DNA from: Nitrosomonas sp.
GTDB taxonomy: Bacteria; Pseudomonadota; Gammaproteobacteria; Burkholderiales; Nitrosomonadaceae
DNA: 61,462 nt
Assembly: GCA_021774055.1 (NCBI GenBank)
Contig: JAJFJL010000102.1
Location: forward strand, 1-61,462
Direction: 5' to 3'
Shown: in pieces, positions 1 to 61,462 of the stretch
Numbering within the stretch: the stretch's first letter is position 1
How the letters are laid out: every line of letters starts with the position of its first letter
Made by a program: the position numbers and the translations under genes
Notes under the pieces: generated by a model
Databases searched by the model: none
What the model saw: the letters and a program-made list of their open reading frames with translations, nothing else
Told to the model about the DNA's origin: nothing

Positions 1-316
1 AAAGCTCAAGGCATTTCTGATAGCTGGCAAACAATACGCGCCAAGATGGAAAGTCAACAACGGGTTACCGTTATTCTACAACGCAAAGATGGCAAAACAA
101 TTCATTTGCGTAGTGCTACCCAGGCAGAACCTCACCAAAAAAAAATCTATACGGTATTGGGAATATCGACGAAGCCTGGATCAGCTCAAAAAACGATAGT
201 ATAGCTTTTATAATAAAACTAGAGTAAAACTGTATTTGCGGTGCCATAATACACCTTGATTAACGACCATCCTCTTGATTAATAAGAAAAAGTTTTCACT
301 CAAATCGAAAGATGGG
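1..316 (+). mobile_element. Right end of an IS1634-like insertion sequence, with transposase C-terminus at 1..204
   Basis: Frame 1 reads KAQGISDSWQTIRAKMESQQRVTVILQRKDGKTIHLRSATQAEPHQKKIYTVLGI..., stop TAG at 202-204, resembling IS1634 transposase tails. The putative terminal IR ends GAAAGATGGG at about 316. Confidence 0.7.
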
Positions 317-499
317 TTAGCTAAATCATTCAACCGTGATGTGATTGCTGAAGGTGTGGAAACGATTGAGCATGGCACTAAATTATTGCAACTGGACTGT
401 GACTTAGCACAAGGTTATGGCATTGCAAGGCCGATGCCTGCAGGTGAGGTTCCTACGTGGGTGAGTGGCTGGAAGCAAGATGATGCTTGGAAAGTATGA
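317..499 (+). pseudogene. 3' remnant of an EAL-domain gene cut by the IS
   Basis: LAKSFNRDVIAEGVET...CDLAQGYGIARPMP is an EAL C-terminus. The first 14 aa of ORF 275..499 come from the IS end. Confidence 0.8.
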
Positions 500-511
500 T
501 TAATAACTAAA

Positions 512-740
512 TTCGACACCTTTCTGGTTACACAGACCTTACGCAATGAAGTTATGCGAAGCACAGATGTGATTGCTAGATTTGGTAGCGAAGAATTTAC
601 CCTGCCACTTCCTTTTAGATATAAAACAGGCAACCGGCATCGCAGAAATGTATCGCAATGCCATTGTCCCGCATAAACGTTCGACAGTTATCCAGGTTGT
701 GGTGATTAGCTTTGGGGTCAGCTCAGTCATACATGAAACC
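512..740 (+). pseudogene. Degraded GGDEF-domain fragment
   Basis: One frame gives RSTDVIARFGSEEF (degenerate RxGGEEF). A shifted frame gives VPHKRSTVIQVVVISFGVSS, resembling a GGDEF tail. No intact ORF. Confidence 0.6.
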
Positions 741-812
741 TATTCCGACCAGAGAACGACCAGAAGTAAAAAACAGGAGAAAGGTAAATTAGGCGGAGAG
801 CCTTAAGAATAG

Positions 813-888
<76 letters not shown>

Positions 889-948
889 ATTATGAGGCAG
901 TTGCTACTAATATGATCTAGTTTAACAACAAGTTTTGTTTAATTAATT

Positions 949-1025
949 TGGTGCGCCCGGCAGGAATTGAACCCACGACCCCTTGGTTCGTAGCCAAGTA
1001 CTCTATCCAGCTGAGCTACGGGCGC
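949..1025 (-). tRNA. tRNA-Arg (ACG)
   Basis: Reverse complement GCGCCCGTAGCTCAGCTGGATAGAGTACTTGGCTACGAACC...GGGCGCACCA, 77 nt. Confidence 0.97.
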
Positions 1026-1072
1026 AAAAGCAGTCAACATAATTCTGCAGTGCTGCCAAACAACAGAGCAGG

Positions 1073-1081
1073 ATTATATCA
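1073..1081 (-). promoter_or_regulatory. Extended -10 promoter element for the tRNA-Arg/Phe pair
   Basis: TGaTATAAT on the minus strand, followed by a GC-rich discriminator (CCTGCTC). Confidence 0.45.
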
Positions 1082-1102
1082 GAATTAAAAGAATTGTATA
1101 TC

Positions 1103-2278
1103 TCAATCTTCTTCTGGCTCTGGGTCTTCTTTTAAAACAGGTTTTGTTTTACCTGTAGCGGGTATATTCTCCAAATTATTACTGACAGTAGCCAGAATTT
1201 CGGGTGTGCTGCATACAACGTCAGCATTTTGCGCTCGATGGCGTAACGCATGGTCCATTAGTACTATTGCTAGCATTGCTTCGGCAATTGGAGTGGCACG
1301 AATTCCTACACATGGGTCATGCCTGCCATGTGTTTCAACAATTACTGGCATCCCATTTTTGTCTATTGAGCGTCGTCCTAATCTGGTACTTGAGGTTGGC
1401 TTGATTGCAATATTTACTGCAATATGTTGGCCAGTAGAAATACCACCTAGTATGCCCCCAGCGTGATTACTTAAAAATCCTTCAGGGACCATTTCATCTG
1501 AATGCTCAGTTCCTTTTTGTGCAACGCTATCGAATCCAGCTCCGATCTCAACTCCTTTAACTGCATTGATGCTCATCATTGCATAGGCAATTTCAGCGTC
1601 TAAACGGTCATAAACAGGCTCACCCCAGCCGACTGGCACGCCTTCTGCGACAACATTTATTTTCGCACCAACAGAGTCACCTGATTTACGTAGTTTATCC
1701 ATAAATATTTCTAGTTCAGGAACAATATTAGCATCCGCTGCAAAAAATGGATTTTTGTCAACATCGCTCCATAGTTTAAATGGAATTTCTATGGGCCCCA
1801 GTTGTGACATATAACCACGTATTAGGATGCCAAACCTTTGCTGCAGCCATTTTTTTGCAATTGCCGCTGCTGCAACACGTACCGCAGTTTCACGTGCAGA
1901 AGAACGTCCTCCCCCACGATAATCACGACAGCCATATTTTTGCCAATAAACATAATCTGCATGTCCTGGACGAAAAACACCCATGATTTTACTGTAGTCC
2001 TTGCTGCGTTGATCTTCGTTACGAATAAGTAACGCAATCGGCGTGCCGGTTGTTTTACCTTCAAATATACCTGACAAAATCTCCACAGTATCAGATTCAC
2101 GTCGCTGCGTAACATGACGCGATGTACCAGGTTTACGTCGATCTAATTCTAATTGAATTTCTTTAACCGATATAGGCAATCCAGGTGGACAGCCATCAAC
2201 AACACAGCCGATCGCAGCGCCATGTGATTCGCCAAAAGAAGTGACACAAAAAAGTTTACCTAATGTATTTCCAGACAT
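1103..2278 (-). CDS. aroC: Chorismate synthase
   Basis: MSGNTLG start, [22 protein letters not shown] and GRHDPCV motifs. Start moved to 2278. Confidence 0.98.
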
Positions 2279-2353
2279 TCTTTTCTCATTTAAATAGTTA
2301 CGTAACACATGTTACACGAAAAAATTTGTGGTGCCATTTATAAAAAATGATAG

Positions 2354-2386
2354 CGTAGGCTGGGTGGAGCGGGTAGCGAAACCCAA
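2354..2386 (+). repeat. GTAG-type REP element
   Basis: GTAGGCTGGGTGGAGCGGGTAGCGAAACCCA. A near-identical inverted copy lies at 14090-14122 and a related copy at 52148-52177. Confidence 0.75.
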
Positions 2387-2404
2387 TAATGTCATTCAAA
2401 TGAC

Positions 2405-2461
2405 ACCTAGATCCTGCAAGTAATTGTGCATTATATGCACGATTACTTGCAGGATCTAGGT
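2405..2461. repeat. MITE family A, short palindromic copy
   Basis: ACCTAGATCCTGCAAGTAAT...ATTACTTGCAGGATCTAGGT, with the same termini as the roughly 162-bp copies. Confidence 0.85.
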
Positions 2462-4045
2462 TCTATTACTAAGCGTAGCAATAGCCATATCTTTTAACGT
2501 TTTAATAAGCTTCATTTCATCAGACGAAATACCTTCAAGCGCTTCTGGCTGACGATCTGCGTAAATTAATCCGATTGGCTGGCCTTTAATCACCAAAGGA
2601 AGAATGATGAAACTTTTTGCGCGCGGCCTTAGTTCTAGGTGCCAATGAGGTAGCATCGCTCGCATTTTAGGGTCGCTAGAGTCCGAAATTGCAACATCTA
2701 CATTCTTTTTAATTGTCAGGCTAAACAAATCATTTGAAGAAGCACTGGTAAAAATAAACTTTTGTTGTATTGCAATATTATTTTTACCAAATGAACTACG
2801 TGCTTGATATTGATTTGTTTTTATATCTTTCAAGCAAATAGTTATAAAATTAAAACCAAGACCACTATGCAATGTTTTTAGAATTTGTAAAATTAATTCG
2901 TTAATTTTATATTTCTTAGAAGCTACCATCTTTATAAGATGTTTAATTCCTGTGGTAAGTAGACGAAGTGAAGCATATGGTTTGCCACTCGGGTGAGTGT
3001 CAGCACCCTGAGAGTCAATTGGCGAACTATCTAACAAGTTTTCTTTAATATTATTAGCTTCAATTACACTCTTATTATCTGAGTTAGCATGAACCTTTTT
3101 GTCTAATAATTGCTGTTTTAGTTGTGTATTGTTACTTAATTCGCAAACCTCTACTGTCACACTTGTCACTAATTCATCTAGTTGAGCTTGATCTAGGTTC
3201 AGTACCGTACCAAAGCGGTTTAATAATATTTCACTTGCTGAATCGTCAATATCATCCTCTTCTTGCAAAACTATTAAAGCCGCTGTTTCGCTAAATTCTA
3301 CAACTTGTCGCATCCATTCTTGACGATTCTTAGGGGCTTTCAAGGTATTCACCGACAAGAAGTCCATTGCTTCAATAATACTATCTGGAATCAACCACTC
3401 GCGCATTGCAATTTCAGTTAGCTCATCAAAACTGCAGCCCATTGTCTGCAGTGATGCCTGTGCTTTCGAATGTTTACCCTCATCAACAAGAGCCATAGTC
3501 CTTTTGTAAAGCTTATCATCGTAAATGGCAACTAATAAGCATCCCATGTTTTTAAACAGTGCAGCAATAGCAACTTCTTCTGCATTTGGAAAGGAGCTAC
3601 GCTTTGCTAATGAACGGCCAACCAGACTAGCAGACAAAGAAACTGATAGTTCGTGACGTACATTTTCCGCATCTTTTTTAGGCATGCCATCAACTAACAT
3701 CATAGCTAAGGCGCAAGACTTGACTGTATCTAGCCCAAGAATTTGAATTGCCTTAGTGATATTTGTCACAGCTTGCGCGGAAGGTGGACGGAAAGCAAGG
3801 GAATTAGATAAACTTAGAATTTTTTGGGAGAGTGAAACGTCTGAAAGTATTAAGTTTGTTAGTTGTGCCGTGGATCCATCTGCTGATGACGAAATCTGTA
3901 CGATACTTGAAATAGAGCTGCCAAACGACGGGAGGTTTGGATCGTTACGTATCATGTCTATCAACTGATCTTTGATAGAGACAGCTTTATCTTTGTCACT
4001 AGATGAATTACTAGTATCAGGTTTTTGATTAGCGTCTAATGTCAT
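2456..4045 (-). CDS. HDOD-domain signalling protein with C-terminal GAF-like domain
   Basis: LPSF...LILSDVSLSQKILSLSNS...AIQILG HDOD pattern. C-terminal SFIILPLVIKGQPIGLIYAD is GAF-like. Confidence 0.85.
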   Translation of the reverse strand: MTLDANQKPDTSNSSSDKDKAVSIKDQLIDMIRNDPNLPSFGSSISSIVQISSSADGSTAQLTNLILSDVSLSQKILSLSNSLAFRPPSAQAVTNITKAIQILGLDTVKSCALAMMLVDGMPKKDAENVRHELSVSLSASLVGRSLAKRSSFPNAEEVAIAALFKNMGCLLVAIYDDKLYKRTMALVDEGKHSKAQASLQTMGCSFDELTEIAMREWLIPDSIIEAMDFLSVNTLKAPKNRQEWMRQVVEFSETAALIVLQEEDDIDDSASEILLNRFGTVLNLDQAQLDELVTSVTVEVCELSNNTQLKQQLLDKKVHANSDNKSVIEANNIKENLLDSSPIDSQGADTHPSGKPYASLRLLTTGIKHLIKMVASKKYKINELILQILKTLHSGLGFNFITICLKDIKTNQYQARSSFGKNNIAIQQKFIFTSASSNDLFSLTIKKNVDVAISDSSDPKMRAMLPHWHLELRPRAKSFIILPLVIKGQPIGLIYADRQPEALEGISSDEMKLIKTLKDMAIATLSNRT

Positions 4046-4253
4046 TGCTTTAATTTCTATAAATACAGATAAAACATACGTTTTTCTAAGCTACCAACTA
4101 TCTATTTATAAATTCGGTACAATACTAGCTGTTAACGTTGTTTACGCGCATCTCTTAGATTGTTAATTCGTCTACCTGCTAATAGCGAAGGATAACAAAA
4201 CCACCATATGTTAATGGGTTCTAAGAAGAGGCAGGTCTTTACAGAATGTTAAG

Positions 4254-4329
4254 TGGTGGCGAATCAGGGATTTGAACCCCGGACCAACGGATTATGATTC
4301 CGCTGCTCTAACCACTGAGCTAATTCGCC
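4254..4329 (-). tRNA. tRNA with CAT anticodon (elongator Met or Ile2, not initiator)
   Basis: Reverse complement GGCGAATTAGCTCAGTGGTTAGAGCAGCGGAATCATAATCCG...TTCGCCACCA. G1-C72 is paired. Confidence 0.93.
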
Positions 4330-4353
4330 AATTACATAAAAGCAAGACCCGGC

Positions 4354-4382
4354 ATTCTGCCTTTTGATAACAAACTTGTCAA
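4354..4382 (-). promoter_or_regulatory. Sigma70 promoter of the CAT tRNA
   Basis: TTGACA-17 bp-CAGAAT followed by a GC-rich discriminator (GCCGGGTC). Confidence 0.7.
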
Positions 4383-4718
4383 GATTAATAATTGTTCATT
4401 TGTGAAGATTGTTTTCCATGAAGCACATGGGGACAATAAGTTTATTTAGTTCCTTATGACAACAAATATTACCAATGCTATACCTTTAGTTGGCGGCCTA
4501 ATTTCTAGTACATAAGTTAAAGATCAAAAGGCAGTAATTTATTTGCCAGTAAATATAACCCCTTAATTAAAATAAAAAAGCTATGAAATTTGCAACATAC
4601 TGATCTAACTGTATTAAAATCTTGTGATTTTGATAAAGGACATTAGCAAACTAAACTAGCAAAGAAATTAATCCTACGTAATTTATTTATTCTCTTGAAT
4701 AAACTGAATAGAATAAGG

Positions 4719-4880
4719 CTTAGATCCTGCAAGCAATCGCATACATACAGCACAACAGATTGTTCCATATAGCAAACCTTATTCTTTGGGAATATCAACA
4801 AGCATTCCACGCAGAATGGAATTCACTCTATGAAACAATTTGTTGCACATTATATGTGCGATTACTTGCAGGATCTAGGT
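4719..4880. mobile_element. MITE family A, full-length copy (inverted relative to the 7669 and 9609 copies)
   Basis: TIRs TAGATCCTGCAAG / CTTGCAGGATCTA and shared core ATGAAACAATTTGTTGCACATTATATG. Confidence 0.85.
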
Positions 4881-4919
4881 TAGACTTGTAAATTCACAGT
4901 TACCAATAAGACAATCAGA

Positions 4920-5942
4920 ATGTTTAATATTTTTAAATCTAAAAAGAAAACCACTGAACCAACAGTAGAGCCTTCCGCTGAATCCAATCAAGTTGAACCG
5001 GCATCAAAACCAACAAGCTTTGCTAGCAAACTTAGAAGTGGACTTTCTCGTGCCAGACAAAACTTTGGCAAACAACTTTCCGGCTTATTTGCTGGCGGAA
5101 AGATTGATGAAGAGCTCTATGAAGAATTAGAAGCCATATTGCTAACTTCTGATACCGGAGCAGATGCAACTTATTTGTTGCTGGATAATCTGCGCAAACA
5201 AGTAAAACGCGATGATTTAACCGACGCAGCGCAATTAAAAGACGCATTGCAAGAAATATTAATAGAAATGCTTGCGCCACTTGCACAACCACTAGATACA
5301 ACAACAAAAAAACCATTTGTCATAATGATTGCAGGGGTAAATGGTGTAGGCAAAACAACTTCTATCGGCAAACTAGCCGCCTATTTTAAATCCCAAGGAA
5401 AATCAGTATTACTTGCAGCAGGTGATACTTTTCGAGCGGCAGCTCGCGAACAGTTAATGGCATGGGGTGAGCGTAATGATGTCACCGTAATTGCTCCGGT
5501 TGGTGATGCTAATATCAAGAATGATCCCGCTGCGATTATTTTTGATGCTGTTAATGCCGCTAAAGCACGTGACATTGACATTGTTTTAGCAGATACAGCC
5601 GGGCGTTTAACCACACAGTTGCATTTAATGGAAGAGATCAAAAAAGTTAAGCGTGTTATTGCTAAGGCCATGCCTGACGCACCACATGAAGTATTATTAG
5701 TATTGGATGCAAATACCGGCCAAAATGCAGTGACACAAGTAAAGGCTTTTGATGAGGCTTTAGGCGTAACCGGTTTAATACTAACTAAACTTGATGGCAC
5801 TGCTAAAGGAGGTGTTATTGCCGCAATTGCTGGACAATACCCACAAAACCCACCAGGATTGAGGTTTATTGGTATCGGTGAAGGTTTGGATGATTTAAGG
5901 CCATTTAATGAAAAAGAATTTGTCGCAGCACTATTTGATTAA
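4920..5942 (+). CDS. ftsY: SRP receptor GTPase FtsY
   Basis: GVNGVGKTT, DTFRAAA, DTAGR and TKLDGTAKGG motifs. Confidence 0.98.
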   Translation: MFNIFKSKKKTTEPTVEPSAESNQVEPASKPTSFASKLRSGLSRARQNFGKQLSGLFAGGKIDEELYEELEAILLTSDTGADATYLLLDNLRKQVKRDDLTDAAQLKDALQEILIEMLAPLAQPLDTTTKKPFVIMIAGVNGVGKTTSIGKLAAYFKSQGKSVLLAAGDTFRAAAREQLMAWGERNDVTVIAPVGDANIKNDPAAIIFDAVNAAKARDIDIVLADTAGRLTTQLHLMEEIKKVKRVIAKAMPDAPHEVLLVLDANTGQNAVTQVKAFDEALGVTGLILTKLDGTAKGGVIAAIAGQYPQNPPGLRFIGIGEGLDDLRPFNEKEFVAALFD

Positions 5943-5953
5943 TACTGCACGCC

Positions 5954-6607
5954 ATGATTAAATTTAACAAGGTTTATAAATACTTCCCTGATGGATTTTG
6001 TGCACTAAACAAGATTACTTTTACTATTGATACAGGTGAAATGGTGTTTGTGACAGGACATTCAGGTGCCGGCAAGAGCACTTTATTAAAACTTATTGCT
6101 GCAATAGAGCGCCCTACGTCCGGTGAAATTGTTGTCAGTGGACAAAATATAGAACGATTAAAAAAAAATGTAATCCCTATTTTACGACGAAATATTGGCT
6201 TGGTTTTCCAGGATCATAAAATTTTATTTGACCGTAACGTCTTTGCTAATGTTTTATTACCACTGCAAATCAGCAGCTTTGATAGCAAAGCTGCTGCTGG
6301 ACGTGTGCGAGCAGCTCTCGACAAGGTTGGTTTGTTAAAAAAAGAGAAGGCGCTACCGATTACCCTCTCAGGGGGAGAAAGACAACGCCTATGTATTGCA
6401 CGTGCAGTAGTGCATCGACCTTCTATTCTAATTGCAGATGAACCAACAGGTAATCTTGATGCAGCTTATGCACAAGATATTATGCAAATGTTTAAGTCTT
6501 TTAATCAGGTTGGTGTAACAGTCCTAATGGCGACCCATGATGCCACACTGCTAAAAGATACACCGCACCGGATATTAGCACTTAACCATGGGAATCTAGC
6601 AGTATGA
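5954..6607 (+). CDS. ftsE: Cell division ATP-binding protein FtsE
   Basis: GHSGAGKS, LSGGE and ADEPTGNLD motifs; lies between ftsY and ftsX. Confidence 0.96.
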   Translation: MIKFNKVYKYFPDGFCALNKITFTIDTGEMVFVTGHSGAGKSTLLKLIAAIERPTSGEIVVSGQNIERLKKNVIPILRRNIGLVFQDHKILFDRNVFANVLLPLQISSFDSKAAAGRVRAALDKVGLLKKEKALPITLSGGERQRLCIARAVVHRPSILIADEPTGNLDAAYAQDIMQMFKSFNQVGVTVLMATHDATLLKDTPHRILALNHGNLAV

Positions 6608-7512
6608 ATACATGGTTGGCACAGCACTGGCTCGCGATTATTTTTACACTGAAACAGTTTATATTAACGCCGTTTGCTAGCATGTTCAGTATTTTTGTTA
6701 TTGGAATTGCATTCAGCTTGCCTGTTGGTACTTATATGCTATTAGATAACATACAGTCATTCTCAAAACAAACGGCAGACACCCCACAATTTAGCTTGTT
6801 TCTTGAATTAAATGCCAGCAAATCTGAAATAGAAACAATCAAACAACACTTGGAGCAACACCCACAAGTTATCAGTTTTCAATTCATTCCTAAACAGCAA
6901 GCCCTGCAGCAGCTCATGCAAGTGGGCACATCAGGTCATGCAATCAACAGCCTTACACATAATCCATTGCCAGATGCCTTCACAGTTACCACGCAACACG
7001 CTTCACCAAAAGTACTAGAACAACTTTACGAGACTATGCAGAAATGGCCAAACATTGAATATGTACAATTTGATTCTGTTTGGACTAAACGTTTAGATGC
7101 GATTCTTGAACTGGGACGATTTGTAACTATACTATTGGCTACACTACTAAGTACTGCACTGATTATGGTGATATTTAATACTATTCGTTTGCAAATCCTA
7201 ACTAAGCGTGATGAGATTGAAGTATCAAAATTAATTGGTGCAACTGATAATTTTGTTCGTCGACCATTTCTTTATTTTGGTGCGATTCAAGGGTTTCTTG
7301 GAGGCATAACTGCACTAGCAATCGTAACTTTTAGTATTTTAACAATTAATAAAGAACTAGTTTTCTTGTTTGACCTTTACTCAATCAGCTTTCAATTACA
7401 ACACCTTTCGATTGAAGACAACCTTAGCTTATTATTGTTTCCAACCTGGCTAGGGTGGCTAGGTGCACGTTTATCAGTTGCCAGCTACCTTTGGCAAATT
7501 GAACCAAAGTAA
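6604..7512 (+). CDS. ftsX: Cell division permease FtsX
   Basis: NPLP, NTIRLQI and LIGAT...RRPFLY motifs; transmembrane pattern. Confidence 0.95.
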   Translation: MNTWLAQHWLAIIFTLKQFILTPFASMFSIFVIGIAFSLPVGTYMLLDNIQSFSKQTADTPQFSLFLELNASKSEIETIKQHLEQHPQVISFQFIPKQQALQQLMQVGTSGHAINSLTHNPLPDAFTVTTQHASPKVLEQLYETMQKWPNIEYVQFDSVWTKRLDAILELGRFVTILLATLLSTALIMVIFNTIRLQILTKRDEIEVSKLIGATDNFVRRPFLYFGAIQGFLGGITALAIVTFSILTINKELVFLFDLYSISFQLQHLSIEDNLSLLLFPTWLGWLGARLSVASYLWQIEPK

Positions 7513-7620
7513 CACTTAGATCATGCACTTACTATACAATATAAGCAAACAACAACTACCATATTACTAAGGTTAAGATCAATTAAAACATGAGAGTTGT
7601 CATTACAGGCATAATTCTTC

Positions 7621-7650
7621 TTGCCAATTCCATAAATTTTGCCGTAAAAT
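7621..7650 (+). promoter_or_regulatory. Candidate sigma70 promoter of the rpsP operon
   Basis: TTGCCA-18 bp-TAAAAT, upstream of two MITEs. Confidence 0.45.
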
Positions 7651-7668
7651 CACGCACTTTCAAGTTTT

Positions 7669-7831
7669 ACCTGGATCCTGCAAGCGATCGTGCATATAAT
7701 GTGCAACAAATTGTTTCATAGAGTAAATTTTGTTCTGCGTGGAATACTTATTGATATTCCTAAAGAATAAAGTTTGCTATATGGAGCAATTTGTTGCGCA
7801 GTATCTGTACGATCGCTTGCAGGATCTAGAT
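7669..7831. mobile_element. MITE family A, full-length copy
   Basis: GATCCTGCAAGCGATCG...CGATCGCTTGCAGGATC TIRs and the family core. Confidence 0.85.
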
Positions 7832-7837
7832 TTTATT

Positions 7838-7973
7838 AGGTACCAAGAAAAGGTTAAAATGCCAAAATTGCGTAGGATATGGCTTTGTATTCAAGGCGTG
7901 TAAATGGTTACACAACGCCGAAGACGTAGACATAGACAAGCAAGGTTGGTATTTTAATCTTTTCTTGGTTCCT
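7838..7973. repeat. MITE-like palindromic element (family D)
   Basis: About 28-bp imperfect IR: AGGTACCAAGAAAAGGTTAAAATGCCAA / TTGGTATTTTAATCTTTTCTTGGTTCCT. Confidence 0.7.
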
Positions 7974-8012
7974 TATATTCCAAATTCATACACACATAAA
8001 TTAGGCAGGTAT

Positions 8013-8267
8013 ATGGTCATTATTAGACTAGCACGTGGTGGCGCTAAGAAACGTCCTTTTTTCAACATGGTAGTTGCTGATTCTCGTCATAAACGTGACG
8101 GGCGGTTTATTGAGCGTGTTGGCTTCTATAACCCAAGGGCTATCGGCGGTGAAGAATCGCTGCGCGTACAAATAGATAGAATTAACCACTGGAAATCTCA
8201 AGGAGCACAGTTATCTGGCACGGTGGCACGGTTAGTTAAGCAATTTGGCGCACAACAGGCAGTGTAA
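8013..8267 (+). CDS. rpsP: 30S ribosomal protein S16
   Basis: [17 protein letters not shown]...[14 protein letters not shown]. Start moved to ATG 8013. Confidence 0.98.
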
Positions 8268-8291
8268 ATAGGTAAAAGTCGTCAATTAATT

Positions 8292-8804
8292 ATGTCAATG
8301 GTAACAATGGGACATGTTATTGGCCCGTTTGGTGTGCAAGGGTGGGTCAAAGTATTTCCTAGCACTGAGATTATAGAAGGATTACTTGATTATCCAATAT
8401 GGTGGCTAGGCAGAGGTGACAACAGCTGGCAAGAAATGGTGGTTGTTAACAGTCATATTAACGGCAATACTTTAACTGTTAAATTTAAAGAATGCTCTGA
8501 TCGTACTACAGCAGCCTTACTAAAGGGCATGCAAATTGCAATCCCGCGTGATCAACTTCCTGTCTTATCAGAAAATGGTGAAGATGGGTACTATTGGTCG
8601 GATTTAATAGGCATGGTTGTTGTTAACGTACAAGGCGATGTATTAGGAACTGTTAACGGATTATTAGAAACTGGAGCTAATGATGTATTACAAGTACAAA
8701 ATCCAGCTACAGAAGATAAGTTGATTCCTTTTATCAACCAAGTTATTGTTAAAGTTGATTTGAAGGCGCGCCAATTGACAGTAGATTGGGGGGTTGATTA
8801 TTGA
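8292..8804 (+). CDS. rimM: Ribosome maturation factor RimM
   Basis: FGVQGWVKV, YYWSDLIG and ETGANDVL motifs; operon position. Confidence 0.97.
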   Translation: MSMVTMGHVIGPFGVQGWVKVFPSTEIIEGLLDYPIWWLGRGDNSWQEMVVVNSHINGNTLTVKFKECSDRTTAALLKGMQIAIPRDQLPVLSENGEDGYYWSDLIGMVVVNVQGDVLGTVNGLLETGANDVLQVQNPATEDKLIPFINQVIVKVDLKARQLTVDWGVDY

Positions 8805-8815
8805 GGTGACAGGTA

Positions 8816-9607
8816 ATGTCTTTTGAGTTTGATGTCATTACGTTGTTTCCAGAAATGTTCCATGCGGTTACTCAACATGGCGTAACTGGAAAAGCAAATA
8901 ATCACTCTATTTTTCAATTGACCACATGGAACCCTCGCGAGTTTACTAAAAACAAACATCGTACTGTAGATGATAGTCCTTATGGTGGTGGGCCAGGCAT
9001 GGTAATGTTGGCACAGCCATTAGAAGATGCAATTGTCAGTGCAAAAAACAGACAAATAGGTGCTGGGATTAGTGCTCCACAAGTTGCTTATCTTTCTCCT
9101 CAAGGCCAACAATTAGATCATAATTTAGTCGTGCAGCTAAGCAAGCTGCCTGGATTAATACTGCTTTGTGGTCGCTATGAAGGGATAGATGAACGTCTAA
9201 TAACACGTCATGTTGATATGGAAATTTCAATCGGTGACTATGTTATTTCTGGAGGTGAGTTAGCAGCAATGGTACTAATTGATAGCATGGTCAGACAGAT
9301 GCCAGGAACATTAGGTGACCCTGATTCTGCCGACCAAGACTCGTTTGTAAGCGGCTTGCTGGACTTTCCTCACTACACGAGGCCAACCGTGTATCAAGAA
9401 TGTAAAGTGCCTGAAGTTTTATTGTCTGGTCATCATGCCAATATAAATCGCTGGCGCTTACAACAGTCGTTAGGTAGAACCTGGCAAAGACGCCCAGACC
9501 TACTAGCACTAAAAATTGCACAAGGAATAAGTAAGGAAGAAGAAAAGTTACTAGAAGAATTTAAACAATCCTGTACTGCGGGATTAAAATTAGGGACGAG
9601 AAAATAA
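8816..9607 (+). CDS. trmD: tRNA (guanine-N1)-methyltransferase TrmD
   Basis: [22 protein letters not shown] and [11 protein letters not shown] motifs. Confidence 0.98.
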
Positions 9608-9608
9608 C

Positions 9609-9771
9609 ACCTAGATCCTGTAGGTGATCATGCATATAGTGTGTAACAAATTGTTTCATAGAGTGAATTTTATTCTGCATGGAATACTTATTGATATGCC
9701 TAAAGAATGAAGTTTTCTATATGAAACAATCTGTTGTGCAAAATGCGCATGATCACTTGCAGGGCCTAGGT
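9609..9771. mobile_element. MITE family A, full-length copy
   Basis: ACCTAGATCCTGTAGGTGATCATGC...GCATGATCACTTGCAGGGCCTAGGT. Confidence 0.85.
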
Positions 9772-9904
9772 AATAGTTTATCCATTTAGACGAAGTCATT
9801 TTGCTCTGATTTGAGGCGGTTCGTAGGGCGCATAGTCATTCTATGTAACTGGAGGACCAACGAAAGATCAGAGTAAAAGGACAAGCCTAAATGGATAAAG
9901 TATT
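9772..9904. repeat. ERIC-like palindromic element (family E)
   Basis: AATAGTTTATCCATTTAG...CTAAATGGATAAAGTATT terminal IR, with inner IR TTTTGCTCTGAT / ATCAGAGTAAAA. Confidence 0.7.
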
Positions 9905-9940
9905 GTTGCCTCGTTTCTTAGGTAAAACAAGGAGTAGTAA

Positions 9941-10324
9941 ATGAATTTAATTGATCAACTAGAAAGCGAAGAGATTACTCGCTTAGGCAAAGAAATCCCT
10001 GATTTTGCACCTGGCGATACAGTTGTTGTGAGTGTTAATGTGGTTGAAGGTGAGCGTAAACGTACCCAAGCTTTTGAAGGTGTTGTTATTGCCAAGCGTA
10101 ACCGTGGTTTGAATTCAGGGTTTATTGTTCGCAAAATCTCAAATGGAGAAGGAGTTGAACGAACCTTTCAAACCTATTCTCCGATTATTGCTAATATTGA
10201 AGTAAAACGTAGAGGTGCTGTACGTCGAGCAAAGCTTTACTACCTTAGAGACCGCTCTGGCAAGTCTGCACGTATTCGTGAAAAGCTTCCTGCCTCCCGT
10301 GTAGCAAAAAGGAAAGAAGCTTAA
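9941..10324 (+). CDS. rplS: 50S ribosomal protein L19
   Basis: [17 protein letters not shown] and RRAKLYYLR motifs; AAGGAG SD upstream. Confidence 0.98.
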
Positions 10325-10346
10325 TACCTTCTAACTTAGAGAAAAC

Positions 10347-10390
10347 AAAAAACTCCATATCCATGTAAAAAATAGATATGGAGTTTTTTT
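10347..10390. terminator. Probably bidirectional intrinsic terminator between rplS and the convergent arsC-like gene
   Basis: AAAAAACTCCATATC-loop-GATATGGAGTTTTTTT. Confidence 0.75.
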
Positions 10391-10467
10391 AATTGTTGTA
10401 CCTAGATCGCATCAAAAACTATCGTCTAAAAATTGATAGTCAGACCTAGGTTATATACTTCGAACGA

Positions 10468-10803
10468 TCATAGTAATTCTCTAACATTTTCAGGTGGTCT
10501 ACATAACCTAGCTTGGTCACCTCGTACAACAATAGGTCGTTGAATCAAATCTGGATTATTAACCATAACCTTAATTAATTCATCATCAGATAATTCCGCT
10601 AAGTCCATTGACTCATCGTTACGCAAAATATCACGTAAAGATAAATTTAATTTAAGCACTAAATCATTTAATTTTTCTACGGTTAATGGCGTTTCATAAT
10701 AATTAATAGATTCAAACTGTTCGCCACTTTCTCCAAGAATTGCTAAGGTTGCTCTACATTTACTACAACTAGGTTTTTGGTAAATTGTTATTTTATCACT
10801 CAT
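10468..10803 (-). CDS. ArsC/Spx-family thioredoxin-fold protein
   Basis: ITIYQKPSCSKCR and NPDLIQRPIV motifs. Confidence 0.85.
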   Translation of the reverse strand: MSDKITIYQKPSCSKCRATLAILGESGEQFESINYYETPLTVEKLNDLVLKLNLSLRDILRNDESMDLAELSDDELIKVMVNNPDLIQRPIVVRGDQARLCRPPENVRELL

Positions 10804-10804
10804 A

Positions 10805-11335
10805 TTATTTAATGCCACATGCGTCTGAAATTGCTTTGTAGGCTGCAGATGAACCTTTTAGTCCAAAGGTATCGGTGGTTTTAGTTCCCCTAGATGATAC
10901 GCCCTTAACCACAATAGAATTTCCACGTTTAATGGCAGCAGCTAATTTATTATCAGTCGCTTGATCTGGTGTCCAGGCTGATTCACCCTGAGTAAACAAT
11001 GCGAAGTTTTGATTACCTATATTGACGGTTACTTCACTATCCTGTTGGTAAGTGTAACCGGCTATATAACTAAATACATTCTTACTATTATCAGCTGGGC
11101 GATGAGTTACTAAAGCAAAAATATCGCCACGTTTAGTGTAATCACCCTGATGGCTTTTAGGTTGACTAACCATATAACAAACTTTATTGCCGCCTTCTGC
11201 AAATACATAGGCAGACCAATCACCGTATTCATTTATTTTCTCTGGCTCCTGCTGAGCCTGCACTGAAACACACAGAAAGCTTACTAGCACAGCAGCACTA
11301 AAAATAATATGTCTTTTTAATATTAGTCTCTTCAT
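10805..11335 (-). CDS. Exported invasion-associated locus B (IalB)-like protein
   Basis: Signal peptide, YGDWSAY...KVCY, GVSSRGTKTTDTFGLKG and a C-terminal Cys. Confidence 0.7.
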   Translation of the reverse strand: MKRLILKRHIIFSAAVLVSFLCVSVQAQQEPEKINEYGDWSAYVFAEGGNKVCYMVSQPKSHQGDYTKRGDIFALVTHRPADNSKNVFSYIAGYTYQQDSEVTVNIGNQNFALFTQGESAWTPDQATDNKLAAAIKRGNSIVVKGVSSRGTKTTDTFGLKGSSAAYKAISDACGIK

Positions 11336-11385
11336 AAGGGGAGTTTAAAAAATCAATAATAAATTAAGGTACAGGTATAAAATAA

Positions 11386-11528
11386 GGCATCCTTCATGCT
11401 TCGATTACATTTAAGGTAGGGTGCGCTTTACGCACCAGCGCCATAAATGGTGCATAAAATGCACCCTACTTGTGATTCTTTTGAACATCAAAAGTGTAAA
11501 CCACTTTGAGGCTAATATGAAAGATGTC
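11386..11528. repeat. Composite repeat (family G) enclosing an inverted GTAG REP doublet at 11416-11469
   Basis: Ends GGCATCCTTCAT / ATGAAAGATGTC; contains GTAGGGTGCG...GCACCCTAC and ATCAAAAGTGTAAAC. Close match at 13931-14045. Confidence 0.75.
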
Positions 11529-11661
11529 GAAAATAAAGCATTAATAACAAAAAAACATGCATAAAATAACTTCGATAATTAGCGAATATTATACTAATTA
11601 ACTTGCTACCCTAAATATAAGTGCAACATGCTAATCATCTAAATAATTTATGCACATTTAG

Positions 11662-11919
11662 TTAATCACAGCCTTCCATTTTATAAATAAAGTAGCCATC
11701 TTTTTCAATTGCCTCAGAGACACTAGCAGGCGCACTTTGGCTGTGACAGAAACTGCATTCTTTGCTGGTAATTGCTGCTTCACTTTCACCAATTGAATCT
11801 AACCATTCCTTAGCATATTCGACCGCTTTTTGATCGTCTTTTACCGCAGTGAATACATCAAAATGCATGGTATGCCCATCTTTAGCTTTAACGTAAGTGT
11901 CGTAAACATGAATTTGCAT
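11662..11919 (-). CDS. DUF2024-family small protein (Cys/His motif)
   Basis: MQIHVYDTYVKAKDGHTMHFDV...ECSFCHSQ...KMEGC; AAGGAA SD before ATG 11919. Confidence 0.8.
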   Translation of the reverse strand: MQIHVYDTYVKAKDGHTMHFDVFTAVKDDQKAVEYAKEWLDSIGESEAAITSKECSFCHSQSAPASVSEAIEKDGYFIYKMEGCD

Positions 11920-12035
11920 ATTTATTCCTTTTATATATAGGGATAGTTTCATTATACCGTTTTTCTACACGTTACAATGACACCATCTAATGAGGGTATT
12001 ATTGCTCAAAATTTAAATTGTTTGATGAAGATAAA

Positions 12036-12095
12036 ACCTATACCCCGCAAGTAATCATGCATATAGTATGTATAGCCACTTGCTGTGGTCTAGAT
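12036..12095. repeat. MITE family A, short degenerate copy
   Basis: ACCTATACCCCGCAAGTAATCATGC...CACTTGCTGTGGTCTAGAT. Confidence 0.55.
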
Positions 12096-12104
12096 TATGG
12101 TTAT

Positions 12105-13193
12105 TCAATCAAACCCAGCAACTATCCTAATATCTTGTCCCAGCATACGCAAGTCTTTAATTTGCAATATTGATTTTTGATCAAGATCGGTTAACTCTGG
12201 CAAGCTTAGCATTCCTCTGGCGGAATCACCTAGTAATTGAGGGGCAAGAAAAACAACCAACTCATTCACTAAACTAGCTTTAATAAATGCTCCATTTAAT
12301 TTGCTACCAGCTTCAACTAACAACTCATTAACCTCAAGCTTAGCAAGTTGCTGCATCATTTTCATCAAGTCTACCTCACCATTACTACCTGGCAACTCAA
12401 TAACTTTAACTCCAAGATCATTCAGATGACACCTTTTTTCTTCATTATGTGTTGCAGTGAAAATAACCACTCTTCCGTTACGTAACAATTTAGCGCCAAG
12501 TGATATATCTAACCTACTATCCACTAATATTTTTAATGGCTGCCTGGAAGTATTAACATGACGCACAGTAAGCTGTGGATCGTCAGATCTTACGGTGCCA
12601 ATACCCGTTAAAATAGCGCAGGAACGAGCACGCCACCGGTGTCCATCTTGTCTAGCAGGTAGGCCGGTAATCCACTGACTAACACCATTATTAAGAGCTG
12701 TTTTGCCATCAAGACTAGCCGCCACTTTAATTCTTACCCACGGCCGCTGATAACACATTCTGCTAATAAAACCTGGGTTAAGTGCTTTTGCTTCTGTTTC
12801 TAACAAGCCTGCTTGTACTTCAATGCCTGACTGTTCAAGGAACAACATCCCTAATTTACTAGAAACTAAAGGATTAGGATCTTTCATCGCTATTACTACT
12901 CTCGCAACACCTGCACGCACTAATGCTTCAGTGCAAGGACGTGTGCGCCCTACGTGGCTGCATGGTTCCAAAGTAACGTAAACGGTTGCTTTTTTTGCCG
13001 TGCTGCTTGCCATATTTAATGCATTAATTTCTGCATGTGGTTGCCCAGCTTTCTCATGCCAACCAGTCCCGACTACCTGGTCATTACGCACAATTACACA
13101 ACCAACTCTTGGATTAGGACTGGAACTATATAGCCCTTTCTCAGCAAGTTGTATTGCTTGGGCCATATAGGTATGGTCTACAGCAGAAAACAT
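12105..13193 (-). CDS. ribD: Bifunctional riboflavin biosynthesis deaminase/reductase RibD
   Basis: PNPRVGC, HAE, TLEPCSH and SLDGKTA...SQWIT motifs. Confidence 0.97.
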   Translation of the reverse strand: MFSAVDHTYMAQAIQLAEKGLYSSSPNPRVGCVIVRNDQVVGTGWHEKAGQPHAEINALNMASSTAKKATVYVTLEPCSHVGRTRPCTEALVRAGVARVVIAMKDPNPLVSSKLGMLFLEQSGIEVQAGLLETEAKALNPGFISRMCYQRPWVRIKVAASLDGKTALNNGVSQWITGLPARQDGHRWRARSCAILTGIGTVRSDDPQLTVRHVNTSRQPLKILVDSRLDISLGAKLLRNGRVVIFTATHNEEKRCHLNDLGVKVIELPGSNGEVDLMKMMQQLAKLEVNELLVEAGSKLNGAFIKASLVNELVVFLAPQLLGDSARGMLSLPELTDLDQKSILQIKDLRMLGQDIRIVAGFD

Positions 13194-13239
13194 AGAAAAA
13201 ATACTTTAAGTTTGGCGTAGTAAGGGAGATGGAAAATTG

Positions 13240-13704
13240 TTAATTCTTTTTTTGTGGTTTTTTTGTTTCTTTAATTGCATCACGAAAATCATCAATATCT
13301 TGAAAACTTCGATAAATTGAAGCAAAACGAATATAAGCAACTGCATCTAACGTGTAAAGTTCTTCCATTACACTTTCACCAATACTACGTGAGGATATTT
13401 CTCGCTCCCCTAGATTTAGATACTTTTGCACAATACGATCAATAGCAGCGTTAACACTATCAGTAGATACCGGGCGTTTATGCAAAGCACGTAAAAAACC
13501 AGTCAATAATTTATTACGATCAAATTCAGCACGGTTGCCGTCATTTTTAACGACTTGTGGTAAACGTAATTCCATTGTTTCATAGGTAGTAAAACGTTTT
13601 TCACAAGTTAGGCAACGACGACGGCGGCGTATTCGATCACCTTCTTCACTAACACGAGAATCAACGACGCTAGTATCGTTAGCATTACAAAAAGGACACT
13701 TCAT
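13240..13704 (-). CDS. nrdR: Transcriptional repressor NrdR
   Basis: MKCPFC...VVDSR...IRRRRRC..C..RFTTYE, ATP cone and VAYIRFAS. Start at 13704. Confidence 0.97.
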
Positions 13705-13770
13705 AATTGACAGACAATGCAAAATAAACCGACATTTTACACGTAAATACTTGATTTTCAAGTTTTTAAT

Positions 13771-13883
13771 CTTGACAGAGCAATATCTTGCTTATAGAGT
13801 GAAATTTATTTTATTTGGTATTCTTATAAATGCTCGCGGCAAATTATTTTATACCTATAAAACAATGTGTTGCGTATGTCAAG
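13771..13883. repeat. Palindromic element with a family A-like core and different termini
   Basis: CTTGACA...TGTCAAG ends. Interior TATAGAGTGAAATTT and CTATAAAACAATGTGTTGC resemble the family A core. Confidence 0.5.
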
Positions 13884-13930
13884 GTAAGATCTGTTTTATA
13901 TTTTGCTCTCTAAGGGACGGGGAGTAAGTA

Positions 13931-14122
13931 GGCATCCTTCATGCACGTTCCTAAGGTAGGGTGCGTTTTACGCACCAACGTTATAGATGGTGCATGGAAT
14001 GCACCCTACTTATAATTTTTCTGATATCAAAAGTGTAAACTACTTCCTTGTTCCCATGCTCCTGCGTGGGAATACATAACGATGCGTACGTTGGGTTTCG
14101 CTACTCGCTCTACCCAACCTAC
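13931..14122. repeat. Repeat cluster: family G element with REP doublet plus two further REP-like hairpins
   Basis: GGCATCCTTCATGCACGTTCC, REP doublet 13956-14009, GTTCCCATGCTCCTGCGTGGGAAT, and an inverted GTAG REP at 14090-14122. Confidence 0.75.
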
Positions 14123-14172
14123 ATGCTATCAATTGTATCTTTTTTCGTGCCACTAAATGCGCAGGAGCAAGA

Positions 14173-15423
14173 TTACTTACCATAAACAGGAAAAGCTGCA
14201 CATAGTGCCTTAGCTGATTCTGCAACACGTGCAATTACTGTTTCGTCACCAGGTGATTCCAATACATCCGCAATCAAATTAGCTAATTGCTCAGATTCAA
14301 TTTCTTTAAAACCACGGGTAGTTATTGCAGGTGAACCAATACGGATACCACTAGTAACAAACGGCTTCTGCGGATCATTAGGAATAGCGTTTTTATTGAC
14401 AGTAATATGTGACAATTCCAGCGCAGCTTCTGCGTGCTTACCGGTAAGCTCCATAGCGCGAAGATCAACTAAGAACATATGACAATCAGTATTCCCAGAG
14501 ACAATTCGCAATCCACGTTGGGCTAACACTTTCGCCATAACACGTGCATTCTCAATCACTTGTTCTTGATAAACCTTAAATTCACTACTAGCCGCCTCTT
14601 TGAAAGCAACCGCTTTAGCTGCAATCACATGCATCAAAGGTCCACCCTGAGTTTGCGGAAAAATTGCTGAATTTAGTGCTTTTTCATGCTCTGGCTTGGC
14701 CATAATAATACCGCCGCGTGGCCCACGTAATGTTTTGTGCGTAGTACTAGTTACAAAATCTGCAATACCAACTGGGTTTGGATAAAAACCAGCAGCCACT
14801 AAGCCAGCGTAATGTGCCATATCAACAAATAAATAAGCACCAACTTCATCCGCAATCTTACGGAAGCGTTTCCAATCAATGATTCTTGAATAAGATGAAG
14901 CCCCGGCAACAATCATTTTTGGCTTATGCTCATGTGCTAAACGTGCAACTTCTTTGTAATCAATTTCTTCTGTATCAGGATCAAGCCCATAACCAACAGA
15001 ATGAAATATTTTGCCACTAAAATTAACCGCAGAGCCATGGGTCAAATGACCACCATGGGCTAATGACATTCCTAGCAAGGTGTCGCCAGGTTTTAAGGCT
15101 GACAGATAAACTGCTGCGTTTGCTTGTGAACCAGAATGTGGTTGAACATTTACATATTCAGCACCAAAAAGAGATTTTAAGCGGTCAATTGCAAGCTGCT
15201 CAACAATATCAACATGTTTACAGCCACCATAATATCGTTTGCCAGGATAACCTTCAGCATACTTATTAGTTAATACGGATCCTTGTGCCTCCATAACAGC
15301 TGGACTGGCATAGTTTTCCGAGGCGATCAACTCAATATGATCTTCTTGACGTTGTATTTCGCCGGTTATTGCTTGCCATAAATCTGGATCAACTGTTGCG
15401 ATCGTTTGCTTCTGAGAAAACAT
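14173..15423 (-). CDS. glyA: Serine hydroxymethyltransferase
   Basis: [21 protein letters not shown] and [12 protein letters not shown] motifs. Confidence 0.99.
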
Positions 15424-15585
15424 GGTGAGATCAGTCCTCTAAAATTTTTTAAAGCGAGAAAATGCGTATCTTACCATCAACCGTAGAAACAGAAATATAC
15501 TCTTTGTTGATATTAGCATTGTCCTTTAATACTTGGGCTACCAACTTAAGACGGGACAAAACTTGTAATTAGGAAACTCCCCCTC

Positions 15586-15898
15586 GTCATTCCTGCTAGA
15601 AACATGCAAGAATGACGGTGGGTAGGCATTGAAGGATGCCTAATTTATTTCATGCACGTTCCATAGTTCAATCGATACCTATGATATGCAGGGCTAAAGC
15701 CCCGCTTCCAACATAAATTAATAATTTGAATTTGGAATAGAATCAGGTGGCAGTTTATTTTATATATGGAGTGATGATAATTGATACCATTGGAACCTGG
15801 GCTTTAGCCCAGCTAAAACAGCTATGTAACTGTTTACATAAAGCAGAAGATGGGCATAAGGTACTAGTTGCCTAATTTATCCCATGCACGTTCCTTAG
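15586..15898. repeat. Repeat cluster upstream of the KAP NTPase
   Basis: Hairpin CGTCATTCCTGC...GCAAGAATGACG, TGAAGGATGCC, two copies of CATGCACGTTCC, and an inverted pair GGGCTAAAGCCC / GGGCTTTAGCCC. Confidence 0.65.
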
Positions 15899-15932
15899 CA
15901 TCTCTTCAACTACAAATTAAAGGTGATTTGAT

Positions 15933-17339
15933 TTGGGAAATCATTCGAGCAGCAACGACTTACCGACACTTGACGCATTGCCTAGCACTAAATCTTTTAT
16001 AGAACGTTTGGCAGAAGATATCAGTAATTCCCCTTCACCAAAAACTTTGGCGATTACTGGTTATTGGGGGTCAGGTAAAACTTCCGCGCTGGCACAATTG
16101 TATAAGGAGTTAACCAACGTTGTCCCACCTGGGTTTGAGGACTCAAGCACCGAACAAGAAGACCAGGATCACCTTGGCATATGGTTTGAAGCATGGCGCT
16201 ATCAACATGAACCAGTACCTATAGTGGCACTATTGCACTGTATTAAGAGTAATTTTTCTGCCAGAAGTAAATTTGTCGATAAAGCAGGTAAACTAATCAA
16301 TATAGCTATATTAGGCGCTATTGCGGTTCTAGATGGGGTTATTAAAACTGCTGGAATTGATAAGCTGCAAGCGACAGGTGAAAAGTATGAGCAAGATAAT
16401 CTGCTCAGTCGCCTGTCCAGCGATCAGATCAATGATGCGCTTAAACAAGCTATTGATGTAATCCTGAAAGAAAATAAGCAAGAAGGTAAAAAACTAATTG
16501 TTTTTATTGATGATTTAGATCGTTGTGAACCTGAAACAGCTTACAACTTGTTAGAGGGAATTAAGATTTACCTGAATATTCCTAATTGCACGGTAGTTAT
16601 GGCAATTGATCAAGAACAGATTGAATCTAGCCTAAAAAGTAAAGTAGGTGATAATGGTTTCTATGGCGTTGAATATCTGGAGAAACTGTTTCAAGATGCT
16701 CATCGACTACCGATACCTGGCGCGGAAGAACGTAGTGTATTTTTAATTGAACAAATAAAGTCACTTAAAGGTATGGATGAATCTAAGATGAACAATTATG
16801 TTAATGCTTTACAGAAGGTTCTAGGCGAATATGATTGCTTACCTGCCAACCCCAGACGTTTGAAGATGTTATCTAATCGGATTACTGCATTTTTTCGCTC
16901 GGTGCAGCCTGAAAAGATAGACAAACCACAGGAAGTTATCACCGAGCATCATGATGAAATTTACGCCATTGCCATCTTGGTGGTTGCTTACTTATCAGTT
17001 AGTTATCGAAGACTATATGAAAGACTAGAATCTAAGCCAGAATTTATTCATGAGTTATTTGAATTTAGTAACGTTGAACTTAACAGTCATGATCATGAAA
17101 ACAGCTTGTCAGTATTTTATGAGTTTAATAAAAATAATGCACAATCTAAAACATTAGTTGAGCATCCTAGTGGTTTAGGCGTATTTCGACTTAAAGCTTT
17201 TTTTACTACAGGCCCGAATTCTATTTCCAGCAAGTATAAATTAGAAGATCAAATGCTAGGCGATATAATGCACCAGATAATCAAACAATTTAATTGTCCA
17301 TCTGAAAACCAAGCTGATGTAGGTAATTCAGGGGAATAA
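15933..17339 (+). CDS. KAP-family P-loop NTPase
   Basis: Walker A AITGYWGSGKTS, WFEAWRYQ, Walker B VFIDDLDRC, YLEKLFQ and NPRRLK. TTG start with AAAGGTGA upstream. Confidence 0.9.
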   Translation: MGNHSSSNDLPTLDALPSTKSFIERLAEDISNSPSPKTLAITGYWGSGKTSALAQLYKELTNVVPPGFEDSSTEQEDQDHLGIWFEAWRYQHEPVPIVALLHCIKSNFSARSKFVDKAGKLINIAILGAIAVLDGVIKTAGIDKLQATGEKYEQDNLLSRLSSDQINDALKQAIDVILKENKQEGKKLIVFIDDLDRCEPETAYNLLEGIKIYLNIPNCTVVMAIDQEQIESSLKSKVGDNGFYGVEYLEKLFQDAHRLPIPGAEERSVFLIEQIKSLKGMDESKMNNYVNALQKVLGEYDCLPANPRRLKMLSNRITAFFRSVQPEKIDKPQEVITEHHDEIYAIAILVVAYLSVSYRRLYERLESKPEFIHELFEFSNVELNSHDHENSLSVFYEFNKNNAQSKTLVEHPSGLGVFRLKAFFTTGPNSISSKYKLEDQMLGDIMHQIIKQFNCPSENQADVGNSGE

Positions 17340-17340
17340 T

Positions 17341-17470
17341 GGGTATCCTTCATATCTTACTAAAGTAGTTTGCACTTTTGATTTGATGCCTATTTACACT
17401 CTCTCGTCATTCCTGCATGTTTTTAGCAGTAATGACGAAGTGGGTGTTTCATAACAACTATGTTGGACAA
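17341..17470. repeat. Family G end plus GTCATTCC hairpin element
   Basis: GGTATCCTTCATAT...GTTTGCACTTTTGAT (inverted G end), then TGCCTATTTA...CGTCATTCCTGC...AATGACG...GTGTTTCATA, matching 53935-54030. Confidence 0.65.
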
Positions 17471-17476
17471 CGTTTT

Positions 17477-19906
17477 ATGCCAATTAATATAAAAAAACCA
17501 TTGAAGGTAACTAATCCACTACCAACCTATGAAAAAGCTGATAATAAAAACTTTATTGACCTAACTCGCTCAGCGTTAAGTACCTACAATAGCGAAGCAA
17601 TTAAACAATTCGGCTACTTGGATAACCAAGGATTGGCATTAGATGATAACGAAGGTGATAATAGTGGGCCAGTTTTTATTGATAGCTTGTATGTTTTACC
17701 GGGTGCTAGCAGTGTCCGTCAAGCACCTGAAGAGCTGGCACAACAAGAAATAGATGGTAAAACTGAGCAAGTTATTCCGGGTGAGGAGAATGAATTATTC
17801 AGCAATATTGCTAATTTAATCTGGCGCAATCCTCGCTTAACTTTATTAGGTGATCCTGGGGTAGGAAAAACTACGCTAATCCAGTGGTTGGTTTGTTCGC
17901 TTTGTCATTGGAATAGCAATCATGCGCAGCAGCAGATTGGTAAACTTTTTCCGCTGGTATTGACCGCACGCCGATTGCCGCAAAATATTGCCAAGGTTGA
18001 TAAGTTAGATAATGAAGCATTTATTAGCCAATTATTAACAACCCAAGGTCAACAACTTGCCTCACTGATCTTAGGAAATCAGCATGCCAATGAAACTTTG
18101 TATCAACTACTAGATCTGGGACAGGTGCTTATATTGGTTGATGGTCTTGACGAAATTTCACCAGACACTAGCGCTTGGCTGAATACGCAACTACGTCAAC
18201 TACTAAGACAATATCCAAAACTACGTTTGTTAATGACTTCACGCGTGGTTGGCTTTAATGCCATAGAGTTTTGGCAGATAGATGTTGGTGGTGAATATCA
18301 AAAACAAAAGCAAGAAATTGCAGCAGATGAAGCCCAAAGACAGAATCAATTAAAAGATGATGCCATCAAGCAACAAGCTAATTTGCCAACAAATTATTTT
18401 TTAGCACCTTTTTCACCAAAGCAACGACAACAGTTTGCCAGCAATTGGGTGACCAATTATTTACCACCGAACCAGGAAAAACGGCAACAATTTATTGATA
18501 ATATTGCGTCGATTAGTCAACATAGTCTACAACTTAATGCTTTATCGCGAATCCCGGCACTACTTAATCTGATTTGTTTTATCCAATGGCGTCGAGGTAA
18601 GTTACCTAATGGCCGAGCTGAACTTTATCAGCGTATTGTTGAAACTTATCTAGTTGCTATGGATAGAGCTAGACAGATGGAAGCACAACTTAGTGATGAA
18701 TATGACTATCAGGATATTAAAAACTGGCTTGGCAAGCTTGCTTTACAACTGCATTCAGGTGAGTTGATTTGTGCTGGCGAGCAAGCGCAGTTAGCTAAAT
18801 TAAGTGAAGATAAACTTGAAACACTGCGTCATCAAGAAGCTGAAATCAAACCACAACGACTGACTCAGCTAAGTGAAGGAGAACTAAGAGAATTTTTGCA
18901 ATTACAACTTACTGAAGTAGTTGAGACGGATAGATTACAAGAACAGAGCGAACAGCTAATTGATTTTATTAAAAAACGTACCGGATTTTTAATTCCTAAA
19001 GGACAGATAAATGGTGAAGAGTATTTTGCTTTTAGCCATCTTTCTTTTCAGGAATATTTTGCAGCCTATCGTATCAGTAAGCACTTAGGTCAACCCATAG
19101 CTAATGATAGCTTAACTAAAAAAGGGTTATCAGACACAATATTGAATCCCTCCTGGGGTGAAATATGGCAACTAGCTTTTGAAGAGTTATCTTTTAGTGA
19201 TCATTCACGTAGCACAATTGAGCAACAACTAGAACGTTTGTTTCCTGAACCAAGCAGACAACTCAGCAATATTAGATTTTGGGAGGATTTTCCAGAACAA
19301 ATAAAGCTATATAGTAAAATTATTCTTAATCCAGCGGTTAAATTGGCGCGTAACAAGCGTCTTGTTCGGCAAAAAAAACTAGTCGTTGATTATTTGCAAA
19401 ATAATTGCCCTGCAGATGCGGCAGCTACTGCGGTGGTCAATCATTTACTCGCTAATTGGCAACAAGTTAGCGATATCTTGCTAGATTCCAAATCACTCTA
19501 TTTAACAGATAAAAAATTAACTACTTATTTGTGGCTTTGTCAGTTATCTGAACTAACAAAGCTTTATTTGAATGGGACACACATCACAGACCTAACGCCA
19601 CTGGCGCAGTTAAAGCAACTGACATGGCTTGATTTAAATCGCACAGACATAACAGAGCTGACGCCACTGGCGGAGTTAAAGCAACTGATATGGCTTTATT
19701 TAAGTCGCACAAACATCACAGACCTAAAGCCACTGGAGCAGCTAAAGCAACTGACAATACTTGATTTGAGTCGCACAGGCATCACAGGACTAATGCCACT
19801 GGCACAGTTAAAGCAACTGGCAGAGCTTAATTTAAGTCGCACAAACATCAGTGACCCAGAAACACTAAAACAATTAAAGTCAAGAAAGGTCATGATTTTC
19901 CAATAA
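17477..19906 (+). CDS. NACHT NTPase with C-terminal leucine-rich repeats (NLR-like)
   Basis: Walker A LLGDPGVGKTT, Walker B ILVDGLDEI, LLMTSR, winged-helix FSHLSFQEYFAA and five 22-aa LRRs. Start moved to ATG 17477 because the upstream codons lie in a repeat. Confidence 0.9.
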   Translation: MPINIKKPLKVTNPLPTYEKADNKNFIDLTRSALSTYNSEAIKQFGYLDNQGLALDDNEGDNSGPVFIDSLYVLPGASSVRQAPEELAQQEIDGKTEQVIPGEENELFSNIANLIWRNPRLTLLGDPGVGKTTLIQWLVCSLCHWNSNHAQQQIGKLFPLVLTARRLPQNIAKVDKLDNEAFISQLLTTQGQQLASLILGNQHANETLYQLLDLGQVLILVDGLDEISPDTSAWLNTQLRQLLRQYPKLRLLMTSRVVGFNAIEFWQIDVGGEYQKQKQEIAADEAQRQNQLKDDAIKQQANLPTNYFLAPFSPKQRQQFASNWVTNYLPPNQEKRQQFIDNIASISQHSLQLNALSRIPALLNLICFIQWRRGKLPNGRAELYQRIVETYLVAMDRARQMEAQLSDEYDYQDIKNWLGKLALQLHSGELICAGEQAQLAKLSEDKLETLRHQEAEIKPQRLTQLSEGELREFLQLQLTEVVETDRLQEQSEQLIDFIKKRTGFLIPKGQINGEEYFAFSHLSFQEYFAAYRISKHLGQPIANDSLTKKGLSDTILNPSWGEIWQLAFEELSFSDHSRSTIEQQLERLFPEPSRQLSNIRFWEDFPEQIKLYSKIILNPAVKLARNKRLVRQKKLVVDYLQNNCPADAAATAVVNHLLANWQQVSDILLDSKSLYLTDKKLTTYLWLCQLSELTKLYLNGTHITDLTPLAQLKQLTWLDLNRTDITELTPLAELKQLIWLYLSRTNITDLKPLEQLKQLTILDLSRTGITGLMPLAQLKQLAELNLSRTNISDPETLKQLKSRKVMIFQ
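19544..19873 (+). repeat. Five tandem 66-bp units encoding internalin-type LRRs
   Basis: Units start at 19544, 19610, 19676, 19742 and 19808; consensus LKQLTxLxLSRTxITDLxPLAQ. Confidence 0.92.
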
Positions 19907-20019
19907 TAAATTTAGTGACCCACTTCTATTATTGATAACAAAATCAAACTAGCATCATCACTTCTATTCACCCCAGTAAACCAGTAGAATAATACTTTTA
20001 ATTTACTTTATTTTTTATT

Positions 20020-20745
20020 GTGTCTAATAACTTACAAAACTCAGCATTGCAGCCATTATCCGAAGAAGAATTAAATGAGCTTAAGGAACTTCTGTTGGCT
20101 GATAGCCTTTCAGATGAAGCAATGCTGATGTCTACATTAGATGGTTATCTTACTGCGATTGCATCTGCACCAGTCAGGTTAAATCCAAGCGAATGGATGC
20201 CTGGTATATGGGGGCCTACTAAAGAAGATATGCCCACATTTGCAACCACAGAGCAAGCTGAACATACAATTAAATTAATAATCCGGCATTTAAATGGAAT
20301 TATTAATATCCTAAATAAATCTCCAGAAGATCTTGAACCTATCCTTGATAAAACTGAGCATCAATCAAAAGTATATATTGACGGTGAGATGTGGGCCTAT
20401 GGATATATGGCTGGTGTTGAATTATGCCATGACCAGTGGCAACCTATTTTTGATGATGCAGATGGAGTAAAATCCATGCTTCCAATTTGTCTGCTTGGCG
20501 GAGGTGCTAACATACCTATAAAAGAATTAGTTGAACTTGTCAGAACACCCGAGCAGCGTGAAGAATTTTCCATGCAAATCCCTGCCTGCGTGCTTCAGAT
20601 ACGTTGTTTTTGGTTATCTTATACAAAAGATCTCCCTGCTAAACGTGGCACAGTTAATACAATTCATCGAGATCAACTAAAAATCGGACGTAACGATCCA
20701 TGTTCTTGCGGTAGTGGGAAGAAGTTTAAGAGGTGTTGTGGATAA
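20020..20745 (+). CDS. UPF0149/YecA-family protein with C-terminal SEC-C motif
   Basis: LDGYLTAI...[16 protein letters not shown] and [21 protein letters not shown]. Confidence 0.88.
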
Positions 20746-20749
20746 TATG

Positions 20750-22501
20750 TTAGCGCTTAATAAATATTGAACCTGACCTTTTGTTATTTTGCGAACGATG
20801 TAGAGCCAAGTGACGTGGTGTCCAGGCATGTGGAATTTTATGGACGAAGTTATAACGTGCCACATGATAACTGGGATCAAAGCCATAGAAATTAAGCTGC
20901 ATTTTGTGTAGTTCTTCATCACGGTAATTTTGTAATGGTTTTATTTGATCATCCAGTAAACGCTGTTTTACTTTATTTTGCAGAAATTCTTCATACTTAG
21001 GATGCTGTGCCAGCTTTTCAGCAAGCTGTTCGATTGTTTTCTTAAAATGAATAATATCAAGTGCAAAGCAATCATCAATAAGCCCAATTTGCTGCGCTTC
21101 AAGCGCACTAATTGGCAAGCGATTCTGAATCAATATACTTGCATTAGCTTGGCTTACGCGGCGCGGTAAAAGATAAGTCCAATATTCAGAACCATATAAA
21201 TTCCCCATGCTTTTGTAGTGAGGGTTTAACAATACAGCTTTGCGTGCATAAACCTGATCTGCTGCCAGCGACAGGAACACACCGCCAGCCCCAGCATTGC
21301 CTTGTAATACTGCAATAGTTAATAAATTATCCGTGGTAATGATTGATAGTGCTAGATCATTCATGGCATTAATATTGCGCCAGGATTCATCTGCCGGACT
21401 ACTAGCATTTTCTATATGATTTAGATGAATACCATTTGACCAGAAATCTGTGCCACCCATTAGCACCATTACCTTTACGCCACTATTAGTGGCAGTTAGG
21501 TAGGCAGCCCGTAAGCGTTGGCATTGTTCGCTATCCATAGCACCGTTGTAAAATGTAAAGTGCAAATAGCCAATATTATTTTTCTGCTCAAACCAAATAT
21601 CCTGATAGGTTTCGTTAACACGCGGTGCGCAAGGAGCAAGCGGTATTTCTGGTATATCAGCAAGCTGCCCTTTGAGTGCCAAGGTGGCAGATAACTTAAT
21701 ACCTAATTCGCCAGTTTCGTCACTCTTTTTTTGTTTCAAGTGACCAATCCATATTGCGCCATCGTATGTGGCACGACAGATAGCACCATTACGTTTGGCA
21801 ATTATTGTGCCTGGCTGTTGGTCGCTATTTAATTTGGTTTCAAGACAAGCATCAAATAAGTAATATGGCGTGCCATAGATGGTATCCAGTACACCGGGAA
21901 AACCATCTGCCGCATAAATTTTTCTAAGTATGATTTGTGATCGATCATGTTGCCAGTCAATGGCGCGATCAATTTGTTTTATAGAAGGTTGCCAGCGTCC
22001 TAAAATATCAGCACGCGAATAGTCCAATGGCTTAGGTGTATATTTTTTAGATTGGAAGCGTGACAAGGCTTTGCGTATGGCCATCACTGCGGCATCAACA
22101 ACCTGCTTCCGATACAAGCTACTTTTCTTTTGCAACTGCATAGGAAAGGTTTCAGCTGCCCAGATATCGCCGGCATCCATTGCACCATTGGCCTGCAATA
22201 TGGTCACACCCCATTCCCTGCGCTGATGCATAATCGCCCAGTCTAGAGCGGAAGGACCTCGGTCACCGATAATGCCAGGATGTACAATAAAACAAGTATG
22301 CTTACGCCACACCGTCTCAGGAATAGCGCGTTTTAAAAAAGGGGCAATAATCAGTGCAGGCTGAAAAAGTATTACAGCCTGCTCGGTGGTCGCGTCGTTG
22401 ATATCAAATTCAATAGATATTTCATGCCCATCCCTTGTCAATTCAACAAACAAGCGCTGGGTCATGCTGTTGAAGCTGTGGGTTAGAAACAGGATTTTCA
22501 T
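20750..22501 (-). CDS. hypX: Hydrogenase maturation factor HypX/HoxX (formyltransferase plus crotonase-fold domains)
   Basis: MKILFLTHSFNS, HPGIIGDRGPSALDWAI, FYNGAM and GNLYGSEYWTY; follows hypE. Confidence 0.93.
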   Translation of the reverse strand: MKILFLTHSFNSMTQRLFVELTRDGHEISIEFDINDATTEQAVILFQPALIIAPFLKRAIPETVWRKHTCFIVHPGIIGDRGPSALDWAIMHQRREWGVTILQANGAMDAGDIWAAETFPMQLQKKSSLYRKQVVDAAVMAIRKALSRFQSKKYTPKPLDYSRADILGRWQPSIKQIDRAIDWQHDRSQIILRKIYAADGFPGVLDTIYGTPYYLFDACLETKLNSDQQPGTIIAKRNGAICRATYDGAIWIGHLKQKKSDETGELGIKLSATLALKGQLADIPEIPLAPCAPRVNETYQDIWFEQKNNIGYLHFTFYNGAMDSEQCQRLRAAYLTATNSGVKVMVLMGGTDFWSNGIHLNHIENASSPADESWRNINAMNDLALSIITTDNLLTIAVLQGNAGAGGVFLSLAADQVYARKAVLLNPHYKSMGNLYGSEYWTYLLPRRVSQANASILIQNRLPISALEAQQIGLIDDCFALDIIHFKKTIEQLAEKLAQHPKYEEFLQNKVKQRLLDDQIKPLQNYRDEELHKMQLNFYGFDPSYHVARYNFVHKIPHAWTPRHLALHRSQNNKRSGSIFIKR

Positions 22502-22511
22502 TTTGTGGGGA

Positions 22512-23573
22512 TCAGCAAATTCGAGGCAGTTGTTCACCACTAAGCCAGTCAACTACACGCTTACCGCCAAATGAGGTGGTCATTTGCACGAAACAATGCG
22601 GGTCTTCGGTAACTTCACCAATAATAGCAGCCTTGCTTCCTAATGGATGTGCGCGCATGGCGGTCAACAAATCATTAGCATCTTCGGGTGCACAAATTGC
22701 CACCAATTTGCCCTCATTCGCCACATAAAGTGGATCAAAGCCCAGAAACTCACAAGCGGCACTAACTTGTTGCTGAATAGGCAAGGTGCTTTCCTGCAAC
22801 ATCATGCCAACGCCTGATTGACTTGCAATCTCATTTAATACTGTTGCTAGTCCACCACGTGTGGGGTCACGTAGTACACGAAGATTGGGGGTGACCGCAA
22901 TCATCGCCGCTACCAAGTCATGTAATGCTGCGGTATCAGATGTGATGCTGGTATGAAAACTTAGATTTTCACGTAATGACATAATTGCGATGCCGTGATC
23001 TCCCAAGGTTCCAGATACCAATATTTTGTCACCTGGGCGAGCACGATCAGCAGATATATGAATTCCTTCGGGTACGATACCCAAGCCAGTAGTAGTGATA
23101 AAGACTCCATCTCCTTTACCTTTTTCAACTACTTTGGTGTCACCAGTGATGATTGATACATTGGCATTTTGTGCCGCCTGCGCCATAGAATGAACAATAC
23201 GTTTAAGATCAACAAGCGGGAAGCCCGCTTCCAAAATAAAGCTTGCCGCTAAATGACAAGGCCGTGCACCAGACATTACAACATCGTTAATGGTGCCGTT
23301 TACCGCAAGATTGCCAATATCACCGCCAGGGAAAAATAAGGGGGTAATTACATGACTGTCGGTAGACATCACCATACGCCCATTGGCTACTGGAAAGCTG
23401 GCCTGGTCATTCATTTGACGCAAGTACTTGTTATCAAAAGCAGCCAAAAATAGCTGCTCAATCAACTGCGCCATACTGCGCCCGCCACCGCCATGGGTCA
23501 TCTCAACTATGCCATGTTTAAAATCAATAGCGCGGCTATAACCAGGCTTAATTTTTCCACCTGCTTGGGTCAT
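22512..23573 (-). CDS. hypE: Hydrogenase maturation protein HypE
   Basis: HGGGG, PLFFPGGDIG, DPTRGG and C-terminal PRIC. Confidence 0.97.
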   Translation of the reverse strand: MTQAGGKIKPGYSRAIDFKHGIVEMTHGGGGRSMAQLIEQLFLAAFDNKYLRQMNDQASFPVANGRMVMSTDSHVITPLFFPGGDIGNLAVNGTINDVVMSGARPCHLAASFILEAGFPLVDLKRIVHSMAQAAQNANVSIITGDTKVVEKGKGDGVFITTTGLGIVPEGIHISADRARPGDKILVSGTLGDHGIAIMSLRENLSFHTSITSDTAALHDLVAAMIAVTPNLRVLRDPTRGGLATVLNEIASQSGVGMMLQESTLPIQQQVSAACEFLGFDPLYVANEGKLVAICAPEDANDLLTAMRAHPLGSKAAIIGEVTEDPHCFVQMTTSFGGKRVVDWLSGEQLPRIC

Positions 23574-24697
23574 GCTGTCTCCCGAAAGCGTCCGTAACTA
23601 TAATGTGCTGCACAAGCACCTTCTGATGACACCATACAGGAGCCTATTGGATTATCTGGCGTACAAACAGTACCAAAAATTTCACAATCTTGAGGTCGTT
23701 TTACGCCCCGCAAAATAGCACCGCAGGCGCAAGCTTTGTTATCTGGAATAGATAGTGTAGGAATTTGAAAACGTAATTCGGCATCAAAATCAGCATAGTC
23801 TGATTTAATTCGTAGCGCACTATAGGGCACCAATCCTAGGCCACGCCATTCAAATGTACGGCGTAATTCAAATATTTCTGCTACTAACAATTGCGCCTTA
23901 AGATTTCCTTCACAAGTGACCGCACGGGAAAATTCATTTTCAACTTCGGCTCGTCCTTGATTTAACTGACGCACTAACATCAAGATCGCCTGCATAACAT
24001 CTAGCGGTTCAAAGCCAGCAATCACCACAGGCTTCTGAAATTCTTCGGCAAAGTATTCATAAGGTCGACTACCAATGATAGTCGATACATGCGCAGGACC
24101 AATAAAACCATCTATTGATACCAAGCCAAGCTGACGCACTTCTGGTGATTGTAGAATATGTGAGATGGCTGATGGTGTTAACACATGATTGCAGAACACC
24201 GTGAAGTTGGACAGGCCGATGGTTTTTGCTTGTTTAATCGCAACGGCAGTTGGTGGGGTTGTCGTCTCAAATCCAATGGCAAAAAATACCACTGGTTTAT
24301 CAGGATTCTGTTGTGCAATCTTAAGTACATCCATAGTGGAATAAACTATACGTACATCCGCACCACAAGCTTTTTCTTTTAGCAAACTATTACCCCGCAC
24401 GGTCGGAATCCGTAATAGATCGCCATAACAGCACAGGATTAGCCCGGGGATTTTTGTCAATTGCAAGGCATTCTCGATTCGTCCGACAGGTAATACGCAT
24501 ACCGGACAGCCAGGACCATGGATCATGCGCACATTGGCAGGTAACAAATCAACAATGCCATAGCGTGAAATAGCATGGGTATGACCACCGCAAAATTCCA
24601 TTAAATGATAGTTTCGTTGTGTATCTACCTCTGCGGCGATATTGGCAGCAATCTTTTTTGCCAGCACACCATCACGATACTCATTAATATATTTCAT
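23570..24697 (-). CDS. hypD: Hydrogenase maturation protein HypD
   Basis: MEFCGGHT, GPGCPVC, GFETT and CMVSSEGACAA motifs. Confidence 0.97.
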   Translation of the reverse strand: MKYINEYRDGVLAKKIAANIAAEVDTQRNYHLMEFCGGHTHAISRYGIVDLLPANVRMIHGPGCPVCVLPVGRIENALQLTKIPGLILCCYGDLLRIPTVRGNSLLKEKACGADVRIVYSTMDVLKIAQQNPDKPVVFFAIGFETTTPPTAVAIKQAKTIGLSNFTVFCNHVLTPSAISHILQSPEVRQLGLVSIDGFIGPAHVSTIIGSRPYEYFAEEFQKPVVIAGFEPLDVMQAILMLVRQLNQGRAEVENEFSRAVTCEGNLKAQLLVAEIFELRRTFEWRGLGLVPYSALRIKSDYADFDAELRFQIPTLSIPDNKACACGAILRGVKRPQDCEIFGTVCTPDNPIGSCMVSSEGACAAHYSYGRFRETA

Positions 24698-24933
24698 AAA
24701 TCACTGCAATCATCATCAATTGCAGATATTTCAGCAAATATTGCCAGTGTCTGTGCGGCTTCATCCTGATCCAGTTTCTGCAAAGCATAGCCAACATGTA
24801 CGATGACATAATCACCAGGCACAACATTCTCAACCAATGCTAATGAAATTTCTCTGCGTACACCACCCAGATTAACAATCGCATTATCATTAGCCATAAT
24901 TTGTTCAACACAGGCAGGAATGGCAAGACACAT
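24694..24933 (-). CDS. hypC: Hydrogenase chaperone HypC
   Basis: MCLAIP and GDYVIVHVGYAL motifs. Confidence 0.96.
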   Translation of the reverse strand: MCLAIPACVEQIMANDNAIVNLGGVRREISLALVENVVPGDYVIVHVGYALQKLDQDEAAQTLAIFAEISAIDDDCSDL

Positions 24934-24955
24934 TTGGTTATTTAACTACTAGTAC

Positions 24956-25031
24956 TAAGGAACGTGCATGAATAACGGGGGAGGGGATAGGCACCAAAGA
25001 AATTTTTTGATATTAAAAGTATAAACCACTT
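24956..25031. repeat. Family G-related repeat
   Basis: TAAGGAACGTGCATG and TTTTTGATATTAAAAGTATAAACCACTT match 45450-45533 and 14015-14045. Confidence 0.6.
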
Positions 25032-28000
25032 TCAGACTACTTTAATACACTGTTTCTGCAGGTGCAAATTAAAGTCTTCTACAGTCAATGGGCGATAGAA
25101 ATAGTATCCTTGTCCTACTTTACACCCTAAGTTTTTTAAAAAAGAAAGTTGTTCAATGTCTTCTATACCCTCACTAATTACATCAAGCTCCAAACCTTTA
25201 CTCATCATAACTATAGCGTTAACAAGCTGTGCAACTTTTTTATTTGTTGTTGCATCATTAACAAAAGATTTATCAATCTTTAACGTAGTAATTGGAAAGT
25301 CTTTAAGATAACTTAGCGACGAATAGCCAACACCAAAATCATCTAACGAAATCCCTAATCCTAAATCACGTATTTGATTAAGTAAGTTAACTGTTTTAGC
25401 GCTACCATCCATCAATAAACTTTCGGTGATCTCAATCTGAAACATACCAGGTTTTAACTGTGTTTCAATCAATGCCCTCTTAAGAACATCAACAATACTA
25501 TGTGATTTATCAATACATTGACGACTTGAAATATTCACTGCTACTTTTAGGCATTGTTTACTGATTTTATTCCATTCGGCTGCCTGGTGGGCTGCCGTCA
25601 TAATAACCCATTCTCCAATTGGAATAATCAATCCTGTCTCTTCGGCAATATTAATAAACTTATCTGGACTAACCAGGCCAAGTGTTGGGTGCTGCCAGCG
25701 AATTAATGCTTCAGCACCAAGGATGGTCCCTGTTTCCAAATCAACGACTGGCTGATAATAGAGACAAAACTGTCGCTCGCTAAGTGCTTTGCGCAACTCT
25801 TGCTCTATAGTCATGTGTTGCATCACAGCACGATTCATCTCCGCATTGTGAAATGTAACATTATTACGACCTAATTTTTTACTTTGATACATCGCCGTAT
25901 CGGCATGCTTCATCAATGTTTCTACATCACGACCATCATTCGGGTAAAGTGCAACACCAATGCTACCGGTTGTAAATGTTTCAGAGTTATTGCCTAAATT
26001 AACCGGCAATGAAATTTGGGCCAATATTTTTCTAGAAACAGCCTCTATATCAGAGATATTTTGAACATCATTTAATATAACAACAAACTCATCACCTCCA
26101 AGTCGTGACACCATATCTGATTCTCGCACAGTATTCCTCAGGCGTAACGCTATTTCTATTAGCAATTTATCACCTGAGCTATGCCCCAAGGTATCATTAA
26201 TCAGTTTAAATCTATCCAGATCAATAAAGAGAACCGCCAAATTTATCTTGGTTCGTTTTGCGCTAATTAAATTATGATATAGCTGATCTATACACATCTT
26301 ACGATTGGGTAAATTGGTTAAAACATCATGATTTGCTTGATGCCAGATATCATCTTCATATTGCTTACGTTCTGTAATATCAGTAAACATTGCAATATAT
26401 TGCTGTACAACACCTTTCGCATCATGAACTACGTTGATACTTAACCAGATTAAATAATGCTTACCGTTTGGTTTTTTACTCCATATTTCACCTTCCCAAT
26501 AAGAATCTTTCTGCAATACATCGTAAATAAAATCATCAGAATATTTATTTTTCAAGTTACAACTTAAACAAAGAAAGTCTTTTTCTAAAATACTTTCTTT
26601 ATTATAGCCAGACACTGTTGTAAATGCTGGATTTACCATTTGTATTCGTTTATCAGCACCAGCGATCATGATCGCTTCCTTAGCATTTGCATACACCGCA
26701 GCAGAAAGGTGTAATGCAGATTCGAATTTTAATCGCTCACTAATTAATTGATTAAAGGTGTTGGCCATGATGCCAATCTCATCTTTACCTGAAACAATTA
26801 ACGGTTGGCTAAATTTTTTTTCTTGAACCATCGTATCCATATCATTGGAAATATTTCTTAGCTCCCCTATCAATCGTCTCATAAGAAAAAAGCCAAAAAC
26901 AAAAGAAAATAATATGCTAATTAGTGTTACAGAAATATAAATTTCCAATGATAAAACAGCTGATTGTGTTTTATTATTAACTAACCGTAAGATTTCCACC
27001 TTAAGCTCACCATTAACTTCTGTTATTAAATCAAGGCGCTGCGTTGATATGCTCCACCACTTGAAAGGATCAATTCCAGACCAACCTTTACTTAAATATT
27101 GAATTGCTTGTAACGCTGACAGGTCATCTACTTGTACAAGCTCGTCAATCTCTTGAACTGTGTAACTTTGTTGAAGGTAATTCGTTATGGCATTAACATG
27201 ATTAAAATATTCATCAAATGTGTTATCAATTGCTTCTAAATATGATTGATCTTTTTGAGTCATACCAGGCGAAGCTTTATAACGTTTGATGACATCTTTT
27301 ACGGCTATTTTTGTTTTTTGAAAATGTTTAAGATAATGTTCTTCACCACGAACTACGTAGTTTTTATAATTATGAATAAGCCCTCCGTAACCTATTAAGG
27401 CTTGCAGCTCATTTAGAAGCTCATTTCTTGTCACCTTATTAAGAACTTCATTACGAAATCTATCTACCTCGTTATTAACTGGATAAGAAAGTTTTTCTTG
27501 CAATAGATTTCGATACTTGGGAGGCGCTTTAATATTAAAATTTTCAATAAAACTGCTCTGTGCCTCAATATAAGCAATAATCTTACGAAAATTCTTAGAA
27601 TCCATTTCTCCTGAAACAGAGACACTCATCAGTGTCGCTCGCTCCTGACCGGAGCGTTCTTGCAACCAAAGCAAGCTTGTATAGGCATCACTCAGCCGCG
27701 CTATATTGTTATCGCTAGTTTTTTGAGAAAAATGCCGAATAAAATTAATTGCGTGTGAATTTAAAGTTGAATAATCGTGTAATAAATTTTCAAAATTATT
27801 TTTATCAATTGCTATACGAATTGCTGGCAACTGTGTTATCAGCTTATCTAGTTTATAGAATTCTTTTTTTTCTGATACGCTTAATAGATCAATATCAAAC
27901 TCTTTTATTTTTTGAAGAAAAACATTAATGGCTTTATCTGTTAACTCACGCTGAGAATAGATATCTTCTGCTAAATATAAAGGATCTTTTTTGATTAAAT

Positions 28001-28226
28001 TTGTACTAACTCCACGTTCTTTTTGTAATTCATAAACAAGGTCATCAAGACTATAGGCTAGCAATAAGAAATTTTGTGTATTTACATTATTACTATATTG
28101 TTGATATTTTTCGGAAACACCTGAAATTGCAAAGAAAAGAATAGAAACAATAGGAATAAAAATAAAAACTAATAGTTTATTTCGAATACCTAAATTATTT
28201 AGCCATTGTCGTAAATTTAGATTCAT
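25032..28226 (-). CDS. Membrane-anchored NIT-HAMP-PAS-GGDEF-EAL c-di-GMP signalling protein
   Basis: Two TM segments, NIT motifs ELQKERG and ERSGQERA, HAMP DEIG, PAS/PAC, SRLGGDEF, EALIRW and DDFGVGYSSL. Confidence 0.9.
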   Translation of the reverse strand: MNLNLRQWLNNLGIRNKLLVFIFIPIVSILFFAISGVSEKYQQYSNNVNTQNFLLLAYSLDDLVYELQKERGVSTNLIKKDPLYLAEDIYSQRELTDKAINVFLQKIKEFDIDLLSVSEKKEFYKLDKLITQLPAIRIAIDKNNFENLLHDYSTLNSHAINFIRHFSQKTSDNNIARLSDAYTSLLWLQERSGQERATLMSVSVSGEMDSKNFRKIIAYIEAQSSFIENFNIKAPPKYRNLLQEKLSYPVNNEVDRFRNEVLNKVTRNELLNELQALIGYGGLIHNYKNYVVRGEEHYLKHFQKTKIAVKDVIKRYKASPGMTQKDQSYLEAIDNTFDEYFNHVNAITNYLQQSYTVQEIDELVQVDDLSALQAIQYLSKGWSGIDPFKWWSISTQRLDLITEVNGELKVEILRLVNNKTQSAVLSLEIYISVTLISILFSFVFGFFLMRRLIGELRNISNDMDTMVQEKKFSQPLIVSGKDEIGIMANTFNQLISERLKFESALHLSAAVYANAKEAIMIAGADKRIQMVNPAFTTVSGYNKESILEKDFLCLSCNLKNKYSDDFIYDVLQKDSYWEGEIWSKKPNGKHYLIWLSINVVHDAKGVVQQYIAMFTDITERKQYEDDIWHQANHDVLTNLPNRKMCIDQLYHNLISAKRTKINLAVLFIDLDRFKLINDTLGHSSGDKLLIEIALRLRNTVRESDMVSRLGGDEFVVILNDVQNISDIEAVSRKILAQISLPVNLGNNSETFTTGSIGVALYPNDGRDVETLMKHADTAMYQSKKLGRNNVTFHNAEMNRAVMQHMTIEQELRKALSERQFCLYYQPVVDLETGTILGAEALIRWQHPTLGLVSPDKFINIAEETGLIIPIGEWVIMTAAHQAAEWNKISKQCLKVAVNISSRQCIDKSHSIVDVLKRALIETQLKPGMFQIEITESLLMDGSAKTVNLLNQIRDLGLGISLDDFGVGYSSLSYLKDFPITTLKIDKSFVNDATTNKKVAQLVNAIVMMSKGLELDVISEGIEDIEQLSFLKNLGCKVGQGYYFYRPLTVEDFNLHLQKQCIKVV

Positions 28227-28297
28227 TTTTTTAAACTAGGCATTTATTTAATTCTAAAATATTAATTGACAGATGAAACGTACTAATACTTATGATT

Positions 28298-28422
28298 ATG
28301 CTAGGGGCTGTTGCCGTTTCACGTTAACCAATTGATTTCATTGTTTCTTTATAGAAACGCAATGTCAATAAAATGGCTTATATTTCAATTAGTTGAAACG
28401 AAACGGCAACAGCCCATAGCAT
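28298..28422. repeat. MITE-like element (family F)
   Basis: ATGCTAGGGGCTGTTGCCGTTTC / GAAACGGCAACAGCCCATAGCAT terminal IR. Confidence 0.75.
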
Positions 28423-28428
28423 TTTGTA

Positions 28429-28483
28429 ATCTAGATCCTGCAAAAATCGCACATTATGTGTGCGATTTTTGCAGGATCTAGGT
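28429..28483. repeat. MITE family A, short palindromic copy
   Basis: CTAGATCCTGCAAAAATCGCACA...TGTGCGATTTTTGCAGGATCTAG. It starts just after the FKBP stop and may act as a terminator. Confidence 0.85.
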
Positions 28484-28484
28484 G

Positions 28485-28964
28485 TTAATGAGTAGATCCT
28501 TGTTGCAAGCGAACTAACTCAACTTCAAAAATTAAAGTTGCATTAGGTGGAATAATATTTCCAGCACCTTGCGCTCCATAGGCCATTGATGGTGGGATAA
28601 TAAGGGTACGTTCTCCACCAACTTTCATGCCCACAACACCTTGATCCCAACCTTTAATTACACGCCCTGCACCTAGCATAAATTGGAATGTATCTCTACG
28701 GTGATGTGAGCTATCAAATTCCTTGCCTTTATTATCTGATGCAGAAGCATCATAAAGCCACCCAGTGTAATGAACATCAACAACTTTGCCAATCTCAGCT
28801 ACTTCACCGTCACCAATTTTTGTATCAATCGTCTCAAGTTCAGAAATTCCTACGGCAGCGTGAGCAGGTGAGCCGTGCTCTTTATAGGCAAGAGCAAGTT
28901 GCGGGAGAATAATTAGACCTATAATGCATAGACTTAAATTAAGTAGAAACTTAGTTTTTAACAT
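28485..28964 (-). CDS. Exported FKBP-type peptidyl-prolyl isomerase
   Basis: Signal peptide, VHYTGWL, FDSS, VIKGWDQG and IPPNATLIFEVEL. Confidence 0.95.
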   Translation of the reverse strand: MLKTKFLLNLSLCIIGLIILPQLALAYKEHGSPAHAAVGISELETIDTKIGDGEVAEIGKVVDVHYTGWLYDASASDNKGKEFDSSHHRRDTFQFMLGAGRVIKGWDQGVVGMKVGGERTLIIPPSMAYGAQGAGNIIPPNATLIFEVELVRLQQGSTH

Positions 28965-29067
28965 TGTTACCTCAAAAAAATAATTTTAAAAAATTTAACC
29001 TGAATCTTACAAACTCTCATGTATTATACCCGGTCTAATTTGTTCGTCATCACCGCTCACTTTTGAT

Positions 29068-29230
29068 CTAGTGCCTTGCAGGCTAAACAACCTGGGGAAA
29101 TATGTGGATGCAAAAATTGTTTAGATGGTGAAGAAACGCCGGAATATGAGTATAAGTCAAGTTTCTTCAACGCAGTTATCGACAAATTTTGCCACAGATT
29201 TTTCTGGCTATTTAGCCTGCAAAGTGCTAG
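29068..29230. mobile_element. MITE family B copy
   Basis: CTAGTGCCTTGCAGGCTAAA / TTTAGCCTGCAAAGTGCTAG; homologous to 40301-40468 (shared CAAGTTTCTTCAACGCA). Confidence 0.8.
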
Positions 29231-29268
29231 ATCATACGTAGTAATTTCAATCTGTTAAAACGTAAATT

Positions 29269-29724
29269 ATGCGCACACATTCAAATCAAGAAGAAATGAA
29301 TAATAGTAATCTCACGCAAGATACGCAGATAGCGGATTTATTATGTTTACATGACTCACGTTTTGTACGTGGTATGTTGATAGTAGCGGGATTTTTGGCG
29401 CTAATTCTGGGGGCATTAGGTGCAGTATTACCAGTATTACCGACTACACCTTTTATAATATTAGCAGCCTACTGCTTTGCTCGCAGTTCAGAACGCTTTC
29501 ATAAAAAATTATTAACCAATCAATTTGCTGGGCCGATCATTCATGAGTGGTGTCAATATCGCAGCATTAAGCTTAAAGTTAAACGCTGGGTATATCTATT
29601 AATGACTTTGTCATTTGGCAGCTCCATCTTATTGGTCCCAGAACTATGGCACCAAATAATGCTAATTTCAATTGGGGCCATATTGGCAATTTTTATTTGG
29701 CGTATACCTGTACGCGAACAATAA
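29269..29724 (+). CDS. YbaN/DUF454 inner-membrane protein
   Basis: GAVLPVLPTTPFIILAAYCFARSS motif. Confidence 0.9.
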   Translation: MRTHSNQEEMNNSNLTQDTQIADLLCLHDSRFVRGMLIVAGFLALILGALGAVLPVLPTTPFIILAAYCFARSSERFHKKLLTNQFAGPIIHEWCQYRSIKLKVKRWVYLLMTLSFGSSILLVPELWHQIMLISIGAILAIFIWRIPVREQ

Positions 29725-29746
29725 ACAGTATTAACAAAAAACAGTC

Positions 29747-32563
29747 ATGAGTTTAATTCTAATTTCCCTAACCCCTTTTGTCGGTGCTATTTTTACCGCC
29801 TGTATTTCTCGCTTAGGTCGCCTGCACGCTGCTTGGACAGCTGGTGCTGTAACGTTACTAACACTAGCTTTGTTATTTCCGTTAATCGCAGATGTTTTTG
29901 CTGGAAACACCTTAATTCAGCAAGTTAGTTGGATTCCGATGGTAGGTCTTGACCTTGCTTTTCGTCTCGATGGATTGGCTCTATTATTTGCGTTACTTAT
30001 TTTAGGGATTGGCTTACTAATCATCCTATATGCTCGCTATTACTTGTCAGAGCGAGATGACATGGGACGGTTCTACACTTACTTGCTGTTGTTTATGGGT
30101 TCAATGCTGGGGATTGCATTATCTGAAAATGTTATTCAGCTATTAATCTTCTGGGAACTTACTAGTCTCTCATCCTTTTTATTAATTAGCTATTGGCAAC
30201 ACCGTCGAGAATCACGCCGCGGTGCACGCATGGCTTTAGCTGTAACCGGTGGTGGTGGATTAGCTCTACTCGGAGGCTTTCTGTTACTAGGTAACATGGT
30301 TGACAGCTATAACCTGTCGGTCATTTTGGCATCTGGTGACATTATTCGTGCAGACCCGCTTTATCTACCAATGTTGGTCTTAATATTACTTGGTGCTTTC
30401 ACTAAATCTGCCCAGTTTCCATTCCATTTTTGGTTGCCTAATGCCATGGCCGCCCCCACACCAGTTTCCGCTTATTTGCATTCAGCAACCATGGTTAAGG
30501 CTGGTGTTTTTTTACTAGCACGATTATTTCCTGCTTTATCGGGTACTGAGGAATGGTTCTGGTTAGTTGGTATAACTGGCCTAACAACCTTGTTAGTTGC
30601 TGCCTACATTGCAATGTTCAAGCACGACTTAAAAGGTTTGCTGGCGTATTCCACCATTAGCCATTTAGGTTTGATTACATTATTATTTGGTATTGGCACG
30701 CCACTTGCTGCCGTAGCGGGTGTTTTTCATATTATTAACCATGCTATCTTTAAAGCTTCATTATTCATGGCCGCAGGAATTATTGATCATGAAACTGGTA
30801 CCCGTGATATGCGTCGCCTTAGCGGGTTATGGAAATTCATGCCGTATACCGCGTTACTTGCTATGGTGGCGGCAGCTTCGATGGCTGGTGTCCCTCTATT
30901 TAATGGCTTTTTATCCAAAGAAATGTTTTTTGCCGAAACATTGCATAATTTGGATCAAACATGGGGTTGGTTATTACCAACCGCAGCAACTTTAGCTGGT
31001 GTTTTTGCGGTTGCTTACTCGTTGCGACTTATTCTTGGTGTGTTTTTTGGTGCTGCGCCAGTTGATTTACCTAAAACTCCTCATGAACCGCCCCGTTGGA
31101 TGAAAATACCAGTAGAAATATTAGTTGCATTATGTCTATTAGTAGGTATTCTGCCAGCGTTAACAGTGGAACCTATTCTTGCTATCGCTGCGTCTAGTGT
31201 ATTGCAGGGACCATTGCCAGAACATAATCTGGCTATCTGGCATGGTTTTAATACTGCCTTGTGGATGAGTATGATTGCATTAGTTGGCGGAACTCTACTC
31301 TACCTTGGTCGCCGTCCATTATTTAAATTATATGATCGGCAGTGGCGAAGTTTAGAGTTCAGAAATTTATATAATTATCTGCTCGGAAAATTATATAAAT
31401 TTTCTACGTCTGTTACTCGTATTATTGATGCAGGCTCCTTACAGCGTATGATCTTTGTGTTTATTTTATTCATATTAGCCTTGGGAATAAATGGTTTTCT
31501 TAGTGGAGAATTATTATTAACCGGACAACGTGAAGGCTTAGCAATTGATGGTGTCAGCTTACTGGTCGCATTGATTATGGTCTCAGCCACAATAGCAACA
31601 GTTATTTTTCACCGACAACGCTTAGTAGCGTTAATTCTAATGGGTGCTGTTGGTTTAGGTGTGGCATTAATTTTTGTTAAATTTTCTGCGCCTGATCTAG
31701 CATTAACCCAACTATCAGTTGAAGTTGTTACCATCATGCTATTGTTATTAGCTCTATATTTCTTGCCACAAACCTCTCCGATAGAGTCAAGTAAGCTGCT
31801 TCGTAGTCGTGATTGGATTATATCTATCGTCGCAGGAAGTGGAGTAACAGCACTAACATGGGCAGTATTAACCCGCCCACATCAAAGTATCGCAGATTAT
31901 TTCTTGGCCAATAGTGTCACTGGCGGAGGTGGAACTAATGTAGTGAATGTGATTCTGGTAGATTTCCGTGGCTATGATACTTTGGGTGAAATCACCGTGC
32001 TGGCAATCGCAGGGTTAGGTATCTATGCAATGCTAGATCATTTGCAATTAACCGGCTCCAGCCATGATGACAAAGGTCGCCGCTGGAATCATGATACTCA
32101 TCCGGTTATCCTGGCCTCATTTGCACGCTTATTACTACCAATTGCTTTGATCGTAGCGATGTTTATTTTATTACGTGGACATAACTTACCCGGAGGTGGT
32201 TTTATTGCTGGATTGATTACTGCCGTAGCGTTGGTGATGCAGTATCTAGCGAATGGTGTTGTTTGGACACAAAAACGATTACCTGCCAATGTACACTCTG
32301 TGATTGGTTATGGCTTGTTAATTGCAGTCGTAACTGGCTTAGCTAGCTGGTTATTTAACTACCCATTCCTAACTTCGACATTTAGCCACATTCACTGGCC
32401 GATAATTGGTGAATTTGAGTTAGCATCGGCGATGCCCTTTGATTTAGGTGTTTATTTGGTTGTTGTCGGCGCCACCTCATTAATTCTTATTAACCTAGGA
32501 TTAGTACATAGCAACAGTCCTCGTGCAAACTTTAGGAAGCAACCCCGCAAATGGAAGCATTAA
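29747..32563 (+). CDS. mrpA: Mrp/Pha cation:H+ antiporter fused subunit A/B
   Basis: FWELTSLSSFLLI, AFTKSAQFPFHFWLP, DFRGYDTLGE and C-terminal MrpB motif GHNLPGGGF. Confidence 0.95.
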   Translation: MSLILISLTPFVGAIFTACISRLGRLHAAWTAGAVTLLTLALLFPLIADVFAGNTLIQQVSWIPMVGLDLAFRLDGLALLFALLILGIGLLIILYARYYLSERDDMGRFYTYLLLFMGSMLGIALSENVIQLLIFWELTSLSSFLLISYWQHRRESRRGARMALAVTGGGGLALLGGFLLLGNMVDSYNLSVILASGDIIRADPLYLPMLVLILLGAFTKSAQFPFHFWLPNAMAAPTPVSAYLHSATMVKAGVFLLARLFPALSGTEEWFWLVGITGLTTLLVAAYIAMFKHDLKGLLAYSTISHLGLITLLFGIGTPLAAVAGVFHIINHAIFKASLFMAAGIIDHETGTRDMRRLSGLWKFMPYTALLAMVAAASMAGVPLFNGFLSKEMFFAETLHNLDQTWGWLLPTAATLAGVFAVAYSLRLILGVFFGAAPVDLPKTPHEPPRWMKIPVEILVALCLLVGILPALTVEPILAIAASSVLQGPLPEHNLAIWHGFNTALWMSMIALVGGTLLYLGRRPLFKLYDRQWRSLEFRNLYNYLLGKLYKFSTSVTRIIDAGSLQRMIFVFILFILALGINGFLSGELLLTGQREGLAIDGVSLLVALIMVSATIATVIFHRQRLVALILMGAVGLGVALIFVKFSAPDLALTQLSVEVVTIMLLLLALYFLPQTSPIESSKLLRSRDWIISIVAGSGVTALTWAVLTRPHQSIADYFLANSVTGGGGTNVVNVILVDFRGYDTLGEITVLAIAGLGIYAMLDHLQLTGSSHDDKGRRWNHDTHPVILASFARLLLPIALIVAMFILLRGHNLPGGGFIAGLITAVALVMQYLANGVVWTQKRLPANVHSVIGYGLLIAVVTGLASWLFNYPFLTSTFSHIHWPIIGEFELASAMPFDLGVYLVVVGATSLILINLGLVHSNSPRANFRKQPRKWKH

Positions 32564-32880
32564 TCGCCATCATTTTAGGCAGTCTAACCACCTGCGGCAT
32601 CTATCTGATACTGCGTGGTCGTACTTTCCCTGTGGTCTTGGGATTGACATTCTTGTCTTATGCCGTCAATCTATTTTTATTAATTATGGGTAGATTAACT
32701 ATTGGTAAACCACCGATTCTGGTAGCAGGTGTCAGCGATTATGCGGACCCATTACCACAAGCCTTGGTACTAACTGCAATTGTTATCGGTTTTGCCATGA
32801 CAGCCTTCGTAATTGTGCTATCACTTAAAGCTTATTCAGAGCTGAGCAATGATCATGTCGACGGAAAACATAAATCATGA
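32551..32880 (+). CDS. mrpC: Mrp antiporter subunit C
   Basis: DPLPQALVLTAIVI motif. Confidence 0.95.
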   Translation: MEALIAIILGSLTTCGIYLILRGRTFPVVLGLTFLSYAVNLFLLIMGRLTIGKPPILVAGVSDYADPLPQALVLTAIVIGFAMTAFVIVLSLKAYSELSNDHVDGKHKS

Positions 32881-34421
32881 CTGATCACCTTGTTATCGCC
32901 CCAGTTTTACTGCCACTACTAGTTGGCACCTTATTATTACTAATAAAATCTGAAGATTTACGCTTTCAGCGCATCCTAAGTACTGTTTCAGTTATTGCTC
33001 AAATTGGCCTAGCACTAGGGCTCTTATGTGCAGTGTATGGTGGTGAAATTCTGGTCTATACAGTCGGTAACTGGCAAGCACCATTTGGTATTGTATTAGT
33101 AGCTGATCGCCTGACTGCTTGGATGTTAATCATTACTGCACTACTTTCATTCTGTGCATTGCTATATGCGGTGCGTGGCGCTGACAGTGCTGGGCGACAT
33201 TTTCATGTTTTATTTCAAATGCAACTACTTGGATTAAACGGTGCCTTCCTTACCGGTGACTTGTTTAATCTGTTTGTTTTCTTTGAAATATTATTGCTTG
33301 CATCGTATAGCCTATTGCTACATGGGGGAGGGCGCAACCGTACCAAAGCAGGTTTACATTTTGTTGTTATTAACCTGGTTGGATCTACTTTGTTCCTATT
33401 CGCAGTCGGAACACTTTACGGCATGCTAGGAACATTAAATATGGCAGACTTGGCGGTTAAAGTTGCAGCCACTCCCCCAGAAGATATTTTCCTAGTAAAC
33501 ACGGCCGGCTTACTTTTATTTGGAGTATTTGCATTAAAAGCTGCATTATTACCACTTTATGCATGGTTACCTGGAGCTTATGCACACACCACAGCATCAG
33601 TAGCAGCAATTTTTGCTATTATGACTAAAGTAGGCGCGTACTGTATTTTACGTGTTTATACCTTGATCTTCGGTGCGCAAGCAGGTCTTGCTGCCAATCT
33701 AATTGAAGCATGGTTATTACCCCTCGCACTAGCCACTCTAATCTTTGGCGTTTTAGGTATCATGGCTAGCACCCACCTACGCCAGCAAGTTGCTTACTTA
33801 GTTATTGCATCTATTGGTTCATTATTAATTGCATTTGGTTTAAATACAGAAATAGGAATTGCTGCAGGACTTTATTATCTACCTCATTCAACATTCTCTG
33901 TTGCGGCTTTCTTTTTACTGGCAGATGCTATTGCTAAACGGCGTGGTGAAATAGCTGATAAATTTGAACCAGGTCCGGTTATTGTCTACCAACGATTATT
34001 TGGTGTATTGTTCTTTATTACCGCAGTATTGGTGGCTGGTCTGCCACCACTATCTGGTTTTATTGGAAAATTTCTAATTCTACACGCAGCACTTGAGCAT
34101 CCAATGTTACCTTGGGTAATGAGTATTATATTAATAACCAGCCTACTTGGTCTGGTCGCTCTTGCACGTGGTGGCAGTCGCTTGTTTTACCGTACACTAC
34201 CAGTGACAGACACAACAGTCGTAATTAATAGCGAACCTAATCTAAATACACCACGTTCAATGATCGGGGAACTATTACCTATCATAAGTCTGCTAGCTTT
34301 ATGTGTCGCTTTGGTAATTTGTGCCGGACCAATCACTGAGTTCTCAATGGCAACAGCTAATCAATTGCTACAGCCATCTAATTATATTCAAGCAGTATTA
34401 AGTGATGGAGGACAATACTAA
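32877..34421 (+). CDS. mrpD: Mrp antiporter subunit D
   Basis: TGDLFNLFVFFEI, WLPGAY and GLPPLSGF motifs. Confidence 0.95.
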   Translation: MTDHLVIAPVLLPLLVGTLLLLIKSEDLRFQRILSTVSVIAQIGLALGLLCAVYGGEILVYTVGNWQAPFGIVLVADRLTAWMLIITALLSFCALLYAVRGADSAGRHFHVLFQMQLLGLNGAFLTGDLFNLFVFFEILLLASYSLLLHGGGRNRTKAGLHFVVINLVGSTLFLFAVGTLYGMLGTLNMADLAVKVAATPPEDIFLVNTAGLLLFGVFALKAALLPLYAWLPGAYAHTTASVAAIFAIMTKVGAYCILRVYTLIFGAQAGLAANLIEAWLLPLALATLIFGVLGIMASTHLRQQVAYLVIASIGSLLIAFGLNTEIGIAAGLYYLPHSTFSVAAFFLLADAIAKRRGEIADKFEPGPVIVYQRLFGVLFFITAVLVAGLPPLSGFIGKFLILHAALEHPMLPWVMSIILITSLLGLVALARGGSRLFYRTLPVTDTTVVINSEPNLNTPRSMIGELLPIISLLALCVALVICAGPITEFSMATANQLLQPSNYIQAVLSDGGQY

Positions 34422-34912
34422 TGCGTAGATTATTACCTCATCCTATCCTTACCCCAACCTTAGCTAGTATATGGCTGCTATTAAACAATAGCATTGAACC
34501 AGGTCAAATTGTTTTAGGCTTATTGCTAGGATGGCTAATTCCCTTGCTTTCCATACGCTTCTGGCCAGAAACAGTACGTATTCGCAAACCAATAACCTTA
34601 TTGCGCTACATTAGTGTTTTATTGATTGATATTGTGGTTGCCAATTTTACTGTAGCACGGCTTATTCTTAGTAATCCTAAGCAACTCCAGCCTGCTTTTG
34701 TGGAATTCCCATTAGACCTCACCTCAGATCTTGCCATTAGTTTACTAGCTAACAGCATTACACTTACCCCTGGAACTTTATCTGCCCAGTTATCACCAGA
34801 CCGTAAATATTTATTAATCCATGCCCTCAACGAAACCGAACCAGACACACTAATCATAACCATTAAACAACGTTATGAAGTTATGCTAAAGGAGGTCTTT
34901 GAATCATGCTGA
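34421..34912 (+). CDS. mrpE: Mrp antiporter subunit E
   Basis: LANSITLTPGTLS motif. Confidence 0.95.
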   Translation: MRRLLPHPILTPTLASIWLLLNNSIEPGQIVLGLLLGWLIPLLSIRFWPETVRIRKPITLLRYISVLLIDIVVANFTVARLILSNPKQLQPAFVEFPLDLTSDLAISLLANSITLTPGTLSAQLSPDRKYLLIHALNETEPDTLIITIKQRYEVMLKEVFESC

Positions 34913-35175
34913 CCATTGCTATCCCGATTGCTTTGTCATTAGTCACTGCCGCTGTTGCCATAAGTTTCTGGCGCTTGCTTGTTGGCCCCAGCGTGCCAGA
35001 CCGAATCTTAGCACTTGATACACTATATATTAATGCCATTGCATTACTAGTATTACTGGGCATTCATCTTTCTAGTAACTTGTTTTTTGAAGCTGCGTTG
35101 CTTATTGCCCTAATGGGTTTTATTGGTACGGTTGCATTATGCAAATACCTATTACGTGGCGATATTATCGAATAA
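34906..35175 (+). CDS. mrpF: Mrp antiporter subunit F
   Basis: GPSVPDRILALD motif. Confidence 0.95.
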   Translation: MLTIAIPIALSLVTAAVAISFWRLLVGPSVPDRILALDTLYINAIALLVLLGIHLSSNLFFEAALLIALMGFIGTVALCKYLLRGDIIE

Positions 35176-35178
35176 ATT

Positions 35179-35622
35179 ATGTTGGATTATTTGCTTTCCT
35201 TTTTGATTCTAACCGGTGCTGCATTAACCTTTATTGGTTCTCTCGGCCTACTTCGGCTCAAAGACTTTTACACTCGCTTACATGGCCCAACTAAGGCAAC
35301 CACCCTAGGTGTTGGTTGCTTATTAATCGCCTCTGCCATCTATTTCAGTACCCATGAAGCTGGAATAAGCTTACATGAAATACTAATCACGCTATTTCTT
35401 TTTATTACTGCTCCAGTCAGTGCCCATATGCTTGCTAAAGCAGCGCTACACCTTGGTTTACCTTCTTTAGCCAAAATACCGGAAGATCGACTGGACAAAC
35501 AATCTGAAAATAAGCTAACGTCTGATAAAAAAACAATCTCCGCAAAAGCATCGCCTGTTGATTTGGAGGTTGAACTATTAGAACCAAAGATTAAACAACA
35601 AACTATTAATTCAGGAGAAGGC
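35179..35622 (+). CDS. mrpG: Mrp antiporter subunit G, lacking a stop and reading in frame into hemF (full ORF 35179..36519)
   Basis: [19 protein letters not shown] and TAPVSAH motifs; no stop before the hemF ATG. Confidence 0.9.
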
Positions 35623-36519
35623 ATGAACACAACCGAAGTTAAAACATTTCTTACTAATCTGCAAAATAGTATCGTTAAAGGGCTGGAACAAGTAGACGGT
35701 AAGCCTTTTCAACGTGATCAATGGGATCGCCCAGGAGGTGGCGGAGGTGTTAGTTGTGTTATCGAGGAAGGAAATGTTTTTGAACGTGGTGGGGTGAACT
35801 TTTCCCATGTATTTGGCACTGGGCTACCTGCATCCGCAACTGCCGCAAGACCAGAACTATCTGGTCGCAGCTTTGAAGCTATGGGCGTGTCGCTAGTGTT
35901 ACATCCGCGTAATCCTTATGCACCTACTGTACATATGAATGTACGATTTTTTGAAGCTTGCAAGGAAGGGGCTGATCCAGTTTGGTGGTTTGGTGGTGGC
36001 ATGGATTTAACACCATATTATGGTTATGAAGAAGATGCTATCCATTTTCATCAAACTTGCAAAAATGCACTACAACCATATGGTGATGACTGTTATCCAC
36101 GCCTTAAGAAATGGTGTGACGAATATTTTTACCTCAAGCATCGTAAAGAACCACGTGGTATTGGTGGAATCTTTTTTGATGACCTAAATGAACCAGATTT
36201 TAAGACTTGTTTTAATTTAACCAAAGATGTCGGTGATAATTTTTTAACATCTTATGTGCCTATTTTAGAAAAACGTATCAACACTCCATATGGTGAACAA
36301 GAACGTGATTTTCAGGCATTTCGTCGCGGACGTTATGTAGAATTTAATTTAGTCTGGGATCGCGGTACGTTATTTGGACTACAAACCGGAGGACGTACAG
36401 AATCAATCCTAATGTCATTACCACCTATAGTTAAATGGCGCTATGACTGGAAACCACAAGCTGGTAGCGCGGAAGATAAGTTATATACTGATTTTATTAT
36501 TGGTAAAGACTGGGTGTGA
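35623..36519 (+). CDS. hemF: Oxygen-dependent coproporphyrinogen III oxidase
   Basis: [31 protein letters not shown] and [11 protein letters not shown]; own AGGAG SD before ATG 35623. Confidence 0.95.
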
Positions 36520-36588
36520 TGCTGCAACCAAATGATAATGATAATGATAATTGGTCATAATGCAATATTAGCGTAAAATGTCGTCTTT

Positions 36589-36661
36589 GCCCTGGTAGCT
36601 CAGTGGATAGAGCAACCCCCTCCTAAGGGGTAGGTCGCACGTTCGATTCGTGCTCGGGGCG
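36589..36661 (+). tRNA. tRNA-Arg (CCT), CCA end not encoded
   Basis: GCCCTGGTAGCTCAGTGGATAGAGCAACCCCCTCCTAAGGGGTAGGTCGCACGTTCGATTCGTGCTCGGGGCG, followed by CAA. Confidence 0.92.
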
Positions 36662-36670
36662 CAACATAAA

Positions 36671-36849
36671 TAGTACCTAGGAGCCTGTCGGACTTATGAT
36701 TTCGAAGCGAAAATTTTGAGAATCGAAGCAAAATTCTCACCGGTTTGAGGCGAATATTGAGTATATTTAACGAAAACTGGGGAGGATTTAGGCCGATTTC
36801 TCCAAATTTGCAGCCGAAACTCATAAGTCCGACAGGCTCCTAGGTACTA
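36671..36849. mobile_element. MITE family C
   Basis: Perfect 29-bp IR TAGTACCTAGGAGCCTGTCGGACTTATGA. Confidence 0.85.
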
Positions 36850-37053
36850 CAGGTTAGGAACACATACGAAATAACTTGGGGCAACTAGCATAAAATATGC
36901 TCATATTTAAAACCTGTCCCGTACTTGATACGAATGCTTATAAATAGGCGAATAACACAGAAGATGACCATAAGACAAAGCTAATTGCTCAAGTTATTTC
37001 AGGCATGTTCCTTAGTGTTTGCTTACAAAAGATGCCAAAAGGAAAGAACCAAT

Positions 37054-38439
37054 ATGACAGCTGTTATACAGATAAATGAAAAACAAGTTGTTGCTGACCA
37101 ATCTGATCCAACGCCGGTGCGATTCCAAGTTTATACTGAACATCAGCTAGATAAAATAGCAGCTCTCAAACAATTATCAGAACAGCAGCGCTTTGAAATG
37201 AAAGTGGTTGCAAAAGTTTTACCCTTCCGAGTTAATCAATATGTTATTGATCAATTAATTGACTGGCAGAATATCCCAGATGATCCTATTTATCAGTTAA
37301 CCTTTCCTCAAAAAGGCATGCTGCTAGAGTCTGATTATGAACAAATGGCTGAGGTATTACGTAATAATGCTGATGCAGGCCTAATTCAGAAAACAGCAAA
37401 TAATATTCGTCAACGCTTAAATCCCCACCCAGCTGGGCAGCAGTTATTAAATGTCCCTAGAATTGAAAATGAATCACTAGACGGTATTCAACATAAATAT
37501 CGTGAAACAGTGTTGTTTTTTCCAAAACAAGGACAGGTTTGTCACAGCTACTGTACTTTCTGTTTCCGCTGGGCACAGTTTATTGGCGATAAAGAATTAC
37601 GTTTTTCAGCCAAAGAAGCAGAGCATTTATATCGTTATCTAAGTGAAAATACTGCAATTAGTGATTTATTAATTACCGGTGGCGACCCTATGGTAATGAA
37701 AACAAGTCACTTAAGCGCTTATTTGGAGCCGTTATTGTTGCCTGAATTAGAGCATATTCAAACAATACGTATTGGCACCAAATCCTTAAGCTTTTGGCCA
37801 CAACGTTATGTTAGCGATGCAGATGCCGAGCAACTCTTGAAATTACTAGAGAAAATGGTGAAAGCAGGCAAACATGTTTCTATTATGGCGCATTATAACC
37901 ACTGGCGCGAAATGGCAACCCCAATCGCTCAAGAAGCTATCCGACGTTTACGTGACACTGGAGTGGTAATTCGCACTCAATCTCCACTATTAAACCATAT
38001 CAACAATAGTGCAGATACCTGGGCAAAATTATGGCGTGAACAAGTTCGTTTAGGTATGATTCCTTATTACATGTTTGTTGAACGCGACACTGGAGCTCGT
38101 CATTATTTTGAAGTACCTCTAGAACGTGCTTGGGAAGTGTATCGTGGTGCCATGCAAAAAGTATCAGGTTTAGGCCGAACAGCCCGTGGTCCATCAATGA
38201 GCGCAGGCCCTGGCAAAATTGAAATTCAAGGTATAACCGAAATAAATTCTGAAAAAGTATTTGTATTACGCTTTATCCAAGCACGTAATCCTGCCTGGGT
38301 ACAACGACCATTTTTTGCAAAATATGACCCCAAAGCAACTTGGTTAGATCACCTTAAACCTGCTTTTGGTGAAAACAAATTCTTTTTTCAGGATGAATAT
38401 GATGCTATGTGTAAAGAGAAGTTAGCATTGGGTGCGTAG
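37054..38439 (+). CDS. KamA-family PLP-dependent radical SAM aminomutase (substrate uncertain)
   Basis: HKYRETVLFF, CHSYCTFCFR (CxxxCxxC), LITGGDP and PSMSAGPGK; probable start ATG 37054. Confidence 0.88.
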   Translation: MTAVIQINEKQVVADQSDPTPVRFQVYTEHQLDKIAALKQLSEQQRFEMKVVAKVLPFRVNQYVIDQLIDWQNIPDDPIYQLTFPQKGMLLESDYEQMAEVLRNNADAGLIQKTANNIRQRLNPHPAGQQLLNVPRIENESLDGIQHKYRETVLFFPKQGQVCHSYCTFCFRWAQFIGDKELRFSAKEAEHLYRYLSENTAISDLLITGGDPMVMKTSHLSAYLEPLLLPELEHIQTIRIGTKSLSFWPQRYVSDADAEQLLKLLEKMVKAGKHVSIMAHYNHWREMATPIAQEAIRRLRDTGVVIRTQSPLLNHINNSADTWAKLWREQVRLGMIPYYMFVERDTGARHYFEVPLERAWEVYRGAMQKVSGLGRTARGPSMSAGPGKIEIQGITEINSEKVFVLRFIQARNPAWVQRPFFAKYDPKATWLDHLKPAFGENKFFFQDEYDAMCKEKLALGA

Positions 38440-38505
38440 AATTCATTTGCGTTTTATGATACATAAGTAACTCGTTATTTCAATTCATTAGAAGGCTTGT
38501 TAAAA

Positions 38506-40260
38506 ATGGCTAATTTATTTTTGGATTCAGGAGAAATCTTTAATATTGGAACTAATTTAAATACACGTGTATTTGGACAAAGTGGAAATGAGGTGGTGGT
38601 AATTGAGTCAGGAGCGACAGGCATTATTGTTGATCAAAATATAGAACGTATTGATTTGTCCTCTAATAGTAGTGATTATACCTATCAACAGCAGGGTAAT
38701 CAGTTGCTGGTTTCTACAGGCGGAATATTGATCGCAACTATTCCTGTTCAAGGTGACGCAGACGGAACACAAGTGGTTTTTGCTAATGGTAGTGTTTCTG
38801 TGATTTTATCTGCAGGTGTAATGACTTTAGGTAATGCAGTTGTTTCCAGCACAAGCAGTTCAGTAACACCAAATATAATTGACAGTTCAATTACAACCTT
38901 GGCGACTCCTTCTCCAGGTGGAATATCTAATGTTTCTCAGACTATTAATATCACAACTGCGTCTACAATATTAGATGCATCAGGGTCAAATGTAACTTTT
39001 AACGTAACATCAGGAAGTTATATACAACAAATTAAAAACTTTTCAGCCGGAGATATTCTTAGTTTTCCGTCAACAGATATCCCAACAGTAGTAAATACGT
39101 CATTTACTGACGGTGCTGTTGATATTATTTTTACAAATGCCGGTCAAACTGTAGAAATTAAATTGACAGGTATCTCTGCAGCGAATGATCAATTATTAAC
39201 TAGTATCGCAGATTTTGATACGGTTTTTGGTGTAGGGACAATTATATCGTTGCAAAGCCCTCCTCCTGGTGACACAACAGCACCCGCAATCACCACTGCT
39301 CCTAGTGCAATTTTTAATTATAATGAAAATCAAGTATTGAATGCACCAATAGCAACAATTACGGCAACAGACGACGTTGCAGTTACCGGTTTTTCAATTA
39401 CAACCGGTGATACAAATGGACTCTTTGAAATTGATAATGTCGGTAATATCAGTATATCTTCAGCAGGTATATTTAGTGCAGCAAATGATTTTGAGATAGA
39501 ACCCAATAGCTTCACCCTGGAGATTAATGCCTCGGATGCTGCAGGTAATATTTCTTCACCTGTTAGTGTCATATTAGAAATTGGAGATATTATTACTGAA
39601 GGTAGTAATGGTAATTTGTCTGGTGGTGATGGTAATGACACCTTAGTTGGTGACGATAGTAATAATTTTATTGGCGGTGGTGCCGGTAATGATACGATTA
39701 TTGCCGGTGGTGGCCAGGATAATATCCTAGCTGGGCCTGGTCAAGATCATATTAATTTAACAGAGACTATTGCTGCTGGGGATTCTGTTGATAGTCGTGA
39801 AGGCGATGGTTTTGTTGCAGTGGGCGGCGTATTTACTACGCCAGATATCGTAATCGGTTTTAATGCGGACTTTGATGTTATTCGGGTAAGTAGTGCGGAA
39901 ACATCCATAATTCTTAATGGCACGCCGGTTATTCCAAGTGGAACCATAGATTTTAGCAATATAGCGCAAAATGGATTTGATGCTAATGGTACAGTTGGTG
40001 GAGCATTTATCACTGGCACTACAGCATCATTAACAAATGAAGCAGATGTAATTGCTGCAATTGGTACCATTGCCAATGAAACTGCTGGCGAAGAGGCTTA
40101 TTTTGCAATAGCTAATACAAATGGTTCAGAATTTGGCGTATATCATTTTGTTTCTTCTACACCAGATGATGCAGTAACTGCTGGAGAATTGGAAATATTA
40201 GGACAGGTTACCTTTACTGGTGTATTGGATAATACAGATTTTGCTGTAACCACTGTATAA
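38506..40260 (+). CDS. Acidic surface protein with a cadherin-like domain and RTX calcium-binding repeats
   Basis: DTTAP...ENQ...ITATDD...NDFE...ASDAAGN cadherin-like block and GGDGNDTL/GGAGNDTI nonapeptides; no signal peptide. Confidence 0.75.
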   Translation: MANLFLDSGEIFNIGTNLNTRVFGQSGNEVVVIESGATGIIVDQNIERIDLSSNSSDYTYQQQGNQLLVSTGGILIATIPVQGDADGTQVVFANGSVSVILSAGVMTLGNAVVSSTSSSVTPNIIDSSITTLATPSPGGISNVSQTINITTASTILDASGSNVTFNVTSGSYIQQIKNFSAGDILSFPSTDIPTVVNTSFTDGAVDIIFTNAGQTVEIKLTGISAANDQLLTSIADFDTVFGVGTIISLQSPPPGDTTAPAITTAPSAIFNYNENQVLNAPIATITATDDVAVTGFSITTGDTNGLFEIDNVGNISISSAGIFSAANDFEIEPNSFTLEINASDAAGNISSPVSVILEIGDIITEGSNGNLSGGDGNDTLVGDDSNNFIGGGAGNDTIIAGGGQDNILAGPGQDHINLTETIAAGDSVDSREGDGFVAVGGVFTTPDIVIGFNADFDVIRVSSAETSIILNGTPVIPSGTIDFSNIAQNGFDANGTVGGAFITGTTASLTNEADVIAAIGTIANETAGEEAYFAIANTNGSEFGVYHFVSSTPDDAVTAGELEILGQVTFTGVLDNTDFAVTTV

Positions 40261-40300
40261 CCTTCTATTTTTTATAGTTTTGTACATAGTCACACGTTCC

Positions 40301-40468
40301 ATAGTACCTTGCGCGCTAAATAACCTGAAAAAAATATAGGGATGTAGAAATTGTCGAGAACAAGACGAAGAAACACTGGCACATTGAGCATACGGCAAGT
40401 TTCTTCAACGCAATTGTCGGCAATTTGTGCCACAAATTTTCCTGGCTATTTAGCGCGCAAGGTACTAG
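40301..40468. mobile_element. MITE family B copy
   Basis: Perfect 21-bp IR TAGTACCTTGCGCGCTAAATA. Confidence 0.8.
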
Positions 40469-40530
40469 TTCTGTCCCTTCTAGCACGACGTCACTGAATT
40501 AATTATTCTCACGATGAAAAAGGAATCACC

Positions 40531-41130
40531 ATGAAAAAAACAAACTTTATCAAATATGGACTTTTTGTATTAGTTTTATCTGGTATGGGTTGTGCCAGTA
40601 ATCAAGGCGGAAGCGGAGATAATGTAATTGGTTCGGTTAGTAGTGGACTTGCGTCTGTTGAACACGCAGCACAAACTGGTGGACAGATGCTGGATTCTGG
40701 AACTGCTGTTGCAAATGCTGCAAGTAATGTTGATGGTACTGATTTAACTAATATTCTAACTAGCCAATTAGGTGTTTCCCAACAACAGGCATTAGGTGGT
40801 GCTGGTGCAATTTTTCAAGCTGCCCAAGCAGGTATGACACCAGAATCATTTGCGACATTATCCCAAACAGTTCCAGGTATAAATAATATGTTGAACGCAG
40901 CCCCCGTGGTTTCTGGTGCAGCTTCAGATTTGACAGAAGGTCTCTCTGCAATGATGGGTGATAGCAATAATACATTGGGAGGAGCTGCTTCATTAATAAC
41001 TTCGTTTCAGCAATTAGATCTTTCACCTGAAATGCTTGGTCAGTTTATTCCAGTTGTTACTAATTATGTGCAAGATACCAGCGGTCAATTGACCGCCAAT
41101 CTACTGCAATCAGTTTTGCCAATGCCATAA
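40531..41130 (+). CDS. DUF2780-family lipoprotein
   Basis: Lipobox-like GMGC and LTSQLGVSQQQALGGAGAIF motif. Confidence 0.8.
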   Translation: MKKTNFIKYGLFVLVLSGMGCASNQGGSGDNVIGSVSSGLASVEHAAQTGGQMLDSGTAVANAASNVDGTDLTNILTSQLGVSQQQALGGAGAIFQAAQAGMTPESFATLSQTVPGINNMLNAAPVVSGAASDLTEGLSAMMGDSNNTLGGAASLITSFQQLDLSPEMLGQFIPVVTNYVQDTSGQLTANLLQSVLPMP

Positions 41131-41154
41131 CATCCTAAATTAACGAAAGTAATC

Positions 41155-41212
41155 ACGCATGAAATATAGTGTATTGTGTAACATAAATACATTATATTTC
41201 ATGCGTTTTTTT
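41155..41212 (+). terminator. Long hairpin with T-tract after the DUF2780 gene
   Basis: ACGCATGAAATATAGTGTATT...AATACATTATATTTCATGCGT followed by a T run. Confidence 0.65.
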
Positions 41213-41260
41213 ATGCTTGTTTAATATTTTTACCTTCGCTTCAAGTAAATTCAATTATTT

Positions 41261-44200
41261 ATGAATAAAGAACTTATTGCTCAGTTTGATCAACTTCTTC
41301 CATACGAACAAGATATATTGTTTGCATTGTCTATTTGCTACGCACCAATTAACCAAACCGAATTTAAGAAACTTCTAAAAAAATCTAATTACTTTTCAGG
41401 CCAAAGCTGCAACATGATTGGCAAGTCGCTACGCGACAGGCTAGCTAGTCTAAGGTTAATTATAGTAAACAATAATACTACCTGGAGATGTTCTGATGAA
41501 ATTTCAGAATATCTGATAAGAAAAGCTGCTAGTAAGTCAATATTTTTCAATAAGATTGTTGCCGCTGCAGAGCATATTGTAGAAAGATTTAGTTACAATC
41601 AAAGTCATCTTGAAGAAATTAGGAAACTACGTATTTATTTATACCAACAAGATGAAACTAAATTTGCTGCACAGCTAAAAAGAATTAAGCAAGGACATAA
41701 TGAATATTTAATTGATATCCTGGAGAGGCTTTTTTTTAATTATTTTAATGCAGATTGGTTTAATACCCTGTCGGCTAACATCAGAATGTTGGTCTTGCAG
41801 GAATATCAACTGATGATGTACTTAGATGTTAAAGATTGTACCTTGCAATACCAATTAATGAATACCTGTTTCAACGAAACTAAAGAGCATACACCGGCGG
41901 TGACTCATCAATATATCAGGCTACGTTTGATTCGTGGTGATATACAAGGCTTAGATGCTATTTTACAAAATGATAACTCTGCAACTGCTTTTATATTACT
42001 TGGTATGTTGCGATTTATGCAAAATCGTAATGATGAATCTATTGAGGCCTTTAATATATGTATCAAACAAACAAAAAAAGAAACCCGGAAACGTAATATT
42101 GCCCTAAGTGGCTTAGGTGGATATTTTTATAAGCTGGCGTTATTACGCAGTAGGACTGACGCTGATTTACTTCACCTTAGGGAGCAGTTAGAGCTTGGTT
42201 GTAAAGGAGTTATGTCGCAGAATTATTTTGGACTAGCTGAAGAAAGATTGCTAATAGGGTTAGATGTTTATCAAGCAAAAATTAAGGTGAAAGATTTATT
42301 TGCGACTTCGCTGTTTAAATACCGTAGTTTTGTTTATGACCAATTATTTTTTGTATTGTTACTTTATTGGCTAGATGAAATAGATAAATTTTTGAAGAAA
42401 AACATTTCAGTTGTACAAAATTTAAATTCATTTTGCAAAGAAGCTGATAGAAATGGCTATACCTGGTTTGCCGCAGTTAGTTCAAATTTACTAGAAAAAT
42501 CAAACGCGGCTAATCAAACAACCAAAGAAATTGCTAAAAAACATATAAAATCTGAGTTTAACGCCATTATTGATTTGTTACCGCGTATTGCACCTTGGGA
42601 ACGTGCATTAGAAGCATTAACTCGTTTAGGCGATAGTGATTCATCAGGAGCTGGGCTATCAGAAAAAAGTGACCAACTACGTATGATTTGGACCGTTTCT
42701 TTAAATGATGAAAGTGTTGAATTAAGCGCTAGAGAACAAAGAATGGGGAAAAATGGTCGTTGGACCAAAGGTCGCCCAGTATCAGCAAAACGTTTATATG
42801 AAAATATAAAAGACTTCGATTATTTAACCGAACAAGATCGCCTTATTTGCAGCTATATCAAAAGAGATCGTGAAACTAGCTACTATGGTTTTGGCAAAGA
42901 GAGTTATTACTTAACTGAGCATGCAGCTATTGAAGCCGTTGGTCACCCTAATATCTACTGGAGTGATGCGGCTAGCTTTGATACGCCAGTTAATATTTCG
43001 ACAGCAAGTTTACAATTATTAGTTTCAGAAAAGAAAGCTAAATTATTGATTGCTCTATCCCCCTTTCCACAAGAGTATGACGAATATATTTTTGAAAGAA
43101 CGGCCAGTAATGACATTATAGCTTATAAGGTTGATCCTCAACATCATCAGGTTGCTGATATTCTGGGTGAGAAAGGACTTTTAGTACCTAAAAAAGCTAA
43201 ACAACAAGTGATTGATTCTATTTCATCTATTGCTTCAATGTTAACCGTGCAATCAGATGTTGGTGGTCAATCCAGTCATGCAGAAACAGTCACCGCTGAT
43301 CCTCGATTACATATTCATTTACAACCGCTTAGTGAAGGTATTCAGGTTGATATTTTTGTGCAACCGTTTGCTCAAGGTGGGCCGGTATACAAACCAGCTA
43401 AAGGTGGTGCGACAGTATTAGCTGAAATTGATAATAAACCGTTACAAACAACCCGTGATTTTGCTCAGGAAAAGAAATATCTAGATCAAGTTTTAGAAAG
43501 TTGCCCGGGACTATATCACTCTATTGATGCCAAGTGGCAACTAGACGACGCAGAAATGGCGCTAGAAGTATTGTTGCAATTACAAGAACTAGATGATTTT
43601 GCAGTGTTGGAATGGCCTAAAGGTAAGGCGATTAAAATTAGTCGAGAGACCGGTTTTTCCCAGGTGCAGTTTTCTGTGCGTAAAGAAAAAGATTGGTTTA
43701 GCCTTTCTGGAGAAATTCAAGTTGATGATGGCCAAGTGATGGAGATGCAAAACCTGATGGGCTTATTAGCAGCAAGCCCGGGGCGTTTCTTAAAACTTGA
43801 AGATGGACAAATTATCGCGCTAACACATGAGCTACGACAACGTTTTGATGATTTGTCCGGTTTAGGTGAAGCAAATGGTAAAAATTTAAGGTTTCATCCA
43901 TTGGCGGCACAAGCACTGGATGATGTTACCGATGGCATGGCCGTTAAAGCCAGCAAGCATTGGAAAGCGCAATTAAAAAAGCTTGCTGAAATGACAGAAC
44001 TAGATCCCCAGTTACCAACTACTCTACAGGGTGATCTACGTGATTATCAATTACAAGGCTATCAATGGCTAGCAAGGATTGCACACCTGGGAGCTGGAGC
44101 TTGTTTAGCCGACGACATGGGATTAGGTAAAACTGTTCAAGCACTAGCCTTGATTTTATCTAGAGCACCTGAAGGTCCAACACTTATCCTGGCACCTACT

Positions 44201-45421
44201 TCTGTTTGTAACAATTGGTTAGAAGAAACACAGCGTTTTGCCCCCACACTTAAAGCTCGTTATTTTGGTATTGGTGATCGGCAACAGCAAATTGATGATG
44301 CCGGGCCATTCGATTTGGTCGTATGCAGTTACGGATTATTACAAACTGAATCTGAAAAACTTATAGCAAAGCAGTGGCACACTATTGTTGCAGATGAAGC
44401 GCAAGCAATAAAAAATACCCTCACAAAACGCTCCAAAGCAGCTATGGGTTTACAAGGTGATTTTAAAATAATCACTACCGGAACTCCGATAGAAAATCAC
44501 TTGGGTGAATTATGGAATTTATTTAATTTCATTAACCCTGGCTTACTTGGTTCATTAAAAAAATTTAATGAACGTTATGCACAAAAAATTGAAAATCAGA
44601 AAGATAAAACTACTCAGAAACAGCTTAAGAAATTACTCCAACCTTTTATCTTAAGACGATTAAAAAATGATGTGTTAACCGAATTACCCCCACGTACAGA
44701 AGTTACCCTGCATATTGATCTTAGTGCAGAAGAACGCACCTTATACGAAGCTTTGCGGCGCAATGCGATGCAGACTATTGCTGAATCTAAAGAACAAGCC
44801 ACTCCCCCTGGACAACAGCAGTTAAAAGTACTTGCAGAAATCATGAAATTACGCCGTGCCTGCTGTCATCCCAAGCTGGTGTTAGCAGAAAGCGAGATCA
44901 GTAGTTCTAAATTACAAGCGTTTGAAGAATTGGTTGATGAACTGATATCGAATCATCATAAGGCCTTAGTATTTAGCCAATTTGTGTCACACTTAACTTT
45001 AATTCGGGAACTGTTAGATAAAAAAGGTATTAGCTACCAATATCTAGATGGTTCAACCCCCATGACTAAACGGAAAACTATTGTTAATGACTTTCAATCT
45101 GGCAAAGGTGATTTGTTTCTAATTAGTTTAAAAGCTGGAGGATCCGGTTTAAATTTAACTGCGGCTGACTATGTGGTGCACATGGACCCTTGGTGGAACC
45201 CAGCGGTAGAAGATCAAGCCTCAGACCGTGCCCACCGTATGGGACAGAAGCGCCCAGTAACTATTTACCGTTTAGTGGCAAAAGACACTATTGAAGACAA
45301 AATTGTCGACTTACATCGACATAAACGAGACTTAGCGAATAGTTTATTAGAGGGCGGGGAGGTCAGTGGCAAAATGTCGGTTAAGGATATGATGGGGTTG
45401 ATTGAGCAGATGGACAACTAA
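41261..45421 (+). CDS. SNF2-family (SF2) ATPase with a long N-terminal region
   Basis: LADDMGLGKT, DEAQ, TGTPIEN, LVFSQF, SLKAGGSGLNL, WWNPAVEDQA and RAHRMGQ motifs. Confidence 0.93.
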   Translation: MNKELIAQFDQLLPYEQDILFALSICYAPINQTEFKKLLKKSNYFSGQSCNMIGKSLRDRLASLRLIIVNNNTTWRCSDEISEYLIRKAASKSIFFNKIVAAAEHIVERFSYNQSHLEEIRKLRIYLYQQDETKFAAQLKRIKQGHNEYLIDILERLFFNYFNADWFNTLSANIRMLVLQEYQLMMYLDVKDCTLQYQLMNTCFNETKEHTPAVTHQYIRLRLIRGDIQGLDAILQNDNSATAFILLGMLRFMQNRNDESIEAFNICIKQTKKETRKRNIALSGLGGYFYKLALLRSRTDADLLHLREQLELGCKGVMSQNYFGLAEERLLIGLDVYQAKIKVKDLFATSLFKYRSFVYDQLFFVLLLYWLDEIDKFLKKNISVVQNLNSFCKEADRNGYTWFAAVSSNLLEKSNAANQTTKEIAKKHIKSEFNAIIDLLPRIAPWERALEALTRLGDSDSSGAGLSEKSDQLRMIWTVSLNDESVELSAREQRMGKNGRWTKGRPVSAKRLYENIKDFDYLTEQDRLICSYIKRDRETSYYGFGKESYYLTEHAAIEAVGHPNIYWSDAASFDTPVNISTASLQLLVSEKKAKLLIALSPFPQEYDEYIFERTASNDIIAYKVDPQHHQVADILGEKGLLVPKKAKQQVIDSISSIASMLTVQSDVGGQSSHAETVTADPRLHIHLQPLSEGIQVDIFVQPFAQGGPVYKPAKGGATVLAEIDNKPLQTTRDFAQEKKYLDQVLESCPGLYHSIDAKWQLDDAEMALEVLLQLQELDDFAVLEWPKGKAIKISRETGFSQVQFSVRKEKDWFSLSGEIQVDDGQVMEMQNLMGLLAASPGRFLKLEDGQIIALTHELRQRFDDLSGLGEANGKNLRFHPLAAQALDDVTDGMAVKASKHWKAQLKKLAEMTELDPQLPTTLQGDLRDYQLQGYQWLARIAHLGAGACLADDMGLGKTVQALALILSRAPEGPTLILAPTSVCNNWLEETQRFAPTLKARYFGIGDRQQQIDDAGPFDLVVCSYGLLQTESEKLIAKQWHTIVADEAQAIKNTLTKRSKAAMGLQGDFKIITTGTPIENHLGELWNLFNFINPGLLGSLKKFNERYAQKIENQKDKTTQKQLKKLLQPFILRRLKNDVLTELPPRTEVTLHIDLSAEERTLYEALRRNAMQTIAESKEQATPPGQQQLKVLAEIMKLRRACCHPKLVLAESEISSSKLQAFEELVDELISNHHKALVFSQFVSHLTLIRELLDKKGISYQYLDGSTPMTKRKTIVNDFQSGKGDLFLISLKAGGSGLNLTAADYVVHMDPWWNPAVEDQASDRAHRMGQKRPVTIYRLVAKDTIEDKIVDLHRHKRDLANSLLEGGEVSGKMSVKDMMGLIEQMDN

Positions 45422-45449
45422 ATTTAGATCAGTTCCAAAATAATAATAT

Positions 45450-45533
45450 TTAGGAACGTGCATGGAATGCACCCTACTTGTAATTTTTTGATATCAAAAG
45501 TGTAAATTACTTTTGTATAGATATGAAAGATGA
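45450..45533. repeat. Family G repeat with half of a REP doublet
   Basis: TAGGAACGTGCATGGAATGCACCCTAC...GATATCAAAAGTGTAAA...ATATGAAAGATG. Confidence 0.7.
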
Positions 45534-45624
45534 TAAAAAATCTTAAACAACTAGCATATAGACACAAGATCTTGTGTTATATCTAGGTATAATCACTAAT
45601 ACTAAGTTTAAGTCTAAGATCTAT

Positions 45625-48003
45625 ATGAAGCTAATTAACAAACCAACTACTAAAAAATCAAATATAACTCCATTGATAGCTCCGCTATCACCATTGCTTG
45701 GTAAATTAATACGTGAATCTAGCTGGCTAGTGCTGGTTGGTGTGGCTCTTTACCTTGTGCTAGTATTTGCAAGTTATGACCGTATTGATCCGGGATGGTC
45801 GCATAGCGAGGATATTGGGCAACTACAAAATGCTGGTGGCTATGTAGGGGCATGGCTGGCTGATTTTCTATTGTATTTATTTGGTATTTCCGCCTGGTGG
45901 TGGGTAATATTCTTTCTTTATGCGGTATCTTGGAGTTATCATCAAATTGATATTGTAGGAATATTTGACCGACGCTCATTTATTATTTCTGGCGCTGGTT
46001 TTTTAACTTTACTAATGGCTAGCAGTGGACTTGAGGCACTACGATTTTATAGTCTAGATCTGGCTCTACCACAAATGCCTGGAGGAATATTAGGTGGGGC
46101 TATTAGTGCTTATCTCTCACAGATACTTGGTTTTTTAGGTGCAACCTTAATTCTGTTAATACTGATGGCTATTGGTTTTAGTCATTTCACAGGTTTATTG
46201 TGGGTTCGTATTATTGAAAAAATTGGCACCGTTATTGAAAACTACTTCTTATTGATTAAACCAGTTTTACAAAAACAACAAGTACAGAAACAACAAAAAC
46301 AAGAGCAACAGAAACAACAGGAGCCGCAAACAGAGTCAACATTTACTACACCTAGCCAAGATTATGAAAAACCAGTAGATGACAACTATAAAGAAAGTGA
46401 TCTGGAAACAAGTTCTTCGCTACATATTGAACCTCCCGTTACAATTATTCAAAAGTCAGCTGTTAGCGATAAAGAAAAGCAAACCCCTTTGTTTTCAGAT
46501 CTACCGCTACCACCATTGCCACCTATAGATCTATTAGATGAAGCACAAAAAAATATAGCCACTTTATCTAAAGATAAACTTGCGCTAACTTCTCGTTTAA
46601 TTGAACGTAAATTAAAAGAGTTTGGCGTGTCTGTTAAGGTAGTAGCAGCTTATCCTGGGCCGGTTATTACCCGTTATGAAATCGAACCAGCAGTTGGTGT
46701 TAAAGGCAATCAAATCCTTAATTTGGTTAAAGATTTAGCACGCGCATTATCAGTTGCGAGTATTCGAGTAGTAGAAACAATTCCAGGCAAAGTTTATATG
46801 GGATTAGAGCTACCTAATCCAAAACGACAAATAGTACGACTATCAGAAATTATCGGCGCTCAAAATTATGTTGATGCTAGCTCACCATTGACGATTGCAT
46901 TAGGAAAAGATATCAGCGGTCGTCCGGTAGTTTCTGATTTAGGTAAAATGCCGCACGCATTAATAGCAGGTACTACTGGATCAGGAAAGTCAGTAGCTAT
47001 CAATGCCACTATCCTAAGTCTTATATATAAGGCTACGCCAGAACAAGTACGCATGATCTTGGTGGACCCAAAAATGTTGGAATTATCTGTCTATGAAGGA
47101 ATTCCACATTTGTTAACACCAGTAGTAACCGATATGCGTGAAGCCGCCAACGCTTTACGTTGGTGTGTAGCAGAAATGGAGCGACGCTATAAGTTAATGT
47201 CTGCGCTAGGAGTTAGAAATCTAGCTGGTTACAATCAAAAAATTCGTGATGCTCTTAAACAAGAACAACCAATCGCTAATCCATTTTGCCAACCTGAAGA
47301 AACTGAACCTGATTTTCTGGAAGAAATGCCATTGATTGTGGTAGTTATTGACGAACTGGCAGATATGATGATGGTGGTCGGTAAAAAAGTTGAACATCTA
47401 ATTGCCAGGCTGGCGCAAAAAGCACGTGCAGCAGGAATTCATTTGTTACTTGCGACACAACGCCCATCTGTAGATGTGATCACTGGTTTAATCAAAGCTA
47501 ACATCCCAACCAGAATTGCTTTTCAGGTATCCAGTAAAATTGATTCCCGTACCATTCTTGATCAAATGGGCGCAGAATCATTACTAGGTCAAGGCGATAT
47601 GCTTTATTTGCCACCTGGCAGTGGTTATCCACAACGGATACATGGTGCTTTTGTTGATGACCATGAAGTCCATAAAGTAGTGAAATACCTCAAGGAACAT
47701 GGCGAACCACGTTATATCGAAGAAATACTTAGCACTGAAGAAGAAAGCGGAAGTGCTAGTTCAAGTGAAACAGCTGGTAAGAATAAACCCGCAGAAGGTG
47801 AAAGAGATAAGCTATATGATGAAGCTGTTGCGATTGTGATTAAATCTCGCCGCGCTTCCATCTCGCTAGTACAACGTAATTTACGAATCGGCTATAATCG
47901 TGCCGCACGTCTAATTGAAGATATGGAAAATGCTGGGTTAGTTTCACCTATGCAGAGTAATGGTAGTCGAGAAGTCTTGGCGCCACCCAGAAAAGAAGAG
48001 TAA
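45625..48003 (+). CDS. ftsK: DNA translocase FtsK
   Basis: N-terminal TM domain, [29 protein letters not shown] and gamma domain RIGYNRAAR. Start uncertain. Confidence 0.97.
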
Positions 48004-48036
48004 GGGAAATCGAAATTAATAGCCGTCCAATTGTAT

Positions 48037-48116
48037 CGTATGGTGCAATAACCGCAGGGCATTGCACCATAAATTACTACAATCGGTGCAATGCGCTACG
48101 CTTATTGACACCCTAC
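48037..48116. repeat. Inverted REP doublet (GTAG-type variant)
   Basis: CGTATGGTGCAATAACCGCAGGGCATTGCACC and CGGTGCAATGCGCTACGCTTATTGACACCCTAC. Confidence 0.7.
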
Positions 48117-48267
48117 AATTTTATGTTGAATTTAACGTATGTATGGCGTTATAAGTTTAGGAATATAGAAACTAATAATTAACTATTTTGATAAAATATA
48201 AATTAAATATCAAACTGTTATGTTTCTATCTCCCTAAATCATCCGTCACCGTAAATAAATACTTACC

Positions 48268-48930
48268 ATGATTACTAACTTTTTACACTCACTACTACCT
48301 GGCAGTATTAAGCGTCATTATTTATACGCTGTTTTTTTGTTACTTTGCCTACTTCCAGTCGGAGCACAAGCTACAGCAATTGATTATTTAGAAACTTTTA
48401 TTGCAGAAACACAGACTGTTCGTGCCGGTTTCTCACAAACGTTACTTGATCAAAATGCAAATCGGTTACAAGAATCAAGTGGCACTATGTTATTTGAACG
48501 CCCTAACAAGTTTCGTTGGACCTATGAAGAACCTTATCAACAATTAATTGTTGGTGACGGTGCTAACGTATGGTTTTATGATGAGGACCTGGACCAAGTT
48601 ACTGTACGCAAGCTTGACTTGGCGCTTGGTAGTAGTCCAGCAGCTTTATTAGCAGGTGACAGTGAAATAGAAGATAATTTCAAACTTGAGGAACTTGGCC
48701 AACAAAATCAACTTGAATGGTTGCAAGCTACACCTAAAACTTCAGATAGTGCTTTTGAATTTATTCAGCTAGGATTTTCTTTAGAAGGTGACTTAGAAGT
48801 AATGCTATTACGGGATAGTTTTGGTCAAACCACCCTGCTAGTTTTTTCTAAGCTAGATAAAAACCCAAGCCTACCTACTGATTCATTTGAATTTACACCG
48901 CCTGAGAGTGCGGACATTATCCGTGACTAG
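48268..48930 (+). CDS. lolA: Outer-membrane lipoprotein chaperone LolA
   Basis: RPNKFRWTY, QLIVGDG and SPAALL motifs; ftsK-lolA-rarA-serS synteny. Confidence 0.95.
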   Translation: MITNFLHSLLPGSIKRHYLYAVFLLLCLLPVGAQATAIDYLETFIAETQTVRAGFSQTLLDQNANRLQESSGTMLFERPNKFRWTYEEPYQQLIVGDGANVWFYDEDLDQVTVRKLDLALGSSPAALLAGDSEIEDNFKLEELGQQNQLEWLQATPKTSDSAFEFIQLGFSLEGDLEVMLLRDSFGQTTLLVFSKLDKNPSLPTDSFEFTPPESADIIRD

Positions 48931-50236
48931 TCTATTTGAAGAACAAAAACCAATAGCACCTCTGGCAGAGCAACTACGTCCGCAAAAACTTAGCATGGTT
49001 ATTGGCCAAACCCATTTATTGGGTGCTGGCAAACCATTGCGCCTTGCTTTTGAATCAGGTAAGCCACATTCAATGATTCTATGGGGGCCGCCAGGCACCG
49101 GAAAAACTACTTTGGCTCGTTTAATGGCGGTTGAATTTAATGCAGAATTTATTGCGTTATCTGCAGTATTATCTGGCGTTAAAGATATTCGTCAAGCTAT
49201 CGAACAAGCACAGCTAGCTTTACAACAATTTGATCGTCATACTATTTTATTTGTCGATGAAGTACACCGGTTTAATAAAGCACAGCAAGATGCATTTTTA
49301 CCCTATGTAGAACAAGGGTTAGTGACTTTTGTCGGTGCCACTACTGAAAACCCTTCCTTTGAAGTTAACCGTGCATTGTTATCACGTGCCCAGGTTTATA
49401 CCCTTACAGTTTTATCAGAAAATGAGTTGGAACAATTGTTTCTACGTGCAACAGCAGTTGCATTACCAACTATTAACTTTGCTGATGATGCCAGACAGTT
49501 ATTAATAGAGTTTGCTGATGGCGATGGGCGACGTTTACTTAATTTATTAGAACAAGTTAAGAATGCATCCGACACAGCAAATATCACCGCAATAAATATA
49601 AAATTTGTGCGTAACACATTAGTACGCGGCGCACATGGTTTTGATAAAGGTGGTGATGCTTTTTATGAACAAATCTCTGCCTTACATAAATCAATTCGCG
49701 GCTCTGCACCTGATGCCGCCTTGTATTGGATGTGCCGAATGCTTGATGCTGGAGCTGATCCACTTTATATTGGCCGACGCTTGGTGCGCACCGCCATAGA
49801 AGATATTGGCTTAGCAGATCCACGGGCGTTACGCTTGACACTAGATGCTTGTGAAACCTATGAGCGTTTAGGTAGTCCAGAGGGGGAATTAGCTTTAGCA
49901 CAAGCCACGCTATATCTTGCTTGTGCTGCCAAAAGTAATGCAGCTTATCAAGCTTACAACCAAACACGTGCATACATTAAACAAGACAAGTCACTACCCG
50001 TACCAAATCATTTACGTAATGCACCAACTAATCTAATGAAAGACCTAGGGCTTGGACATGGATATCGCTATGCACATGATTATCCTGAGGCTTATGTTGC
50101 AGATGAACAATATTTCCCTGATGAAATGCCTGCCATAAACTTTTATCAACCAACCATCCGTGGCTTAGAAAAAAAAATTCAAGAAAAACTTGCGCATTTA
50201 CGTGCGTTAGATGAACAAGTGAAAAATCAAACCTAA
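48923..50236 (+). CDS. rarA: Replication-associated recombination protein A
   Basis: PLAEQLRP, WGPPGTGKT, DEVHRFNKAQQD and SALHKSIRGS; GTG start at 48923. Confidence 0.96.
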   Translation: MTSLFEEQKPIAPLAEQLRPQKLSMVIGQTHLLGAGKPLRLAFESGKPHSMILWGPPGTGKTTLARLMAVEFNAEFIALSAVLSGVKDIRQAIEQAQLALQQFDRHTILFVDEVHRFNKAQQDAFLPYVEQGLVTFVGATTENPSFEVNRALLSRAQVYTLTVLSENELEQLFLRATAVALPTINFADDARQLLIEFADGDGRRLLNLLEQVKNASDTANITAINIKFVRNTLVRGAHGFDKGGDAFYEQISALHKSIRGSAPDAALYWMCRMLDAGADPLYIGRRLVRTAIEDIGLADPRALRLTLDACETYERLGSPEGELALAQATLYLACAAKSNAAYQAYNQTRAYIKQDKSLPVPNHLRNAPTNLMKDLGLGHGYRYAHDYPEAYVADEQYFPDEMPAINFYQPTIRGLEKKIQEKLAHLRALDEQVKNQT

Positions 50237-50262
50237 ACCATACGCTTTTAAGCGTCCCTTAG

Positions 50263-51600
<1,338 letters not shown>

Positions 51601-51759
51601 CCTTTACCACAAAAATATTTAAGTATCAATGGTCAAAATAATTGAGCCAGTTTTGGCCATTGACACCGAAACTATGACCGTGCGAAGTATAACTAAAAGC
51701 TAACAACAAGGCACTCGTTCGGACGCACAGCTTCAACATTATGCCTTGTTGCAACACAC

Positions 51760-51990
51760 AAGATCACTCTAGATAATCAATTAGAACGTTTAGATCACTT
51801 AGGCATAATATCTGGAGTTATAAAAGATCTGAAAATAGTTGAATTAATTAACGAAAAGTTAGGTTCTTATGAAGGTAAAACCTTATCTGCCGGCGAAACT
51901 GTAGCAGGCATGATTATCAATGGGCTAGGGTTTTCTAACAAACCATTGTCTTTAACTCACATTGAGCGGGTGTTATTTAAAGGCCTTTGA
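51760..51990 (+). pseudogene. N-terminal remnant of an IS1634-family (DUF4277) transposase
   Basis: ERLDHLGIISGVIKDLKIVELINEKLG...SAGETVAGMIINGLGFSNKPLSLT, then the frame ends. Confidence 0.8.
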
Positions 51991-52147
51991 TTTAATTAAT
52001 CTTAAGTATCAATGTATTGCAAGGACATTTAATTATTTCAAACGGTTACATTTTTTATATTTAAATACATTGCGTTATAGCAAGTAAAAAATATGCTGAT
52101 TTTTTGAATATTACTCATTTAGAGGAATTTTACTTGATAATCAGCAC

Positions 52148-52177
52148 CGTAGGTTGGGGAGAGGAACGAACCCCAAC
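52148..52177 (+). repeat. GTAG-type REP element
   Basis: CGTAGGTTGGGGAGAGGAACGAACCCCAAC. Confidence 0.7.
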
Positions 52178-52214
52178 AGTAAAGTCAAGCTGGCTGCCCC
52201 CCCCTTGATCTATG

Positions 52215-52970
52215 TTATGTACGATCCTTAGCTTCCTTTTTAACTACTGCTTTTAATTGATTATTAAGTTGATCTATTAAAGATTTAGGAGCTGCACTTA
52301 TTTTGATCTGATTTGATTGCGTAATATCTTTATTCAATAACCGTAGCGATAAACGGCTAAGAGATTTATTTTTAATAAAATTAGATCGTAACAAGCCATT
52401 CTGATATAAATCAACAAATCCAATTTCACGATTACCACTATGGATATGTTGTTCTAAATAGCCTTCTTGCTTAAAACCTAAATGTAACGCATTCTTTTGC
52501 GCGTAGTTATTGTAACCGTAGACCAATGTAATTACTTTATTCAGTTTTACTTGATGAAATGCAAAATCTAACACTAATAAAGAAGCTTCTAAACTAAAAA
52601 GTCCTTTCCTGTGCTGGGTATCTAACATTCCTAATAAGAATTCCGCACGATGATGGTTTGGTTGATAGTCAGCCAGCGCAGCTAATCCGATGGGAGTATA
52701 TTGCTCTCCGGCAATTTTCAGTACCACCCACTCGATACGCTTTAGATCTTGAGGTAATTTTGTTTGCTCACTCTCCAAGCGATGCAATATTTCTTGCTTG
52801 GATAAAGCTCTATTCTGCGCCAGACGATACAAATCCATAAAGCTATCGTCTTGATAGCAATTATAAATAAATTCACTGTACTCTGGCGCAGAACGTACTA
52901 GGCGAACCCTAGATCCCTCTAGTGCTCGCAATCCAATTGGAGTGCAATCAAGATGATTTGCCGCCGTCAT
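52215..52970 (-). CDS. RimJ/RimL-type GNAT N-acyltransferase
   Basis: IGLAALADY...HRAEF, LDFAFHQVKLNKV and N..AQKNALHLGFKQEG. Likely start ATG 52970, overlapping the upstream gene end. Confidence 0.82.
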   Translation of the reverse strand: MTAANHLDCTPIGLRALEGSRVRLVRSAPEYSEFIYNCYQDDSFMDLYRLAQNRALSKQEILHRLESEQTKLPQDLKRIEWVVLKIAGEQYTPIGLAALADYQPNHHRAEFLLGMLDTQHRKGLFSLEASLLVLDFAFHQVKLNKVITLVYGYNNYAQKNALHLGFKQEGYLEQHIHSGNREIGFVDLYQNGLLRSNFIKNKSLSRLSLRLLNKDITQSNQIKISAAPKSLIDQLNNQLKAVVKKEAKDRT

Positions 52971-53775
52971 CGCGGGGAGAGCCTGTTCCGTCATCTTGTT
53001 TTGAACCGTTGTCATCTTTTGATCCAGAGTCATCTTGTTTTGAACCTGTTCCGTCATCTTGTTTTGAACCTGTTTCATCTAATTTTAAACCAGATCCATC
53101 TAATTTTGAACCGATATTATCTCGATTTAGCACTTCGCTTGAAATAATGTAATGATCTAGTTCAGATACGGTTGCATCAGCGAAAGCTAAGTTATCGTTA
53201 ATAACAGGAATAGCAATTGCCTGGAAATAAATATTGTCTCCATCGAAATCTGGATGATCGAAACCATCTAAATCTAATGAAACAACAACTGAGTTTCCTC
53301 CATTATGATTAATTCTACCTAGCGGAGTTGGAAATATATCAGGTAAGTCAGCATCATCAACAGCTGCTACATTGTAAGCTGAAATAATTTGTGTTGTTTC
53401 ACGATCAAGATATAAATTATTTAACTGTAAATCACTCCACTGAGAAGGGTCACCTTCGAAAGTACTGTAGGCAAGAAAGATAACAACTGGATGCTCTTGG
53501 TTTTGAATATGATTAATAATAAAATCAATCCGTGGCACCCGCTGGCCATCACTAAATGCATTACTGCCAGAAAAGATAGTGCCTGATGCTTCTCTATTTT
53601 GCGGTGGTAACAGAATGTCTGGCGGAAAACCAACTTGGTCTAGTGATAGAGGCGGCCCAAATGAATCTTGCTCAGATTGCATTTTACCCAGGCCACCAGC
53701 GGAAACATTACATGATGCTACCGCTAGCTTCCCTGCAACTGCTACAGAAGCGACATTTTTAAGATGAATTTTCAT
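52948..53775 (-). CDS. Hypothetical, probably exported acidic protein with C-terminal GSK(Q/L)DD repeats
   Basis: Strong AAGGAG SD, Ala/Val-rich signal-like N-terminus and repeat tail. Confidence 0.75.
   Translation of the reverse strand: MKIHLKNVASVAVAGKLAVASCNVSAGGLGKMQSEQDSFGPPLSLDQVGFPPDILLPPQNREASGTIFSGSNAFSDGQRVPRIDFIINHIQNQEHPVVIFLAYSTFEGDPSQWSDLQLNNLYLDRETTQIISAYNVAAVDDADLPDIFPTPLGRINHNGGNSVVVSLDLDGFDHPDFDGDNIYFQAIAIPVINDNLAFADATVSELDHYIISSEVLNRDNIGSKLDGSGLKLDETGSKQDDGTGSKQDDSGSKDDNGSKQDDGTGSPRDDGGKSS
52960..53112 (-). repeat. Imperfect 18-24-bp tandem repeat encoding about 7 GSKQDD-like units
   Basis: GTCATCTTGTTTTGAACC occurs three times, plus variants such as CATCTAATTTTGAACC. 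Confidence 0.85.
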
Positions 53776-53934
53776 TCTTTACTCCTTAAATTAAGTATAA
53801 CGATCAAACTACTGGTTAGTTTTCTGAAATAAATATCAATCTAGTAGATGGTAGCACTGATCTTACTATAACTAAATTATCATTATATATTAGACTCTTC
53901 ATATCAATCCAAAAATCATATTAACGTTTGTTTG

Positions 53935-54030
53935 GTGCCTATTTATTCACTGTCATTCCAGCTAGAGATATGCTGAAATGACAGAATGAGTGTTTCATAG
54001 CAGCCATATCTGACACTGTTTCAATATAAC
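53935..54030. repeat. GTCATTCC hairpin element
   Basis: TGCCTATTTA...TGTCATTCCAGC...GCTGAAATGACA...GTGTTTCATAGCAGC, matching 17387-17470 and 15586-15618. Confidence 0.6.
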
Positions 54031-54080
54031 ATATTGTTTTATTGAAAAGTATAAACTGTATTGCACACAAATACTACATA

Positions 54081-56381
54081 TCATTCCAGCTTAAAATCTG
54101 CCGGAAAATCATCAACCATAATAGCTTTACGACGTAAAGCTTGCATTTTCTCTAGCTCTTCTGCCTCTTCTTTGGTGATTATGTTACGAGCCAATGCATC
54201 AATAATTTTATTGTCTTTTTCTGCCGAGATTTGATTTGCCTTAACAGCATTACGTAATTTTGCTTCAATTGCCTCACACTTAATTGCGTATTGTAGTGCT
54301 TGCTCTAAATCAGCCAACGGTTCATCACCTGTTATTGGAACATAAATTCCGTCAGTTAGACGATCACGTGTATCTCCTGGTTTCATCATCAGCTGAGATA
54401 TTTCATGCGCCAAGGCATCAGACGGCGGAGAATAAGGCTTACCCAATGGGAATACAAAAAACCGTAGTACCCAAACCACAAAAGCGTTACTTGGGAAATT
54501 AGCTAATAATTCATCAAACGCTTGCTGCATACGATAAATCGCGTCTTGTACTGACCAATGTAATAATGGCAAATCAGATGCTGGACAGTTATCATCTTCA
54601 AAACGTTTCAATGTCGCCGAACATAAATAAAGCATGCTTAAAATATCCCCCAATCTAGCAGAAAGTCTCTCTCGACGTTTTAATGATCCACCAAGTTTTA
54701 ACAAAGAAATATCTGCCATTAATGCGAAGGCAGCAGAAAATCTAGTTAATTGCTGGTAATAATGAGCAGTTTCAGGGGAGGCTGTAGTAGGAATATCTTT
54801 TTTTATATATTTGCCTACTAAGCCATACATTAGGCTAAATACAAAATTGCGTGCACTATAGATAACATGCCCAGTCAATGCTTGATCAAAATCTTGTGAA
54901 GCACGCGTACTATCACTATCTTTAGCAGCATTAACTTCTGCCAAGATGTAAGGATGACAACGAATTGCTCCTTGACCAAATATAATCATGGAGCGGGTCA
55001 AAATATTTGCGCCCTCTACCGTAATGCTAACAGGGATATGTTGATAGGCACGCCCAAGATAGTTGTTTGGTCCAAGACAAATACCTTTGCCACCATGAAT
55101 ATCCATCGCGTCATTAATTGTTTGGCGAGCACGCTCGGTAAGATGATATTTAACAATTGCTGAAATAACTGATGGCTTTTCACCCAAATCTACTGCGCTT
55201 GCAGTCATTACTCGAGCAGCTTCCATCATGTAGGTATTACCACCGATGCGGGCTAATGCTTCTTCAATACCTTCAAAGTTACCAATTGGTGTTTTAAACT
55301 GTACTCGCACCCGACTATAAGCTCCGCTAGTACGTGCTGCTAATTTAGCTGCACCAGTACTGGTCGCTGGCAATGAAATAGAACGTCCAGCCGCAAGACT
55401 GTTCATTAACATACGCCAACCATGACCTACGCCATCCTGCCCACCAATGACCCATTCCATAGGAACAAAAACATCTTCACCAGAATTAGGGCCATTCTGA
55501 AAAGCAGCATCCAATGGTAAATGACGGCGACCAATATTAACCCCTGGAGTATTGGTTGGTATCAGCGCCAAGGTAATACCTAAAGCTTCCTTGCCACCAA
55601 GCAATTGATCTGGATCATACAGTTTGAAAGCCAGACCAAGTACTGTCGCAATAGGGCCAAGGGTAATGTAGCGTTTTTCCCAAGTAACACGCATTCCCAG
55701 CACATCTTGTTGACCATTATATTCACCACGACAAACAATCCCCTTATCAGGTATTGATCCTGCATCTGACCCTGCGTCTGGTGAAGTTAATGCAAAACAT
55801 GGAACCTCGACACCTTTTGCTAAACGTGGAAGATAATAATCCTTTTGTTCTTCAGTACCATAATGCAGTAACAGCTCTGCTGGTCCCAATGAATTTGGCA
55901 CCATAACAGATACTGCGGCAGTTCCACTGCGCGAGCCAATTTTCATAACTACTTCAGAATGCGCTAGTGCAGAAAATCCATAACCGCCATATTGCTTAGG
56001 AATAATTAAGCCAAAGAAACCATTATCTTTAATAAATTGCCATACGCTTGCTGGCAAATCATGTTGTTCATGTACGATCTGCCATTCATTTAGCATGCTG
56101 CAAAGCTGCTCTACTGGCCCATCAAGAAAAGCTTTTTCTTCTACACTTAATTGTGTGTTTTTGTAAGCTAATAGTTTATTCCAATCAGGTTTGCCGCTAA
56201 ATAAATCACTATCCCACCATACCGTACCGGCATCAAGTGCTTCCTGTTCAGTTTGTGAAATCTGTGGCAACATGCGCCGAAAAACTTTTAGAATTTGATT
56301 CGATACAATAAAGCGGCGTAATAATGGAACAAAAAGAATCAAGCCACTAATGACAATTAGTGATAAAAAAACATAAAGCAT
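54081..56381 (-). CDS. fadE: Acyl-CoA dehydrogenase (FadE type)
   Basis: VPNSLGPAELL, PCFALTSPDAGSDA, KRYITL, ITVEGANILTR and ERLSARLGD motifs. Confidence 0.93.
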   Translation of the reverse strand: MLYVFLSLIVISGLILFVPLLRRFIVSNQILKVFRRMLPQISQTEQEALDAGTVWWDSDLFSGKPDWNKLLAYKNTQLSVEEKAFLDGPVEQLCSMLNEWQIVHEQHDLPASVWQFIKDNGFFGLIIPKQYGGYGFSALAHSEVVMKIGSRSGTAAVSVMVPNSLGPAELLLHYGTEEQKDYYLPRLAKGVEVPCFALTSPDAGSDAGSIPDKGIVCRGEYNGQQDVLGMRVTWEKRYITLGPIATVLGLAFKLYDPDQLLGGKEALGITLALIPTNTPGVNIGRRHLPLDAAFQNGPNSGEDVFVPMEWVIGGQDGVGHGWRMLMNSLAAGRSISLPATSTGAAKLAARTSGAYSRVRVQFKTPIGNFEGIEEALARIGGNTYMMEAARVMTASAVDLGEKPSVISAIVKYHLTERARQTINDAMDIHGGKGICLGPNNYLGRAYQHIPVSITVEGANILTRSMIIFGQGAIRCHPYILAEVNAAKDSDSTRASQDFDQALTGHVIYSARNFVFSLMYGLVGKYIKKDIPTTASPETAHYYQQLTRFSAAFALMADISLLKLGGSLKRRERLSARLGDILSMLYLCSATLKRFEDDNCPASDLPLLHWSVQDAIYRMQQAFDELLANFPSNAFVVWVLRFFVFPLGKPYSPPSDALAHEISQLMMKPGDTRDRLTDGIYVPITGDEPLADLEQALQYAIKCEAIEAKLRNAVKANQISAEKDNKIIDALARNIITKEEAEELEKMQALRRKAIMVDDFPADFKLE

Positions 56382-56406
56382 GATGATTTTCCCCGTATAA
56401 CGTATA

Positions 56407-56570
56407 ACCTGGGTCGCTGCAAGTAATCATACGTATTCCACACAACAGACTGTTTTATATATCAAACTTTGTTTTCTAGGAATATCAACCGGCATTCCTT
56501 ATAGAACAAGGTTTTCTCTATGAAACAATTTGTTACATGTTATAAATACGATTGCTTGCAAAACCCAGGT
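56407..56570. mobile_element. MITE family A, divergent full-length copy
   Basis: ACCTGGGT...ACCCAGGT ends; core CTATGAAACAATTTGTTAC. Confidence 0.8.
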
Positions 56571-56585
56571 AAAAGACAAACATAA

Positions 56586-57077
56586 ATGAAAAATAGCACT
56601 AACCAACATCCTGAGCTCATATCTAAATTACTATTATTAGGATATGGTAACCCTGGGCGTGGTGATGATGCATTAGGCCCCCTGTTCATAGAATGTATCA
56701 AGCAATTAAATTTCAAGCATGTTATCTGCCAAAATGATATGCAATTACAGATTGAGCATGTTACTGATATGACAGAATGCGATCAAATATTATTTATTGA
56801 TGCGGATACATCATGCCATGAACCATACAACTTTTCTATGCTAACAGCTGCAAAAGATAATAGTTACACCAGTCATGCAATAACCCCTGCCGCACTTCTG
56901 TATGGTTATTATCAAGTATATGGTCGTAATGCGCCATCAGCTTTTTTATTGCGTATTCGTGGTTATCAATTTACTTTAGGTGATCCTTTAAGCAGTCAGG
57001 CGGCAATTAACCTGGCAGCAGCTATTAAATTTGCAAGTCAAATGTGTAGGCGTGGCAAATTGGAGATTTATGCGTAA
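56586..57077 (+). CDS. Hydrogenase maturation protease (HoxW-like)
   Basis: LLLGYGNPGRGDDALG, LFIDA and SH motifs; precedes hypAB. Confidence 0.88.
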   Translation: MKNSTNQHPELISKLLLLGYGNPGRGDDALGPLFIECIKQLNFKHVICQNDMQLQIEHVTDMTECDQILFIDADTSCHEPYNFSMLTAAKDNSYTSHAITPAALLYGYYQVYGRNAPSAFLLRIRGYQFTLGDPLSSQAAINLAAAIKFASQMCRRGKLEIYA

Positions 57078-57119
57078 CTTCTTCGGTTGCCAAGTTAAGG
57101 AACATGCGTGAGGTAATGC

Positions 57120-57461
57120 ATGCATGAATTGTCATTAGCTGAAAATATATTGCAAATTATAGAAGATGCAGCACACCAACAAAATTTTACCTGTGTCAAA
57201 ACTGTATGGCTAGAAATTGGTCAGTTGGCTTGTGTTGAACAGGAGTCCCTACGTTTCTACTTTAAAATAGTTAGCAATGACAGCGTAGCACAGCAGGCAA
57301 AGCTGGAAATTATAACTCTAGCAGGGCAAGCTTGGTGTGATCAATGCCAGCTTGAAGTAACACTTGCTTCACTTCATGATTCATGTCCTAATTGTGATCA
57401 ATACGGATTAAAAATTACTGGTGGTGATACCATGCAAATTAAAGAACTGGAGGTTGAATAA
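57120..57461 (+). CDS. hypA: Nickel metallochaperone HypA
   Basis: MHELSLA and two CxxC motifs. Confidence 0.96.
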   Translation: MHELSLAENILQIIEDAAHQQNFTCVKTVWLEIGQLACVEQESLRFYFKIVSNDSVAQQAKLEIITLAGQAWCDQCQLEVTLASLHDSCPNCDQYGLKITGGDTMQIKELEVE

Positions 57462-58244
57462 ATGTGTACAACATGTGGCTGTGGAACCGGACAAACCCAT
57501 ATCGATGGGGAAACAATACATCAGCATGACACCATTCATTCACATTCACATGCACCAGGAATAAGTCCGTCGCGCATGGTAAAAATCGAACGTGATATTC
57601 TGTCTGAAAATAATCGTTATGCAAATGAAAATCGTCGCAAGCTATCCGAGCAGGGAATTTTCTCATTAAATCTGGTTTCCAGTCCTGGCTCAGGCAAAAC
57701 CACTCTATTGGTAGAAACAATTAACTTGTTACGTGGAAAACATCCACTTGCAGTGATCGAAGGTGACCAACAAACCGATAATGATGCTGCACGTATTCGT
57801 GCTACAGGAGCTGCAGTCTTGCAAATCAACACCGGCAAAGGTTGTCATCTGGATGCACACATGATTAATCACGCTATGCAGAAGTTAAATCTGCAGAACA
57901 ATAGCCTGTTACTAATTGAGAATGTTGGTAATTTAGTTTGCCCAGCAAATTTTGATTTAGGTGAAGCTCACAAAGTAGTCATCTTGTCGGTAACAGAAGG
58001 GGAAGATAAACCACTTAAATATGCCGACATGTTTCGCGCGGCAGATCTTATGCTGCTTAATAAATGTGACTTATTACCTTATGTATCCTTTGATGTTGAT
58101 CTTGCAATTGAATACGCGCACCGAATCAACCCCACACTACCAGTGATACAAATCTCTGCCACCAATGGCGATGGTATGCAAGAATGGCTAAATTGGGTTA
58201 ACACAGGATGCCAAAAACAATGCGCTAAAGCAATAATGGCTTAA
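57462..58244 (+). CDS. hypB: Nickel-insertion GTPase HypB
   Basis: MCTTCGC, short His-rich stretch, [14 protein letters not shown] and [10 protein letters not shown]. Confidence 0.97.
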
Positions 58245-58245
58245 T

Positions 58246-59370
58246 TTGGATAATTTAGTTGCTGCAACAATTACCCTCCCGGCTAGTGGACCATCGGTAC
58301 TCGCCTGTGGTGCTTGGCTAAAAAATACCGTCTGTATTACACAAGATAACCAGGCTTATGTTTCATCGCTTATTGGTGATCTTGACAGTGCCGAGGCCAG
58401 GCTAGTACTAGATAATACGGTCAAACGCATGTGCCAGACGCTTAATATAAAGCCTGAAGTTGTAGCACACGACTTGCACCCTGATTTTTACAGTACACAG
58501 TTTGCAATGGCCTATGCCACACAACATGACCTTCCGATTATTGCAGTGCAACATCATCATGCCCATATTGCTGCTATCTGCGCTGAACATGAAATCACTG
58601 ACGCAGTACTTGGACTTGCTCTAGATGGAGTAGGGTTAGGAATAGACAATAAACCCTGGGGCGGTGAATTATTACATGTAAAGGGTAGTCAATTTCAACG
58701 GCTTGGACATTTATCACCACTGATCATGCCAGGTGGTGACCGTGCTGCACAAGAACCTTGGCGTATGGCAGCGGGTGTATTATTTCAATTAAATCGTAGC
58801 GATGAAATTACTCGGCGCTTTTCCGCTCAATCTGCTGCAGCTACAGTTACGTCTATGCTGCAGCAGCGATTAAATTGCCCTGTCACCTCCAGCATGGGAC
58901 GATTATTTGATGCTGCGACAGGCTTGCTAGGTGTAAACGAGATACAAGCCTATGAAGCTCAAGCTGCGCTACAACTACAACAATTGGCTGAACAGCATGG
59001 GCCGGTTGCTGCACTGACACAAGGTTATCGTATTAGCAAAGATAATGTGCTGGATTTCTTACCACTGCTGGTTGCGCTGATTGATTGTCCCCAAGTGAAA
59101 AATGACATCTCCTATGGTGCCGCGCTGTTTCACGCTACACTAGCTGCCGGTTTAGCTGAATGGGTGAAAAATGCTGCTAACAAATCTAAGCTGGTAAAAA
59201 TTGCACTGGGTGGCGGTTGTTTTCATAATGAAGTTTTGTTAACCGCCCTAAAAAATAATCTTTGTTCAAGCCAATACCAGGTATTGACCGCACGACAAAT
59301 GCAGCCCAATGACAGTGCCATTTCTTTAGGACAAGCTTGGGTGGTTATGCAGAGAAAAGTAACCAGCTAA
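58246..59370 (+). CDS. hypF: Short-form carbamoyltransferase HypF (C-terminal Kae1-like domain only)
   Basis: AHDLHPD, VQHHHAH, LDGVG, SSMGRLFD, GGCFHN and PNDSAISLGQ; 374 aa. Confidence 0.9.
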   Translation: MDNLVAATITLPASGPSVLACGAWLKNTVCITQDNQAYVSSLIGDLDSAEARLVLDNTVKRMCQTLNIKPEVVAHDLHPDFYSTQFAMAYATQHDLPIIAVQHHHAHIAAICAEHEITDAVLGLALDGVGLGIDNKPWGGELLHVKGSQFQRLGHLSPLIMPGGDRAAQEPWRMAAGVLFQLNRSDEITRRFSAQSAAATVTSMLQQRLNCPVTSSMGRLFDAATGLLGVNEIQAYEAQAALQLQQLAEQHGPVAALTQGYRISKDNVLDFLPLLVALIDCPQVKNDISYGAALFHATLAAGLAEWVKNAANKSKLVKIALGGGCFHNEVLLTALKNNLCSSQYQVLTARQMQPNDSAISLGQAWVVMQRKVTS

Positions 59371-59440
59371 AAGTAGTGGCGCTTTTTATATCTATACAGT
59401 TTTTGCTAGTATTTATCAGCAAACAAATTATAATTTAACC

Positions 59441-61180
59441 ATGACATCACCACAAACATCAAATATTATACCTCTGCCACCTGCTGCGATAGCACAAGGA
59501 GATTACGGCTTTATCGGTCGTGACCATATCGTTAAAACATTGGAGCGAGCATTACAACAACAAGCCCAAGCCGGATTACTTATACACGGCATAGCCGGTA
59601 TCGGCAAAACCACGCTAGTTCAAGGTTTCTTAAAGTGGCTGCAACAAACTAATAGTTTAAAAGCAAATATTTTCTGGTTTCGTTTTGATGATATTCGTAG
59701 TTTTGAGTTTATGGTCAATCAAATGATAGAAGGATTATTTGGTGCCGAGGCTCTAATTTCTCCTATACAACAAAAGATGGATAATTTATGCGCGGTATTC
59801 AAACAAAATCCATTTATTTTGGTGTGGGATAACTTCGAATACGCCAGTGGTCTTGAAGATATGGAGCTTATGCCCCTGTTATCTGTTGATGATAGAAAGC
59901 AACTTAAAGAATTTTTACAGCGGTTACATAATAGCAAAACCAAAGTCATTATCACCAGTTGCTTAACAGAAAACTGGCTATCCAATACCGAATGCACTCG
60001 TATGCCACTAGGCGGATTACAAGGTGAAGAATTCTGGCAATATTGTCATGCCGTAGCACACCACTTTGGTCTTGCACTGGATCATGATGATATCAACTAC
60101 CGCAACTTAATGGAAAAACTACATGGGCACCCACTGGCCATGCGGGCAGTATTGCTAAAATTGGATGAAACCCCCGTCAATATTTTGTTGCAAGAATTTG
60201 AACAAATTTCTGACCATACTGAGCCAGGTGAAGTAATTGCCCATACCAACGCGGCTTTTGGGTTGCTAGAAAGTAGCTTTCCGCCAGAATACACTGCTGT
60301 ATTGCAATTTATCGGACTGCACCAACGTTATCTGCAACTGAATACGCTGGTAGATATGATGAGAAACAGTGAGTTGGCAACAGGTAAAATTATTATCAAA
60401 GCTTGTATTACCGTACTGGAACACGTAGGGCTCTTGCGCCCACAGGAAAAAGGTATCTATACCATACACCCTGTGCTGAACCAATACCTGAAACACCATC
60501 ATCCCGCTGAAGCTGCAGTGCAAGCTGCTTTTGTTGATTTAATGGGATATTTTGCAGATCACCTGGCAGCAAAAGAATTCAATGAACAACGCGCACCTTT
60601 CTTTATACACAGCGCAAACTTTTATTACGCATTGTCATTGGCGAGAACATTTGAAATGGACGGCCATGCAGTCGCGTTGACACAATCTCTGGCAGTTTTT
60701 GCCCAGAACAATCAAGATTTCGAAGGTGCTATGCGCTTGTATGAAAGCCTAGCTAACCTTTACAGTCAGCATAGCGACGACTTAGGCTTGGCCAGTTGCT
60801 ACCATCAACTGGGCAGAATCGCCCAAGAGCGGCGCGACTTTGTATCTGCTGAACAATGGTATTTAAGATCTTTAGCTATGAAAGAACAAGATGGTGATGA
60901 ACAAGGAATTGCTAACACCTACGCCCAGCTTGGGACTCTGAAGCAAATACAACAGCATTGGATAACGGCTGCACAATGGTTTATTAAAGCTGCAGTCATC
61001 TTCAATAATAGTAATGACATCGAATCTGTTGCACGTGTCGCTAAGATTTATATCGCGTTGTTGCAGCAAAGTGGTGCGTCACATCAGAATGAGATCAATC
61101 GCTTATGGCAACAGTCTGGTATGGAACAGACAGCAGATTTATTTGAAGAATCGAATAAAATAGATAGAAATTATCATTAA
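59441..61180 (+). CDS. STAND (NB-ARC-like) NTPase with C-terminal TPRs
   Basis: GFIGRD, IHGIAGIGKTT, LVWDNFE, GHPLA, IHP and TPR-like ASCYHQLGRIAQERRDF. Confidence 0.85.
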   Translation: MTSPQTSNIIPLPPAAIAQGDYGFIGRDHIVKTLERALQQQAQAGLLIHGIAGIGKTTLVQGFLKWLQQTNSLKANIFWFRFDDIRSFEFMVNQMIEGLFGAEALISPIQQKMDNLCAVFKQNPFILVWDNFEYASGLEDMELMPLLSVDDRKQLKEFLQRLHNSKTKVIITSCLTENWLSNTECTRMPLGGLQGEEFWQYCHAVAHHFGLALDHDDINYRNLMEKLHGHPLAMRAVLLKLDETPVNILLQEFEQISDHTEPGEVIAHTNAAFGLLESSFPPEYTAVLQFIGLHQRYLQLNTLVDMMRNSELATGKIIIKACITVLEHVGLLRPQEKGIYTIHPVLNQYLKHHHPAEAAVQAAFVDLMGYFADHLAAKEFNEQRAPFFIHSANFYYALSLARTFEMDGHAVALTQSLAVFAQNNQDFEGAMRLYESLANLYSQHSDDLGLASCYHQLGRIAQERRDFVSAEQWYLRSLAMKEQDGDEQGIANTYAQLGTLKQIQQHWITAAQWFIKAAVIFNNSNDIESVARVAKIYIALLQQSGASHQNEINRLWQQSGMEQTADLFEESNKIDRNYH

Positions 61181-61198
61181 ATTAAAGATATATTTAGA

Positions 61199-61300
61199 AC
61201 CTAGATCCTGCAAGTAATCGTACATATAATGTGCAACAAATTGTTTCATAGAGTGAATCTTATTCTGCGTAGAATACTTATTGATATTCCCAAAGAATAA
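61199..61300. mobile_element. MITE family A copy, truncated on the right
   Basis: Matches the 7669 and 9609 copies up to AAAGAATAA, then diverges. Confidence 0.8.
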
Positions 61301-61323
61301 GGGACGAGGAAATAATAAATCAT

Positions 61324-61462
61324 TAGGACTTACGCATTGACAACAGGTATAAATATTGGATCAAGATTTTTAATCTCTGGCATAGTGCGCTGAATAAATC
61401 CAGTAATAACGCTATTAAACAAATCTCGCTTAAGTTCATAACAATTATTGATGATCTCTGAT
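61324..61462 (-). mobile_element. Probable IS end with transposase C-terminal fragment
   Basis: Minus-strand frame ...SEIINNCYELKRDLFNSVITGFIQRTMPEIKNLDPIFIPVVNA* stops at 61330, inside the putative IR TGCGTAAGTCCTA. Family not determined. Confidence 0.45.

What the first reader, a model, noticed from the sequence alone, without database searches (positions are those of the whole stretch)
15933..19906. KAP NTPase plus NACHT-LRR pair: candidate NLR-like defence system
Seen: two co-oriented accessory genes between glyA and a yecA-like gene. The first is a KAP NTPase with intact Walker motifs. The second is a NACHT-WHD protein ending in five LRRs, with only about 120 aa and no recognisable effector before Walker A. 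Established: bacterial NACHT/STAND proteins (bNACHT, Avs) and KAP NTPases (PifA) act in phage defence, and NACHT+LRR is the animal NLR layout, whereas bacterial sensors are mostly TPR, WD40 or HEAT. Inference: an LRR sensor signalling in trans to a KAP partner, which has a hydrophobic segment (LINIAILGAIAVL). Caveat: a repeat lies in the 137-bp gap between the genes.
Basis: partly seen in the sequence, partly recalled or inferred. Interest (0 to 1): 0.82.

Follow-up and report, generated by a model that had tools for sequence, protein, structure and literature searches.

The report
Bacterial NLR with separate KAP partner
An animal-NLR-like NACHT-LRR gene with no killing domain of its own sits directly behind a KAP-family ATPase gene, a pairing conserved in at least nine bacterial phyla and in prophages, and the two likely form an undescribed anti-phage system in which the NLR-like protein would sense infection and the KAP ATPase would act as its separate effector.

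Summary
Observation confirmed: KAP NTPase (15933-17339) and effector-less NACHT-WHD-LRR (17477-19906), both with intact, invariant catalytic motifs. The pairing is real: 57 non-redundant KAP→NACHT pairs from nine phyla, median gap 3 bp, congruent trees (Mantel r 0.93), and 4 prophage copies in cargo positions. Two lines of evidence point to KAP as the output. First, other KAPs are fused into the N-terminal effector slot of NACHT and NB-ARC proteins. Second, 12 of 14 natural lesions hit KAP, which is only 35% of the DNA. Against: neighbours are not enriched in defence genes (36/367 vs 4/37), and KAP has no recognisable toxic domain. The gap repeat is a host dispersed element. NACHT-LRR alone is already known in bacteria (bNACHT16). 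I found no paper describing the pair, but key supplements were unreadable. This scan noted the same system on other DNA three times before. Verdict: new variant of bacterial NLR immunity; function untested.

The parts
15933..17339 (+). KAP-family P-loop NTPase, 468 aa, no accessory domain; inferred effector/output
   Evidence: Pfam PF07693 117.9 bits; best PADLOC hit PDC-S20 114.9 bits, then PifA and QatA; predicted fold closest to RADAR RdrA, Z 17.1, rmsd 5.0, 316 aligned
16059..16082 (+). KAP Walker A, GYWGSGKT
   Evidence: G43, W45, G46, G48, K49, T50 invariant in 30 of 30 and at least 90% conserved in 50
16293..16331 (+). Hydrophobic stretch LINIAILGAIAVL in the KAP helical insert; not a conserved TM helix
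   Evidence: 13 residues between K120 and D134/K138; 3 of 54 KAPs reach KD 1.6; only weakly amphipathic, mean Z 0.76; low pLDDT
16497..16526 (+). KAP Walker B, IVFIDDLDRC
   Evidence: F191 and D193-C198 invariant in 50 of 50
17340..17476 (.). Intergenic gap filled by a host dispersed repeat; hairpin core about 17394-17446
   Evidence: 158 BLAST hits in G000, core covered about 129 times, one 138-bp copy at 82%; folds at z -2.8; no Rfam match
17477..19906 (+). NACHT-HD1-WHD-HD2-LRR protein, 809 aa, no N-terminal effector; inferred sensor
   Evidence: Pfam NACHT and LRR; AF2 model pLDDT 83 with best Foldseek hits NLRC4, NLRP3 and NOD2, E about 1e-14 to 1e-13
17849..17872 (+). NACHT Walker A, GDPGVGKT
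   Evidence: P127, G128, G130, K131 invariant in 50 of 50
18137..18154 (+). NACHT Walker B, VDGLDE (D[GAS]hDE signature)
   Evidence: D222, G223, D225, E226 invariant; signature defined in Kibby et al.
19031..19057 (+). WHD motif FSHLSFQEY with H521, inferred equivalent of NLRC4 H443
   Evidence: H521 invariant in 50 of 50; H443 role; equivalence inferred from motif position
19553..19882 (+). Five 22-aa internalin-type LRRs
20020..20745 (+). yecA-like UPF0149+SEC-C gene; neighbour, not part of the conserved pair
   Evidence: Pfam; matches PADLOC candidate PDC-S12 at 162 bits; PDC-S12 was not hit by any of 367 neighbours of homologous pairs

Best explanation
This is a conserved, mobile two-gene cassette, a KAP ATPase followed by an effector-less NACHT-LRR protein, that likely works as a split bacterial NLR immune system in which the NACHT-LRR would sense an invader and the KAP would carry out the response. 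Shown: architecture, intact catalytic motifs in both proteins, tight linkage, co-evolution, patchy distribution and prophage carriage. Inferred steps: (1) the variable LRR face binds a phage protein; (2) the NACHT swaps ADP for ATP and oligomerises as NLRC4 does; (3) the oligomer recruits or nucleates a KAP ring, probably a heptamer as for RdrA and QatA; (4) activated KAP arrests or kills the cell, most plausibly by draining ATP and/or disturbing the membrane as reported for PifA, giving abortive infection. Step 4 is the weakest.
For: Linkage: the 24 best of 80 GTDB KAP loci, and 36 of 80 overall, have the NACHT directly downstream. All 22 metagenome NACHT loci scoring above 500, and 36 of 79 overall, have KAP directly upstream. 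In whole-genome searches of two families (251 and 331 genomes), 20 of 20 strong NACHT matches have KAP upstream, and 20 of 22 fetched KAP places of at least 245 bits have the NACHT downstream; the other two are one split by a contig end and one decayed remnant. Co-evolution: Mantel r 0.93 (best of 2000 permutations 0.15), and 27 of 37 supported KAP splits are in the NACHT tree. Paired KAPs form one clade, support 0.976. Effector slot: KAP-NACHT, KAP-NACHT-FGE, KAP-NB-ARC-TPR and trypsin-KAP-NB-ARC-TPR fusions are 4 of 28 long hits, and KAP-related NTPases are listed as variable effectors in APE systems. Lesions: 12 of 14 fall in KAP, which is 35% of the bases of 91 loci (P 1.5e-4); among stops and insertions alone it is 7 of 7. 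Sensor-like variation: LRR identity is 62% against 86% for the core in 27 close homologues, with 6-12 repeats and peak entropy at the exposed strand positions. LRRs are replaced by low-complexity repeat-bearing helical tails in other members. 4 of 33 viral loci carry the pair: 3 between integrase and repressor or other prophage genes, 1 after a spanin gene. It is accessory: no close orthologue in 120 congeners, and 2 of 399 other genomes of the class carry it. Family knowledge: bNACHTs and Avs are anti-phage; PifA, QatA and RdrA are defence proteins.
Against: Neighbours are not enriched in defence genes: 36 of 367 hit PADLOC at E≤1e-10 against 4 of 37 genes of this window, and many hits on both sides are housekeeping homologues. 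This is a crude control from one genome. KAP has no nuclease, TIR or TM domain, so the toxic output is not visible. The fused KAPs lie outside the paired clade, so they are an analogy and not orthology. The lesion bias is weaker when NACHT-anchored loci are left out (4 of 5, P 0.055), and frameshifts may be assembly errors. QatA, a related KAP, is partly dispensable in its system. 5 of 37 supported KAP splits conflict with the NACHT tree. [quoted passage not shown]
Confidence: 0.5

Rival explanations
1. It is a defence pair, but KAP is a co-sensor, scaffold or remodelling ATPase that assembles or resets the NACHT oligomer, and the NACHT core (or a host factor it recruits) does the damage.
For: No toxic domain on KAP. 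RdrA is the ATPase partner of a separate deaminase, and QatA modulates range. Other KAPs carry their own LRR, pentapeptide or FGE sensor tails.
Against: The NACHT has no effector either. KAP occupies the N-terminal slot in fusions. A merely auxiliary gene would not obviously be lost preferentially.
Confidence: 0.2
2. It has the same sensor-to-KAP logic, but the trigger is not a lytic phage. It could be a plasmid or other mobile element, a competitor's or predator's protein, or a cellular stress signal.
For: No defence-island enrichment; the cassette sits among housekeeping genes. PifA is an F-plasmid protein. Many STAND clades are non-defence.
Against: Prophage cargo position in 4 loci, a fast-varying LRR face, and rare, patchy distribution typical of defence genes.
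Confidence: 0.2
3. Toxin-antitoxin or guard logic: KAP restrains an intrinsically toxic NACHT, or the reverse, and loss of the inhibitor fires the system.
For: Upstream-gene-first order with overlapping or abutting stop and start codons suggests stoichiometric co-translation.
Against: 11 loci have a broken KAP beside an unbroken NACHT frame (some cut by contig ends), including an isolate genome (L015), and one has a broken NACHT beside an intact KAP (L249). Neither single gene looks lethal.
Confidence: 0.05
4. Two independent single-gene defences (a PDC-S20-like KAP and a bNACHT) that merely travel together.
For: The best PADLOC hit of KAP is PDC-S20, whose S label I recall as marking single-gene candidates; bNACHTs are only rarely in operons.
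Against: Invariant order, 3-bp median gap and tree congruence across nine phyla; no strong NACHT of this clade was found without KAP.
Confidence: 0.05

Closest known systems
Bacterial NLR-related proteins (bNACHT; bNACHT16 with LRRs; Kibby et al., 10.1101/2022.07.19.500537)
   Same: NACHT signature, WHD histidine, C-terminal repeat sensor including LRR
   Different: No N-terminal effector, and an obligate, co-evolving KAP partner, whereas bNACHTs are described as only rarely in poorly conserved operons; KAP is not mentioned in the main text
Avs/AVAST STAND receptors (Lee et al. 2026, PMC13581612)
   Same: STAND switch with a variable C-terminal sensor
   Different: Tripartite single proteins with mostly TPR sensors; no KAP or LRR in the main text or the 7 readable supplements
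RADAR RdrA-RdrB (PMC9994260; PDB 8FNT, 8HR8)
   Same: RdrA is the closest solved fold to the KAP (Z 17.1); two-gene defence system with a heptameric ATPase
   Different: The partner is a deaminase, not a NACHT; RdrA is about 800 aa and two-layered; 12-16% identity
PifA, QatA, PADLOC PDC-S20 (KAP NTPases in defence)
   Same: Same KAP domain; HMM hits of 57-115 bits
   Different: Partial matches, far below the QatA cut-off (82 vs 600); different partners
Sensor/helper NLR pairs (NAIP-NLRC4; plant sensor-NRC; the pairing principle is recalled)
   Same: An effector-less NLR sensor depends on a second NTPase; the model resembles NLRC4
   Different: The second protein is a KAP, not an NLR; interaction not shown

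Membership tests
NACHT / bacterial NLR-related protein | Walker A plus D[GAS]hDE Walker B | tested here: met
   GDPGVGKT and DGLDE invariant
NACHT / bacterial NLR-related protein | HD1-WHD extension with conserved His | tested here: met
   P360, H521 invariant; model matches NLRC4
NACHT / bacterial NLR-related protein | C-terminal repeat sensor | tested here: met
   Five LRRs
NACHT / bacterial NLR-related protein (tripartite form) | N-terminal effector domain | tested here: not met
   124 aa before Walker A, mostly the helix-plus-strand element that also precedes unrelated NACHTs; no Pfam hit and no named Atlas hit at 0.9 or above; about 70 aa in L019, L021 and L024
NACHT / bacterial NLR-related protein | Anti-phage activity | not testable with these tools
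   Needs plaque assays
KAP NTPase | PF07693 above cut-off, Walker A/B, helical insert between them | tested here: met
   117.9 vs 20 bits; insert of about 100 aa
Membrane-anchored KAP / Tmn-type | Transmembrane helices in the insert | tested here: not met
   3 of 54 reach KD 1.6; conserved K120, D134, K138
QatABCD | QatA equivalog score and qatBCD neighbours | tested here: not met
   82.3 vs cut-off 600; no Qat hits among window genes
RADAR | RdrA plus adjacent RdrB deaminase | tested here: not met
   The partner is a NACHT; no RdrA or RdrB PADLOC hit; fold likeness only
PADLOC PDC-S20 | HMM score and coverage rule of the PADLOC model | tested here: inconclusive
   114.9 bits over profile 24-382 of 464; rule thresholds not available and no paper found
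Avs1-21 | Assignment to a named Avs clade | tested here: inconclusive
   No Avs hit in PADLOC 2.0, which predates Avs7-21; clade tables too large to read

The most novel reading that the evidence does not exclude
A bacterial sensor/helper NLR pair: an LRR-bearing, effector-less NACHT that on binding a phage protein nucleates a ring of a different NTPase class (KAP), which is itself the cell-killing effector. This would make KAP NTPases a recurring effector of STAND immunity (in trans here, fused in other lineages, reversed in a third) in a system missed by defence-island mining because it inserts among housekeeping genes.
Probability: 0.3. Interest if true: 0.85.

Novelty: new variant of a known kind. 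Interest (0 to 1): 0.62.

Why it matters
It would define how effector-less bacterial NLRs signal, give KAP NTPases (long linked to defence, mechanism mostly open) a switchable activator, and provide a compact two-gene model of NLR sensor-helper signalling with LRR recognition. It is directly testable: the invariant WHD histidine offers a known way to switch NACHTs on without a phage, so dependence on KAP can be read in one growth assay.

Tried and rejected
Complex prediction of NACHT 8-545 with KAP 5-460 gave no answer (score 0.00) and is not used as evidence either way. No RNA holder was listed for the locus, so co-transcription is untested. The promoter and terminator scan was at chance level (9 vs 14.1 and 5 vs 3.3). 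GC and GC3 of the pair (0.38-0.39 and 0.30) match the host, so there is no compositional sign of transfer. Insertion boundaries could not be set: 14 of 17 congeners have clpA-clpS upstream of glyA, none has the pair, and synteny differs. No match in the plasmid collection and only two weak partial KAP hits in GenBank phages. ESM Atlas searches of the NACHT N-terminus and KAP C-terminus gave only unnamed or sub-0.9 hits. A second NACHT in L109 is unrelated, at 25% identity. The wider NACHT tree with unpaired and fused members timed out and was not obtained; only the KAP tree was (9 of 105 rows dropped for lacking the motif pattern). An AMO search to place the host found nothing, and its control did not ring either, so the host lineage is not named. 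Rejected: a TM-anchored KAP, the gap repeat as part of the system, and NACHT+LRR as itself new.
Full report
Observation. Both ORFs are as described. The first is a 468-aa KAP NTPase with GYWGSGKT and IDDLDRC. The second, started at ATG 17477 as homologues indicate, is an 809-aa NACHT-HD1-WHD-HD2 protein with five 22-aa LRRs. Its AF2 model (pLDDT 83) is closest to NLRC4, NLRP3 and NOD2. Catalytic and switch residues of both proteins are invariant or at least 90% conserved across 50 homologues. The 124 residues before Walker A contain the helix and strand that also precede unrelated NACHT domains (compare P0214); no effector family was detected. The 137-bp gap is a dispersed host repeat. Homologous pairs have a median gap of 3 bp, and 52 of 57 are within ±50 bp, so the repeat is likely a local insertion. 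Whether it affects read-through is untested.

The pair is a conserved unit. A KAP-profile scan of GTDB (which stopped after 17 of 64 parts) returned 80 loci; 36 have the NACHT directly downstream, including the 24 best. A NACHT-profile scan of metagenomes returned 79 loci; 36 have KAP directly upstream, including all 22 that score above 500. The rest are more distant NACHTs or lack upstream DNA. In whole-genome searches of two families (251 and 331 genomes), all 20 strong NACHT matches had KAP upstream; 6 weaker matches confined to the later part of the model were not examined. Of 22 fetched KAP places of at least 245 bits, 20 were paired, one was split across contigs and one was a decayed remnant with no NACHT. 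The 32 named pairs among 57 span nine phyla. Trees of the two proteins agree (Mantel r 0.93; 27 of 37 supported splits shared, 5 in conflict); kinship alone would also give some agreement. Paired KAPs form one clade (0.976) with an LRR subclade (0.985). The other members carry helical tails, often with ARDLD/ALALA-type low-complexity repeats. The cassette is rare and patchy: no close orthologue in 120 congeners, 2 of 399 class genomes, and 8 of 251 and 10 of 331 in the two families, counting the centre genomes.

Which way the signal runs. Among 28 long KAP-containing proteins, four place KAP at or near the N-terminus of a STAND module: KAP-NACHT, KAP-NACHT-FGE, KAP-NB-ARC-TPR and trypsin-KAP-NB-ARC-TPR. 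That is the effector slot. These KAPs lie outside the paired clade, so this is an analogy. Two congeners carry yet another arrangement, NACHT-HEAT followed by KAP-pentapeptide. In 91 paired loci, 12 of 14 stops, frameshifts or insertions fall in KAP, which is 35% of the bases (P 1.5e-4); for stops and insertions alone it is 7 of 7. I left out duplicates (L116, L128, L236, L237, L239, L248), a 5′-truncated KAP (L134 counted as bases, not as a lesion), L025 and L129 (partner off or mostly off the contig) and L246. Without NACHT-anchored loci the count is 4 of 5 (P 0.055). The pattern fits a costly effector whose loss silences the system, and argues against either gene being an antitoxin.

Defence evidence is mixed. 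For: family precedent; LRR identity of 62% against 86% in the core among 27 close homologues, with 6-12 repeats and the highest entropy at exposed strand positions (repeat misalignment may inflate this); and 4 of 33 viral loci carrying the pair in cargo positions. Against: neighbours hit PADLOC no more often than this window's genes do (36 of 367 vs 4 of 37). The KAP's closest solved fold is RADAR RdrA (Z 17.1, rmsd 5.0, 316 aligned). The hydrophobic segment is not a conserved TM helix, so a pore-type output has no direct support; ATP drain or peripheral membrane damage are inferred from PifA and Tmn as described.

Literature. Eight searches found no description of a KAP plus NACHT two-gene system. 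What I saw of each paper: Kibby preprint, passages and section 6 (supplements closed, Cell version not held); Lee 2026, abstract, section 5, passages and a word search of 7 supplements (the large tables and main supplementary PDF were unreadable); Kaur 2021, passages in which KAP replaces a STAND NTPase in EAD systems; ParA preprint, passages; Tmn, Qat, DefensePredictor and DGR papers, passages; RADAR, search listing only. The unread supplements may list this clade. Three earlier notes of this scan describe the same system in other genomes; they are not independent support.

Verdict. This is a real, conserved and apparently undescribed variant of bacterial NLR-type immunity. The best reading, at about 0.5, is an LRR sensor with a KAP effector in trans. 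Interest 0.62.

Noticed in passing
window 20020-20745: The yecA-like gene matches PADLOC candidate PDC-S12 over nearly its whole length (162 bits), so it may be a second defence-related accessory gene at this site.
   Followed up: partly
window 15530-15900 and 17340-17476: Several families of short palindromic dispersed repeats, with more than 100 copies each in this genome (412 BLAST hits for the upstream gap), REP- or MITE-like; no Rfam match.
   Followed up: partly
L228:682-5606 and L229:4637-9177 (congeners G010, G017): A different NACHT-HEAT gene followed by an overlapping KAP-pentapeptide gene: the reverse order, from a separate KAP lineage.
   Followed up: partly
L051:6674-9079, L059:6767-9229, L065:6695-9094, L076:6773-9274: Single-protein KAP-LRR fusions (three Phycisphaerae and one Bipolaricaulota MAG), with KAP in place of NACHT in an NLR-like layout.
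   Followed up: no
P0214, P0215, P0218, P0222: KAP fused N-terminally to NACHT or NB-ARC modules; P0214 and P0215 have hydrophobic, TM-like inserts in the KAP part.
   Followed up: partly
L230:5704-8550 (G000:C245): The same genome has a solo NACHT with a hydrophobic N-terminal segment and ARDL-type C-terminal repeats, with no KAP in the fetched stretch.
   Followed up: no
L115:5050-5310, L121:770-925: Insertions of about 250 and 145 bp interrupt the KAP gene in two metagenomic loci; no terminal inverted repeats were evident.
   Followed up: partly
window 41261-45421: A 1386-aa SNF2 helicase with a strong PADLOC DpdE hit (607 bits) upstream of ftsK; the N-terminal 600 aa have no Pfam match at E≤1e-5.
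   Followed up: no
window 14173-24697: glyA and the hoxX-like/hyp genes are neighbours here, but 14 of 17 congeners checked have clpA-clpS upstream of glyA instead, so this site is rearranged in this lineage.
   Followed up: partly
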